Shown here: one piece after another, positions 1 to 62,773 of the stretch
How the letters are laid out: each line of letters starts with the position of its first letter
How positions within the stretch are numbered: position 1 is the stretch's first letter
Source: Craspedostauros australis
Lineage: Eukaryota
DNA length: 62,773 bases
Direction: 5' to 3'
NCBI GenBank assembly: GCA_030167865.1
Contig: JALAGF010002141.1
Location: forward strand, 62,001-124,773
Made by a program: the position numbers and the translations under genes
Notes under the pieces: generated by a model
What the model was told of the DNA's origin: nothing
Databases searched by the model: none
Seen by the model: only the letters and a program-made list of their open reading frames with translations

Positions 1-2
1 AC

Positions 3-2378
3 GGCAAGGAGTACGCGATGCTGAAGAAGTACGTGGAGAACACGAGGAACGCGACCGCCGAAGGCGTCAGCGGTTGGGGTGGCAACGACTGGGGAAGTCG
101 CGGCCTGCGCTTGCTGGACGTTTTCGAGGTGGAACGCGAGGGAGAGGCGCCAAGATTCGAATCGTCCAAGGCGCTTGGCAACAGACGGTTGCTCTGGCAC
201 GGAAGCCGCATCAGTAACTACAGCGGTATCCTCAGCCAAGGATTGCGCATCGCGCCACCGGAGGCACCTGTGAGTGGTTACAGGTTCGGCAAGGGTATCT
301 ACTTCGCCGATATGCTCGGCAAGAGCGCGAACTATTGCCGCACCAACGGATCGTCCGAGATGCTCGTGATGGCGTGCGACGTCAGTTTGGGCAAGGCATT
401 CGAGACTCCCCATGATATGTACATGGACAAACCGCAGAAGGGCACCAACTCCACTCACGCATTGTCCGAAATCATCCCAGACCCAGACACCTATGAAGAG
501 ATCCAAGATGACCCCAAGGAAGACAACACGATGGACGATACCAATATGGTGAAGGTCCCGTTGGGGAAACCCATCAAGTCCTCCCTTGCGTCGCAACCGA
601 GCTGCGATGTGAGCGAATTCATCGTGTACGACATCGGCCAAGTCAACATTCGGTACCTCTTGCGTCTGACAACGAGCGATGAAACTGTCGCAGCAGACGA
701 TGCAGAAGCCGAAGACGAGGTGGAGAACGAAGCCGACGCCAAAGCCAAACCCGCCAGTGACGCCAACGACGACAATGGTGACGACGCAAAGCCTGCTGCG
801 AAGAAATCGCCGCCGAAACCATCAACAAAAGTACCTGCAACCGCAACCGCCACTTCCACCCCCATTGCTGCCAAGGCTGCGCCTGCGCCTTCTCCCAAGC
901 GGAAGCGTGCACCCAAGAAACCAAAAGCAGCTGCTGCGGCTGCAGCGCCCAAGTCGCCCACTAAAAGCGGCGGCGCCAAGAGCAAAGCGAAGCCCGCAAG
1001 CAAGCGCGCCAAAATGGCCCACGTGCCTGCAACCGCTTCTGCTCCTGCATCGGCCAAAAGCTCCATGAGCAAGTCTTCCACCACTAAGGCCTCCACCACC
1101 GCCAAGAGCCCCACCGCCAAAAGCTCCAACGCCAAGACCCCCAAGAAGGCAGTGACACCTCCTTCATTCATCGCACTGGAGAAGGAAGACACTTCCGTGC
1201 CATCGCTCTCAGGCGAGAAAGTGATCGAAAGCCTGACATTTGAAGGTGGTCTGCGCATCACGCTTGTCAAGGGTGACGTCGTGGAGTCCAAGACTGATGC
1301 AATTGCTGTATCATGCGATGACAAGCTGCAGCCATTGGGTGCAATTGGTACACGTGTGAAGGCGGCAGCTGGGCCCGACTTTGTGGCCGAGATTGATGCG
1401 CTGGTGCCTCCACCACCTAGTCCAACCGTGGCACCAGTCGTCGTCAGAACCAGCCCTCCCGACACCAAGCTCCCAGCCAACTTCAAGAGGATCTACAGCG
1501 GCCCAACCGCAGACACAATCCGCAATGTCATCATGGATGCTGACGAAGAGTGGGAGGATATGTTCTACCTCGTCGAGCAGACGGAGAAGTTGTCTTCCAA
1601 CGACGAAATCGTTTGCATCGAAGCCGATGGCACCTTCCGCAAGGGCGAGGAGGCGAGGAAGTTGCTGGGAGTCGGACATAAGCGCAACGAACACATCACC
1701 ATGAAGCAAATCCCAACAGGCGCGGAAGTGTACGTCCAAAGCAGCCCGCATCGGCGCATCAAGCCGCGCACGCCAATCCTTTTGGAACAGCTGATGCCCA
1801 TGTCAGATGATGAAGATGACGCTGCTGCTGCTGCTACCACCGCCACTCCTGCTGATGCTAGCACAGCTCCAGCCGTGGCGCCTGCGGTCGCAACCGCATC
1901 TGCGCCTGCATCTGCAGCACCACCGAAAACAACCGCGGCGTCCAAACCAGCAGCTCCCGCCAAGCCACTTGATTTGAAGATGACAGACGTCCACGCACTG
2001 AAGGGCCATTCCCTTGCCGCCTCCACCGTCATCAGCGTCGTCGAACTGAAATGCCCAGCCAGCCAACAGAAGAAGGGCAAAGAACTGCTGACGATGGCAG
2101 TGATGAACATGCTGAAGAAGTGCGCAGAGCTGAAGTTAACAAGCATCGCACTTCCCGGCTTCGACGTCGTTGGATCGACAATCAAGAAACGCGACACAGC
2201 CATGTGCACCATCAAGGCCATCGCAACATACTTGGCAGAGGCCAACGCCAACGACAACTCCAGCGCAAAAGGCTCCGGCAGCAGCCAGCCCATCAAGGAA
2301 GTGTGCTTCTGCATTGGGCACGCCCGTTCAGTTCAAGCCTACCACCAAGCCATGCAAAGCCAAGACCGTCCGGAGTAA
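3..2378 (+). CDS. Poly(ADP-ribose) polymerase (PARP1/2/3-type catalytic domain) fused to a C-terminal split macrodomain; 5' end lies upstream of the window
   Basis: Frame is open from nt 3 (GKEYAMLKKYV...). PARP signature LLWHGSRISNYSGILSQGLRIAPPEAPVSGYRFGKGIYFADMLGKSANYC and EFIVYD give an intact H-Y-E triad. A K/A/P-rich linker follows, then macrodomain motifs (ITLVKGDV..KTDAIA; later SIALPG, IKEVCFC). Confidence 0.92.
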   Translation, partial: GKEYAMLKKYVENTRNATAEGVSGWGGNDWGSRGLRLLDVFEVEREGEAPRFESSKALGNRRLLWHGSRISNYSGILSQGLRIAPPEAPVSGYRFGKGIYFADMLGKSANYCRTNGSSEMLVMACDVSLGKAFETPHDMYMDKPQKGTNSTHALSEIIPDPDTYEEIQDDPKEDNTMDDTNMVKVPLGKPIKSSLASQPSCDVSEFIVYDIGQVNIRYLLRLTTSDETVAADDAEAEDEVENEADAKAKPASDANDDNGDDAKPAAKKSPPKPSTKVPATATATSTPIAAKAAPAPSPKRKRAPKKPKAAAAAAAPKSPTKSGGAKSKAKPASKRAKMAHVPATASAPASAKSSMSKSSTTKASTTAKSPTAKSSNAKTPKKAVTPPSFIALEKEDTSVPSLSGEKVIESLTFEGGLRITLVKGDVVESKTDAIAVSCDDKLQPLGAIGTRVKAAAGPDFVAEIDALVPPPPSPTVAPVVVRTSPPDTKLPANFKRIYSGPTADTIRNVIMDADEEWEDMFYLVEQTEKLSSNDEIVCIEADGTFRKGEEARKLLGVGHKRNEHITMKQIPTGAEVYVQSSPHRRIKPRTPILLEQLMPMSDDEDDAAAAATTATPADASTAPAVAPAVATASAPASAAPPKTTAASKPAAPAKPLDLKMTDVHALKGHSLAASTVISVVELKCPASQQKKGKELLTMAVMNMLKKCAELKLTSIALPGFDVVGSTIKKRDTAMCTIKAIATYLAEANANDNSSAKGSGSSQPIKEVCFCIGHARSVQAYHQAMQSQDRPE

Positions 2379-2776
2379 CAAGGGCAGGCCTGGTGCAGGC
2401 TCAGCAGCAGTTTACATGGCCATGTTACGCAGCCACAACCGCTCATCAGGGTGGATGGGTGTGAGGATAATCGTACGTTTGAAGTAGTAGGCACTGGACA
2501 GTGCATGGAGGTGACTGGGGATGCCGCAATGCATTTTAAGTTTAGCACAAGTAGGATTAGTTGTTGACGCAACAGAGTGTATGGCAGTAGGATAGATCGC
2601 ACGCGCAGCAGCACAACTTTGTAGCTCATCACATGACAGGGAGCCTGTGGCAAATCCCAGGAAAGGAGAGAAGTGCGCAGGCACAAGGCACTGCCCACAA
2701 CAAGCGCCACAAAGGAAACTGTTCCTGTAGTCTGACTCATACAACTCCGAAACGGGAGCTCGCGGAGGCAGCAGGA

Positions 2777-2806
2777 TCATCATCATTATCATCATCATCA
2801 TCATCA
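2777..2806. repeat. (CAT)n microsatellite
   Basis: atcatcatcattatcatcatcatcatcatc upstream of the 2970 ORF. Confidence 0.8.
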
Positions 2807-2969
2807 TCTCGTGTTCGCACGCTCTCCTCCAGATTCACTCTATCCTATTCTATTCTATTCTATCATCGCAAGCGCCACTCTCAGAAGTACAACAGCGAGC
2901 ATCTGTCACTTGCCACCTTGCCAATCGTGAACCATCTGTCACAATACGACCTGCTCATCCATCTCAACG

Positions 2970-3422
2970 ATGCAGAGCATGTTGCGCAAACTGGTGGAGC
3001 TGACCCATTCGCACCCCAAGTCCATCATGGCGGGGTCGATGGGATTGACGGTCGGATCGGGCATCATCCTCTACAACCTCGTGGGCCGACAGCAGCAACA
3101 CGAGCTGCGCGCGCATCTGCACAAGAATAAGCGACATCCCATGACGCCGGAAGAGGCCAGGGTGCGGGCCATGATCGAGCAGGCGAAGGAGTCGACGTGG
3201 CAGGAGAACTTGGATCGTGCCTTTGCGGCGCAGGATCGGTTCATGCTGCCGGGCAGGGACTTTGGATCGTCGCCCAAGTTCGTGAAGCAGATCGATGAAC
3301 GATCCCAGCAGCTGTTGCAAAAAGATGAGAAGGAACGGGAGGACAAAATGGACAAGGATGCTGACGGCATACTGAGAAGGAGGCGCATCACGGCGTTGTT
3401 CTGGAATGATGATGCGAAGTAG
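2970..3422 (+). CDS. Hypothetical 150-aa protein with one N-terminal hydrophobic segment
   Basis: ATG-initiated ORF with GC3-rich coding-like codon usage. Hydrophobic stretch IMAGSMGLTVGSGIILYNLVG followed by a charged helical C-terminus. No family recognised. Confidence 0.7.
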   Translation: MQSMLRKLVELTHSHPKSIMAGSMGLTVGSGIILYNLVGRQQQHELRAHLHKNKRHPMTPEEARVRAMIEQAKESTWQENLDRAFAAQDRFMLPGRDFGSSPKFVKQIDERSQQLLQKDEKEREDKMDKDADGILRRRRITALFWNDDAK

Positions 3423-3770
3423 CCTGCCGCGACGGGTGTGGTGGCTTTCGAAAAGTCACAATGTATTGTACGAGCTACTCGTAAGTGTATAGTAGAGAGG
3501 CAGCCGAAACGGTCCACGATGCGTTGTTCAAACAAAACGAAATGAAATGGCATGGGCAGGTGCCGGCAATGCCTATGGCTACGATCCAGATCCTCCCACT
3601 GCACGAATATGTACTCAGTATTACAGTGTTAATGTTTAATAGAGTAGTGTGGAGCAGCGCAGGCACTATCTGGACACCTTGCTCATTGTTCGTAGGCCTG
3701 CACATGAACCATATGTGCTATGGGCGCATGCAAATAGAGTGCTTCGCTATCGATACGCCGCACTCACTCT

Positions 3771-5352
3771 CTAGTTCTGTGTGAAGTTGTAAATGACGCC
3801 ACCGAATCCAACCGCAAGCACGATGCACATGATGTCGACCATGAGCTTGTCGCTGGCGCGTCCCACCTCCTCCAGGGTCTCCTTCATGCGCTCGTTGACC
3901 TTGGAAACGCGCTCGATGTTGTTGGAGATCTTGCGATCGACGTTATCGAGCATCTGGTTCTGCCTTGTGACCTCCTCGCCTTGCTGCTGCGCGATTTCGG
4001 CCAAGTCCTGAATACCCTCGCCAATCTCATCCAGCTGCAGATCGAACTCGGCATCTCGTTGCTCCAGTTGCATGATCTGCTGTTGCTGAGAGCTTGTCAA
4101 GGCTGAAGCATCGTATGTCGGTATTGTGCGTATGGTGCGTATTGCATACATCGTGTTTGTTGTTGTTGGAGTTATTGAGGATGATATGTGGCATCGCACG
4201 AGTAACAAAAGGAAACACGGGCAGGGACAAATATCAGCGATGGCGGCAGTGATCATTGAAGCAAGAGTATGTGTGAGATGAAGCCTGAGATGTATGTATG
4301 TACCGGTGGCAGTGTGTTCATGATATTGCCGCTGGTATCCTCTCTTCAACAGTGTGTTGCAAGCTTGTCGGAACAACGCTTGCAAAGGAACACTCATCTT
4401 CAAGACAGACGGGTAAAGTATGTGTTTGCGCAATGAACGAACGTACCAACTCCTCCTCCGGCACCTCCCCAGGAAGCTCCCTTGTTGTTACCTGCGCAGA
4501 AAGACGAATGGGCGAAGAGATACGTGGAGGAGTGGAACGTGCAATCAGCAAGTGAGGGATCGGATGAGTGAGTGGGAGAAAATGAAATAAAGTGCCATGC
4601 ACAACTACACAAAGTACGGTAGGTACCACCAGAGCAATGGCAGCAGCAGCGACAGCAACAAACCAAGAAACGCCAATGCTCGAACAACACAGAAGGGCAC
4701 AACACAGTACCATACATCACCGCAATGGAGCACAACACAACATCATGTAATACAACATACTACAGCACAACTCAAAACGCAAGGTATGCAACGTACCTCC
4801 AGCATTGTAGGCCAATGCCTTCGTATTCAAGGCCACCGCAGCATCCGGAGTGCGGCTGCGCGCATATCCCTTCATCTGCACTTCCTTGACCTTCTCAATC
4901 TCGCTGTACAAGCGCTTGACGAGCTCCGCCTGCACTTCGAGTTCCTCAGTGGTGAACTTGCTCTTCTTCTTGCGCGCCTCCTTCTTGTAGATGCCATCCA
5001 GCTCGTTCCATTCGTCCGTCGCCTGCCGGATCTGCTCCCGGACCTCGGCCTGCATCTTGATGATCTCCTTGGCGTTGTCGCCACCGTAACCGGCCCCCTC
5101 GAGCTCCTTCGTGTCCTTGAGCAGCTGGTGGATGGCCTTGAGGCGGTCCAGCACGGCAGTCTTGAGCTGCAGGAAGCGGGATCCCTTCTTCTCCGTCCTG
5201 CGGTTGCCGCTCGTGCCCATCACGGCCACGTTCTCCGCCTTCGCGCGCTTGTCCTCCTCAGTGGACTTGGGCTTGGCTCCCAGATCTTCCTGCATGGCGT
5301 ACAGCTTGGTCAGCAGCACCGTCAGGTCCTCATCTGATTTCGCGTTCGGCAT
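3771..5352 (-). CDS. Qc-SNARE / syntaxin-like protein (SYP7/Stx8-like), 3 exons, about 310 aa
   Basis: Exons 5352-4797, 4491-4447 and 4102-3771 join in frame through GT-AG introns (...YNAG-GNNKGASWGGAGGGV-ALTSSQQQQ...). SNARE heptads RDAEFDLQLDEIGEGIQDLAEIAQQQGEEVTRQNQMLD. C-terminal TM anchor IMCIVLAVGFGGVIYNF. Confidence 0.88.
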
Positions 5353-6543
5353 GGCGTCGGTTTGTTGTCACGAGTAGTTGGTAGTGTGGTGGTGTGGTAT
5401 CGTGCAGAATGGTCTTTGCTTGTGCGGTGTGACCGTCCGTCGGAGCGTGCGTCTCTGGTGTTGCTTCTTCTTTGGCTTTCTGATCTCGTCCTCAAGATCA
5501 AGAGTGCTATTATACGACTATTGTTCTGCTCCAATGCTTCCGTCCTTCTTGTGATCTCTCCAATGGTTCGCAACTTCTCAACAACCCTTTGATGCTTCAA
5601 TGATGCGCCTCCGTTGACTCTTGCTTCGAGCAACTCGTTGAACTCCCTCGTCGTTTCGGTTTGTGTGACCGTTCAGCCACAACGGCATTCGTGCCAACAT
5701 CGCGAAGAAACCATTGCCGTTCCCAATTTCGCCTCCTGTTGCCGTTGTTCGTGTTGCTTTCTTTTTGCCCTGCCCTTGTGCTTGTTGCGTCGTGTTGTTG
5801 TCTTTGTCGTTGTGTCGTGCTTTTTGAAGTGCTCGATGACTCGTTGGACCGCATAGGCAAGGTGGAGCCAGATGTCGCTTCATTCAGTCACTACCGACTC
5901 GTGATTGGATGGATTCACAAAATCGGCAAGTTGTCAAAATCAACGCCAACTCATCAACAAGGACGCTGCTGACAATGGCGATCCTTTCGGCTACCAACTG
6001 GTACGCTCATGACGCTGATGACCAGAAAGAAGGTGGGACGCACCACGAGTCATATGCATATATTCATGAAGTATAATAGTCAACACTATTGGAACTGCGC
6101 ACGAAGGAAAGATGATTCGAGGCGCAAACACAACGATCCGCACGACCCGTACTGCTCTGCGGTTGCGACGATGATCGATGGGTTCTTCATGAGAACATGA
6201 ACCGCAGCTTTCGCAAAGGATCCGCGGAGGCTGCAATCATGTAATAGGACAGTGCATGAAGTGTTAGATCGTCAGGCATTTCGTTCTCTGGCAATGAACG
6301 TTGGCGCCGACGATGGCGTCAAGCTCTGTCATGGTCGCTGCGATCTACACGCGTTCAGCAGTATACATCTGTTATGGGAGAGTGGCATTCGCTGGTTCCA
6401 TTGCGCTGTTGTTGTCGTGTGTCATTCATTCTGTCACGGGGACGACTTCATTCTACGAGCTACTCCCACTATATGTATGTTTCACCAACCATTGAATCCC
6501 ACCCTCCGTATCCCCACCTACTTCCACAAAAGAGTACTCTGCC

Positions 6544-9410
6544 TCAACCATCATCCACGAGCACGCAATCGTTTGGAAGCGGACCGGTGCTTTGTTCGAT
6601 GCACTGGTTTTCCACAAAGTTGATACCATCGTCAGTCGTTTCGGCCCGGCCACCAACGCAGCAGATTCGGCAGCATCCGCAGCAAACCCGCACTTTGCCT
6701 GCGTCATTCTTGTTGCAATCCATGGCGATGGTGGTGTCTAATTGAACTTTCAACTCGCAAACGTTGGCTGGTGGCTTGTCGGACATGAGGTTGTGCGACG
6801 CGTCCAGGAGCTTGACCTTTTCCCAGACGCCGTACGAGGAAGGGACCATGCCGGTCAGGATGTTGTAGGAAACATCGAAGAATTCTGATGTGTGATGGGT
6901 CAAGGGCGAAGAATACACCAACAACAGAACAATGCGTCGAAGCCAGAGGGAAAGGATGAGTGAGAAATAGTGTTCGGTGTGACTTCTCCAGCCCTCGCTA
7001 ATGGCTTCTACAATCATCTGTACTCGTGCATATAATTGCAGTTGCCATGTAGAGGCATAGCGTGTGCAGCGTCTGAACACCATCTGTCCATATGTACCGT
7101 TTTTTTTCTGGACTTACCGAGATGAGCTGCGTAGTTCTCGCCAAGCGACGATGGCAGCGTGCCCGCCAATGAGTTCTGCGAGATGTTAAAGGTTTGGATG
7201 GTGGACAAGAACGCCAATTCCGACGGTATCTGCACGCCGTGCATGTCATTCTGGGACAGAACGAGGCCGGATACGTACGATACGGCGACTGGGAGATCCG
7301 CAGACGGCGGTATCTGCCAGCATTCCACGCCGTGCCATGAACACCAAGCGGCCCCACCCGCCGGTGTATCACCTTTGGAACGGAACACAAGCGTCGTCAG
7401 TGGCGAAGACGTTATCGAAGGGTCCATTGTCGCGCTGTCATCTACGAGAGTGGACAAGTCATCTTCCCACCCGTCGCGTTGGAGCCATTCCGATGCGCCG
7501 GTCGATAGGTAGAAGGTTGCCAGCGCATAAAGCTGCTGCAGTTCCATCACTCTGCCAGCATCACTCAATCGAGCTTCAATGCGCTCGGCTTCGTCTTCGG
7601 GAAAACCGCAGGTCTCATCGGGGCAGAGCCATTCGAAGACCAGTTGCTGAGGTGTGCCTGGCGTCGCGATATTATCGGTGGTCGAAGAAATGTCTTTGCT
7701 GTCGGAATAGGCATTCGGAGAGAGCAAGAGCATGAGGCTGAGCATCAGATTCAACTCGGTGGGCGAGGCCGATGGCGACATGGTGGTGGGAGACGAAGTT
7801 TGGATCACCCGAAGTGATCCATCGTCATCGGCTGATGATTCGGGTGGGTAACTCGTGACCAACATCACGACAATCGCAACAACAATGATGACGATGGTGG
7901 TCAGGACCACGCATCCCACCATCATGCAGAGGATGCGGATCTTCGTCTTTGCAGATTCCGATATCTGTTCCCCATCGGCGTCGTCTCTTTCGCTGCTGTC
8001 GACACTTGCTTCCTCCTCTCGAGACTCTACCTGCGGAACGCCAATGCAATCCGCCATGGCCATCCGAATGTGAATATTTTCAGAGAGATTCACGGTGCCG
8101 TTTCCACCGTGCGTCGAAGCAGCTTGTTCTACCCGGGCCACAAGTGGAAGTCCCTGTGGCCTATCCGGATCGCCGGTGCTCGCTCCGACGCCAGCAGTAT
8201 CTTCTCGGGCTGCCATGGTCCTGGGACCGGTGCTCACATTCGTGCCTGCTCCGGCAAGGTTATCGCCATTGGAATCTCTGCCCGAAGTGACGTAGAAACC
8301 ATCATCTTCATCATCGGCGGTCTGCCCGGCTGTACCATCAATTCCCAAAACGCGAACTGCGCCGGGTGCTGCTTCAGCCACCATTGCAGCACCCTGAGAT
8401 TCCGCAGTGCCAAGGGATTGCCTGCTTTCCAAACCTGTGTGCGGCGCAACCCTTGCTTTCGTTCCATCATGTTGCTCCGAATGGTCACGCTCTGATTCGA
8501 CATCTTTCTTGTTCTTCTTGTTCTTCTTCAGCTTGGGTTTAGACTTGGACGTCGATGTGGATTTCGATTTTTGTTCCTGTTTCGAATCGGATCGGAGCTT
8601 CGCACTTGACGGTCGCTGGAGAGGTTGTGCGGCATGCCGTTGTAGCGGTGGATGAAGGTGCTTTTGCGTGGGAAACTGTGCTTGCTGCCTGGGTTCTTGC
8701 GTCGCAAAGACACTGGAATCCTGCCGCCTCGCCGTGAGCTGAAGTATCTGGTCGGTCGTCGTCATCACGCCAGGCGAGACAGGCTCATGTTGGGGACTCG
8801 GAGACGTCGCATTCTTGTCCTCTGCCTTGCTACGGCGAGGGATCCTGGGCTGTGTACTTTGCGGTTCTGCGTCGCCAGTGGCTGAAGCTGCAGTTGCAGT
8901 TATGCCTTGGCTTGCATTGGACGTGGTGGCTCTATTGGCATCAGAGACGCTCTCAACCATCCCACCGTTGTGATTCTTGGAGCTGGCCTTCCTTTTGTTT
9001 GTGCCATTGCCTGTCTGCTTCTGCTTCTTCTTGTTCTTCTTCCTCTTCGACGACGGAGCCGTGTTTGATGCTGAAACCTGCCCCTTCGGGTCCTGATCAG
9101 CTTGTTCTCCAGCTTGTTCTTCCACCTGCCTTCCATCCGCGGCCGCACCCAAGAGCTTGCTTGCCGTGTGCTGTGGGCCGAGCGACCGTTGATGGCCTGA
9201 AGCGGTACTCCCGCCATGGGACGTCCCTGGGTTACAAGTATCGGTGCTTGCGGGCACGGCATCGCGATCTGCACCCTGGGAGATCTCCTGGCTGCTCTCA
9301 TTTCGCGAGGAGACGGTATGTTGCGATACGAAGAGAGACCCCGAATCCGCAACGACGCCGGAGGGCAATCTCGTCAACCTGAGGACCTGATCTGTCGTCA
9401 ACTCCACCAT
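6544..9410 (-). CDS. Single-pass membrane leucine-rich-repeat protein (diatom LRR receptor-like), 2 exons, about 877 aa
   Basis: Exons 9410-7118 and 6884-6544 (donor G|GTAAGT, acceptor CATCAG|) are in frame. Long disordered N-terminus, TM ILCMMVGCVVLTTIVIIVVAIVVMLV, cap QLYALATFYLSTG..W...WCSWHGVEC, plant-type LRRs (LSQNDMHGVQIPSELAFL, ISQNSLAGTLPSSLG, VSYNILTGMVPSSYG) and Cys-rich end CCGCCRIC. Confidence 0.88.
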
Positions 9411-10609
9411 ACTGCTTTCCTATGCCTCTGTCTATGCCTTCTTCCTGTTTGTTGCTGTGCTGTGCTGTGCTGCCTTTCCGTTCGCCGACCGCGCCGCTCG
9501 TTGCGATGATAGTGCTCGCGCTGGTGAAGGGGCTTGGCACGCAGGCGTCCGTTCATCAGCGCACTCGTTGTCGTACACGACCTACAATACGTGTTGCGCT
9601 CTACTGAGGCGTCGCGAGGGGAGTGCTCGTGAACGGCATGGGTGTGCCGTCGAGAACATCAACAAGTGCACATCGCGCGAGTGCTCCCGAGCATGCTCGA
9701 TTTGTGCTTGGTTGCCGGTCACCACCGAGTCACGGTCGTTCTCTTCGTCTCCTTCTCTCTGCTTCTCCACACTTTCATCCCTTGCGTGTTGCCTTCTGTT
9801 GTCTTGTTCGCCTGTGCTTTTTCTTGCTGCTTCGTGTGCGTGTTTTTGTTCTGTGGAATTGCGCCCGCCGTCGCGGATCGCGGAACGAAGCCAAACACGC
9901 TGAGGAAGACTCTGTCTGTGTTTCGACTGATACGACTATGAAACGACCCATGGACATTGCACACCCATTCTTACAGACAATAAAATGATGTGCTTGCTCA
10001 TGACCAACCATGACTGCAGCTGTTCTTTGGCGTTCGCTCTTGGGGACTGTTGTTGAAGTTGTATCACGAATGTCGTAGCAGATTTTGGCACGGCCACCGA
10101 GAATTATCGTCATGGGCGTGTTTTGGGTGCGTTCCATGCCGCTCACGTTGACGCAAGTACTCTATGAGCTGAGCGAGGTGGCGCCACCAAAACCACGAAG
10201 AAACGATCCATCATTGGCGTTTCACACAAACTGGTTGGCAAAACCATCAATGCATCCATCGCGTCTGGGTGCCTGCAACCAGAGCTTCAACTGCGCCAGT
10301 TCCATCATGATCCTTGTTGGGGTTGACCTTCACTTTACTTGGCGCGTTCCGGGTGACTCTCATGTTGCAAGGGTGTGGCCGAACGCGACGCAAGAGATGC
10401 TCGCACCGAGGCAGCCCTGAGGAAGGAGGCATCGGACAGTCGACCTCTCAGAACATTCGAACATCCCATCAGCTCTCCCTGTTGATGCCACCAGGGCTGG
10501 CGATACCCCAGAGACACGCTCCGTCACAAATCAGCGCCACGCCAGACCTCCACAAGTGGTCCGAAACGACATCGGCATCCACCTCGACTTCAAGCTCAAG
10601 CCTTCGATC

Positions 10610-13600
10610 ATGCCAAGCAGTGCAATTCACCGCAGCGTCATGCCAGCTGGGACAAATGCCATGCAGGGCAACATCGGCGACAACACCGACAACGACGCGA
10701 AGGACAACAGGAGGTCCACCATCATTGCAGACCTGACGTCCGGCCGTGAATTCTACGACGATGGTTACACGGAAGAAGAACAAAATGCGCCCGACCTGCC
10801 ATCTACCTTTGCGACAGGGGCGGCCTTGTCTGCTGCCGTTGGTGGTGCCGATGTTCGACATCAGAGCACCAACGTGAACATGAACGTCGGCATCGATCCA
10901 AACATAGCAACGGCAATGGACACGAATGTGAATATGCATGCACATGTGCATACGCATACGCAGACATATACGCAGACGAGCAGTCACAACAGGAGCTTCT
11001 CCGCCAACGCAGGCAGCACAAGGACTTCTACCGCACAGAATGGCGAAGCCTCGAACTCACCAACCGCTGTGATTGAAGAGGCTTCGTCGCCGCTGCCAAA
11101 ATCGCAGCATCTCTTTGGCAGAGAGAGGGAACTCCACCGGCTCACCCAAATCCACAAGACTTTGATCAAGCAGCCCGGCCACCGCGAACTCAACCGTGCA
11201 GAAGAACAACGAATCGGCTCCGCGACAGAGGCTGCAGCGACGAACCCAGCATCCATCTACCCGGCAGTTCTGGTTTGGGGAACCAGCGGGACGGGGAAAT
11301 CGAGACTGGTCAGGCACTTCCTTGATGTATCGTGCTGCACTTGCGGGGCCCGGCATCCCCAAGATCCTGACAGCGCTGACGATGATCATGCTCAGCGAGG
11401 CCAGCATTTTCAACGTGGGCGGCCGTGCTCTTGCTGCTACGTGCTGTGCGGCAAGTACGACGAGTACACGGGCAAGACTGATCCATTCTCTGCCATCATC
11501 CAGGCACTCAACGACTTTTCGGAGCAGCTCAGGATCGGCCCACCGCAGGAGTTGGAACGGATCCGCATGTCCATTTGGGATGCCTTTGGTGGCGGCGCGC
11601 AAAACAACGTGGATGGTCGCAAACAATCTGGCAGTACTCACAGTTCCCAGAGCGGCGGCGACGCAACCAGCGAACACGAAATCATCGATCAAGATCGCTC
11701 GGGTGAGCCGTCCATCAATGCACACCTGCATTCTGTGATGTCCGGATTGATTACGGTCGTCCCATCTCTCTCCATCCTGGCACCTCAACTCACTGCCCAT
11801 TCCTCAGGCTCCAGCGTTCTAGCAGGTGGCGAATCGGTCAGATCAGACGACACCTTCGATAAGAAGAACGCGGCACGGCGCACCCGCCGCGCGCATTCCG
11901 ACAATGAGAATGACGCGCACAGGAACTTCGTCATGCGGTCGGCATCGTCTGGATCCCTGTCCGTATCCACCTCGGGGCAGCGACGTGGAGCAGAGCCAAC
12001 GAAACTGCGATTGATGCATGACTCGCAATCGACATGGAATCGATTGCAGTATATCTTCATCCAATTCATGAAGGCAATCTCCACGCCCCAAAGGCCCGTG
12101 TACTTGTTCCTCGACGACTTGCAGTGGTCACCTTCCACCAGTCTCGAGTTGCTCGCGAGTCTCATCGCTGATCCCGATCTCAGCAGCTTCATGCTCCTGG
12201 CCACCATCCGGGAGGAGACCAACCCGCACAACGACGAGATCGTCGACTTCCCTTCGGACTCACCCTTGAAAGCCTCCTTCCTGAGTCGCCTGGCAGATTC
12301 AAACCAAGGTGATCGTGATTCTCATCATCGCACTTCTGCCCTTCCCGACGATGAACCAGAAAGAGCCCAAGCAACAACAACAATCACTCCAGCATCAGCT
12401 TCAGCAACTTCGGACAGTGCGAGCACGGAGCACGCAAGTTTCAAGAGACTGGAGCATCTCACCGTCGGCAACATGTCTCAGCAAGACACCGTCGATTGGC
12501 TATCCGAGCTCCTTGAGCGTGACGAGGATGACAGCGAGCTACGATTGCTCGCAAGGAAGCTCCACGAGAAGACGCATGGCAATGTGCTCTTCATGCTGCA
12601 GGGCATCGAGGAACTGAAACGAAAGAACATCCTCGTCTTCAGTCGTATCTCATTCCAGTGGGAATGGAATTTGATGAGCCTTCGGAAGAAGGGCGGCAAC
12701 AGCGACAGCGACAGAAAGAGCAACACCCACGCGAGCATGGGCGGCGGTGACGACGGCTACGACGATCTGGAGCTCCCCATCAGCGACAACATCATAGCAA
12801 CGATTGAATCGCAGCTCAAGCAGCTTCCGCCAGACCTCCAGCGCCTTCTGTCGATTGCTGCATACATCCGCGGTAATTTTGACACGCTTGTTCTGAGCCA
12901 TGTTCTGGAGAGCGAGGGATCGGAGGCTGATGGCATTTGGAACGCCAACAGCAACCCCGTCGCTCATGGAATGGATGGAACCGCAACCAGCCCGACATGG
13001 ACGGAAGCCAAAGTCCGAACGGTGCTGGAACAGGCCGCAGCTGAGAAGCTGGTCAACATAAACGTGGGCAAAGGGCAACACCGATTCGCTCACGATCGCA
13101 TCCAACAGGCTGCGTATGGGTTGATCCCGTACGGCGAAACGAGAGACAAGCTGCGGGTGAGGATTGGTCATTCCCTCTTGCAGTTGTATCGCCGTACGTG
13201 CGAATTGCACTACGATGATGACAATGACGATGACGACAGCCTGGGCAGTGGGAACTCCGAAGAGAACGATTCTCACGACGAGGTGAGTATCAGCTTGAAT
13301 GCTGATACCGACGCACCTGGAACACCGCAGGACGGACAAGCGGCTCATCCAGCAGCAACCAACAACAACAACAACAATTTGCTGTTTGTGGCGGCTGATC
13401 ACTTGAACAGCGTCCAAACGAAGGATCACATATTCTCGGGCACCCTCAATCTCGAGGTGGGCGAAAGGGCGTTGCAGATGGCATCCCTCGCGTCTGCTGC
13501 TGCGTACCTACAGAAGGCGTCGAACGAATTGAAGCGGGTTCGAAATCCATGGGAGGATCACTATGACACCACGCTGAGATTGTTTCGAGCACGGTCGGAG

Positions 13601-15148
13601 GTTGAGCTATCGCTGGGACATACCGAGATCGGTCACAAGCTCGGCTGGGAACTCATTGAACGAGCGCGATCGATTGACGAGAAACTTCCAACGTATCTAT
13701 CCATGGCGAAAGCGCTTGCACAGAAAGACGATATGAAGGCATCGTTGTCCATCAGTTTGCACGTGGTCAGGATGTTTGGAGCGTTCCCGAAACGATTTTA
13801 CGGCGTCTACATCACCAAGTCCATGATGCGAATCAATTCCTTCTTGAAGGCGCACTCGGATGAAGAGATCATCAATCTCCCGCTCCTTGACGATTCTCGG
13901 ACAGCCATCCTAATGCAGTTCATCACCGATATCGGCCTGCGGTCCTACATGAAGGGAGACTTCGTGCAGTGGATTGTGCACGTATGCCAAGGCGTCATGC
14001 TGATGATTGATCGTGGCATCTGCGAAGACTCCGTGTTGGGGTTGGCGAATTTTGGGATCGTGTGGAGCACGATTACGAACGATCACCAAATGGCTCTGCG
14101 ATGCGCGGACATGGCCCTCGCGATCCGAGACAGAATCGACGGAAGGAAGATCGCCGGGTGGGCCTACGTTTCCACATGCGGAGTGGCGTATCCGTATTCA
14201 CGCTCCCTGAAAACGATCGAGCAGATGTACCAGAAGGGATACAACCTCGCCATGCAGACTGGAGAATTCGAAACGGGCATGTGGAACCTGCTGCTGCGCG
14301 ACATCACCGAGTTCTGCGCTGGCCGCAACCTCCAGGAGCTCGTAAGGCGATTCGAGCATTCCTTGCAACAGGACAAGATCTATTCGGTGGGAACCACAAC
14401 CGGCTTTTCGACGGCTATATTCCACATGCTGCAGCGCTTGGCCGGTAAGCGTCCGATTGATTGGGATGCGGTTGAGAAGCTCTCGCACCGAGACGTCAGG
14501 AAGGACCCGCCGGAACAAGCCAGGGTGCTGGAAGTTTCATTCCAGATCTATGCGGGCGCGCGATTTGCCCTGTACTTTCGCAAGTACCAGCTTGCCGATC
14601 GATTGCTGAAGCAGTATCTGGTACTCTCCAAGCCTGAGAAGTCCTACATGCGCATGGTCTGCCGCGGCCTTCTGTCGGGACTGACAGCATCCGCCATGTT
14701 CCGTTCGACGCGGAAGCGCAAATACAAGCGTATTCTGAAGCGCCGGAAGCTCTCGTACCAACGCATGGCCGACACGAAAGGAGAAAACGTTCGATTCCAT
14801 GCCCTGATCCTCGAGGCGGAAGAAGAATCATTGGCCAGCGCTCGGCCCAGCGCCGCTCGCATCCGGCACGTTCGGGAGGCGTACGACCGCGCCATCCGAT
14901 GCGCGGCCAAGACGCCGCTGGTTCAGTATGCAGCTCTCGGGTGCGAGCTGGCAGCTGAATTCTTCATCAGGATGCAATCCAGGGTGGGCGACCAGAAACA
15001 CGACGAAGATGGCGGTGCGGCAGTCGTATCGGCAGACATAATCAAGTCGTATCTCGTGGAGGCGGTGGAGTGGTACAAGAAGTGGGGGTGCGCGTTGAAG
15101 GTCGACGATATCGAGAAGAGGCATTCCGGATACTTGCAGAATTGGTGA
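10610..15148 (+). CDS. STAND-class P-loop ATPase (AAA_16-like) with C-terminal TPR-like helical region, about 1510 aa, intronless
   Basis: Walker A VLVWGTSGTGKS, GKYDE..DPFSAIIQAL, Walker B VYLFLDDLQW, KTHGNVLF (GNP-like motif), HRFAHDRIQQAAY, helical repeats, and terminal AVEWYKKWGCALKV typical of the ATPase/TPR module of bacterial Ser/Thr-kinase-ATPase-His-kinase proteins. First ATG is at 10610; the ORF track starts at GTG 10556. Confidence 0.9.
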   Translation: MPSSAIHRSVMPAGTNAMQGNIGDNTDNDAKDNRRSTIIADLTSGREFYDDGYTEEEQNAPDLPSTFATGAALSAAVGGADVRHQSTNVNMNVGIDPNIATAMDTNVNMHAHVHTHTQTYTQTSSHNRSFSANAGSTRTSTAQNGEASNSPTAVIEEASSPLPKSQHLFGRERELHRLTQIHKTLIKQPGHRELNRAEEQRIGSATEAAATNPASIYPAVLVWGTSGTGKSRLVRHFLDVSCCTCGARHPQDPDSADDDHAQRGQHFQRGRPCSCCYVLCGKYDEYTGKTDPFSAIIQALNDFSEQLRIGPPQELERIRMSIWDAFGGGAQNNVDGRKQSGSTHSSQSGGDATSEHEIIDQDRSGEPSINAHLHSVMSGLITVVPSLSILAPQLTAHSSGSSVLAGGESVRSDDTFDKKNAARRTRRAHSDNENDAHRNFVMRSASSGSLSVSTSGQRRGAEPTKLRLMHDSQSTWNRLQYIFIQFMKAISTPQRPVYLFLDDLQWSPSTSLELLASLIADPDLSSFMLLATIREETNPHNDEIVDFPSDSPLKASFLSRLADSNQGDRDSHHRTSALPDDEPERAQATTTITPASASATSDSASTEHASFKRLEHLTVGNMSQQDTVDWLSELLERDEDDSELRLLARKLHEKTHGNVLFMLQGIEELKRKNILVFSRISFQWEWNLMSLRKKGGNSDSDRKSNTHASMGGGDDGYDDLELPISDNIIATIESQLKQLPPDLQRLLSIAAYIRGNFDTLVLSHVLESEGSEADGIWNANSNPVAHGMDGTATSPTWTEAKVRTVLEQAAAEKLVNINVGKGQHRFAHDRIQQAAYGLIPYGETRDKLRVRIGHSLLQLYRRTCELHYDDDNDDDDSLGSGNSEENDSHDEVSISLNADTDAPGTPQDGQAAHPAATNNNNNNLLFVAADHLNSVQTKDHIFSGTLNLEVGERALQMASLASAAAYLQKASNELKRVRNPWEDHYDTTLRLFRARSEVELSLGHTEIGHKLGWELIERARSIDEKLPTYLSMAKALAQKDDMKASLSISLHVVRMFGAFPKRFYGVYITKSMMRINSFLKAHSDEEIINLPLLDDSRTAILMQFITDIGLRSYMKGDFVQWIVHVCQGVMLMIDRGICEDSVLGLANFGIVWSTITNDHQMALRCADMALAIRDRIDGRKIAGWAYVSTCGVAYPYSRSLKTIEQMYQKGYNLAMQTGEFETGMWNLLLRDITEFCAGRNLQELVRRFEHSLQQDKIYSVGTTTGFSTAIFHMLQRLAGKRPIDWDAVEKLSHRDVRKDPPEQARVLEVSFQIYAGARFALYFRKYQLADRLLKQYLVLSKPEKSYMRMVCRGLLSGLTASAMFRSTRKRKYKRILKRRKLSYQRMADTKGENVRFHALILEAEEESLASARPSAARIRHVREAYDRAIRCAAKTPLVQYAALGCELAAEFFIRMQSRVGDQKHDEDGGAAVVSADIIKSYLVEAVEWYKKWGCALKVDDIEKRHSGYLQNW

Positions 15149-15519
15149 GGTTGGTGGGAGGTGGCATCAACTGATGGTACGTGCGTTGCAAGTGGAGCGT
15201 TAGACGAACGCACCGAGTCCAATCGAAAATGACGATTCAGATAGAACAGACCATTCCATTCGTTGCTGCAGAGTGCAGGAGCAATGGGGAGGGAACGCGG
15301 CAGAGCGCGAGTCCACCACTGCATTCAAGGAGAGTAGAAACAAATAAAACTCACTTTCCACCTACGCAATTGCTGTGCTAGTCTGGTCTCAGATTGCTGC
15401 AACGACCGACCAGTACCCGAACCCAATGTGCCGACAAGGCAGTGCCATGATCTTCGTTCCGTTCCACTCGCGTTGTCATCCGTCCGTCCGTTCTTCTACT
15501 AATATCTCTGCCTTTGCCA

Positions 15520-17211
15520 CTATTTCCGCCCGTCGACTTTCTTGGCCTGAGCATCACGCTTCATCCATTCCAAACGAGCGTCTAACAGAGCGTTGGCGAC
15601 GCGGAAGATAATCACGTCGCTGTTTGCCTCCATTCCATACACCCTGCGTCGGTGCCTGTCCTCCCAGTACGCCGTTGGACGGCACGTCTTGTACCGTTTG
15701 TGTTCCATTGGTTGATGCGGTAGCTGCGTGATGTAATGAAACAGGCACATGGACTCTTGCATCCGTTCTGTGATGCCAAACCACAGAAAAGATGGGTCGC
15801 TTCGCGATGATGTTTCGTGATGGGTGGCATTTGCCATTTTCTGCGGAACTGTTCGCCGTCGCGCATTGGCTGACGATGGACGACCAGCCTGCGTGTCGAT
15901 TTCGCGCTGTTCCACGAGTATGGGGTGCCCACCCAGTTGCTGCAGCGCCATGAGTTCAATCCGCTCGTGCTCCTTCTGCGAGGCAGCCGTGTCTTTACCG
16001 ACGGTGTCTTGCGCAAGATGCGCGCTGAACATCTGCATCGATACATGATGCAGCGACTGCATGTACTCCGGCGATTGGAGCAATTGGTCGAGAGAATTGC
16101 AGTGCTTGAATGGGTTGATACCAGCGCCCAGCATCGCGCAGTCCTCTTCATCGTTCGGTTGCTGCTGTCGGCGTCTGCGGCACTTCAGCTCCGTCCTCGT
16201 CCGCCAGCGGCGGTGCCTCCATTGCGTGACCTGTGTGAGGTTAACATTCGGACAGCCATCATCGATCCTGTTGCCGGTGTCGTTGTGGTTGCTGCTGCTG
16301 CTGCTATAGCTACTGTTGCTGCTGCTAGTGTTACTCGTAGCAATCGACTGGCGTGGCTTCACTGTGGCCGCTGTGTCTCTTTGCTGATGCTTCACCCACG
16401 TATCGACATGGCACATCCATTCATGAACGTTGGATGCTCTTACATTGACGGGCTCTCGCAGCATGGATATCAGCTTGATGATCTTATTGCTGCGGGAGAG
16501 GAACTGCTGCAACCGCTGAGTCGACGCCTCTGTACCGTTGAAGGCGAAGTACGGTGTATGGCTGTAGAGAATGCGCTTCTGACGCCACCAGCGTTCCGCT
16601 GCTTTCGCCTTCTCGATGGATTGAACTCTGGCCGCAAAACCTTGTCGTTTGGAGATGATCGCCCTGTCGATGTCGAAGAAGTCGGATGCGTGAGAACCGG
16701 GGACGACCGCTTCGTCGCCAAACATCCTGTGCAATGCTAGTGACAATGATGTGCCGCCCGTTTTCATCGGATGGAAGAACATCAGCAGATCTTCCTCTTG
16801 CGAATACGTGACGACGCTGCCCAAGCGTGTCATCTGCTCATAAAGGATGGGGACTGCAAGGTGCTGGGTGAGGTTCCATCGAGCTGCGATGGTCTCGGCC
16901 ATGGCGTACGCATTCGCATCGTTCCAGTCATCCGATGTGTTTCTGTGCGTGCCTGCCTCATCGATTGATCGAGGTGCATCGTCTGGTACGCGTACGGCTA
17001 TGGGCAGTTTGAGATGGCCACCGTGGCCCGCGAAGGACGAGGAGGACGGCGTTGCAGCGTTCTGATTGAATGAGATCAGATACACCAAGGTTGACGCACA
17101 CGAGACTCCAAGCCCAAACGATTTCCATTGGAAGTGATCAAGTCGTCTGGATTTCATTCTCGGCACGCTGGTGTCCCTTTGAACATGAGCATGCTGGCTG
17201 CTGTTGGTCAT
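15520..17211 (-). CDS. Type II membrane sulfotransferase-like protein
   Basis: N-terminal TM (FGLGVSCASTLVYLISF), 5'-PSB motif FFHPMKTGGTSL, 3'-PB motif SMLREPVNVRAS and C-terminal WFGITERMQESMCLF. The start is uncertain (ATG 17211 or a downstream Met). Confidence 0.8.
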   Translation of the reverse strand: MTNSSQHAHVQRDTSVPRMKSRRLDHFQWKSFGLGVSCASTLVYLISFNQNAATPSSSSFAGHGGHLKLPIAVRVPDDAPRSIDEAGTHRNTSDDWNDANAYAMAETIAARWNLTQHLAVPILYEQMTRLGSVVTYSQEEDLLMFFHPMKTGGTSLSLALHRMFGDEAVVPGSHASDFFDIDRAIISKRQGFAARVQSIEKAKAAERWWRQKRILYSHTPYFAFNGTEASTQRLQQFLSRSNKIIKLISMLREPVNVRASNVHEWMCHVDTWVKHQQRDTAATVKPRQSIATSNTSSSNSSYSSSSSNHNDTGNRIDDGCPNVNLTQVTQWRHRRWRTRTELKCRRRRQQQPNDEEDCAMLGAGINPFKHCNSLDQLLQSPEYMQSLHHVSMQMFSAHLAQDTVGKDTAASQKEHERIELMALQQLGGHPILVEQREIDTQAGRPSSANARRRTVPQKMANATHHETSSRSDPSFLWFGITERMQESMCLFHYITQLPHQPMEHKRYKTCRPTAYWEDRHRRRVYGMEANSDVIIFRVANALLDARLEWMKRDAQAKKVDGRK

Positions 17212-20200
17212 CGTGGCAATGACATGGGAGCTGTTGCGAGCATTATTGCATGAAGTTGCGCTTCCCAGCGCCGTGCACTCGTCAAGGATCTCTGCGCACT
17301 GCTTCACCTTGCTTCAGGAAGCCATGGACATGGTTGATCCGTCACGTACGATGCATGGCGTGGGCCTCTCCCTCTCCCCCTTGCTGTACCTCGTATTCGC
17401 CTGTCGATGGCTTTCTGTTCCTTGGTGTCAGTGATGTTGGTATGATGTTTGCTCTTCTTGTTCGTCGAAGCGTTTTCGCCAAACGTGCCAACCCCTTGTA
17501 TTCGCATGAGTCCAACCGAGAACACTGACCAAAGAAACATGTATCTGATTTTCCATCTGGGACGCTCTAATTTGAAAGAGACCAGAAGCGACATAATAAG
17601 ATGAAAATGGACGTTTCGAAAACCTGGATCTGGAAGAATCGTTATCACGACTTCCAGTCTAGACAGTGAGAAGGGAGTCCGAAACCTCCTGATGGCCACA
17701 TTGACGCCAATGGGGTTGTTCTTGTTTGGATTGATTGATTGATACGTATCCGTAGCCACAATAGCGATGAGTCCACATACATAAGGACAGATGATGCAGC
17801 ACTCTGGAGTGGACTTGATTTCTCTACTCTAATTGGATTTCCTCGCACGTTCCGCATTCTGCCAAGCCAAGAGTAGAAGTCGCCACCGGTTTAGCATAGT
17901 ATGCTGGCGGGTACCACACTATCAATGCTCACAGGGCTCTACGCCCAGAACGCCTCAGACTCAGAAACGAATTTGTTTTCGATGAGTTCATCAACGCCCG
18001 TATCTTTCGGCCACTTGATCCGACCCAGCACCAGTAATTTCACTTCGGGCGCCATGGGTCTCGTGGAACATACCAGTATCACTGAAATCATACCCAAAGA
18101 AGAATTGCATGGTTCGGAGCATGGTACGCCGCATCATGCCCGCGTGATCCGGCTCCACCTCTCTTGTGAACCATGACGCGCCCGACCTACTTGAAGCTCA
18201 TATGTCGCCTCGATTGAATTCTACATCCAAAGCACGGCAAGTCATCACCGATCAGTTGGTGTCCGGACTCGGAAGCAGACCAGCGATGCGAGCCTGCTGC
18301 GTCCTTTGAGTGCCAATCATGCTCGGCGCAATACTCTGCGAGTATCTCCATTCGTCAGCGAGGCGGCTGTTGCAAATGATCTGATTTGATTGAGCATCGA
18401 TGGCACAGGCACACGACCAGCTACAGACTCGGAGAAGCATCTTGAGCTTTGATCCAGCGCGCATACACACGTACGACGAGTAGTACGAGCACCCGGCCTG
18501 CGTGAGTGTGAAGGAGTTTTCTTTGTGAGCACATGAAGTGGAGCCCATCACTCAATCCGATTGCTGTAGCCGTTTCACATGGATTACCGGGCTTGTCTTG
18601 CCTCGCTGCACGAGTACTGCGCAACCATTCTGTTCCCTGTCTCGCATGCATCCGCAATGAAGAAAGACAACGCTTCACAACAAGGACAGAAGGAAGGAGA
18701 ATCTTTGATCTCCACCGCTTGCCTTATCATAATACTTGCATTGGCGAATGCGAGAGTGTTCGGTGGTTCTGGTTCGACAGACACTTCGACGAAGTTTGTT
18801 ACCGCAAGGGCGTCTTGGTTTGTTCCGAGGAGGAACACGTACCCTCCGAGGTATATCCATGTCATTCATCAAACCACGTGTAATCTCGCGCGGCAGAATA
18901 GATAGGTACAAAACGGATGCTCTTCTGTCCCATCATTTCTCACATTCTGCCCATCATCTCTCAATTCGAGTACCTGAAGGAGGCAACGTGGCCGCATCTT
19001 CCAGCCCCAAAATGAGATCTTCACGGACGAGACAACGGAAAAAGTCAGCTCCACGACCCAAGAAAAGAGGAGAACAGCAGTGTGCGCGTTGATAGCAGTG
19101 GTGGTGGGACAAGGAAAAGAAATGGAGCAGGTTGCACCACGACCAACAACTCGATGAACCTCGATTTCGATTTCTCCGTGATCGGCATACTCGCACGTGA
19201 CTGATCACAAGCAACTCCATGTGTTGGTGATGCGGCTCACGTCGGAATTGGTATTGATGCGTCACGCTGATGCTGGAGTCGATGTTGACGTTGTGTTGGG
19301 AGAAGTACCAATGTTTGAGTCGGCAGGAAGAGTATGGTGACACACACACGCACGCGCACGCGCACGCGAACGAGGAATCCATGGTGCGTCCTGGTACTTG
19401 AAGGACAGAACCAGCGAGCCCAACCAGAGAGAGTGAGAGATGATAACAGCACCAGCAGCGAGACCTGTGTGGAGGCAGCCATAGACACAATGAAACAGGC
19501 GCTACTGCCAACTCTGGGAGCAAATGGTCCCGGCGACACGATGGCGTGCAATCGCCCCTCGTAATCGAGATCGCGACAAATAAATCTGATCCAAGATCTG
19601 GACAAATTGGTATCACTGTCAGCGGCGATTTGGTTGATCTCTTGGCTGGCTGGTTGTCGGTTTGTCTGTTTTCTCTTGTTCGGCTGTTTACTTGCTTCCG
19701 GCGACACACTGCGGGCATGGCATCAACAGAGCACCAACAGGTAGTTATGATACAGTCCACCTCGGTACCTGCCGAATGTATCGAGAACGCCTGGGGGTTG
19801 GCGATGGTAGCACTGAGCATAAATCCTCGCCATTCATTGGTGTTCACAGCAAGTTGTATTGACAACGTCCCAGAAGGATTGACAATTGCGGATGGTCTGA
19901 AAGAGGATCCCGACCGTGTCTCTTCTCGCGCCTGTTGCCACAGTTGATGCCTCTTGGCCGGCGTCGATGCCGGATCGCGTTCAGCCCGCATCCTCTGCGA
20001 CAAACCGAGCGAGAGTAGAATAGAGCAATCTAAAGCCGCGTGTCGTATCGTATAGTCCGGCCGATGGTTTCATAGATCGTATTGCAGTGGCATGCGTCTG
20101 CGTTCCACCACTTTGGCGACACTATCCACAAGTGTCAACCACCGCAATGGACCACCCGGCATTTCTCATTTGCTCTGGATGCCTCTCCTTGCAGACTCTT

Positions 20201-21115
20201 TCCGCATGAAGCGAACGGACACACATGAACAATTACTCCCTACATGTTTCCCCAAACAGCTTCAAGCCATCGTCGCGCCTTCATCCACTCAGCGCCATTT
20301 TGACTTTCTGTGTTGTGAGGTGCTGTGCGTCTCGTCAGAACAGCTACATTCACTTGCTACAACATTTAACGCCATACATGGAATTCTCATTGATGCAATC
20401 GCAATTGACACTTCTTCTTTTTTGTCTGGCCTGCTGTAGCCGGCTTTTTCCGTTGTGAGTAGCGGTAGAGTAATTGTTGAGTACAGCCTTGTGGCCATGC
20501 AACCCACTCTGACTATGTATGTCCTGCGCTGCCGTATGCCTCTGTGTGAGTGCTACGAGGCCATGGTACGGGGTACTCAATCCGCGAGCGGCCTCTTGTG
20601 ACGTTCTCGTTGGCAAAACGCTGCTACCTGTTCACCCGCCCACGTGCAGGATCACCGTTGGTCAACTGCCAACTTTTCGTGCGGTGTTCCTATCCATGCT
20701 GGGAGCAGTGCCGGACAACATCGTTAAATCTTGTGCCAAACATAGCTCGTGCCTGTTACTCGTGCAACATCACCAATACGGTTGTTGGGTTGATGGTGGA
20801 CGTTACCGTTCAGTTTCCGTTTCTGTCCGCGTGTTGCTGGCGTCGGGGCCGGGTGGTGTTTCTGTTCACATTGATCGTGCTCTTGTATTCGTAGTTCGCC
20901 AGCGACTACCCAGAATTGGCGAGGTTCGGGTAACGGAATGTGTTATCATCCTACCATCTGAGGACGGAACCCCACAAGCCTATCTTCAACATGAGCGCCT
21001 TCGGACGCTCAGGTTGGCGGAAAGACGAATGGACCAAGAGTGGATGACGGGAGGTGGAAGCGAACGGAACAGCTAGACACTCGGGAGAGTGGAGTTGAGA
21101 GGAAAAGTGTGCTTT

Positions 21116-21141
21116 ACTCACTCACTCACTCACTCACTCTC
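21116..21141. repeat. (ACTC)n microsatellite
   Basis: actcactcactcactcactcactctc. Confidence 0.8.
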
Positions 21142-21849
21142 ACTATCTCTCTCTGAAGTCATTGTAATTGTTACAGAATCAGAGAATCCATGTTCGCTTG
21201 CATTGAGTCGGGAGGGTGAACCAGAGACCAGCAAGCGATAACATTCCTGCAAACATACGTACGGCCTCATTGAAGATGCTGCCTCTTCCCTGAGGTTCGG
21301 GTCCAAGAAGACGATTGCGGAGCCTCGACTGATCCTCCAAAAAAAATTGGGAGAGAGCACACGCACCCGAACATCCGTTGCGAAACCATGCTTTGTACTT
21401 GTACGAACTACGGTATGAGACGCATGCCAACACCAACACAGTCGCTACACGCCGCCCAAACCAAAGCGAAACAGGAGCGGTCACAGTTCATAAATTTAAA
21501 ATCCAGAAAACGGCAGAACCAACTCGACCAAACCAACACCACTTGCGCATCTGGAGCAACAAGCTAACTCCCACACACTCACGCACACACTTACCAACGA
21601 AGCGCGCCCTCTCTCTCACACACTCGATCTAACACTTGCGGTCGCACTGGCATCCAAGAGCTCAACCACAGAGTACCAGACGGTACAACACATTTCTCAG
21701 GATTCCTCATCGCCGTCACAATCAGCAGCAACAGCAACAACAAACAACAAGCAACGAACAACATTGTGGTTCGTGCTTCATCATCAGAATCGATCCCAGC
21801 ATCGACAACAGTCCAAGACGCAGCAACCAGCGACCACAACAGCGCCGAG

Positions 21850-23082
21850 ATGCCTCCTCTACGCGGATACCACATCGCCATCGAACCACTCCCACTATCA
21901 TCGTTGCCATTCGTGACATCATCGTCGTCGCCGCCGCCATCATCGTCCTGGTCGCAGTCCCTGCTTTCGTCGTCTTCGAAAGAAGGCAAGCAAGGAGAGA
22001 GGTCGCTGCTGCCCATGCTTCCTTGGAGACGAACGATGCCCGGATCCCAGCACAGCCTGGATGCATTTGAAGCCATTGCTGGGAGCAACATGTTCCCCAC
22101 CAGCTCAGTCAATAACCAGCTCGATCCAACTCCCATCTACCCAAGCCGCGTCAACGTGGTTCGGAATGTTGCCCTCGATGATACCAACTGGCACAACGAT
22201 GTGCAACGGGATATCATCGCAGCGCTCGGTCCCTCATCACACATCGCGAGACTCCGGGGTTACGATGCGACTACTCAGAGCCAGGAAGATGACGAGCACC
22301 AGTCGATTGGAAGGCCTGGCCAACTCAACAGCATGAAGGATGACCAGGTTTCTCCGGACAAGGAAGAATTCGGCTTGGATGCACTTCTCCGTCGACGCAA
22401 TCGCCAATACTTTGTAGACTGCGATGTGCAAGTCTCGAAGATGGATGCAACGGCGGCTCCGCAGTACACGGGTTCCTCCAATCTGGCAAGCAGCCCGTCA
22501 GACAACGACAGAGCCGCAGCGATGCAAGTGGCATCTCCCCTCGGGTTCATATCCACGCAAAGTCAATTATCATCGTCAAATCAACCCAGCCAGTGGGAAC
22601 AAAGATATCAGGAGTTGAAGAGGCACCGCTCGAAGCATGGGCACTGCTTCGTTGATACGTCCGACTACCCATCGTTATCGCAATGGGTCAAGCGCCAACG
22701 ATACCAGCTCAAGCTCAAGCTCACCGGCAAACATTCAACCCTGAGTGACGAGCGAGTGAAAGCACTCGACGAGGTCGGCTTTGTTTGGAATTCGCACCGC
22801 GTCATCTGGGAGCAGAGGTACAACGAGCTCGTTGTCTTTCGCCAGCGGAATGGACATTGCAATGTTCCGACCGAGTATGCCAGCAACCCCGCCCTAGGCG
22901 TGTGGGTGAAAGGTCAACGACGCCAGTACAATCTCTTCCGATTCGGCTGGAAGTCCTCAATGACGAAGGAACGTGTGGATCGATTGAATGCGCTGGGCAT
23001 GCAATGGTACCTCCGCCAACCAAAGATGGCAAAGAAGCGACAAGCGAGTGCGACGGGACAGGATGATGCCGACAGCATGTAA
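21850..23082 (+). CDS. Helicase-associated (HA) domain protein with two C-terminal HA repeats and no helicase core
   Basis: WEQRYQELKRHRSKHGHCFV...LSQWVKRQR...LSDERVKALDEVGFVW and WEQRYNELVVFRQRNGHCNVP...LGVWVKGQRRQY...MTKERVDRLNALGMQW. First ATG at 21850. Confidence 0.9.
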   Translation: MPPLRGYHIAIEPLPLSSLPFVTSSSSPPPSSSWSQSLLSSSSKEGKQGERSLLPMLPWRRTMPGSQHSLDAFEAIAGSNMFPTSSVNNQLDPTPIYPSRVNVVRNVALDDTNWHNDVQRDIIAALGPSSHIARLRGYDATTQSQEDDEHQSIGRPGQLNSMKDDQVSPDKEEFGLDALLRRRNRQYFVDCDVQVSKMDATAAPQYTGSSNLASSPSDNDRAAAMQVASPLGFISTQSQLSSSNQPSQWEQRYQELKRHRSKHGHCFVDTSDYPSLSQWVKRQRYQLKLKLTGKHSTLSDERVKALDEVGFVWNSHRVIWEQRYNELVVFRQRNGHCNVPTEYASNPALGVWVKGQRRQYNLFRFGWKSSMTKERVDRLNALGMQWYLRQPKMAKKRQASATGQDDADSM

Positions 23083-25619
23083 CATAGAAGCAGGATACAC
23101 ATTGTATGCAATCTCATTTACAATCACAAGAACCGTAATTGGTGTTGGTGTTGATGTTGATGGTGACGCACGAGTAGGAATGGGAGCAGGAGTTAGCAAA
23201 GATATGCAACGCCACTCTGGGGGTAGACCAGCATATCAATGCATGTCATGCGAATATGTACAGTATTAATCCTACTGTGCTCTCGAGATTTCATACTTAC
23301 TTGCTGCTGGTGGCAACAGGGGCGGTGGTGGTTGAAGGACAACGATACTCTGCTCTTGGCCAGCTCCGCACCATCGTGTGAATATGCTGCGATGTACTGA
23401 ACTGGACTGAGCTACTTGTACACCGCAATCAACTATTATACTCTAGAGTAATGGAGCACTTTAGAGTATCATACCCGAACCAACATCGCGTCGCGCTGCG
23501 TTAGATCGAGAAGCATTGAATAACATTGGAATGAAGTGCATCCTGGCCGCTTCCAAAATCTAACATCTAACATCCAACATCCAACACTCGACAGCGTTTC
23601 AGTTTCAGGGATGATAGTTGCCGATCACGGCGCCCTTCGCAGCCTATTAGGGGCAATACCTCCCACCTATACGAGTAAGAGCTAAGAATCGGTCACCAGA
23701 GCTGTGATGTAGTGGGCGAACGTGCCGTCCCAATGCAGTCCTGTTATTGGTGGCAATACTACCAACTAGACAATAATACCAAACTCGAATAAATGGTCGC
23801 AAAAGTGAGTTGTAGTACGTACGAAGCAGAAGAATGGGCGCCTTGATTTGGGCAGCTGGAAATCACCAGCATGCTCGCTAGGAATAGTTTGGTAATAAAG
23901 GGGTTACGATGTGTTTTGCGGTGCTAATATACATTCTCATTCCACCACACCCGTTGGCAATGCAAGTAGCCACCGACAAGCATGCGCAGGGGAGAATACC
24001 TTTACTATCCGCTCTAGGAGCTGGCAACCCCCACGACCGCCATGGGGTATTGGTTTCCGAGGGCTCAAAATTTCGCGCGAAACCACGCCAATGCGAGTGC
24101 TGTGGTTGTGCACGACTGTCGAAACCTTGTTCGTGCAGTGCAGCGCAGTTCAGTTCAGTGCAGTTCGGTGCAGTGGTGGCGGTGACGAGGGTGTTAGGGA
24201 AACACGAGAACGCCACGCTTGACGAAGAAGCCAAGGAGCGAAAAGACAAAGATTCGTGCCGAGTTCGTGAAGATACACCGGAAGAAAATGCCAACGCCAC
24301 CACACAAAGTCGATGCCGAAACAAATTGGTTTCATGTTTTCGGGACCATGTTCTCCACACACATCCTCAACAAAATACGACACAGAGAGAATTTCATCTC
24401 TTTTCGGAGGGTAATAGTATGGGGTCTGTAGCCATCACCCGACAACATCAGTGCTGTTTTAGTTTCCACAGATACGATCTATGCCAGGAGGGTGACTCTA
24501 TGCCGGCTTGGCGCAACCTCTCACGGTGTGCAGGGTGTGCTATCAGGAGCCTTTTTCGTCCAGTCGCCCGTTATGGCGTACCAACATCACAGCATTATGG
24601 TAGCACTCAGGGAATGGAACATCTGAAGAACAGTCGCTGCATTTCGGAGCTGTTTCAACGCAGCGCAGCGCAACCATCAGATGTCCGGTAGCAGCTGCAA
24701 ACTGCCCATGAGGGGGAGTCGGAACGCCTCAGCCATTCTCGCGAGAGGAAGCACTTCTGTCTGCGTTGTCACTGTCGTTGGTGTTGCTGCTGCGATGTCA
24801 GGCACACGGGTAGTGTTTTTGCTGGCGGTGACGCGACATTCCGGAGAGAAGGAGCGGAAGAGGCCAGAAGCATGTGGGGAACGAAGAGTTTGGGAAACAC
24901 AAGATGAGCCACCGGGAAGGCACGACGAAGGCTGAACAAAAAGATATCGAAAGGCGCGGGAGCCTGAGGCATCCTCTTTCCCAACGATTGAGTGTACATA
25001 TTGATCTGATGTTTATGCAAGTAAGGAACGCCGCTGGCGAGAAGTTGGAATCTGTCCCTCTGCTCGGTTCCAACACATGAGGTGGACGCATGATCGCTTA
25101 GTTGTATACTCGTTTGTGCCCGGTGCGTGTGGAGGTGATACACGATGGTTGTGGTTGCAGTGGGTGCTGGTATGGTGCGATGTATTATATGAGCTGCGAG
25201 AATGATCGATTGGTACAAATGGTTCGGAATTATTATGGAGGCAGAGTGTCCGACGATGTAGTGCCCAGCAGGGCCATTGCCTCATCGCTCATGGGATTCG
25301 CTGTGGTCGTGGCATGAATGTCTACGGCGACGGTGTTTCTCGCATTCGTTGGGACTGGGAGCGATGGTTGAAGTTCTGTTCGATGGCGCAGGTGGCGGTG
25401 CCACATGCACGGTTGCGATGGATTTATTGCAGGTGACGCTGGATATCAATTGAACCCCAGCCTCACACATGCGCGATCGCCGTCACCATCAGCATCTGCC
25501 ACAACCACAGACATGCGAACATCTATGTGCGCTGAAACAGCGGCAACCACGGCCGGCCGCATGTGTGCATGGAACCGCCGTGCACATGTCACATCGCCAT
25601 CGTGCCCAGGCCACAATCT

Positions 25620-26726
25620 CTAACAGCAGTTCGAAAGCGGCCCGTCCTTTTTGGACGCGTTGAGGTCGATCCCCTTCTTTCCATCAGATCCACCGCCCTG
25701 GACGTCCTTCTGACGGATCAACTCGCCCGCCATGGTAAGGAAGGCCTCCTCCACGTTCTTCGACGACTTCGCGCTGGTGGCAATGTAGGGAATTCCAAGC
25801 TCGTCAGCAAACTCCTTCGCCTGCTCCTCGGTGATGACCATGTCGGCTGTGCGGTCGCATTTGTTTCCTACTAACAGCTTGGCGGTGCCTTCCGCAGCGT
25901 AGCGGTTGACCTCCTTGAGCCAGTCGTTGACGTGATCGAATGATTCTGCGCTCGTCAAATCAAACACCATGATGATGCCATCGGCGCCGCGGTAGTAGGC
26001 GGATGTGATGGTTCGAAAGCGCTCCTGTCCCGCAGTGTCCCATATTTGCAATTTGACCGTCTTATTCTCAATCTTGACCGTTCGGAAGCGAAAGTCAACC
26101 CCGATGGTGGAGATGTAGGACTCTGTGAAGGAGTCATCCTGCGGAAATCCAAGGTGACAGCAGTGGGTGATTGCAATAGCGGTGGGTGATAGCAATGGGA
26201 TAATGATTGAGGAGCAATGCATTGGGATTGTATGTTCGCGGCGTGTACGGGCGATGAACCGCCATCACGTCATTCGCAACGCCAATTCATCGTTGTTCAT
26301 GTCATGTGAAGTAAGGTAAAGTAGAGCAAGGGAAAGCGATGCCATCGCCGAAGGTATTGTATGATCCATACAGAATGTGATCGAAACAAATGTGCACTGT
26401 GAGTCGCGGTGTACCTGCCCGAAACACCCATGCAAGTCAGCATCGAAGAACGCCCGCTGCATCAAATCGTGGCTTGGCACAACAATCTCTATAGAGCGTG
26501 GAAGATCCAGCAAAATGCGCAGCACCAAACGACATGTATCAGCTGCATGATACGGAATGCCATCATGACTTCATGTGTTCATGCGTTCATCGAGATCAGT
26601 TGATGGATGGGGACGTACAGCGAATCGCAGAAGGAGGCAAGATTTGCCAACGCCGCTATCTCCGATCAACACGAGCTTGAAGAGATAGTCATAATCCCGT
26701 TGCTTCGAAGCGGATGATGGAGCCAT
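25620..26726 (-). CDS. RAB1: Small GTPase Rab1/Ypt1, 2 exons, about 208 aa
   Basis: Exon 26726-26619 ([36 protein letters not shown]) plus exon 26138-25620 ([16 protein letters not shown]...[20 protein letters not shown]...GNKCD...TSAK...NCC prenylation site). The intron is 480 nt, GT-AG. Confidence 0.97.
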
Positions 26727-27531
26727 TGTTTGTCTTTGAAATGGAAAAGAATGGATGGGATGGTGTGTGCAACTGTTGGCCTTGGCTTGCGCGGAGGAGG
26801 ATGATTCTCTTTCTTCGTTCTTCGCCTTCCGTTGTGGTTGATACTGATGCAGATACAGATGCTGATGCTGGTGATGTTGCCAGAACCGCTGGTATCTTCG
26901 TGCTTGTCCTTCCTAGCTGTTGCTGCTGTTGCTGCTGTTGCTGCTTCGTCGTCTTTTGTTGAATCGCAATGCTGAATCGTGGTGCTGCTGGCTCTCTTCG
27001 CTTTTCTCTCTCTCTTGTTGCGACGCTTGTCCGCACTCCCCCACCATCGTTGTCCGTATCGCAGAGATGTTCATCATTCCAGTTCCGTTCGGTTGCCCAT
27101 GGTCGTTGTTGTTCTTCGCGGAAACGCTGTTGCCACCGTGTTGTTGTGTTGTTGGTGTCGTTTGAATTTCCGAAATGCAACGGACACATTTCCGACCCAT
27201 GTGACCAATAGGCTATTGACCACTTCGATTAGCCATCTCAAGTTGCGCAAACGTGTGCCATGAAATGCTTTGTTAGTCTCTTTAATTGTCCAAACGTGTT
27301 GCTTTGTGGTCCGCAGGTTTCGCAGCTCTCCATCCGACGCAACCCAAACGAAATCACATCACACTTCCAACATCAACGTGAACATCATGGTGGACAAGTT
27401 CGTGCTTGCGACTCATTCCAGTTGCTTCCTCATCTCCCCGGAGTGGAGTACTCTGCTACCTACTTCTGTTACACCTCCCACATCACACACTCTCGCACAA
27501 TCACAAACCCGTCCATCTTGCAACAAGAATC

Positions 27532-29510
27532 ATGCCTTCGTTCAAAGTGTCGCTGCTGGATTACGGCGCCGGCAACGTGCGATCCGTGCGCAATGCGATC
27601 CTGGCCAACGGGTATGAGATCCAGGACATCACGGAGCCGTCGCAGGTGATGCAGGCCAAGTGCCTCGTGTTCCCCGGTGTCGGTTCCTTCCAATCGGCCA
27701 TGACCTTCCTCAAGGAGAAGGGCTTCGACGGCCCATTGCGCGAGTACGTCTCCAAGTACGACCGTCCCTTCCTCGGCATCTGCCTTGGCATGCAGACCCT
27801 CTTCGAATCCAGCGAAGAAGCCGAGGCCGGTGCCGATCCCATCCCGGGTCTCGGCGTCGTGCCGGGCAAGGTCATCAAGTTCGATTCCTCCAAGATGAGT
27901 GTGCCGCACATCGGTTGGAACGGCCGCGTGTTGCACAAGGACTCGTCAGTCTACAAGCACATTGACAACGATGAGGACACCTACTTCGTGCACTCCTACT
28001 ACGCGCCCATCACGGAGCAGAACAAGGAATGGGTGCTCAGCACCACCACCTACTCCGGTCAGCGCTTCATCAGTTCCGTGCAACGTGGATGCGTCACGGC
28101 CACGCAATTCCATCCAGAGAAGAGCGGTGTCACTGGTCTCAATGTCCTCAAGGGATTCTTGGAGGTGCGTCACGGTTCTTTCTCGTTGTCTTGTGGAAGT
28201 TGTTTTGTGCCCAGGCTTGTCTCATGCAAGGAAGATGAGACAACACAGCATTTTCCTTCCACTACACATATTCATCGCATGCATATCGCGTGTACGTCGC
28301 GTATACATCTGTGCAAATCTCACATCTCGCATCTTCTTCCATTGTGGCCATGCCTACCGATGCAACTGCAAACGCAACTACGACCGCAACTGCAACACTC
28401 ACCTACCCTATATCTTCCACTGACGTCAATAACAACATGGGCACATTGCAGGCAGTGGAGAATGGAACGCTCGGCGACAGCAAACCGTTGGAGGTTGCGG
28501 ACGATGCCTTCACTCAGCTCACGAAACGTGTCGTGGTGGCGCTGGATGTCAGATCGAACGATCATGGCGATCTGGTCGTGACGAAGGGCGACCAGTACGA
28601 TGTGCGCGAGAACCACAAGGAGGGCGTCACGACGGGACGCGGCGGCGTTCGCAACCTAGGCAAGCCGGTGAGTCTGGCCGAGCGGTATTACAAGGAGGGC
28701 GGTGACGAGATCGCGTTCCTGAACATCACCAGCTTCCGACAGGGCGTGATGGAGGACATGCCGATGCTGCAGGTGCTGGAGGAGGCATCGAAGAGCATCT
28801 TCGTCCCGCTGACCGTCGGTGGCGGCATTCGCAGCTACACGGATCCCGAATCCGGCCAGACCTGGTCCGCCCTCGAGGTTGCGGCGTGCTACTTCCGTGC
28901 GGGTGCCGACAAGATCAGCATCGGCAGCGATGCCGTGTACGCCGCCGAGGAGCTTGTGACCAGCACCAGCGGAACGACAGGCAAGACCTCCATCGAGACC
29001 ATCTCCAAGGTGTACGGTGCGCAGGCGGTCGTCATCTCCATCGACCCAAAGCGCGCCTACGTCGCATCGAAGGAGGCCTGTCCCGGCAAGCACGTCGTCG
29101 TGGAACTGGATGATGCCAGCCTGGGACCCAACGGCGAGAAGTTCTGCTGGTACCAATGCACCGTGCGCGGCGGACGTGAGGAAAGGGATATCTGCGCCGT
29201 CACCGTGGCCAAGGCAGCAGAGACGCTGGGCGCCGGAGAGATCATGCTGAACTGCATCGACATGGACGGTCAGGGGAATGGATACGACCTGCCCCTGCTG
29301 CGTGCGGTGTCCGAGGCCGTGACGATCCCCGTCATCGCCAGCAGCGGCGCCGGAAACCCCGGGCACTTCGTCGATGCCTTTCAGAAGACCAACGTGCAGG
29401 CGGCGCTCGCGGCCGGTATGTTCCACAGAAAAGAGGTTGAAATCGAGGCGGTGAAACAAGGAATGAGAGCCGCTGGCATCGCAACCAGAAAGGCCAAGGC
29501 CGTTGTGTGA
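27532..29510 (+). CDS. HIS7: Bifunctional imidazole glycerol phosphate synthase HisH-HisF, about 563 aa
   Basis: Exons 27532-28164 and 28452-29510 are in frame. Glutaminase motifs [32 protein letters not shown]; cyclase motifs [52 protein letters not shown]. Possible extra upstream micro-exon at 27387-27397. Confidence 0.97.
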
Positions 29511-30317
29511 GCGAATGCCTGTAATAATATACGGATGATGACAGAACAATCCTATTATATTGCTCTGCAAAGACTTCGCTCTGACCTAATCATCGCTTGT
29601 CATCGAGGAGCACGGAGCGTTCTCCGTTCCCCTCGAGAGTTGTCACCTCAGTTGTGGTTGTTGGCAGAAATCTCGATCGTCACATTTTGCCTGAATTGAA
29701 TACGCCAGATTTCCAAAACGGTTTCTGCCAAAAAACATTCTTCTCGTTTCGAGATGAATACTTTTCGTCACCGATAGAGTCTGTCCGTGTATACGCGGAG
29801 ACAAAGAACGAGATTCGGTTCCTACCTTCCACGCGGAATTCTGACAGCAAACAAAGTCAAATCGAACAAGACAAACAGAACGAAACGCATCACAAGATCA
29901 CGATTGCGATCGTGGTGTTGGCTGGGCGCTTCGATTTGTTGGTTGGCGTTTGGAACAACGAAGTGCAATGCGGATCGCACATCCTGCATCCAACAACCAA
30001 CAACACATCAAGGAAAAGACATCAAGAGACGGAGAGAAGCACAGAAGCACGAGCTATAACGAAAGGATACCAAAAGAGCGATTGCAAAAACGCGATCCAA
30101 TAGAAGCAACGCAGCGGTCACAAGCACGGAACAAGTTGGACATCCGCTCAGCTCAACTCAACTCAACTGCGCGCAACCGAGCAACTCGAGACCGAAGTGC
30201 TGTACCCGACGCGCTCCGCCACAGCTACTACAGTATACTCGAAGTGCTCGCTGCCTCTCTATCCTGCTACGCTCGCATTCCATTCACATTCAATTCACAT
30301 TCACATTGAACGCAATC

Positions 30318-31115
30318 ATGTCCGACATTCCAACATCATCGATAGTCGCGGACTCCAAGGTCTCGCCTGGTGACGATTACGAAGAGATTCGCGAACAAGT
30401 GAGTAGCAATTGCTTGGTTGACTCATTGACTCATTGATTGGCGAGACGTGTGGAGTGATTCGTGAGGCACTGCCGATTGGGATGTGATGTACCACACGAG
30501 AATGGGGATGTGTTGCGATGCATCGCAGTGCCTGATGCTGTGTCGCAACGGGCCTGACTCGGCTTGACTGCGTCTTTCCGTGCGCAAGATTTTGATGACG
30601 ATGATGATGATGATGATGATGTATCCAATGACACAAATGCCACCCAAAGTCTCGGCATTGGCACCATTGCTCACACGTAGTCTTCCTGCGTCGCGTTTAT
30701 GTCCAACTGCTCCTTCGTACCGATCGATCATCATCCAACGCAAATGACAACATGACAGGACCGCTACTTGCCAATCGCCAACATCGCACGCATCATGAAA
30801 AACACGCTGCCGGAGAATGCCAAAATCGCCAAGGACTCCAAGGAGACTGTCCAGGAATGCGTCTCCGAGTTCATCTCCTTCATCACATCGGAAGCGAGCG
30901 ACAAGTGCCTCCAGGAGAAGAGGAAAACGATCAACGGCGACGACTTGCTGTGGGCCATGTCCACTCTGGGGTTTGACAAGTACGTGGAGCCGCTCAAGCT
31001 CTATCTCAACAAGTACCGCGAGGCCGTGCGGGGTGACAAACCGGACAAGCACTCCGCCTCCCTCCGCATGGCACACTCCATGACAGACACAACTGGAAAC
31101 GTGCCGCCATCGTGA
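30318..31115 (+). CDS. NFYB: Nuclear transcription factor Y subunit B (HAP3/CBF-A histone-fold), 2 exons, about 145 aa
   Basis: Exon 30318-30398 (MSDIPT...YEEIREQ|GTGAGT) plus exon 30759-31115 ([72 protein letters not shown]). Confidence 0.96.
30592..30620. repeat. (GAT)n microsatellite in the NF-YB intron
   Basis: tgatgacgatgatgatgatgatgatgat. Confidence 0.75.
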
Positions 31116-32138
31116 GCGCGGCTATCGTTGCCGGCGCGTATCACAGCATGACACCGATGACAACCAACTGCAACCAACGGCAACATGGCCATGCTCTACT
31201 CGCACAGTCATCGCTTTCGCTGCATTGATCGGCAAAGGGTGTTTGGCCATGAGGAGATTGTCTTGAGTTGACCCGCGTGTCACTATCTCCCGAAAACGTG
31301 CATGGGTGCAACGTGGAGGGTGCAGTCATATCACCGTGCCAACAAACTAGTCTCGTCCAGCTGAACAACACTGCGCTTGCTGATTTGGGGCGAGGTGGAA
31401 GGATGGAATATCGCAGGCATCGGCTGGAAGACTACTCCTGGTTTCTCAACCATACATGACACGTGGCAAGTGCTTTATTGTGGACTACGGTGCTGGACAT
31501 CTGGAGTTGATTTGCAACGTGGAATCAACGAATCTAAGCGTGGGTGTCAGCTGTGGGAGGAAAGATGATGCTTCTGGGCAGATCAGTGTCCGTGAAGAGC
31601 GGCGAATTCATCGAAACAAACAAGACAGCAACACTCGCATGCTTTCTCGGTGATGAGGGGCAACAATTGTGACGTGGTGTAACGCAATGTGATGCTAAGT
31701 GAGACCAAGAGAGCATAGGAGCACTGCAAAGGCTTCACCGATCAACCAAGGCAACGGAACTAAAGTCGAACTGAACAAAAACCTGGGGTGAAAACAAAAA
31801 GCAGAAGCACAAAGATAAAACCAACAAAACAAAATAAAACAAGCAATAGTGTACCAGTACTCATACTTGCTCTCTCTCTGTTGCAGTATTGCAACTTGAT
31901 GGATGGAGACTCGGGAGGAACAAACGACAGACTGTGTACTCGTATTACCAATGATACCGTTCTTTATGTCGTTGTTGGTGGCGCGGTGCGGCAAACTTGA
32001 ATAAGATTGCGGTGCGCGCTTCCTGTCGGCTTGCAATGAAGGCTTACAACCCTCCTGCTGTCTTTCTGTCTGTTGTCTGGCCAAACCCAACCACGCTCTG
32101 TCTCTGTTTTTGTCTCAGCCTCTTCAGCCTCTCCATCA

Positions 32139-33945
32139 TTAGGCAAAGTCCGATCCGCCATTCTCCATGAGCTGTTTCTTCTTCTTTTGGTTGTTGCGCT
32201 TCAGCATCACCTTCTTCATGGCCTCGTACACGCCGAACTGTATGCCGATCATGGGCACGACGCTGATGAGACGCGGTGCCAGACCACGGTAGAAGGTCCG
32301 CAAACCTTCCTCACGTGCCACGCGCGCTGCGCAGTCGATGATGCCCTTGTAGGGCACGTTGGCGGCCGCGGCGCTGCCCTGCGTCACGAGCCTTGTCTTG
32401 ATGGTGTCCATCGGCATCATGATGCAGACGGTCGTGGCGCTGGCCACGCAGCCCATGATGGTGTTCTCGTAGTTGTGGGCGGGTCGATTCGAGAGCTTGT
32501 CGCGCAGCTGTTTGAGTTGCTGGAAGAACGTCCATGTCAGCGCCTGTGTCAGGACAACGTCAGGATGTGCGCAGGGATGTACATGTGCGTATGGATATGC
32601 GAATATGGTATCGAGCAAAGCAATTGTTCATTTGTTGGTCGAAGAGAGTGAGGATACTCGTACATGTGCAGAAGATGTATGAGCGAGCGATGAATTCAAA
32701 CAAGTCCAGCGAGCCTCCACATGCATTAGCACATCCATCCAACAGCGCATTGCCATGATGGTTCCTTTTTCACCCAAGCAGAGCAAATGAGTTCGCACTC
32801 CAATCTTTCTGTGCATCAATGTCCACTCCTACGCTGAACGCCGGATCATAGCACCCATGATAACACGCTCAAGATCAGTCTGCAAACAATCCCCTCTTCG
32901 ATCTTCCATCGCGCCACGCATTCTCCAACGGAAGTACTGCGCCTATTGCACTGTACCAATTGCACGCGCAACAATCAAAAGACACAAATCACAGTGGAAT
33001 ACTCACATAGCTGGGAATCTTGCCAACCAACCCCGGCCACCAGCCCGTGTAGAATCCCAACACCCCGCGTTGCCGGTACAGCCCGCCCGTCGCCTGGATC
33101 AGATTCGGATAATTTCCCGCCATGATGTTGTCCGTGATCATCATCTGCGGCGTCGACACGATTGAGCAGCATATGGTCGAGATGGCGGACGACATGAAGT
33201 CGAGGCCCGGCCCGATGGACTCGGCGCGCGCCGCCAGCATCGGCACCGTCGTGATGGCCTCGTTGAGCCTGCCGCGCACGAATTCCAGCACGGCAAAGTT
33301 GAGCGCCCCGTGCGGGACACTGAGCACGAAGTTGGCACCGGCGCCGCGCGTCAGGGTGCCGATCATTTTGGGGGCCAGCAGGGATCGGAACGTGATGGCC
33401 TCGGAGGCGCGGGACGATTGCAGGATGGTCTTCATCGTGTTGGCCGGGTGCATGACGGTCTGCGCGATGCTGCGGGAGATGGCGCCGCAGACCATGTTCT
33501 CCCAGAACACCAGCGGTCGCACGCCCATCACGATGGCGCTGGCCGGGATCACGGTCTTTGCAGCCTTTGCCGATCTGCTTCTCTTGACGCTGGAGCTGCG
33601 GCGGCTGCTGCTGCATTGAATGGCGGACATGTAGTCTCTCTCATTGTGCCGGGATGCAGATCGTCGTGTCCGTCTTTGTCGTCGTGAATGAGACTGCTGC
33701 GCATGCTCATGCTCATGCTGCTCGCTCTGCACTTCTGCCGATGTTCGGCCATATGACTGAATTTCGGAATAGTCGGTGGAAAAGGGATCTGTGCTGCTGG
33801 GCAACGTCGATGGTGATCTGGTGGAGATTCCAAACGGCGACTCCGCAAGCCGAGATCCGAACCCAGCAGCCGATCTGCCGACTGCGGACTGCAGGATTGT
33901 GCCGAGCACCAGCAGCGACAGCGAGCTTCGCAACATCCTAGCCAT
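32139..33945 (-). CDS. Mitochondrial carrier family (SLC25) protein, SAM-carrier-like, with a probable plastid-targeting presequence; 2 exons, about 447 aa
   Basis: Exons 33945-33007 and 32543-32139 are in frame (KIPSY|ALTW). Three carrier repeats: HPANTMKT, TPQMMITD (degenerate) and MPMDTIKTRL...YKGIIDC...EEGLRTFYRGLAPR. N-terminal signal peptide MARMLRSSLSLLVLGTILQSAVGRSAAG-F. Substrate is inferred. Confidence 0.9.
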
Positions 33946-34915
33946 CGTTGGTGTGGTTGTTTTTGCTATCGTTCTTGTTGTTATTGATATCGTCGTTGTC
34001 TTGATGAGATTGGTCGCACTACTAATAGAGCACTCTGGTGTTTGCTTGCTCCACTCGCACTCTGCCTGTGTCTATTATTATATGGCTATAATAATATTAT
34101 ACTAGACGAGCTGCTTGTGCGAGTATTCGTATGCCCTCCGACGTTGGTTGTGTGATTGGTCTTCTTGATGCGCTGTTGTCATGATGTGCCAACTGTCTCT
34201 TTCTGCAACGATTCTTGATGCGTTGATTCGCTGATTTTTGATGTCGAGAGGTTGATGTTGGGAGTTTCCGAATCTCTTCCCGCTTCGAATTCTGACGGAT
34301 TGGCACATTTGGTTGGTCCTCGTGGAGTCGCGATCCGTCTTGTTGGAAAATAACGATCGTAACGGCATTTCTATCCGCAAACATCCTCCACACCATCTGC
34401 TGTACGTATTCGTACCACCCAGTCTGCGAGTATTGGCGTTGCATGAATACTTCTGCTACTAGAATACTATTCTGCAAACATTCTCATCAAGTCATCACAC
34501 TAGGACGAGTAGCGTGCGACCATCAGAGCATTACAGTTCCATGCCACGAAGAGTACAAGCAATAGCCGTGGGAGCACCGAAATGCGATACGTTCCTCATC
34601 TCTAGAGTTTACGCGTACCAAACGATCGTGACCTTCTTCGCCACGTGTTCATCTGGTTTTGATTCGGAAGTTGCCATGGCACCATCTCTTTCGCAGCACC
34701 TGTTGTACTTCTATCCATTCCTTGTCTTTCATCCGACTTCAATCTCCATTCATGTCTTGAAATCTTCGAACTCTCCTTCGCATTAATTTGGCAATCTAGC
34801 AATGAGCGAGTGAATGCGTTCATTCATTGGTAACCTCGCCTGACGTTGCATTGCGTTCCATTGCATCACCTTGTCATATCCAATCATCTTCATCAATTCA
34901 ATTCATCGATCAAGT

Positions 34916-36358
34916 TCATGTTGCAAAGAATGCCAAACCCGATAACCTCGAGACGATATACTCGCCGAGCGGCCCGTCCAGCATGAACCGCGAGATGGTC
35001 ACGGCCATGACGACGCCTAGAATATCCATGATGACCTGGATACTAGTGGAGGAATGGGCCGGATCCACGCCGCACCACTCCAGCACGATGGGCAGAATGG
35101 CGCCCAGCACGATGCTGCTGAAGACTATGGCTGCCAACGCCGCCGTGACGGTCAGTGCCTCCGCCATGGGCGTGCGGAAGAAGATGGCGCGGCAGAATCC
35201 GGTCACGCTGAGAATCACGGACAGCGCCGCTGCCATCTTGAACTCGCGTATCAGGAATTGCTTGCGCGTGGCGTCGTTGAGCGTGCCCAGAGCCAGGCCG
35301 CGGATGACGCGCACGCTGGCTTGGTTGCCGGCATTGCCGCCGGCGCCCACGAGCATGGTGAGGAAGTAGATGATGACGGGATGGTTGGCCAGCAGGGCCT
35401 CGTTGTGGCTCAGGATGATGCCGGATAAGGATTGCATGATGAGGAGGCCGACGAGCCAGTAGGCGCGATCGCGCAGCGCCGTGCCGAACGAGATGGCGGG
35501 TTCCACTGGACAGCCGTCTGTGTGCATGAATACCATATGGCGAATGGAATAACGAATAGTGCAGAATGTAGTTACATTGCATTGTGTGAGTGGACAAGAA
35601 GATGAAGATGTGGACGCATTCCAACAGTGTGATCAGCACAATTGGGAGTGCATCGAGTGAACATCACAGGCGCAAAACGAACCCAGCAAAAGGTGTCTAT
35701 CCGTACCTTCCTCGTCGTCATCGCACAACACTTCGTACTTTGCTTGCCTCGCACTGCCATTGGCAGTAGCATCTACGGTGTCGCCATTCGTGGCATCGGC
35801 AGCGATACTGACAACTTGAATATCATCACGCACTCCGTTGGGATGCGTCTGATAGTAATGCTTCGTTCCATCGAAGGCAAGATCCTCCCAATCCTCGCCT
35901 TCGAATTTCTCCAGGATGATGCGGTTGATCTTGAGCAGATCGTTCTCCTTTTGCAGCTCCTCCAATTTGAGCCGCAGATATTTATTTTCGGAATGGACGC
36001 TATCGAAACTCTCCTTATCCGGGGCGCTGCTGTTGATGCCGTTGATGCCGTTGATGCCGTTGATACCGTTGCTTCCGTTGATGCCGTTGACTCCTGCGCG
36101 TGGATCGATGTTGTTGTGGGTGCTGCGCAGTTGCGTGGAGCGTTGGGCTATGTCGCGCAATGAATTGGATTGAGACGAAAGCTTGCGAGATCTTTTGACA
36201 ATCTTTCTCTTTTGGAAGACTGCTGACGTTGCCGCTGATGTTGGTGCTGTCATAGGTACGGAGCGGAATAATAATGGGGCCATCCATGCATTGGTTGGCC
36301 GCGTTTGGAGGAGCACGACCAGGAGGGTCACTGCGAATACACGTATCAGTGGCATCAT
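34916..36358 (-). CDS. MgtE-type divalent cation (Mg2+) transporter membrane domain, probably plastid-targeted; 2 exons
   Basis: Exons 36358 (or 36487)-35707 and 35517-34916 are in frame (DDDEE-D-GCPVEP). Motifs DRAYWLVGLL, MLVGAGGNAGNQASVRVIRGLALG and GVDPAHSSTSIQVIMDILG. Presequence MMPLIRVFAVTLLVVLLQTRPTNA-WMAP. Confidence 0.9.
36031..36094 (-). repeat. 9-bp coding tandem repeat encoding (NGI)n in the MgtE N-terminal extension
   Basis: gttgatgcc units; the protein reads GVNGINGSNGINGINGINGIN. Confidence 0.8.
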
Positions 36359-36951
36359 TGCGATTCCTGACTTCCTTGTGTTGGACCGTGCCGATCGTCT
36401 CGATGCTTGCTGATGATTCCTTCTGGATGTTGTGACTGTTCTGTTGGATGATGATTGCAACGATGACGACGATGATGATGGATGCATTGTCTCGTCCTGC
36501 CTTGTGACTCGCACCGATGAGATGAATGAATGAGGCTTGTCTTGAAGGTGCTCTCCTTGTGTGATACTCTACTTGCACACTGCGACTCGGTGACTGGCGT
36601 GTGTTCGTCCGTATGTGGAGTATGTCGCTTGGAGCTACTGAATACGCTCACGGTGCAACTGGAATGATGTGAAGTGGGGTATGGTTGCCTGCGACTTCAG
36701 AAGCTCTGATGCTGATGCTGATGCTGACGCTGGTGCTGCTGTTCTTGGTTCCCTTTTTGTGATCACCACCAATCGGGCACCAGGTTTGTTCTGATCTCTC
36801 TCTTCTGTCAGGGTTCTTTTCTCGCAACACATGTGTCAAGGAGACTCGCGTGCCTCCGACACTTGTCGAGACACTTCGGGAGATGGGAAGTGGTGAAGCG
36901 TCTCGTGCCAAGAACTCGTTTTGCGTGTGATGTTTCGCGTCGTGGGAACTT

Positions 36952-36989
36952 CAACACGCTTCGCCCAACACGCTTCGCCCAACACGCTT
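36952..36989. repeat. 14-bp tandem duplication in the MgtE/BDP1 divergent intergenic region
   Basis: caacacgcttcgcc caacacgcttcgcc caacacgctt. Confidence 0.75.
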
Positions 36990-37467
36990 TTTGTCGTCAT
37001 TCATGAGTCGCGAATGGCATTGAATCGTGACCAACCTCGAATCACGTGTAACGAGTCATGTCAAGTCCCGCCATTTACGACTAACTTGATCACTGTCGCG
37101 CCAACAACACGCAATTCTGGCGCGAAAATCGTTTCGTTCGTTGCGTGTTTGTGCGGAATGGAACTCGAGAACAGCAGAAGCGTCGTCGTTGTTGTTGTTG
37201 TTGTTGGCGAAGTTCCTATCCTCTTGATCATCTTGTTGACGATTGCGCCGATCAACCAATCAATCCATCATCCAAGTTGATGCCAAGAGCACTGTTGCGA
37301 CAAGATCCCACCCAGTTCCAATCAGGTCTCTGATCTGCAGGCATTCGAAGTCCCGAAGGATTCTGACAGAGCAGAAGCAGGAGCCAAACGCTCAGGAGTT
37401 GGGGCAACAAACACGAGAACAGTAGCGACCTCATCGCATCACACCACACTGCGAAGCACGCAACAAT

Positions 37468-39538
37468 ATGTCATCAGCATCTCCCGTGGTGGCGTTGGTA
37501 CCGGCCAAGAAGAAGGGCAAGAAGAAGACGCTCAGTTTCCGACCAGCCAAGAGAAAGGCCCCGAGCAAACCTTCATCGGCTAAAAAGAAGGACACCGCCT
37601 CGAAACCGGCTGCGGTGAAGAATGCGTCTGCGCTGAAGCCTGGCAAAGCCAAAGGCAGCGTCATCTCGCCCAAGAGACGTCGCGTCGCCATTGGAAAGAC
37701 CACAACTTTCGGAGTCGATGAAGTTGGCGGTGAGCAGATACAGAAACAGACGCAGAGTCAGACGCAGACGCAGACGCAATCGTTGAGCCAATTCGAGGGC
37801 AAGACGGTGTCCAAGTCCGCCACTGTTATTGAACGCAGGAGGAAGCGGCCGACGTCTACGTCGAGTGAGGCGACCGCTGGCGCGTTAGTGGTAGCTGGCC
37901 GCAATGTTGACGATGATGGAAATCGCGAACATGAGCTTGAATATGATGATGATGTGGACGAACATGACGAGCAAAGCAAAGATGATCAAGAGGCGGACGA
38001 GCATGATGAGGAGCAAGCGGCAAAGACAGCTGCGGAACAGGAAGCCACCGCGGCGAAGGAAGCAGCCAAAGCGGCCGCCGCGCAGAAGGCCCTGCACGAT
38101 AAGGCGTTGCTGGAGAAGCTGCAGGGCGAAGACCCGACCGGCACGCGGTTGATGGCCTTCTGCGGTCCGTTCAAGTCCAAAAAGAAGAGAGTACGCAGGA
38201 AGAAGAAGAAAGAGACGCAACCGCGCGGTGCTGCGGCTGGTGCAAATCGAAACAACGCCGATGCGGAGACGGCCGAAGCCGCAGCTGCCAATGCGCCAGT
38301 CAATGCCTCCACCAACGATGGACCAGCCGTGCAGATTGTGGACGGCGAAATCGTGCTGCAGGAATCCAGTCTGGTCGTGCAACCGCGCAAGACCGTTGAG
38401 CAGGTCGAGGCGGAGTTCGGTCAGGTCATCGAGGAGGACGCCACGATGGCCATCATCGGTGCCAACTACTCCTCCTTCAAGACCAAGAACGTCTCCGAGA
38501 AGGCACCGCACCATTGGCAGGCGGAGGAGACCAAGCTCTTCTATCATGCACTGAGACAGCTCGGCACGGACTTTTGTTCCATGGAGGTCATGTTCCCCGA
38601 ACGTTCGCGCAAGCAGCTCAAGCGCAAGTACTCGACGGAACTCAACAAGAATCCGAAGCTCATCGACTGGGCGTTGCATCCCAAGAATCAGCTCGAGCTT
38701 GGTAAGCTTTTCCGTTGTTGATTGTTGGTTGGTTGTGTATACGTGAGGCATCCTGTTGCATTGCGTGGCATTGGATTGCATGGCATTGCATTGCGTGATT
38801 CTGGCAAATGCCATTCCCTGCACCATTGTTCGTGGATCTGAAAATATCCTGTGAACAACCAAGATGCAACTACCCTAATCTCTAACATACCGTACATTCT
38901 CACATTCCTACTCCCACACCTTTGCTTGCAACTCATACAATGCCCACACAATCCAACAAACAGACATATCCGCGTTCAACATCGAGATAACGGATGAAGA
39001 GATCCAAAAGTCCATCGAAGATCAGAACAAGCCAATCGTCGTGGAGCAAGTGGCTGGACAGAACGGCAACGTCGGTGCGGATGACGATCATAATGCCGGT
39101 GAACACGCGGCGGAAGGTGCCCGTGCTTCTCACAAGAGCCTGCAAGAGCAATGGGAAGAGGTATTTGAGGATGCCGACGATGATCGGGAGGTCGAAGCGG
39201 AGCAGTACCGAAAGCAGCAGCAGCAGGAGAATGAACACGAACAAAACGATCCTTCGCAAACCCAAGATGATCCTTCACAAGACGCCACCGATCCATTCCA
39301 ACTGGATGCCATGCAGGCCGATCCCATGCTGGAGGGCGACAACGAGATGGAAAACGAGATGGATTTCTTGCACGCAACGAATGAATTTGGGGATGACGAT
39401 GACGATGCATTCGGCATGGCAGAGCAACCGCCGCAACCGCAGGAACAGGAAGTATTGTCCCCCATCATGCCGGGCAAATCCAACAAGAAGGGAAAGAAGA
39501 AACCCAAGTTCCGCACGGCGCCACGCAGGAAGAAATGA
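37468..39538 (+). CDS. BDP1: TFIIIB B-double-prime subunit (Bdp1-like SANT domain protein), 2 exons, about 602 aa
   Basis: Exons 37468-38701 and 38964-39538 are in frame (QLEL-D-ISAFNIE). GPAVQIVDGEIVLQESSLVV followed by the SANT domain WQAEETKLFYHALRQLGTDFCSMEVMFPERSRKQLKRKYSTELNKNPKLIDWAL. Confidence 0.87.
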
Positions 39539-40895
39539 ACAGCCTGGGGGTGGTTGTTTCATGGGAAGGTCCTACAGCAAGATGATGGGCACGTTCTCAG
39601 AGTGAAGTGTAGAGCTGATGATCATCGTCAATACATATTTCCATTCTCCGCTCTACTCCCATTCGGCTACCGCAATGTATGAAAAGGTCTACTGTGCAAG
39701 AACGCTGTAATCTACTCTCGTACGAGTACTCTAGCACGCCAGAATCTGGAGATAGGCGGCAAAGATTCTTGGTGCACTGGAACTGGTTGGGACACCCAAT
39801 CAATTTCGAGAACTGAGGCTGATGTGGCCAGATGTGTCTTCGTCAGTCTGTCGCATGATTGTCGATCGTTAATTGATGTGGTGTCGTAGATGACGTGAGA
39901 GTTCGTGTTAATTATCGACTTCGGCGAACGCTTTCTGCACCAAGTGTACATACTACTAGTGGCGCGGAGAAGTTTTGCGAGCGTTTCGCGTCGGAGAGAG
40001 AAAAAGAGCACAACTTCAATCAACGAGTTGCACCGCGCGAAGCGTTCTCGCGCTTCGGACATGTTTTGCGCTCGTCTGTCCTCCTTTTCAATCCACTGTA
40101 TTGCCGTCTGTTCGATGCCATGGTGTCGTTTCGTACTGAACTGTACTTTGCGCCTTCTGTTGGTTGGTACTGCTCTGTGGCATCCGTCGTTGTTGGCAGC
40201 AAGAACTCGGCGAACACAAGCGCACCTGCGCACAAATGGGACAAACCACACAAGAAGCACGCAGAGGCAATTCGTCACATCTCACGCCACAAGAAGGCAA
40301 GGAGGGGACCGAGAGGCACGAGCAGTCCGCACACAGACAGCTGCCAAACCACAAACATCAAAGAAGCCATCAACCGAGCCAAGCCGACAAAAGACAAGGG
40401 AACCCAAATTTAGAGCAGAGTGGGCAAGGAAGCAAGAGGGCAAGAGGACATTGCAGAGCAACAGACAGAGCAACAGGCAAAGCAACCAAAGCGAAGAAAA
40501 CGAAAGGAAAGGAAGTCGGAGGCGAAAGCACACAAACCGCTGACCAGAGCCTCAAGTTTGGCGCGAACCAGATCAACGAAGGAACCTCCATCCGAGGACG
40601 CAGCCAAAAGATCAGGAACGGCTCCGAGTGAAGCCAACACACAGAAATCCAAACGCAGCGAATCTGCGGCGCGATCACGAGAAAATCCAGCAGAGAAGAG
40701 GCACCACCATAGCTCCTGCTGAAACGCATCTGCAGCGTTGCTACCGTTCCATCCACAAACAGAGCAAGCGCATGGCCATAACAGAGGACCACACCTGAAG
40801 CAAAGGCGAACCAAGGGAGGCGAGGTTGGCTTGAGCAGCACAAAGGGGCATTCGCAGGCCGTGTTCGCTTGACTTTCGGGCACCACCGTACTCGT

Positions 40896-40955
40896 ATCAT
40901 ACTGTACTGCACTGTACCATACGATACCGTACCGTATTGTATTGTATTGTATTGG
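40896..40955. repeat. Degenerate pentamer microsatellite (TACTG/TACCG/TATTG)n upstream of the PP2C gene
   Basis: tactgtactgcactgtaccatacgataccgtaccgtattgtattgtattgtattgg. Confidence 0.7.
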
Positions 40956-41022
40956 TACCGTGCCGCCAACCACAGCAGATCCATCCAAACGAACACGGAA
41001 GCGAAAAGAGCCACAGGCAGCC

Positions 41023-44000
41023 ATGTCGGATGATTCTGCATCGTCAACCTTGCCATCGCAGGCCAAGCCTGTTGCTGAGCAAAGCCAACAACCAGGAACC
41101 ACTGCGCGTTTGCCTCTGCATCAATCTCTTCCTGTCATGGATGGTCGCAACGACGGAGACCATGATGAGACTCACCTCAGCAACGGCCGCCTAAGCAAGG
41201 ATCAGCATGGCTCGGAGAGAATCATCGTGACAACCGCTGCAACGTCTGATTCTGGTTGCGGTCGGGACGTTGATTGCAGCACAGACCATGACACCAGATC
41301 ACAGTCCACGAGATCATCCAGATCAACGCATTCCGTGTCGTCGCAGATCCTATCGCCGTCCATCGCTGATGATACGCGCCCCACCGCGGCTGTTCATGTC
41401 AAGGTTGCACCCGCCGCCGGTTCTGCCCACAGCGACAGTGCCAATGACGCTCATGTTCCTGTCCATACTGTCACAAGTCGGCAGACCACGCATCATTCAC
41501 ATACACCACATCGTGCACAGAATGTTCCGCACAGATTCGAAGCTCCACGAACACGATCAACAACGAAACAGCAGATACGGACAACAACGTTGCAATCATT
41601 ACCATCATTACCATCGTCATCATCTTCAGCACTGCCAAGTGCACCCACAACGTCATCATCATCACCTCTTTCCAGCATGCAACAATCTCCACTCCACCAT
41701 CCCCAACAATCACATTCACATTCACACCAACATCCATTCCATGCATCATCTTCGCTGCACCCAACACGCTCGCCACATCGCACACCACTGCATCCACTGG
41801 AAGATGACAGAGACCAGGCGCGGTACAGCGGCACCGCCAGCGCATCTGAATCTTCACAAAGCGTCACCACTGCGGCAACAACCACAACGACGACCAGAGA
41901 TCCATTGCATTCACCCAGCCTGGCTTCTTCCGTTGGAGCCGGAGCAGCGTCATCTGAGGTATGTACATCCATCTACGTATGATCTCCGCATGACGCATTC
42001 TATCGATGCGCAACATCCATGCTCACACACTTGCTCGCTCACTCATTCATCTATTCATTCATTCGTCCATTCATTGGCCCATTCATTCTTGCATTATGTG
42101 ACTGGCTCGGCATGTGCTTGGTCCTTCGTCCAACTCGAATCGGATCGAATCGAACAGGAGGAAAGCGTCGCAGAACTCGGAGATGTCAGCGAAGGTGAAT
42201 GCTCATCATCAGTCGATGGTGATCATCACAGACTGGCATTACGCCGCGCACGGGCTTTAGAGATTGCAAATGAGCTCAGCAAGGAGTTCAGTTCCGGCGT
42301 CGTCGCCGTCGCCAAACGTCTCTCAGCTCCCAAGAGCGCATCTCGCAAGCCGCAACCGCACGTTGAAAGCCCAGCATCTGCTGTCACCACAGACAGCGTC
42401 CCGCCTGTGGTGCTCCAATCGTCGCTCAAGCGCAAAGCGCATTCGATGCCTCCAGTCTCGCTCGGCACACCATCCTCATCATCTTCCCAACGGCACACTC
42501 GCATGTCGCCAAAATCACCCCTCCCCCTATCAGCAGTCAAGGTTGCTCGTTTTTCGGAACCTGCCGATGACTCAGAGTCGCTGCACGATCGACCCATGTC
42601 ACTACTCACACGCCGAACACACAGCAAAACAACAAAGAAGGCCAGAAGCGCGATGAAGCACTATCGTACTCGGAGCAAAGACAGCGATGCTCACACGCAT
42701 CAGCTGCAACACAAGAAGCAGCCACCAACCAGTGCTGTATGCAGTGCTCCCAGCGATCGTGCGTCGCTATCATCGTCTCTTTCGTCGTCTGCAACAAAAC
42801 CAGGTGCGACAGCCACTTCAAACACGGCAGCGTTAGAAAACAACCCATCCACACCGACACCATCAACGATACCTGGGTCTGCTGCATCGCATCCCGGGGC
42901 AGAAATATCAGCCGGAGCGAATCCGCTCTTGACAAGAGCGGCATCGTTGATATCTCCCCGCGAATTGCCACTCAACTCTGCGCGCCACGGATCGCACGGA
43001 CCGCAGCCACATGATGAAGATGCGTTGCAAGACAAGAGCAAGGATTCGTCCACGAGACATACCGATTCACCGTCCCCCTATCACCTCAAGGATCCACGAC
43101 GCGCGCAACATCAGCAGCAAAAGCAGCAACAACGACGACTCGAGCTACAGCAACAATCGCATGACAATGACGAACTCGATCATTTGCCGACGTCACTGCC
43201 AAAGTTCCGCGAACCCAGAATATCGATGTGGACGTCGTCGCATGCAGCCAATTCACCGTCAGAAGATCGCAGCTCCTCCCTCGTCAATGTCCTGCTGCAA
43301 CCATTGCCACCCAATTTCGATTCAGAAACGCAGCTACCTCCGTTGGAACCAGAATACACGTCGTTGGTGCGATTGTCTCTCTGGTCGGTCATCGATGGAC
43401 ACGGCGGTGGCTGCGTGGCGACCTACGCATCGGAGGTGTTGCTGCCTCATATTGCGGCATCCATCTCGCGTTCCTTGGGTTGCGCCATCGTCGATCGGGG
43501 TGTATGCGAAGTCAACGGCCAGCTCCGTGATGCGAACGCGCTTGATCTCGATGGCCTCATCAAGACGTCCGGTCGCAACACGACCAACACCAACTCCATT
43601 CACTACCGTTCGCCCTACGAGGCCAGCGACAGCGACGAAGAAGATGCCGACGGCGATGACCTGTCGCAAGTGCGAGATGACGATGCGGCGACAGTCAACG
43701 ATTCCACAGGCACCAAAAGCCAAGCCTCAACGCCCGTTCCCTCGGTCGCTTCGTCTCTGATCGACCAATCCCCCGCTGCTGCCTCAGCATCTTCATCCGT
43801 CGGTGCATCCATGTCGTCTGTCAAAACATCGGTGAAAACAGCAACATCGACAGCCGCAAGGGACGCACCTGTTGGCACGCATTCGCCGAGCGAAGTGGCT
43901 GCGATCACGCGTGCCATCACGGAATCATTTCTCGCGGTGGACGAAGGTTGGATCAACTCGATCGATCCTGTGGCGACGCATCAAACATCCTGTCAAAGCA

Positions 44001-45790
44001 ATGGCAGATGGAACTCGGGCGCCTGCGCCTTGGTCGTCTTCACGGTCCAACGGCTGGAGTGGACGAGCGTCTTCGAAGCCGACCGCGAGCACGGTTTGCG
44101 CGGTCCGGAGAAGTGCATGGGACACGACACATCCCAGAATAAGGACGCTGCCAGACGCCGCATGCTCGATTACGCAACGCGCGCGAAGAGCGCAAGCTCA
44201 ATGAGCACGATATCATCCACCTCCTCGCTGACAACGACGGAAGACCGTGTTCACACGTCTGGTTTGGAATCGGAGATCACGGAAACCGAAGGCGAGGATG
44301 ACGACCACTCAACGGCCGATCACAAGCACCGCCGCCGTGATCCATCGCGGCGCACATCGCGTGGAGCAAACCTCCCGAAGGAGACATTGATCAAGGCGCC
44401 AGGGAGCTGCGCCTGCCACTGCTACCGTGCCTACGACGCGTTGCTGTACACAGCGCATGTCGGCGACTGCCGTGCTGTCATGCTGGGATCGGCGCCTCCA
44501 CGTACCATCAAGGTGCACGGTTCAGCAGATAGCCATACGGATGCCACGGATGACGAATCCAGCCACCACAGCTCCGATGAAACCGAGTGCCTCAGCAGTT
44601 CCGATCACGACGCCAACAGCAGCGATGACGAAGATGTCAATATTGAGCATGGCAAGTCTGCGTCATTGACAAAAAAGACTCCCACGACATCGCCGTACAT
44701 GGCCTACATGCGTCGCCCAACGCGCAGGCAACGCCGTCGTCCCGGAGATGATTTTGGAATGAACGCACCGTTCATCGCGCTGCCGCCTTTGGAGAGCTTC
44801 CAATCCGTCGAGTTTGAGATTGATAGCGACGTGGATCGCCGACGTGGAGGACAGATGGGCAATCCCAATGGCGGTGATCGATCTGATTCCTCGCAATCCT
44901 CATCGCAGGACAGCGCTGACATCATCCAGCTGCCTCCCGTCACCCGTCCCATCGATTTGACGACCGACCATTCCGCCTACAATCCAGCCGAAGTCACAGC
45001 GGTGCTGCGACGATGTAACAATGCCCCGAGGGCCATATCTGCGGGCGTCGGTGGCGGCATCAAACGAGTTGCAGGAAGCCTGGCTGTAACACGAGCGTTG
45101 GGCGACGCATACCTCAAAACTCCATTGCTGTCCTTCAACCCTTACAAGCGCCACGCGCCGTACATCACGGCTCGACCAGAAGTCAACTGCAGACCACTGG
45201 TGAAGAATGGTGACAAGGTGATCATTCTCGCCACGGATGGGGTTTGGGAACGTGCCACAGGCGAGGACGCGTTGCGGTGGGTGCGAAACTTTTACGCCGA
45301 ACGTATCGCGAAGCTGGAACGCCGCAAGAGCCGCCGATTGAACACGAACAGCCAATCCGATCGCAACGCCTCAGACTGCAGCGACGAAGCCAAGCAATTG
45401 CATCACGATGATGACAGCGACGATCGCGCCGAGATGGATCTTGTCAACACAGCGACCAACGGAAGCAATGTGGCGAACAATGGCGTTGGCGGCGGCGCCA
45501 GCAATAGCAACGCAACCGCGGCCAATGCCAGCAACCGCAAGCGAGAGCGCCCTCTCAGTCCCAGCCCACCGACGAAGCGGCTCAAACGCGGACGGTTGCA
45601 GAATTCGTCGCTATCTTCGAGATCAACCGTTGCCGATGTGATCGTCAGGCGTGTACTGAACAAGGTCCGTCGTGTCAAGAACATCTCGAGTCTCCAGGCG
45701 CTCATGTCCCTGCCGCAAGGTCGCGCACGTCGGTCGAAGCACGATGACATCACGGCAAGCGTCGTGGACTTGTCTGCCTTCGTGTCATAA
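41023..45790 (+). CDS. Very large PP2C/PPM-family protein phosphatase, 2 exons, about 1522 aa
   Basis: Exons 41023-41958 and 42158-45790 are in frame (ASSE|EESV). Motifs AANSPSEDR, WSVIDGHGG, NSGACALVV, LYTAHVGDCRAV, LTTDH, RVAGSLAVTRALGD, ILATDGVWE and RRSKHDDIT. Confidence 0.9.
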
Positions 45791-46688
45791 TGTCGATCTT
45801 GTATTGCTCGTGGTGCGTGTGGAGCATGTGGCTGAATGAGCACAGCATGCAGCAGGGCGACGGCAACCAATAGTGCAAGGACCATAACGATTGGATAAAT
45901 TGCTCACTTGGATGGCACATTGGCTCAACACGCAGTTGCGCATCACTTGTTCCAATGGAGAGTACTGGTATGGTACTCGTGCTCACGCGGCATTCACATG
46001 GGGATTGGCATCGTATGGTACGAGCTAGGCAAGCCCAAGGAACCACAGGCCGTGCCATTATAGCTGCACAAGCCGTGCACTCTATCAGTTGTCGACCTTC
46101 TCAGCTCATTTGCATGGCCTGAACTCTCGAACATCATTGTATTCTCTTCCGTCGCGCTGTACACTCTTCCAATGGTACCTCGTAGCTCGTCATTGACTGA
46201 GTTGCGAACTTCGTCCGCGTTCAAGTGTGACACTCTGCGCCCGTGTGAGATGCATTTGCGATGGTGATCTGCACAACCATGTGCGTGCCTGCTGGAGTCA
46301 CAATGGACAGAAACGGAAGGAAGAAGAGAACACTCCACCGATCTTCAAACAATCATGGTCGTACGACTAATAGTATTACGAGTGCGGTATGCTTTTTGCG
46401 ACGCCAGCGACACCGCGTCCAACTCGATGTTGTCATCGTGTTCCTGGCGAATCGAGCGATTTCTCGTTGCATCCGTGGTCCCGTCCACGCAGATCTCTCC
46501 GTTTGTACCACCCCCAATAGTACGAGCAAGTACTCGCACTGCACCGTGTTTGCGTCTTGCCAGCGTGGAAACTCGCTTTCGTTGGTCGTGCGTCGTTATC
46601 GCAACCGCAAAGACAAACTACTGTACGAGTCCGAGTATGACCACCATGTTCGCACGATACTATTATGCTAGAGTAGAGTACGATTGCC

Positions 46689-49600
46689 CTATGAGGATCC
46701 GGAAAGAGGAGCCGCGATGTCGGTTGGAACGATGGAACCGAACCAGGACAGCTTCTGTTTGCCGTCTTCGATAACTTGGTAGTCACCGTCGTCAAACTGC
46801 AACAACGTGGCAAGGACGGGCAGGAGACTGGACCGTTCGCTCGATCCCGGCGGCTTCGACAAGAATTGAACCACGATGCTCTTCAGATAGTCGAGGTTGA
46901 CGTCCTCTCGCCGCCTCACGCGGCACAGCTCCTCCACCTGACCCTCGGCTTGGAGGCGCTTCGTTTCCTCCGTCGCCAATTCGCCGTCCTGCTCCACAAG
47001 CTTCTGTTGCATGCGCTGGATGGCCTTGTCGCGCGCGTCGATTTCGGTGACTTGCGCAGATTCACGGTTGCTCTGCAGTGCGGCCAGCTCAAAGATCTTG
47101 CGATCGCTCAGCGATCCCTTGTCCACCTCGTTCTTGAGACGCTTGTTTTCAGCGCGGAGCTGCTTGGATTCCTCCTCACGTTCGCGGATGATCTTTTGCG
47201 CGGCCGAGCTCTTGCGTGCCATCGCCTGCTGCAGCTGCTGAACCTCCCGCTGCAGGTTGTCCACCACCGCCGTGCTCTTCTTCGCCGCACCCTTTTGCGC
47301 CTGTGATAGAGCATCGCTGGCCGATTTCTTCGCCTTCTCGCTCGCAGCGCGCTGTTGTTCGGTCGCTTCCAGTTGCTGTTGCAGCGCTTGCAGCTCGTCA
47401 TCCTTCTTGCTCAGATCGTACTTGTTGGCCTCCAGCTTTGCGCTGAGATCCGAATTCTCCTCCTTCACCTCGGTCAGTTCATTCTCCAGCATTCCCATCA
47501 ACGCCGTTCGCTGCCCGTGGTTCTTTTGCTCCTCCTCCTTGTCGGCCTGCAACTTGCCGACCAGCTGCGTGCTCTTCGTCATTTCCAGCTTCATACTCGT
47601 CACCTGTTGACGTAGCTGTACGACTTCGGCCTCGCTCTTCTTTAGCTGAGCCTTTTGCTTATCTGCGATCTTGAGCTCGGCATCCTGCTTCTTCAGCGTT
47701 TCCGCCATGTTGTCCAGATTCGACATGATCGCTGACTGCTTGCCATTCAATTCCTCGACCTTGTTACGGCTGGTATTGTAATCGGCCTTGTACTTCTTCA
47801 ATTCCGCCTTCAGTGTGTCGTTGGACTTTTGCAAACCGTCTTGCGTCTCAAGAAGTGACGCGAGAGTCGATTCGCTCTCGGCGGTGGATGCCTCCAGCTG
47901 CACCATGTCTGACTGGACCCTCTTCTTCAGCCTGGCAACGGTTTCTCGTTCTGCTGCCAACTTCTTGTGCGCATCGTCCTTCTCGTCCCTTTCCTTGCGC
48001 ACCGCTTCCGTGAGCGATTTGAGCTTAGTCATCACCTTGGCGATCTGTCCTTCTCTGGTCTTTTCATTTTCCAACGATGTCTTCATCGCCTGCTTGTGCT
48101 CACTTTCCATCTTCTTCTGCTGCGCTTCGTGCGCCTTCTTGATACCAGCGATCTTCTCATCGTGCTCTTTCAGCGACAAGGAGTCATCCAGAGATGCCTT
48201 GAGCTCGACGATCTGTTCTCGAAGCGAGGCCTCCAGCGTCGACTTCTCTTCCTGCATCGCTTTGACCGACGCTTGGTGCTTCTCCTCCACCTTCTTCATC
48301 TCTTTTTGCACTGCCTCGTCGATCTTCTCGGAAGATGCATTCGCGGTGGCAGATAGCTTGGCGATTTCCTTCTCCTTGTCCTCCAGCGCCGTTTTGAGTT
48401 TGGCCGTCTCGTCGTTTTTGGCCTTGTGCAGTTTGTCCATCTCCTCCGAGTTGGCGTTCAACAACTTCTCAAGTTCTGCGATGCGGGTGCTGAAAACCTC
48501 AGCCGAATCCTTCGTGGATTTCTGGTCGGAATCATTCTTCGCTGTGACCTCCGCTAGCTTCTTCGCGGTTGCTTCGTTCTGATTCTTGAGCTTGAGGATC
48601 ACGGCCTTGGCTTGCGCGAGCTTTTGCTGACGCTCCTTCTGCACTTCTCCAAGACTTGCCTTGCCTGCGTCGATCGCCTTTTGGAGTTCACCCTTCTCCT
48701 TCTCCAAGGACTGGACCTTCTCCTGCGCGGACGTGCCACTCGCTTCGTGCTGCTTGAGCTTGGCAACGAGTGACTTCATTTCTTCTTCCATTTTCACGTT
48801 GGATTCCTTCATCGAAGATAGCTGTGATACGATGTCCGTCTCGCGCTTCTGGAAGGTGGCCTTGCTGGTCTCCAGTTCCTTCTTCAGCGAGTCGTTCTGT
48901 TGCTTCAGACTGGTAACGGCTTGTTCGGTCTCGGACGACTTGGCAGCAGTCTGTTTCTGCAGTTCGTCAACAGCTGCTTTGTGCTTGTCTTCTGCAACCT
49001 TCGATTCGTTCTGCACCTTCTTGTACTCATCCTGCAGCGACTTCATCGCGGCGTTAGCATCGCCAGACGAAGATAGATGCTTGTCCAAGGCCGCCGCCTT
49101 CTCATCAAGCTTGGCGGTGAGTTCGGCGACGGTCTTTTGCATGGTGGATGCGGCACTCGCAGATTTCTCCTTGTCTGCCTGCGCCGTCTTGCCCAATTTC
49201 TCAAGTTCCGCGGCATGCGCCTTCTTCATTTCTTCGACGGCCTGCTGCGCCTTGGCCTGCATGTCTGCAGCCGCGCTGGATTGTTCTGTCTTCAATTTCT
49301 CCATGATGCTCTGCAGCTCCTTGATCGTGGCTTCCGATTTCTTGCCAGCTTCGAGCAGATCTTTCTCGCGGGCCGCCTTGGTCTCCGCCAACTTCACATC
49401 AAACTCCTTCTTTTGCTGCGCAAGGCTACCGTCCAATGATTTTTGAAGCTTCTGGAGCTCGGCCTTGTGCTTCGACTCAATCTCGGACTGGCCCTGTTGC
49501 GATTTGGTGGCCATGTCGGACTTGGCGGTCTTCTCCTCCTCTAATTCGGCCGTGACGGACTTGAGCTTGGTGGACATCTCGGTCTCAGTCTCCTTGGCAG

Positions 49601-52600
49601 ATTTCAAGTTGGCCGCCAACGTGTCGGCCAGTTTCTTCATTTTTTGGAGCTCGGACTGCATCTTCTTCGTGCTGACCTCGGCTTCCTGCTGGATGCGCTT
49701 CACTTCCTCCGCAGCCTTGCCGCTCGCATGCGTCTGCGCCGTCTCCATGCTCTTCTTGGTCGACGACTCAATGTCCTCCTTTTGCTTGCGCAAGCTCTCC
49801 TCCATCTGCTTGCGCACCTTGTCAATCTCTTCGGCCTTTTGTGATTCCAGTTGCTTGCGCACAGTCTCCAGCTCGGATTTGTGCGTGTCGGCGCTCTGTT
49901 GCAGCGCTGTGGCTTTCTCGTCGGTCAACTTCTTGGCGAGCTGTGCTGTCTCTTGTTGCTGCTTCTTCAGCATGGCGTCTGCCGCGGCCTTCATTTCTGC
50001 GTCCTTCTGAGCAAGGATGGTGGTTTTTGCAGATTCGGTGGCGGTAGACGCCGCCTTAGCCACCTCCGTCTCCAGCTGCTTCTTCAAAGCCGCAATGTCC
50101 GCCTCGTGATTCTGCTGGATGGATTGCAGATCAGTTTGAGCCTTCTTTTGCAGCGCGGTGATTTCGTCTTGGGCCGATTTCAACTGTTCGTCAGTGTGTT
50201 TCGTCGCGGCCGTCAAGGACTCCACCTTCTTGTCTGCCTCGTCGAGCTGTGATTTGGCTTGCGACTTGGCAGCCTCGAGCTGCTCGTCATGCTCCGCAGC
50301 CTGTGCCTTGAGGCGGTTGTTGAGCTCGTTGACCTGATCGCCTGCCGATTGCTGCGACAGGTTGCGTTCCTCTTGCCTCGCCTTTTCGACGGCGGCCTTG
50401 AGCTGCTTGGTCGATACCTCCTGGAAGCTCTTGGCCTGCGCACCGAAGGTCTTCTTCAACGAATCCAATGCCTCCGTCTTGGCCGTCTCCGCTTCAGCAA
50501 GCGCCTTCTTGAGGTTCTCCTTCTCCGCCTGAAGATCAGCATCGAATTTGGATTGCATCTGCGACATCGCCTTGTCCTTTACGGATGTGGCCTGTGCCGC
50601 CTTGGTCGTTTCATCAGCCTTCTTGGCCAGGTCGTTCTTCAGCTTTTGCAGTTCCGTTTGGTGAGATTCCGCCATCTGCTGCTGCTGCTGGGCCAGTTTG
50701 GACTCCGAATCCTCGCGCAATGCAGCAACTTCGGCATCCTTCTGCTTCTGGAGTTCCGCAACCTTGGCCACCGCCAGCTGTTCCATCTCCTTGCGAATCT
50801 GTTGCTCACGTTGGGCTGCCTCATCTGTCTGTCCCTTCTGCGTGTCCTGCAGTTGCTTCTGATGCTGCGCCTTCATGGTCTCCATGCTGGATGTCAATTC
50901 CTTCAGTTGGGTCTGCAACGTTTGGTTTTGAGTGGACAGCTGCTTCAGCTTGGATTCGCTGTCGGCCTGCTGCTTCTGCAATTGCGCCTGCGCGGATTGA
51001 TTAGACTTGGCGAGCTGATCCTGCGCGGATTTGGCGAACTCTGCCTGAACGGCCGCACGTGTCTCATCTATCTTGGCCTGGATGACCTTGGTCGTTTGCG
51101 CGGTGGTCTGTTGCATCTGCTGTTGGAATTCGGTCTGGACCTTGGCGATGGCCTGCTGCTGCTGCGCGGTGGCGTCAACCTTGAGCTTCTCCATGGCAGC
51201 GGCGTGCTCCTGCTTCAAGGAATCGACGGTGGCCTTCATCTGTTCCGCATGCTTCTTCTCCAGGTCGGCAACGGCCTTGTTCTGTTCTGCATTCGCGTCC
51301 GTGGTTGGTTGCTGCGCCTTTCGCTCCTCCTCGATCTTTGCTCGCGTCTCCTCCTCGACGGTCTTGCGCGTCTTCTCCAGCTCGTTCACCCGTGCCGCCG
51401 CGACCTTCTTCTTGAATGCCATGATCTGCTTCGCGGCCATCTCCTTGAGCGCCTTCATCTCGGCCGCATGCTTGACCTTGATCGCTTGCATGTCCCCATC
51501 CACCTTGGTCTCGCCGGCACCGTCACGCAACGTGGCAATCTCCGCCTGGAATTGGCCCGTGAGCGTGACGCGCAGTTCGTCCAACGCCGCCTCCTTCTCC
51601 TTGACGAACTGGGACCGCAGGTGTTCGAGTTCCTGCGGTTTGGCAGGTATGGATGCGTCGCCGGGCTGCTTCGACAGCTCCGCCTGGAACGTGACGAGAT
51701 CGGAACGCAGCTGCTCCAACGTGAGGCGATTCTGCTCTTCCCACCGATTCCACGCTGTCTGCAGCTGCTCGATCTCGGGCTGTTCATCGGACTTCGACGT
51801 GGAGGTGTTTTTGAGAATCTCATCCTTCCAGAATGTGAGAACGCGGTCGCGGTCCTTCTCTGCCTTCTCGGCGCGCGTTGCCAGCTGCAGGCGGAGAGCG
51901 TTGAGGGCCTTGAGCTTTTTGTTCATCTTGGGCAGGATCTCGAGCAGCTCCTCTCTCGATGCCGTGGCCAAGGACGTCGGTGCGGCACCCGCAGTGCTGG
52001 AGCTTCCAGATGTTGTTGCTGCCGCGGCGCTCTTGGTTGTGCCATGCGTGGAACGATCCTTGGCTGCCTCCTTGACCTTGGTGTTCATCTCATTCATGGA
52101 GGTGGCTGCCTTCGTCCCCAATTCCCCTGCCTTCTGCCGTATCGCAGCGAATCCAAGCCCGAACCTGCTTCCGATCGCACTGCCACCATTTTTGTTGTTG
52201 TCCGTGTCCTGTTTGAGTTAGAAGCATTGTATAATAGAATATGAAGTATGAAGTTTGACGGTCGACGACGGAGAGTGAAGGGATGGTTAGTTGGTGAATA
52301 TGGAATGTAATGTAATGTAATAGTGAAGTGGGATGGAGTGGCAATTGGGCGAGAAGGTCAAAAGCAGAGAAGATGAACGGATGAGTTTGATGAACGAGCG
52401 CAGCGATCGTCGCATTCGTTGGTTGAGATGTTGCCGAACCATGGTGCGCTTGGAACATGATGCTCCTTCATCTGCAACTGCGACTGCTGATGAATAGAAC
52501 AGAGCTGTCGCCGAATGCCATCATCCTCGTATCTTCCGGCCAATGCAACCGTTGCAAGTGCTCTGTGCAAGTGCTCTGTGCAAGTACGGGACTCACTTTG

Positions 52601-52617
52601 TCGCCGTTGCTGGACAT
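46689..52617 (-). CDS. GRIP-domain golgin (long coiled coil), 2 exons, about 1846 aa
   Basis: Micro-exon 52617-52597 (MSSNGDK|GTGAGT) plus exon 52208-46689 (acceptor CTAACTCAAACAG|). About 1700 aa of K/E/Q/A heptads and a C-terminal GRIP domain VNLDYLKSIVVQFL...ERSSLLPVLATLLQF. Confidence 0.9.
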
Positions 52618-53661
52618 GATGCTGATCCTGATCTATGTTGATCTGTCTTAGCTGATCTGTCTTAGCTGTTGATGTCTGCTCGTGCCCTATCCGCAATGAT
52701 GATGACGACGAGGAGGAGGAGACGGAGGAGAAGAAGGATTGCTCTGCAAAGAGATCCCCGATGAACGCAATGGAATGCTTGCGATGCTCTTGAACCAGCA
52801 ATTGGAATCCAACCGCCAACGGAAACTCCCGATTCGCTGCTCAGCTGATGACCCAAATGAAGCGGAGCGAGAAGAAACTTGCTTGGATTGCCTCCTTGAA
52901 TGTGCAACTGTTGATTGGAATGCAACAGAGTGAAGCAGAGTGGGGTGCGTATTGGAAGGTGCGATCCTCTGTCTCTCCCGAGGGCACGAGGGTGGCTGTT
53001 GGATTCGATCAACGCACCAACAAGTGAGGACGAACGCAGCACGGCGGCAGCTTTGGTGGGCGATCTCCCACCACGACGACTTCGCCATTCCTCGTTGTCT
53101 CCCTCCCAACAAGTCGACCGTTGATTTGGCAAGATTGGATGTCCGCTCCAATCACGAATCATCCAAACAACACGATCCACGTTGACATGAATTGGCGGCT
53201 GTACTTCCGTTCGCATTGTGTTTCTCACGATTCAATATATTTATCATTATTAGGTGTTCGTGCTACAAATCAATTGCCTCTTTGTCCATCAAATTTCCAA
53301 ACCCACACCAAAAGAAGAGAAACATCGCGGGCGAAGCGAAGAAAGAAGATGCAGAATCCATCAATCGGATCTGCGTTGTCGCCCACAACAACGGTCTTCG
53401 TGCTCTGTCTTCGGCCTGCCTTCATGCATCAAGGAGAAGGACCACCTCCCATTGCAGCGCGTTCAACGGATCTTGGGCAATCAAGGATTGGTTTGCGGTG
53501 TTGGCAGTGCATCAGAAGGACGTGCGGACCACGAAAAGAGCCTCGATTGAAGAGCATCAAGCCTCGAGAACACGGCAAGTCACAGAGTCACATCCATCAA
53601 ACAATCTACACAACAGAGTCTCATCGCATCGCATCACGCTGGCACCACATCTTTCGCAGCC

Positions 53662-55401
53662 ATGCTGACGTCCAGCCACCGATTGCCGCTGCGGCATGTG
53701 CTGACACGCTGCAAGGTTCGCGGCGGTGGTATGGCCAGGATGCTGTCGTCCTCGATTGCACCATCTCTGCAATCGACGACTGCATCGTCTCAACACATGC
53801 GACGCAGCCTCGCGTGGAAACCATCCACATCGTCGGCAGTTCGACAGTTGCAGCGTGAATTGCAACGTGATCGAAGGCTTCATCACATCCCTCGCATGTT
53901 CAGCACGCGTGCAACGGATTCCGTCGAAGCCAGTGAGAGTACGACCTCTGTTGTATCGTCCAACATCGTTAGCGACAATGAAAATGCAACATCAGCAAAC
54001 GACGATGGCGTGTTGCCACCACCAACCCTCTCATCATCAGAAGACGATCATGCATCCGATGATGATGCACTCACTGGAGATGATACGACCATTGATATCG
54101 ATATCGATGCAACAGCAGCAGACGATAATGCGGATGTGAATGTGGGTATGAATGCGGAGGTGGATACAACGCCAAAGACGTGTGCGGAGAGACTTGATCC
54201 GGAAGGCACGGTCCTGCCCACGAGCTCGTGGATTCAGGTGGACAACATCAGCCCCACTTGCGCACTGGAGGACATCGTCGCCACCTTCCAAGAGCTGCTG
54301 GACGAAGCAATAGACGAGGGCATCGTCGACCTCGACGCGATTTGGGACCCCGAACGCGATGCCAGCGTCCCCACCCTCTCACACGCCATGGCGCACATCG
54401 AGCAACCCTCCGCATCCTCCCTGCAGCACCACATCGGCAGCGCCATTCTCAAGGAGCAGCGATGGATCGAGGCGGCGCACACCGTCATTTCCCTGTTTGC
54501 ACGTCCTCGCGGATGGCGCATCAAGTTCAGAAACCGATCCGTCGCCAATGCCGTGCTCACCGCGGCGCAGCAGAAGGACATCATGTGCCTCTGGAAGATG
54601 ATCACCGTGAGCGAGTGGCGGCCGGAAGAAGGCAGGCGAGATCCTCTCCTCCCGCAGGATGTGCTCTTGCAGGATCCCAAACGACGGAAGCGTAATCAGA
54701 TGCAGTCGGAAGGTGATGATACTTACGTCAACAGTGGCAGCGAGACTGACACTGACAATGACAATGTTGATGGTGATTCTGACGTCGACATCGAGGTGGA
54801 TGCGCATGTTGACGGTGATGACAGCGGCTACGAAAGCGCGGATGAAGATGGCATTGATGCCGATGCCAAGGTGGATGCCAGTGTCGATGTGGATGCCAGT
54901 GTCCATGCAGATGATCTCCAAAACTACATGTCCATGAATGATGCATCCGTGAACGATGAATCCGTGCAAAGCGCGTCTTCCAATACTCCGATAACTCCAG
55001 CCACCAACAGCGGCCAAACAAGCGAAGGCAAAATGAGCGCAACACCGATGAGCACAGACGTGCCCCTTCCCCTGGTCAGCGACTCCATGGTCCGATTCGA
55101 ACGATTTCCTTCCGGCTTTCCCGAGACCAAGCTATTCCGCATGCTGTCGCGATACAACCTGACACGAAAGGCCACCGCCGTGACGACATGGCACAATAAG
55201 ACACCGCGTGGTGGCAAACGCCAAACGCATGACGGCAAAACGACGCTGGCCATGTTCATTGTGGAATTCGAGGATGCGACGTGGGCGCGTGCGGCCGTGC
55301 GGGAGATGCAGAATCAACCGATTGACGAATCGAACATAATGCTGGTGCAGTATCCCAAGCAGATTGTCTATCAGCCGACATCGGGTCGGGGCGGTGACTG
55401 A
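53662..55401 (+). CDS. Probable mitochondrial protein with two divergent RRM-like domains separated by an acidic linker
   Basis: R/S-rich, acid-poor presequence ending RMFST. WIQVDNIS...ARPRGWRIKFRNRSVANAVL and MVRFERFP...MFIVEFEDATWARAAVREMQ fit an RRM beta-alpha pattern. The domain call is inferred. Confidence 0.72.
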   Translation: MLTSSHRLPLRHVLTRCKVRGGGMARMLSSSIAPSLQSTTASSQHMRRSLAWKPSTSSAVRQLQRELQRDRRLHHIPRMFSTRATDSVEASESTTSVVSSNIVSDNENATSANDDGVLPPPTLSSSEDDHASDDDALTGDDTTIDIDIDATAADDNADVNVGMNAEVDTTPKTCAERLDPEGTVLPTSSWIQVDNISPTCALEDIVATFQELLDEAIDEGIVDLDAIWDPERDASVPTLSHAMAHIEQPSASSLQHHIGSAILKEQRWIEAAHTVISLFARPRGWRIKFRNRSVANAVLTAAQQKDIMCLWKMITVSEWRPEEGRRDPLLPQDVLLQDPKRRKRNQMQSEGDDTYVNSGSETDTDNDNVDGDSDVDIEVDAHVDGDDSGYESADEDGIDADAKVDASVDVDASVHADDLQNYMSMNDASVNDESVQSASSNTPITPATNSGQTSEGKMSATPMSTDVPLPLVSDSMVRFERFPSGFPETKLFRMLSRYNLTRKATAVTTWHNKTPRGGKRQTHDGKTTLAMFIVEFEDATWARAAVREMQNQPIDESNIMLVQYPKQIVYQPTSGRGGD

Positions 55402-56244
55402 GTGGATAACCATACAGAGAGACAAGACAAAGCAACGACTCTGCACTGAGAAAGATGTTGCATTGTTGATTGCTGCACCTGAATCTAGAGTGCAAGTACA
55501 TGAACTGGAGTAGTAGTACAATACACGTAATAGAACCGGTCTTGCCTCACCTGAATTCATTCTGCTCGATCTCGTGTTCGATTCCATCCAAGTACTCTAT
55601 TGGAATCTTCTACTCAATCATTGCCATTGGTCTGAAATCTTGACTGGGATGCTGGTCGTTTTGGATTGAAATGATGGCATGTTACCCGATATGCTTTCGT
55701 TCTTTTACTCTTTCGCTCTCTTGGTGGAGCCAAAGGATGTGTTAGATCGTACTACTAGTGCAGCAGATTCCTACCCTTGCGAGAATAGCCATGCCTTCTA
55801 TTACACCTTTTGAGCAGAGGTTCGTCGTCGCGAAATGGCGTTTCATCCCGTCCGATCCATCAACTCTGGAGGAAGCATGCAGTCCGTAGTGACTTCGGTT
55901 GGGGGCTTGGGTATCATTCTTGACTTGTGACTGTGTTGCGTTTTGGCCTGCTTCGACAATGTCCTTGCGACATCCCACGAACATTTAATGTCGACGCAAA
56001 ACACACAAGAAATCACGCCACCGTGTGTGCGACGCAAAGCAAAGTCGCACGGAGGGACATTTCAATTCCGACCAAGAAAGCGACGCGTCGGTGTGGGTCA
56101 CAACCATCACCGGCCTCATTGGACACCAATCATCGCTCACACACGCAGCGCGCTTCTCTTGGGTGGGAATCAGAGATCAGTTGGGCCCTTGCGTTGTGTT
56201 GCATAACCAGCGAACGCAGAAGCACAGCTGCATCCGTGGGCAAG

Positions 56245-57372
56245 ATGCCGCTGTCGACCGTGTTGTCCACATCGACCTCGACGTCTGCCTTGCCGCTGCA
56301 TGCTTCGGCGTCCATGTCCAACAGCAACAAGATCATCATGCGAGAGTCTGCCTCCATGAACCGCATGCAGCAGTACTACGCGCCCAGCGCCGCCGGTGCT
56401 CTGTCCGACGATGAGAACGACGCCTACGCCTGCATGGACACGACAAGGAGGCGAACGGCGCACAGCCACGTGCTGTCCATCGTCGTCCTCCTCTTCACGC
56501 TCTGCGGCATGTACCTCTACGCGTCATCACGCTCGGCCCTCGTAAAGGCCATCCGAGATTCCTCCGATCTCCTCGTCTCGTCGCAGCAGCTCGACATCCA
56601 GGTCAAATCGGCCGAGAAGGACGTGCGCACCATGAACCAGCGCCTCGAGGAGTTCCACCAGCGACAGCGGGCGCAGCGCGACAGCGACGCCGAGGATGCC
56701 CTGCTGCAGCAACCGCCCGCCCTCACGGCCGCCAACGCGAAGGACCAGCAGGAGATGCACGAGATCCAGAACAAGCTCACGGTCTCGGCGCAGCGCGCGG
56801 AGATCCTCACGGAGATGGTGCAGGAGATGAGCCGCCAGGATGCCATCGAGAAGTACGGCGACCACGTGCAGCGCGTGCAGATTGAGCTCGTCTTCCCCGA
56901 CGGCAAGATCGGGCCCACCAAGTTCGTGCTCGAGATGGCGCCGCTGGAGTACATGCCGCACTCCGTCTTCATCTTCCTAGAGATGGTCTCCAACAACCTG
57001 CTCGAGGGATGCTCCTTCATCCTCAACGCTCTGCACATGATCAAGTGGGCCCCGCTGCCCTACGACGGATCGCCACCCAAAACGCGCGCGGAGCAATTCA
57101 AGAAGAAGGGATTGCAGAGCGTCGCCTTCCAGGAGTACTCGCCCAAGTTCCCACACACCAAGTACACCATCGGCTTTGCCGCCGACGGCAGTCCCTCCTT
57201 CTACATCAACACGGAGGACAATTCGGAGATCCACATCAACGAACCATGCTTCGCCAAGATCGTGTCGGGATTCGATGCCATCAAGAGGTTGGAGAAGAGT
57301 CCGCGGCGCAACGGGATCTGGTTCGAGCAGCGTATCGGCATCAAGAAGGCCATCATCCTGCCGCCGATGTAG
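56245..57372 (+). CDS. Type II membrane protein with a coiled coil and a C-terminal cyclophilin-like domain
   Basis: First ATG at 56245. TM VLSIVVLLFTLCGMYLYA, then a coiled coil, then FVLEMAPLEYMPHSVFIFLEMV...FQEYSPKFPHTKYTIGFA...PSFYINTEDNSEIH..EPCFAKIVSGFDAIKRL. Confidence 0.8.
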   Translation: MPLSTVLSTSTSTSALPLHASASMSNSNKIIMRESASMNRMQQYYAPSAAGALSDDENDAYACMDTTRRRTAHSHVLSIVVLLFTLCGMYLYASSRSALVKAIRDSSDLLVSSQQLDIQVKSAEKDVRTMNQRLEEFHQRQRAQRDSDAEDALLQQPPALTAANAKDQQEMHEIQNKLTVSAQRAEILTEMVQEMSRQDAIEKYGDHVQRVQIELVFPDGKIGPTKFVLEMAPLEYMPHSVFIFLEMVSNNLLEGCSFILNALHMIKWAPLPYDGSPPKTRAEQFKKKGLQSVAFQEYSPKFPHTKYTIGFAADGSPSFYINTEDNSEIHINEPCFAKIVSGFDAIKRLEKSPRRNGIWFEQRIGIKKAIILPPM

Positions 57373-58345
57373 ACGTTCACGTTGCGGTGGTGGCCAGGAG
57401 TCGGCAGGCGTCTCCATGCATGTCAGTGTGAGTGTCACAATGGCGTGGAGTGAAGTGGAGCGGAGGTTTACACACACATAGAGAGAGAAAGCGAAGGAGA
57501 GGAAAGAGAAGCGCGTGCGTGCGTGCGTGCTTTGTATCGGACTGGAAAGGCTCTGACGAAAGGGGCCGTGTATGAGTATGAGCATGAGTGCGGTGGAGTG
57601 ATAAGCTTCCTGGCCGATGACGGAGGACAAAACGGCGTCCTCAACTCTGCTCTAGTCTTGAGTATAGCAGCAGTACGAGCTACACAAAGGAACATGGCAA
57701 CGCATGGAACGTTACGCCATGTACCATACGTGCGACTACACGTATCACAGGACAAAAGAGATGATGCAAAAGCAAGCAACAGCTAGAGAGAAAGCCAGCG
57801 AGCATCACACGAATAGGAATGCACAATAGAGAATGGAACTGCCGCACCCACCGCACTGGACAGAGAGCTCAACAGCGGCAGCAGCAGGAACAATCACATT
57901 CACAATCACAGCCATTCACAACATCAAACGAGATGTCAGAAGGTAATCATAACAACAACACAAATAGAGGTGAACATTGCAATCTGGAGGCAGCATCGTC
58001 TTGCTTTGCTGTCCTGCTTGCAGCCCTGGCCAAGAACAGGTGGCCAAGCAAAGGCCGCTCGCTCGCTTTCGCAATGTCAGGAGGCCGAGATGTTGGCGAG
58101 GGTCATTCCCATCCAGTTTCCGGGACTGAAACCGGCTGTCTTGAAAGTTGCGGTAATACAGAGTAGCAATAATGGTGACTCAAACCGATGGATTCAATCA
58201 AGTTTGGAGAACTCTTTGCTTGCGTCACGTTGACCTGTGTACGCTTATCCGATTCGAGAGTGACTCGTTTCCGCCTCAATGGAAACAACAGACTTCGAAA
58301 CCAAAGTGGTTACTTCAACCAGGGACGGGTTTTCATTTGCTATTT

Positions 58346-58458
58346 CACGTCACGTGATGACATCAGCAGGGTATCCAACCCATCAACAAATCAAAATCTC
58401 GTCCATGTTGAAGTTTTGATCGAGTCGGATGGTTCGATCGGGAGTTTGATTTCACGTG
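58346..58458. promoter_or_regulatory. Cluster of ACGT-core (bZIP/G-box-like) motifs upstream of chlP
   Basis: CACGTCACGTG at 58346-58356 contains ACGTCA (TGACGT on the reverse strand) and CACGTG; another CACGTG is at 58453-58458. Function is inferred. Confidence 0.35.
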
Positions 58459-58919
58459 GAATGCATTCCAGATGGTGTTGTTTCCTCTTTGTTGCGGTGG
58501 ATTGCGCCGGTGATGGAACTGTTCTTCCTCTCCTGTGTATTCGTTCTTCTTCTGGATCTGCCTCCTGTCTCCGTCTGTCTCGCCCTTCTGCCGTGACTTG
58601 CTCGCGTTGTCGTGGCGATTTGACGATCTTCCTTCGTCAACATCCGGACCAGCATCGGCAAGTTGATGTTTGGGGTCTTCCTCATCCAGAACCCCACGCG
58701 CAAAACTGAGAAAAGCACGCACACCCTTGGCGCTCTACTCGCATTACTGCGCCAAGTCAATCCATCGCAGATCTTTCGCACCAACCAACACTCTGTGGAC
58801 GTCCGTACAACTTCTGCGCAACACAAATCAATTCAATTCAACACCATCCACACACAAAACAAATTGGTCCACCAAAAACCAATACCACCAACCTCAACGA
58901 CCACCCCCCAACGTCCACC

Positions 58920-60724
58920 ATGAAGTTCTCTCTCGTCGCCCTGTCCGGTGTGAGCACCGCCGCTGCCTTCAGCGCTTCCTCCTTCACCGGATCCAACAGC
59001 CTCAACGTGCCGAAGTCCACCTCCAGCCTCGACATGCGCTACAAGGTCGCCGTCGTCGGAGGAGGACCAGCCGGAGCCTGCGCCGCCGAGATCTTCGCCC
59101 AGGAGAAGGGTATCGACACCTTCCTCTTCGAGCGCAAGCTCGACAACGCCAAGCCATGCGGTGGAGCCATCCCGCTCTGCATGGTCGGTGAATTCGATAT
59201 CCCAGAGTCTGTCGTCGATAGAAAGGTAAGCAGCAGATGAGATGAATGCCAATCTGTGAATTCGTCCGTCGCGGATCCAACTTGGGTGGATCTGCCGACA
59301 ACCAAGGCTTGGCCTTGTGATGTGGCTCCACACGGGATGGATTGAATACACCCATCGCAATGGCACCAACCATGCAGCTTGCGAAGTATCGAGCATGCCT
59401 ACCCCATCAACCGGTCATCCAGTTCATCATCTGTTTCCAAACGGCGACGCCGGCTCAGGATGAAGATGAGAAGCGCACAGCCACTCAAAATGAGAAAATT
59501 GAATGCGGCAACAAACAACTCACACGTCTCATGCATCTCCCATCCCATCAAACCCCACAACGCACACTCCAAACTCCACCAAACATGAATAACCATGATC
59601 ACCCTCACCAAACTCACCAACCAACCAATTAACAGGTCCGCAGAATGAATCTCGTCTCCCCAACCGGCGTCGAGGTCGACATCGGTGAGACCCTCAAGGC
59701 CGACGAGTACATCGGCATGACCAGACGTGAGATCCTCGACTCCTACCTCCGTGACCGCGCCTTCGAGTACGGAGCCGAGTGCGTCAACGGACTCGTCACC
59801 TCCATCGACATCCCAGCCGACCACAAGGTCTCCGAGAGCAAGTACACCATCAACTACCAGAAGTACGAGGCCGGTGCCAACGTCGGAACTCCATCCACCA
59901 TGGAGGTCGACATGATCATCGGTGCCGACGGTGCCAACTCCCGTGTCGCCAAGGCCATGGACGCCGGTGAGTACAACTTCGCCATCGCCTTCCAGGAGCG
60001 CATCAAGATCCCAGACGAGAAGATGACCTTCTACGAGGAGATGGCTGAGATGTACGTCGGTGACGATGTCTCCCCAGACTTCTACGGATGGGTCTTCCCC
60101 AAGTACGACCACGTCGGTGTTGGAACCGGAACCGTCGTCAACCGCCCAGCCATCAAGCAGTACCAGAAGGCCATCCGCGACCGCGCCGGTGACAAGATCG
60201 CTGGAGGAAAGATCATCAAGGTCGAGGCCCACCCAATCCCAGAGCACTACCGCCCACGTCGTGTCCAGGGCCGCATCGCGCTCGTCGGTGATGCCGCCGG
60301 ATACGTCACCAAGTGCTCCGGAGAGGGTATCTACTTCGCCGCCAAGTCCGGACGCATGGCCGCCGAGGAGATCGTCGCCATCATGGACCACGGCAAGAAG
60401 CTCCCCACCCAGACCGACATCGAGGAGACCTACCTCAAGAAGTACGACAAGGCGTACGGCCCAACATACGCCGTCCTCGACATCCTCCAGAAGGTCTTCT
60501 ACAGAAACAACGGTGCCCGCGAGGCATTCGTCGAGCTCTGCGCATCCAAGTACGTGCAGCAGGTCACCTTCGACTCCTACCTTTACAAGCGCGTCCAGGG
60601 TAACAACCCACTCGATGACCTCAAGCTCCTCGGAGAGACCATCGGATGCCTCATCAAGGGATACGCCAAGGCCAAGCCAGACCAGGAGTTCTCCAACCCA
60701 GTTGAGAGCCAGAAGCGCATCTAA
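58920..60724 (+). CDS. chlP: Plastid geranylgeranyl diphosphate reductase, 2 exons, about 464 aa
   Basis: Exons 58920-59225 and 59636-60724 are in frame (VVDRK|VRRMNL). Signal peptide with ASAFAP-like AAA-FSA. Motifs [37 protein letters not shown] and [20 protein letters not shown]. Strong high-expression codon bias. Confidence 0.97.
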
Positions 60725-61370
60725 GTTCGCATACATGCATCCATCCATCTAGCGATGTCGAACTACACACCATGCGGGTGAGGGTTTCATTCATCCGCAA
60801 AGACGCGCAACGATGATGACATTTGCTGTCGTCACATCCGTTGCCTGTCACAACAACCATCCACCATGCACACAGAGATCGATGCTTCCTTTTTGATGAA
60901 TTATGAGGCGCGCGGCCGACTTGAACATGGCACGAGCACAGTGTATAGGAGAAGGAGATGCCTGCAAGTTGATTGATTTTCCTCGGAACGAGGGGTCTGG
61001 TGGTTGGATCGATCTACTTTGTCCCTTTTTGGCACTGTAAAATACACTTCTCTAATAGAAAATTCAAGCTGATCGAACCAAAGAAGACTAATAGGAGTAC
61101 GAGTACACATGCGTCGTCACTGCTTATCAGAGACAGGATCGTCACAAACCAAAGGTTTCCATCGAATGCGTCCTATTGATGACAAAGCGAAGACAGTAGT
61201 TGACAAAATTACCACGCACATGCGATGGCGCAAAACCAACATCATCTCAGCTGCAACCAAAGCCATTGCCATTGCGACTCTCGTTGAGGCCAACATATTA
61301 CTCGTGAACAGAACTATCATCAGTATCATTGTAGGTAATGGAAGTGATTCTACTCGTACTCGAACTCTAC

Positions 61371-62771
61371 TCACAACATCCTCAGTTCATGACCGACGAT
61401 CACGTTCAGCTTCTCCAAAATGTGCCAATCTCCAAACACGTGGATCCCTCGGCTGCTTGCGATCGTGTCCACGTTGCTGTGCAGCAGCGACAAGGCTTCG
61501 TCCAGCTCGTCACGGTTCACGGACCGCGCCACGAACAGTGGCAGCATGGTGCCTTTGTCCACCATGATGCCGGAGCGCGACGAGTTGTGGATGATGCGAT
61601 GCCGCAGCGGAACCGACAGGTACTTGCTGACGAGGAGGATGGCGTGACATGTGAAACCAAGGGCAGCGGATGCCTCCTCATCCGAGATCGGTGTACTGGC
61701 AGCAGCTGTGCTTGCGGTAGATGTTGCTGTTGACTTGGTGCCTGTTTTTGTTGTGATTGCTGCTTTCTTTGTTGCTGCAGCTGCAGCTGCTGCTGCTGCT
61801 GATGATGATGGTGGAGGTGGCATTTGGCCCAACGTTTGGGCATTGTCCATGACCCCCGTCGAATGCGAATACGCGGCCCGGCCAGAGTTGGCGACGGCGG
61901 CATGATTGGATCTCGGTGGCGTTCTCAGTCCGCGAATGGTTGGGATGATGTATGCTCCACTCTCATTGGTACTCGTATGGATATGAACATGATCATTGTA
62001 GTGATGGTGATGGCTTGCAAGCTGCCCATCTCGGGCATGCGCCTCATGATTCACGGTCTTCCCAATACTTGCGTTTGCACTTGTGTCATTGCCGCCATCG
62101 ATGAAATCATTGTGAAGGTTCCTTTTCGTGGACATGGAGGTAGATGCTCCAGATCGCGACGCTGCTACCGGGCTGACTGGCATCCTTTCACTTCCACTCT
62201 GAGTCATGGAGGCATCTGAGACTGTGTTTGCTGCCTTTGGAACCGAGGTGTACGCAGCACCCGCACTTGCATTCCCATCTGTATTCATGCTCGTGTTCAT
62301 GTTCATGTTCATGCGATGCACATCTACCGATTCTGCGTTTGCAGCCGAACTGGTGTGTTGATGACCATCAACATCAACGCCAACATTAACGGCAACATCA
62401 CCACTGGCTGACCTGCTCCTGCTTGCATGATTCGGTCCGCCTGGTATCAATGTGCCCGACTCCGTTCCGACTGCATCAGCCTGCCTTTGCTTTGCGTTCA
62501 TACTCAACTGACTGCACACACCCACCGCACATCGAATGGGATAGATGGACTGCAGATCCGATAGAAGCTTCATCCGCAGACTCCTGCACCTCACTCGATC
62601 CCTGCCCAACATCCTTGCGTGCTGTTCCGCCTCTCTCTTCACCACTGTCGATTCCTTGCCTGTTCGACTGATGTTGGCCACCAGAGTCTGCACCGACTGC
62701 TTCTTGCTTTGGATGCTGATGAGGTGCTTGGCAATGGCTGCTTCCTCCTCGGCGATGGCAGCCATGAGAGC
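61371..62771 (-). CDS. UVRAG/Vps38 (ATG14-family) PI3K complex subunit, C-terminal part; 5' end lies beyond the window
   Basis: Coiled coil ending LLSDLQSIYPI, then TIRGL, then DEEASAALGFTCHAILLVSKYLSVPLRHRIIHNSSRSGI...LPLF...LDEALSLLHSNVDTIASSRGI. The frame is open to the window edge. Confidence 0.82.
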   Translation of the reverse strand, partial: ALMAAIAEEEAAIAKHLISIQSKKQSVQTLVANISRTGKESTVVKREAEQHARMLGRDRVRCRSLRMKLLSDLQSIYPIRCAVGVCSQLSMNAKQRQADAVGTESGTLIPGGPNHASRSRSASGDVAVNVGVDVDGHQHTSSAANAESVDVHRMNMNMNTSMNTDGNASAGAAYTSVPKAANTVSDASMTQSGSERMPVSPVAASRSGASTSMSTKRNLHNDFIDGGNDTSANASIGKTVNHEAHARDGQLASHHHHYNDHVHIHTSTNESGAYIIPTIRGLRTPPRSNHAAVANSGRAAYSHSTGVMDNAQTLGQMPPPPSSSAAAAAAAAATKKAAITTKTGTKSTATSTASTAAASTPISDEEASAALGFTCHAILLVSKYLSVPLRHRIIHNSSRSGIMVDKGTMLPLFVARSVNRDELDEALSLLHSNVDTIASSRGIHVFGDWHILEKLNVIVGHELRML

Positions 62772-62773
62772 GG

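Follow-up and report, generated by a model that had tools for sequence, protein, structure and literature searches.

A predicted PARP1-type protein with a C-terminal macroH2A-type macrodomain, and its paralogue, in the diatom Craspedostauros australis

We analysed 62,773 nt of the Craspedostauros australis assembly GCA_030167865.1 (contig JALAGF010002141.1; G000:C2141:62001-124773), hereafter the window, whose start falls inside a PARP1 orthologue gene. Judged by its predicted domains, this gene is of the PARP1 (clade 1) type, with WGR, regulatory and H-Y-E catalytic domains behind an N-terminal finger and PADR1, and the catalytic domain is followed by a macrodomain that sequence comparison assigns to the macroH2A type. 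The best explanation of these sequences is a vertically inherited stramenopile PARP1 that carries a C-terminal macroH2A-type macrodomain in diatoms, and the window copy is best read as the derived member of a paralogue pair, after duplication. As to function, we lean slightly towards a PARP1 that is activated by DNA breaks and has its own ADP-ribose reader as brake or anchor; this enzyme would have been duplicated, and the window copy would have been released from the reader.

The gene is bigger than the preliminary description of this DNA had stated, and the window holds its 3' half. Frame 3-2378 is uninterrupted, contains no N and is a piece of a 1,445-codon open frame; its ATG precedes the window by 1,909 nt (G000:C2141:60092), and the product (P0002) has 1,428 aa. 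Pfam scans of the full-length protein, including its upstream part, found zf-PARP, PADR1_N, WGR and PARP_reg (Table 1) but neither Zn2 nor BRCT, and the domain order is Zn1, Zn3, WGR, helical domain, H-Y-E catalytic domain, linker and macrodomain. The PADR1_N match of P0002 (E 7e-4) is below the Pfam cut-off and that of its relatives above it. The zf-PARP finger is nearer to Zn1 (40%) than to Zn2 (26%) of mammalian PARP1. One 721-nt contig from a sequencing run, the kind of which is a guess, is identical to window positions 1852-2499 and covers neither the linker nor the catalytic domain; it was left out of the evidence.

Table 1. Locations of the predicted features of the window gene and of related genes in the genome
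Feature	Location	Strand	Detail
PARP1 orthologue, 3' part	3..2378	+	residues 638-1428 and stop; single-frame 1,428-aa protein
Zn1 (zf-PARP)	P0002 residues 14-94, upstream of window		Pfam, E 7e-15
Zn3/PADR1	P0002 residues 110-215, upstream of window		Pfam PADR1_N 110-172
WGR	P0002 residues 346-429, upstream of window		Pfam
Helical domain (PARP_reg)	P0002 residues 465-624, upstream of window		Pfam
ART catalytic domain	6..668	+	Pfam PARP, E 8e-54; P0002 residues 639-859
Acidic linker segment	675..791	+	39 aa, net charge -13
Basic Lys/Ala/Pro/Ser/Thr segment	792..1166	+	125 aa, 20% Lys, net +28, no acidic residue
MacroH2A-type macrodomain, N-terminal half	1203..1403	+	adenine-side Asp (D1062) and G224 equivalent (G1083) kept
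Inserted domain X	1473..1787	+	105 aa; Pro/Ala-rich spacers on both sides
MacroH2A-type macrodomain, C-terminal half	1974..2357	+	diphosphate loop and aromatic-Asp pair lost
Paralogue	L006:3207-7253 (G000:C3431)	-	macrodomain pocket and domain X motif intact
WGR-WWE-WGR-regulatory-catalytic PARP	L007:3320-5845	-	PARP3-like acceptor motif
Ankyrin-repeat clade 1 PARP, very long	L008:5590-9999	-	3,391-codon frame
Microbial-type PARG	L021:1333-2541 (G000:C8)		intact GGG-x-QEE catalytic motif
MacroD-type macrodomain protein, 651 aa	L012:928-2883 (G000:C1652)		Pfam E 7e-27
Two related stand-alone macrodomain proteins	L018:1180-2148, L019:1309-2655		long insertions

The preliminary description had placed a PARP1/2/3-like catalytic domain with an intact H-Y-E triad at nt 3-~670. 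This held: the Pfam match extends over nt 6-668, and the triad consists of H703 (nt 198), Y737 (nt 300) and E842 (nt 615). Among solved structures PARP1 matched best (E 2e-51), followed by PARP2 (3e-36) and PARP3 (5e-22). The claim of a poly-ADP-ribose writer was weakened. In the poly(ADP-ribose)-forming acceptor set of PARP1, H826/M890/K903/Y986 (residue roles: PMC10711553, PMC6486540), three residues are changed and only K903 is kept, as K744 (nt 321); the M890 equivalent is R731 (nt 282), the Y986 equivalent is V840 (nt 609), and the loop matching the PARP1 H826 loop contains no His. PARP3, which acts as a mono-transferase although it has the H-Y-E triad, likewise carries Arg in place of M890 and lacks H826 (PMC10711553; PMC6486540). 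PARP4 is another H-Y-E mono-transferase (PMC10711553), and its catalytic domain is not C-terminal (PMC2964712), as in the window copy. Unlike these two, the window copy has a PARP1-like sequence and domain set, and the genome has a separate PARP3-like gene. Among 122 proteins, 16 motif matches have Arg where PARP1 has M890 and 107 have Met; since amoebozoan PARP1s are among those with Arg, this residue by itself is no proof of mono activity, and the intact microbial PARG of the genome also counts against that reading. Nevertheless, the altered acceptor site makes single units or short chains likelier products than long polymer, and the label 'poly' appears doubtful for this enzyme.

The WGR residues W589 and R591, which we take to carry the break signal of PARP1, have kept equivalents in the window copy. 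Zinc-ligand residues were checked on P0124: among C21, C24, H53 and C56, presumably the four zinc ligands of Zn1, only the first Cys is kept in 5/5 diatom proteins, and all four positions are kept in Cantina and Hondaea. The loss of three ligands in diatoms means that DNA-break sensing may be altered there. Equivalents of F44 and D45 (Zn1), W318 (Zn3) and L713 (helical domain), which carry the break signal in PARP1 (PMC6953017), are all kept. The window copy therefore resembles PARP1 in Zn1, Zn3/PADR1, WGR, helical domain, H-Y-E triad and allosteric residues, but lacks Zn2, BRCT and three Zn1 zinc-ligand positions, has an altered acceptor site, and carries ~570 additional C-terminal residues (linker, macrodomain and domain X).

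A macrodomain, as proposed in the preliminary description, is present (Pfam Macro, E 2.5e-7), but it is split into two halves by a folded insert of 105 aa (domain X), and its ligand loop is degenerate. MacroH2A topped the solved-structure matches for the macrodomains of the window copy, the paralogue (macroH2A E 2e-21 versus PARP14 1e-9), Stephanopyxis (2e-27) and Cantina (3e-24); the macroH2A-type assignment is thus one by best match among solved macrodomains, with no tree including macroH2A. As in macroH2A1.1, the macrodomain is preceded by an unstructured linker, and intact diatom copies keep the equivalents of the pocket residues G224 and G314. It differs from macroH2A1.1 in being fused to PARP1, not to histone H2A (no histone domain was found in Pfam scans of the full-length proteins), and in that domain X interrupts the pennate-type copies. 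PARP9/14/15 (clade 3) likewise join macrodomains to a PARP catalytic domain within a single protein; however, their macrodomains are N-terminal and their catalytic domain lacks the Glu (PMC2964712), whereas the window gene is of clade 1, keeps the Glu and has its macrodomain at the C-terminal side.

A macrodomain in this position might instead hydrolyse the enzyme's own mono-ADP-ribose marks, making the protein a fusion of writer and eraser. NCBIfam O-acetyl-ADP-ribose deacetylase models do match, with 52 of 200 bits and thus short of their cut-offs, and the relative P0004 carries that name in a database. MacroD hydrolases, however, have a conserved Asn and a glycine-rich catalytic loop (PMC7050489), both absent from the diatom copies, all of which have Asp and a single Gly; moreover, MacroD structures rank far below macroH2A, and the genome has a separate MacroD-type gene. 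We regard the eraser as the least probable of the readings considered.

In the window copy, the Gly-rich diphosphate loop is replaced (PGFDVVG versus PSIGSGR), and GH stands in place of the aromatic-Asp pair that follows the last strand, a pair which we take to be a ligand-site feature. Substitutions G224E and G314E abolish PAR binding by macroH2A1.1 (PMC5770377). Mapped with a single numbering offset on chain 1zr3, which puts glycines at both positions, the G224 equivalent is kept in the window copy, the G314 position is Val and the G312 position is Asp. The paralogue and the other diatom proteins keep the G224 and G314 equivalents, and the G312 and G314 glycines are present in 4/4 other full-length diatom proteins. 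Relative to Seminavis, the C-terminal module has accumulated 83 window-specific and 24 paralogue-specific changes, compared with 54 and 52 in the PARP core. Because the diphosphate loop is lost and the C-terminal module evolves ~3.5 times faster than that of the paralogue, the window-copy macrodomain has probably lost its pocket and is probably not a reader, contrary to the preliminary description; macroH2A1.2 and macroH2A2 are similarly non-binding (PMC7300387). The paralogue macrodomain probably is a reader. Structure prediction from the single sequence gave a poor model of the macrodomain region (pLDDT 43.9).

Plain decay would leave a similar picture, with the C-terminal module of the window copy functionless after duplication: macrodomain and domain X change 3.5-fold faster, and near-invariant residues of X are lost. 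Yet the 570 codons past the catalytic domain have stayed open though synonymous sites are almost saturated (pS 0.72), the pairwise dN/dS is about 0.23 (a rough value that averages both copies), and the window X sequence still models at pLDDT 95.8, although the family alignment drives this prediction. We give decay only a slim chance, and prefer a C-terminal module that may be retained in another role.

The paralogue (P0003; 1,286 aa, 62% identical) lies on another contig with different neighbours and has the same domain order. With the paralogue as query, a homologue search yielded 1,268 proteins among 8,000 candidates. Four of the best 120 listed carry a macrodomain: those of Seminavis robusta (named 'polymerase 1' in public databases), a Logan contig, a cluster including Stephanopyxis turris, and Cantina marsupialis. 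The paralogue, Seminavis, Stephanopyxis and Cantina thus bear out the proposed fusion, in stramenopiles, of an H-Y-E catalytic domain with a macrodomain on its C-terminal side. The Stephanopyxis protein (1,340 aa) is an MMETSP-labelled product and that of Cantina, a non-diatom stramenopile, a complete Trinity ORF; both are transcriptome products, and therefore catalytic domain and macrodomain share a transcript in orthologues. By sequence, the fusion is conserved across centric and pennate diatoms, with a patchy distribution. When the C-terminal region of the window copy itself served as query, none of 7,999 candidates matched, and a metagenome scan found one ordinary bacterial macrodomain gene.

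In a tree of the regulatory and catalytic region (28 rows, of which long-branch rows are unreliable), window copy and paralogue grouped together (100/100), followed by Seminavis (99/97) and then by Stephanopyxis with the Logan protein (100/99); diatoms, Cantina and Hondaea formed one clade (100/99). The grouping points to a raphid pennate diatom as the most likely host, and the tree lent no support to a horizontal transfer of the PARP. The Hondaea orthologue has no macrodomain, and that of Cantina lacks the adenine-side Asp. Since Cantina and diatom macrodomains score higher against macroH2A (78-100 bits each) than against each other (42-61 bits), these sequences may go back either to one ancient fusion followed by losses or to two independent capture events. 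Between its catalytic domain and macrodomain, the Cantina protein (P0019) has a probable second BRCT-like region (weak Pfam match), and it has an acidic insertion close to the macrodomain end.

The linker between catalytic domain and macrodomain had been described as ~190 aa, basic and H1-like. Its length is indeed 186 aa in the window copy, but only nt 792-1166 are basic and the preceding nt 675-791 are acidic; the acidic segment is a possible Asp/Glu automodification region. Four S/T-P-x-K/R motifs occur across the whole linker. The basic segment resembles an H1 tail in composition only, and Pfam found no winged-helix globular domain of linker histone H1 in P0002. Other diatom linkers have 76-107 aa with 4-7% Lys, so that the basic tether did not prove to be a family trait and the long H1-like linker is restricted to the window copy. 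We read the linker as coding because the basic segment has a codon-position bias, a low T content (0.11) and no consensus splice donor inside; an in-frame intron was rejected because of the composition and the missing donor motifs.

Domain X shares homology (profile-profile probability 99.9%) with the domain that ends vWA and DUF2135 proteins of bacteria, phages and protists, and matches the C-terminal part of PHROG 26613. Searching with X yielded 147 proteins among 8,000 candidates, mostly with X joined to vWA or DUF2135; among the best 120 listed, BRCT was joined to X in 4 and PARP or Macro in 0. This search was incomplete, as it missed the Seminavis PARP despite its being in the seed. We discarded two of seven early matches, to a kinase-repeat and a long repeat protein, as spurious. 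In the PHROG 26613-type vWA and DUF2135 proteins, X is terminal and joined to vWA, DUF2135, BRCT or RING, unlike in the window copy. Further X-carrying proteins from diatoms and other organisms (P0005, P0008, P0011, P0142-P0147) include some in which a vWA or DUF2135-like core has a domain X at either end, as well as BRCT-X proteins and, from Dictyostelium, DUF2135-X proteins.

The insertion of X that splits the macrodomain was also found in the paralogue, Seminavis and a JGI fragment. In the Stephanopyxis and Logan proteins X is N-terminal and the macrodomain whole, and the Cantina orthologue has no X. Because X is an insert in some relatives and N-terminal in others, it has changed its place within the gene and yet remained linked to the PARP. 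Across a 101-row alignment of X, the Ser and Arg positions of the motif show little or no variation; a Lys found in 99 rows and a Ser found in 100 are missing from the window copy but retained by the paralogue. Domain X had no match in Pfam, NCBIfam or Atlas, nothing below E 0.5 in a PDB sequence search, none at E 0.001 with Foldseek against PDB and BFVD, and none at Z 5 or more in VIA structure comparison. The best structural match had Z 3.8 (rmsd 2.8, 52/107 aligned), with rows for the beta-grasp proteins ThiS/MoaD and for LysM tied at Z 3-3.7. These missing matches are no proof of a new fold. Domain X is nevertheless widespread, predicted to fold well and marked by a strictly conserved motif, with neither family nor structure in the libraries searched.

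Genes for vWA-X proteins are common in myxobacteria, cyanobacteria and large phages. An NAD-dependent DNA ligase gene lies beside them in 32/42 cyanobacterial loci versus 0/38 others, with vWA-X usually directly upstream of ligA on the same strand (L053-L101); this is one inherited linkage and only a hint. A neighbour scan gave no ADP-ribosylation context for vWA-X genes, with no PARP or macrodomain gene among 1,187 ORFs at 141 loci (16/77 viral loci matching the vWA part alone were excluded).

The preliminary description had taken the window gene for an intact poly(ADP-ribose) writer with basic tether and reader, possibly serving in stress or defence. The triad, the K903 equivalent, D1062 and G1083 are kept as this would demand, the genome has a microbial PARG, and X occurs also in large phages and many bacteria. 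The diphosphate loop and aromatic-Asp pair are gone, however, the acceptor site is altered, the tether is not conserved, and the scan of 141 vWA-X loci gave no PARP or macrodomain gene. As for defence, the N-terminal half corresponds to the part of PARP1 that senses DNA breaks, and no defence genes were identified among the neighbours scanned. We consider such a system very unlikely.

The macrodomain of macroH2A1.1 alone binds and inhibits automodified PARP1 at a near-equimolar ratio, for which an intact pocket is needed (PMC7300387), and macroH2A1.1 can also recruit active PARP1 (PMC7300387; PMC6189284). We hypothesize that the diatom enzyme is switched on at DNA strand breaks like PARP1, via Zn1, Zn3, WGR and helical domain, and would then use NAD+ to ADP-ribosylate itself and chromatin, probably adding single units or short chains. 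In the ancestral form, represented by the paralogue, Seminavis and Stephanopyxis, the tethered macrodomain would bind this ADP-ribose without cleaving it. As the fusion is covalent, the ratio of macrodomain to PARP1 would be fixed, at 1:1. Binding would either limit further synthesis or keep the enzyme in place, a cis counterpart of the trans action of macroH2A1.1 on animal PARP1; the tethered reader could also retain or stimulate rather than inhibit, since macroH2A1.1 itself does both. After duplication, the catalytic core would have been preserved in the window copy, the reader pocket and the conserved domain X surface would have disappeared, and the H1-like basic tail would have been added, making it an unbraked and more chromatin-bound paralogue in which the C-terminal module may be retained as a scaffold.

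The macrodomain might also bind the marks of other PARPs and concentrate the enzyme at damage in a feed-forward manner, as in macro-PARPs, with no inhibition involved. The macrodomains of PARP9/14/15, N-terminal to the catalytic domain, do act as readers (PMC4245714; PMC2964712), the recruitment of active PARP1 by macroH2A1.1 is a precedent (PMC7300387; PMC6189284), and two further PARPs in this genome could lay the first marks. Such an amplifier would nevertheless leave unexplained why the captured domain is of the macroH2A type, and the window copy has lost its pocket though its core is as well conserved as that of the paralogue. We rate it unlikely, though it is the main rival of the brake.

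In the largely open-access literature searched, we found no description of PARP1 with a C-terminal macrodomain. In two family surveys, as far as consulted, macrodomains occur only on the N-terminal side of clade 3 catalytic domains (PMC2964712, PMC4245714). Diatoms were first reported to lack PARPs (PMC2964712), which was corrected for Thalassiosira oceanica (PMC4245714), and as a consequence diatom ADP-ribosylation is nearly unstudied. A review asks when macroH2A gained its PARP1-inhibiting function (PMC7300387). A natural PARP1-macroH2A-type fusion far from animals makes this question testable with one protein, and the genome supplies a matched pair, with the pocket intact in the paralogue and lost in the window copy; the paralogue is the better subject for experiments. 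In a joint reading that we put forward tentatively, as possible rather than probable, stramenopiles hard-wired the histone-variant PARP1 brake of animals, diatoms use a zinc-free break-sensing finger, the mobile domain X with its undescribed fold binds a nick- or adenylate-type ligand, and the paralogues are a braked and an unbraked form. Such a ligand is hinted at because X lies upstream of NAD-dependent DNA ligase in cyanobacteria. If true, a macroH2A-type macrodomain would be tied to PARP1 outside the holozoan lineage, and taming PARP1 would therefore be the original role of this macrodomain class and no late add-on.

None of the five Macro matches in this fragmented assembly (6,734 contigs) is a macroH2A, but a gene for one may have been missed in an assembly so broken up. 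The region after the macrodomain in the MacroD-type protein (L012) looks by eye like a class M sirtuin, although Pfam gave no match; the protein resembles macrodomain-SirTM pairs described for bacteria and fungi. The upstream neighbour of the window gene encodes PP4 regulatory subunit 3 (L005:1297-4062), an adjacency that is probably incidental because the paralogue has other neighbours. Further into the window, a frame of 1,575 codons at positions 10421-15148 encodes an AAA_16 ATPase domain together with a long helical C-terminus.

What the first reader, a model, noticed from the sequence alone, without database searches (positions are those of the whole stretch)
1248..2360. Macrodomain split by a nested ~110-aa globular domain held on two flexible linkers
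Seen: the macrodomain N-half (GLRITLVKGDVVESKTDAIAVSCDDKLQPLGAIGTRVKAAAG, ~1248-1400) and C-half (LKMTDVHALKGHSLAASTVISVV...LKKCAELKLTSIALPG...IKEVCFC, ~1970-2360) are separated by a Pro-rich linker, an ordered segment (~1465-1790: FYLVEQTEKLSSNDEIVCIEADGTFRKGEEARKLLGV...VYVQSSPHRRIKPRTPILLE) and an acidic/Ala-Pro linker. From memory, not verified: the insert resembles an uncharacterised domain found C-terminal to vWA domains (pattern FY...E.I...EI......G..F.G..AR.LLG....VFVQS...R.L...T..LYE). An integrated domain inside a macro fold is unusual and could be a sensor or substrate-recruiting module.
Basis: partly seen in the sequence, partly recalled or inferred. Interest (0 to 1): 0.72.

Follow-up and report, generated by a model that had tools for sequence, protein, structure and literature searches.

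The report
Mobile domain nested in PARP macrodomain
A diatom DNA-repair enzyme (PARP1-like) carries an undescribed folded domain, otherwise found in bacteria and large phages, spliced into a surface loop of its ADP-ribose-reading domain, while other diatoms carry the same domain at the enzyme's front end, which points to a new, portable binding module.

The parts
1..2378 (+). 3' part of a 1,428-aa single-ORF PARP1-like gene (zf-PARP, PADR1_N, WGR and PARP_reg lie upstream of the window, contig C2141 from 60,092)
6..668 (+). PARP catalytic domain; H (198), Y (300), E (615) triad intact
   Evidence: Pfam PF00644 E 8e-54; triad identical in 6 of 6 aligned proteins
684..1205 (+). ~180-aa disordered Ala/Lys/Ser/Pro linker with NLS-like SPKRKRAP and 4 [ST]PxK/R motifs; longer and more basic than in the four orthologues/paralogue
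   Evidence: H1-tail likeness is inference
1206..1406 (+). macrodomain N-half (beta1-beta3, alpha1, alpha2); keeps the adenine Asp (KGD) and the G224-equivalent Gly
1407..1463 (+). Pro-rich linker 1
   Evidence: 38% Pro
1464..1793 (+). inserted domain X (110 aa; C-terminal domain of vWA-X proteins; C-terminal part of phrog_26613); K47D, P80M, S95P, K99I against the family consensus
1794..1967 (+). acidic then Ala/Pro/Thr linker 2
1968..2366 (+). macrodomain C-half (beta4-beta7, alpha3-alpha5)
   Evidence: Pfam Macro E 5.7e-07
2154..2183 (+). degenerate diphosphate-binding loop: PGFDVVGSTI where the relatives have PS(I/V)GSGxAG(Y/L)

Best explanation
This is a DNA-break-activated, PARP1-type polymerase with two add-on readers. 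(1) A C-terminal macroH2A-like macrodomain, non-hydrolase type, that in the ancestral form binds the ADP-ribose the enzyme makes and so caps or limits its own signal (inferred from macroH2A1.1). (2) Domain X, a portable binding module taken from the vWA-X family, which helps place the enzyme on its target, most likely by binding a phosphate-rich ligand (PAR/ADP-ribose or nucleic acid) through its conserved Tyr, Glu, Lys, Arg, Gln, Ser, Ser, Arg. X sits at the N-terminus in some diatoms and, after one event in the lineage of Seminavis and this organism, in the surface loop after helix alpha2 of the macrodomain; long flexible linkers let both domains fold independently, so the nesting is a tolerated position, not a switch. 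After a gene duplication this copy kept the catalytic core but let the macrodomain pocket and X drift, so it is probably a PARP freed from ADP-ribose feedback. Shown (computationally): architecture, reassembly, fold of X, two positions, one origin of nesting, asymmetric rates, lost loop. Inferred: DNA activation, feedback by the macrodomain, the ligand of X.
For: Architecture. Halves reassemble: ipSAE 0.88 vs best of 3 controls 0.00, runs agree in at least 95% of contacts, partner pLDDT at least 87; mark reached by 51 of 78 solved and 2 of 108 mismatched microbial pairs (eukaryotes 71 of 105 and 2 of 126); macrodomains are solved, so the pass may come from memory; predicted strand pairing (residues 31-35 between 275-277 and 314-316; 19-21 with 367-369) is the usual macro order (order recalled). 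Two positions of X: nested in window, paralogue, Seminavis P0012, P0002; N-terminal in P0013 and Stephanopyxis P0172 (transcriptome record) with loops of 3 and 5 residues; Cantina PARP1 has the C-terminal macrodomain and no X. Four nested X form one clade, 98/95 (94/94 in the smaller tree). Intact macrodomain's best PDB match is macroH2A1.1, E 1e-27; macroH2A1.1 binds ADP-ribosylated PARP1 and can inhibit it (PMC8232725, PMC9454564, passages). Asymmetry: window-unique vs paralogue-unique changes X 31:8 (p 3e-4), macro C-half 30:9 (p 1e-3), five core domains p 0.45-1.0; branch lengths core 0.13 vs 0.17, macro 1.02 vs 0.22, X 1.79 vs 0.29. Conserved polar residues of X: Y35, E41, K47, R65, Q92, S93, S95, R98 at 93-100% of 41 relatives; median net charge +3.
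Against: No binding data. Conserved polar residues could equally mark a protein interface or an active site, and I could not check whether they cluster in space. Bacterial and phage vWA-X genes show no conserved neighbours; ADP-ribose-related neighbours were single cases (NADAR 1 of 118 phage neighbours, ADP-ribosylglycohydrolase 1 and WGR 1 of 80 proteins), so no genomic support for an ADP-ribose ligand. The macro N-half asymmetry is not significant (14:6, p 0.12). The window copy still keeps 11 of 17 conserved X positions and an open frame, so drift may be new function rather than decay. Only two N-terminal and four nested examples were found.
Confidence: 0.55

Rival explanations
1. X is a protein-binding adaptor: a ubiquitin-like (beta-grasp) core whose conserved Glu completes the metal site of a MIDAS vWA domain, or which picks protein substrates for whichever enzyme carries it (PARP, RING ligase).
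Confidence: 0.3
2. One reading: nesting couples ligand binding by X to the macrodomain, so X gates ADP-ribose reading.
For: The same loop is used in all four nested proteins and has been kept since before the split from Seminavis; an insertion domain exists in the Legionella macrodomain Lpg0081 (PMC9191684, passages).
Against: X is N-terminal in two orthologues; linkers are low-complexity and vary from 139 to 187 residues in total loop length; the halves are predicted to fold without X; one origin explains the shared site.
Confidence: 0.1
3. Artefact or dead sequence: X is an intron, a mis-assembly or a functionless passenger.
For: The window copy has lost several near-invariant residues; expression of the X-coding part was not shown.
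Against: One open frame of 1,445 codons; GC3 of X (75%) equals the catalytic domain (76%); no strong donor among 7 GT sites; same nesting on another contig and in two independent records; paralogue and Seminavis X are 61% identical.
Confidence: 0.05

Closest known systems
Clade 1 PARP1 (human PARP1)
   Same: zf-PARP, PADR1, WGR, regulatory and catalytic domains in the same order; H-Y-E triad
   Different: One zf-PARP, no BRCT hit, and a C-terminal macrodomain plus domain X; a Macro Pfam is listed for only 4 of the 120 PARP homologues shown
macroH2A1.1 macrodomain
   Same: Best solved match of the intact orthologue (7ny6 E 1e-27, 1yd9 E 7e-22); same first strand, GD(I/V) and G224-equivalent Gly; no NAAN motif
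   Different: Fused to the PARP itself instead of a histone fold; split by a 139-187-residue loop; in the window copy the PSIGSG loop is replaced
Macro-PARPs PARP9/14/15
   Same: Macrodomain and PARP domain in one chain (PMC4245714, passages)
   Different: There the macrodomains precede a Clade 3 catalytic domain; here it follows a Clade 1-type core
Legionella Lpg0081 macrodomain with insertion domain
   Same: A folded insertion inside a macrodomain (PMC9191684, passages)
   Different: ~70 residues between beta2 and alpha1 of a permuted hydrolase; here a mobile 110-aa domain after alpha2, on long linkers
vWA-X proteins (phrog_26613, unknown function; e.g. mycobacteriophage Myrna gp18, Rhizobium phage RHph_I1_18 EVB91_149)
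   Same: X is homologous to their C-terminal domain
   Different: Here X is detached from vWA and attached to a PARP
WWE domain (functional analogy)
   Same: Small module found with both PARPs and ubiquitin ligases, classed as a beta-grasp derivative (PMC1949818, passages; PAR binding from search listing)
   Different: No WWE motif in the X alignment; no sequence or structure match found

Membership tests
Macrodomain (PF01661) | Profile match over the whole domain | tested here: met
   Pfam 31.1 bits over cut-off 22; two collinear halves cover positions 2-68 and 75-205 of an orthologue profile
Macrodomain (PF01661) | Halves form one alpha/beta/alpha sandwich | tested here: met
   ESMFold2 ipSAE 0.88 vs best control 0.00, ~185 contacts; a model only, possibly from memory of solved macrodomains; single-sequence AlphaFold of the whole region did not form it
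ADP-ribose-binding macrodomain (macroH2A1.1 type) | Adenine Asp and G224-equivalent Gly | tested here: met
   KGDVV and LGAIG; residue numbering recalled, G224 role from PMC8232725
ADP-ribose-binding macrodomain (macroH2A1.1 type) | Gly-rich diphosphate loop (PSIGSG..G[FY]) | tested here: not met
   Window PGFDVVGSTI; paralogue, Seminavis, P0013, Stephanopyxis keep PS(I/V)GSGxAG; importance of the loop is established knowledge, recalled
MacroD-type hydrolase | NAAN motif | tested here: not met
   AVSCDD in the window; VVPTD, VLPSD, VNPCD, VSPSD in relatives; motif from PMC9191684 passage
ADP-ribose-binding macrodomain (macroH2A1.1 type) | Measured ADP-ribose binding | not testable with these tools
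   needs ITC or pull-down
Clade 1 PARP (PARP1-like) | WGR + regulatory + catalytic domains, H-Y-E triad | tested here: met
Clade 1 PARP (PARP1-like) | Full human PARP1 set including BRCT | tested here: not met
   No BRCT hit at E up to 1; one zf-PARP
vWA-X C-terminal domain family | Profile homology and FYx..E..K..G...R..LG..VFVQSxSxxRK motif | tested here: met
   84 bits to the family profile, which includes the window sequence itself; independent phmmer hit to vWA protein P0007 E 7e-6; 11 of 17 conserved positions kept
beta-grasp (MoaD/ThiS/TGS-like) fold | beta-beta-alpha-beta...beta core | tested here: inconclusive
WWE domain | Sequence or structure match | tested here: inconclusive

The most novel reading that the evidence does not exclude
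X is an undescribed family of ADP-ribose/PAR (or broken-nucleic-acid) reader with its own fold, spread among bacteria, large phages, giant viruses and protists, and recruited by diatoms onto PARP1, where it moved from the N-terminus into the macrodomain; the paralogue pair then split into a feedback-limited and a feedback-free polymerase.
Probability: 0.25. Interest if true: 0.82.

Novelty: new variant of a known kind. Interest (0 to 1): 0.62.

Why it matters
It names a conserved, confidently folded domain with no Pfam family and no close structure that occurs in at least several hundred bacterial and phage genes, and gives the first functional handle on it: it rides on a PARP1 and on RING-vWA proteins. 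PAR readers come from few folds, so a new one would matter for ADP-ribosylation biology and for phage-host conflict. The orthologue series (no X, N-terminal X, nested X, eroding X) is a ready natural experiment on domain insertion, and it marks a macrodomain loop that tolerates a whole domain, useful for ADP-ribose biosensor design. PARP1 with a macroH2A-like reader in cis would also be a self-limiting design not mentioned in the passages I read.

Full report
Observation. The region lies in one open frame, window 3-2378 (+). Taking the upstream contig shows a 1,445-codon ORF, 1,428 aa from the first Met, 1,909 nt before the window. Pfam gives zf-PARP, PADR1_N (below cut-off), WGR, PARP_reg, PARP and Macro in that order; the H-Y-E triad is intact. 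Pfam sees only the C-half of the macrodomain, but phmmer lays both halves collinearly on macroH2A1, and a profile from two uninterrupted diatom orthologues matches positions 2-68 and 75-205 with 187 residues between. ESMFold2 folds the two halves, given as separate chains, into one unit: ipSAE 0.88 against 0.00 for the best of 3 controls, at least 95% agreement of contacts, pLDDT at least 87; the mark was reached by 51 of 78 solved and 2 of 108 mismatched microbial pairs, and since macrodomains are solved the pass may reflect memory. The insertion point is the loop after helix alpha2, RKKNGPLEV in macroH2A1. An intron is unlikely: none of 7 GT sites in linker 1 matches a strong donor pattern and GC3 of the insert (75%) equals the catalytic domain (76%). 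Expression of the insert was not shown.

The decisive comparison. Four proteins carry X in the same macrodomain loop: the window's, a paralogue on contig C3431, Seminavis robusta P0012 and an unnamed fragment P0002. Two orthologues, P0013 and Stephanopyxis turris P0172 (a transcriptome record), carry X at the very N-terminus and have an uninterrupted macrodomain with a loop of 3 or 5 residues; Cantina marsupialis PARP1 has the C-terminal macrodomain and no X. Of the 120 PARP homologues listed (of 513 found), 3 carry X. In the X tree the four nested copies are one clade (98/95) inside a well-supported group of diatom N-terminal-type copies (99/96). Whether the nested copy is the PARP's own N-terminal X relocated, or came from another diatom X gene, is not resolved (p-AU 0.447). 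In the catalytic-core tree window and paralogue are sisters (100/100) next to Seminavis (99/99), so the organism is most likely a pennate diatom (Seminavis pennate, Stephanopyxis centric: recalled).

This copy is the divergent one. With Seminavis as outgroup, window-unique against paralogue-unique changes are 31:8 in X (p 3e-4), 30:9 in the macro C-half (p 1e-3), 14:6 in the N-half (p 0.12) and balanced in five core domains (p 0.45-1.0). The Gly-rich diphosphate loop PS(I/V)GSGxAG, kept in four diatom relatives, reads PGFDVVGSTI here; X has K47D, P80M, S95P, K99I and net charge -2 against +4 to +6 in the four other PARP copies measured. The adenine Asp and the G224-equivalent Gly remain.

Mechanism. 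The core is PARP1-like, hence DNA-break activation is inferred. The intact macrodomain is closest to macroH2A1.1 (E 1e-27), lacks the NAAN hydrolase motif, and macroH2A1.1 is reported to bind ADP-ribosylated PARP1 and inhibit it (PMC8232725, PMC9454564, passages); fused in cis it would cap or limit the enzyme's own PAR (inference). X works from either end of the chain, so it is best read as a tethered targeting module. Its conserved basic and hydroxyl residues and its presence on PARP and on RING-vWA proteins suggest a phosphate-rich ligand, by analogy with WWE domains; no homology to WWE was found. The main rival is a protein adaptor, for instance a ubiquitin-like MIDAS ligand (21 of 21 vWA partners keep the motif). 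Gene neighbourhoods did not discriminate. The allosteric-sensor reading is the least likely of the functional models.

Known and new. PARP1, macro-PARPs, macroH2A and an insertion inside a macrodomain (Lpg0081, ~70 residues at another site; PMC9191684, passages) are known. I found no description of X, of this PARP1-macro-X architecture or of its two positions in five targeted searches and the passages read (PMC4245714, PMC7824862, PMC8195603, PMC1949818); supplements were not opened and subscription papers are mostly missing. Verdict: real nested domain, new variant of a known kind carrying an undescribed domain family; interest 0.62.

Noticed in passing
G000:C3431 (L004 3207-7253, minus strand): Paralogue with the same architecture, intact diphosphate loop and near-consensus X; the better target for experiments.
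   Followed up: yes
P0057 (Cantina marsupialis, eukprot): PARP1 with BRCT domains and an uninterrupted C-terminal macroH2A-like macrodomain, no X: PARP1-macro fusion may be older than diatoms.
   Followed up: partly
P0003, P0174, P0009 (Odontella, Seminavis, unnamed); P0006, P0010: Diatom proteins with X at both ends around either a vWA domain or a phrog_1735-like domain, most with an NLS-like basic motif after the first X.
   Followed up: partly
L103:4404-6143, L133:4380-6125: Giant-virus (GVMAG) RING-vWA-X proteins, suggesting X on a viral ubiquitin ligase.
   Followed up: partly
L174, L175 (metagenome contigs): Tandem gene pairs with an F-box-like start (by eye only), X, an acidic stretch and weak LRR hits.
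   Followed up: partly
L176, L178, L185-L191: Apparently intron-split eukaryotic X-linker-vWA-X genes with KKRGRGK-type repeats in the linker.
   Followed up: partly
L106:4597-4977: A 127-aa ORF cluster without Pfam hit found in 14 of 79 viral loci, directly upstream of vWA-X in L106.
   Followed up: no
G000: At least 12 PARP catalytic domains over the Pfam cut-off in this genome, although several diatoms were reported to have few or none (PMC4245714, passages).
   Followed up: no
window 684-1205: Basic linker with SPKK-like motifs present only in this paralogue; resembles the H1-like linker of macroH2A in make-up.
   Followed up: partly
window 3771-5367 (-), 21568-23082 (+), 41231-45790 (+), 46689-52217 (-): Neighbours: intron-split syntaxin-like gene (weak Pfam), helicase-associated (HA) repeat protein, PP2C, GRIP-domain golgin.
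   Followed up: no
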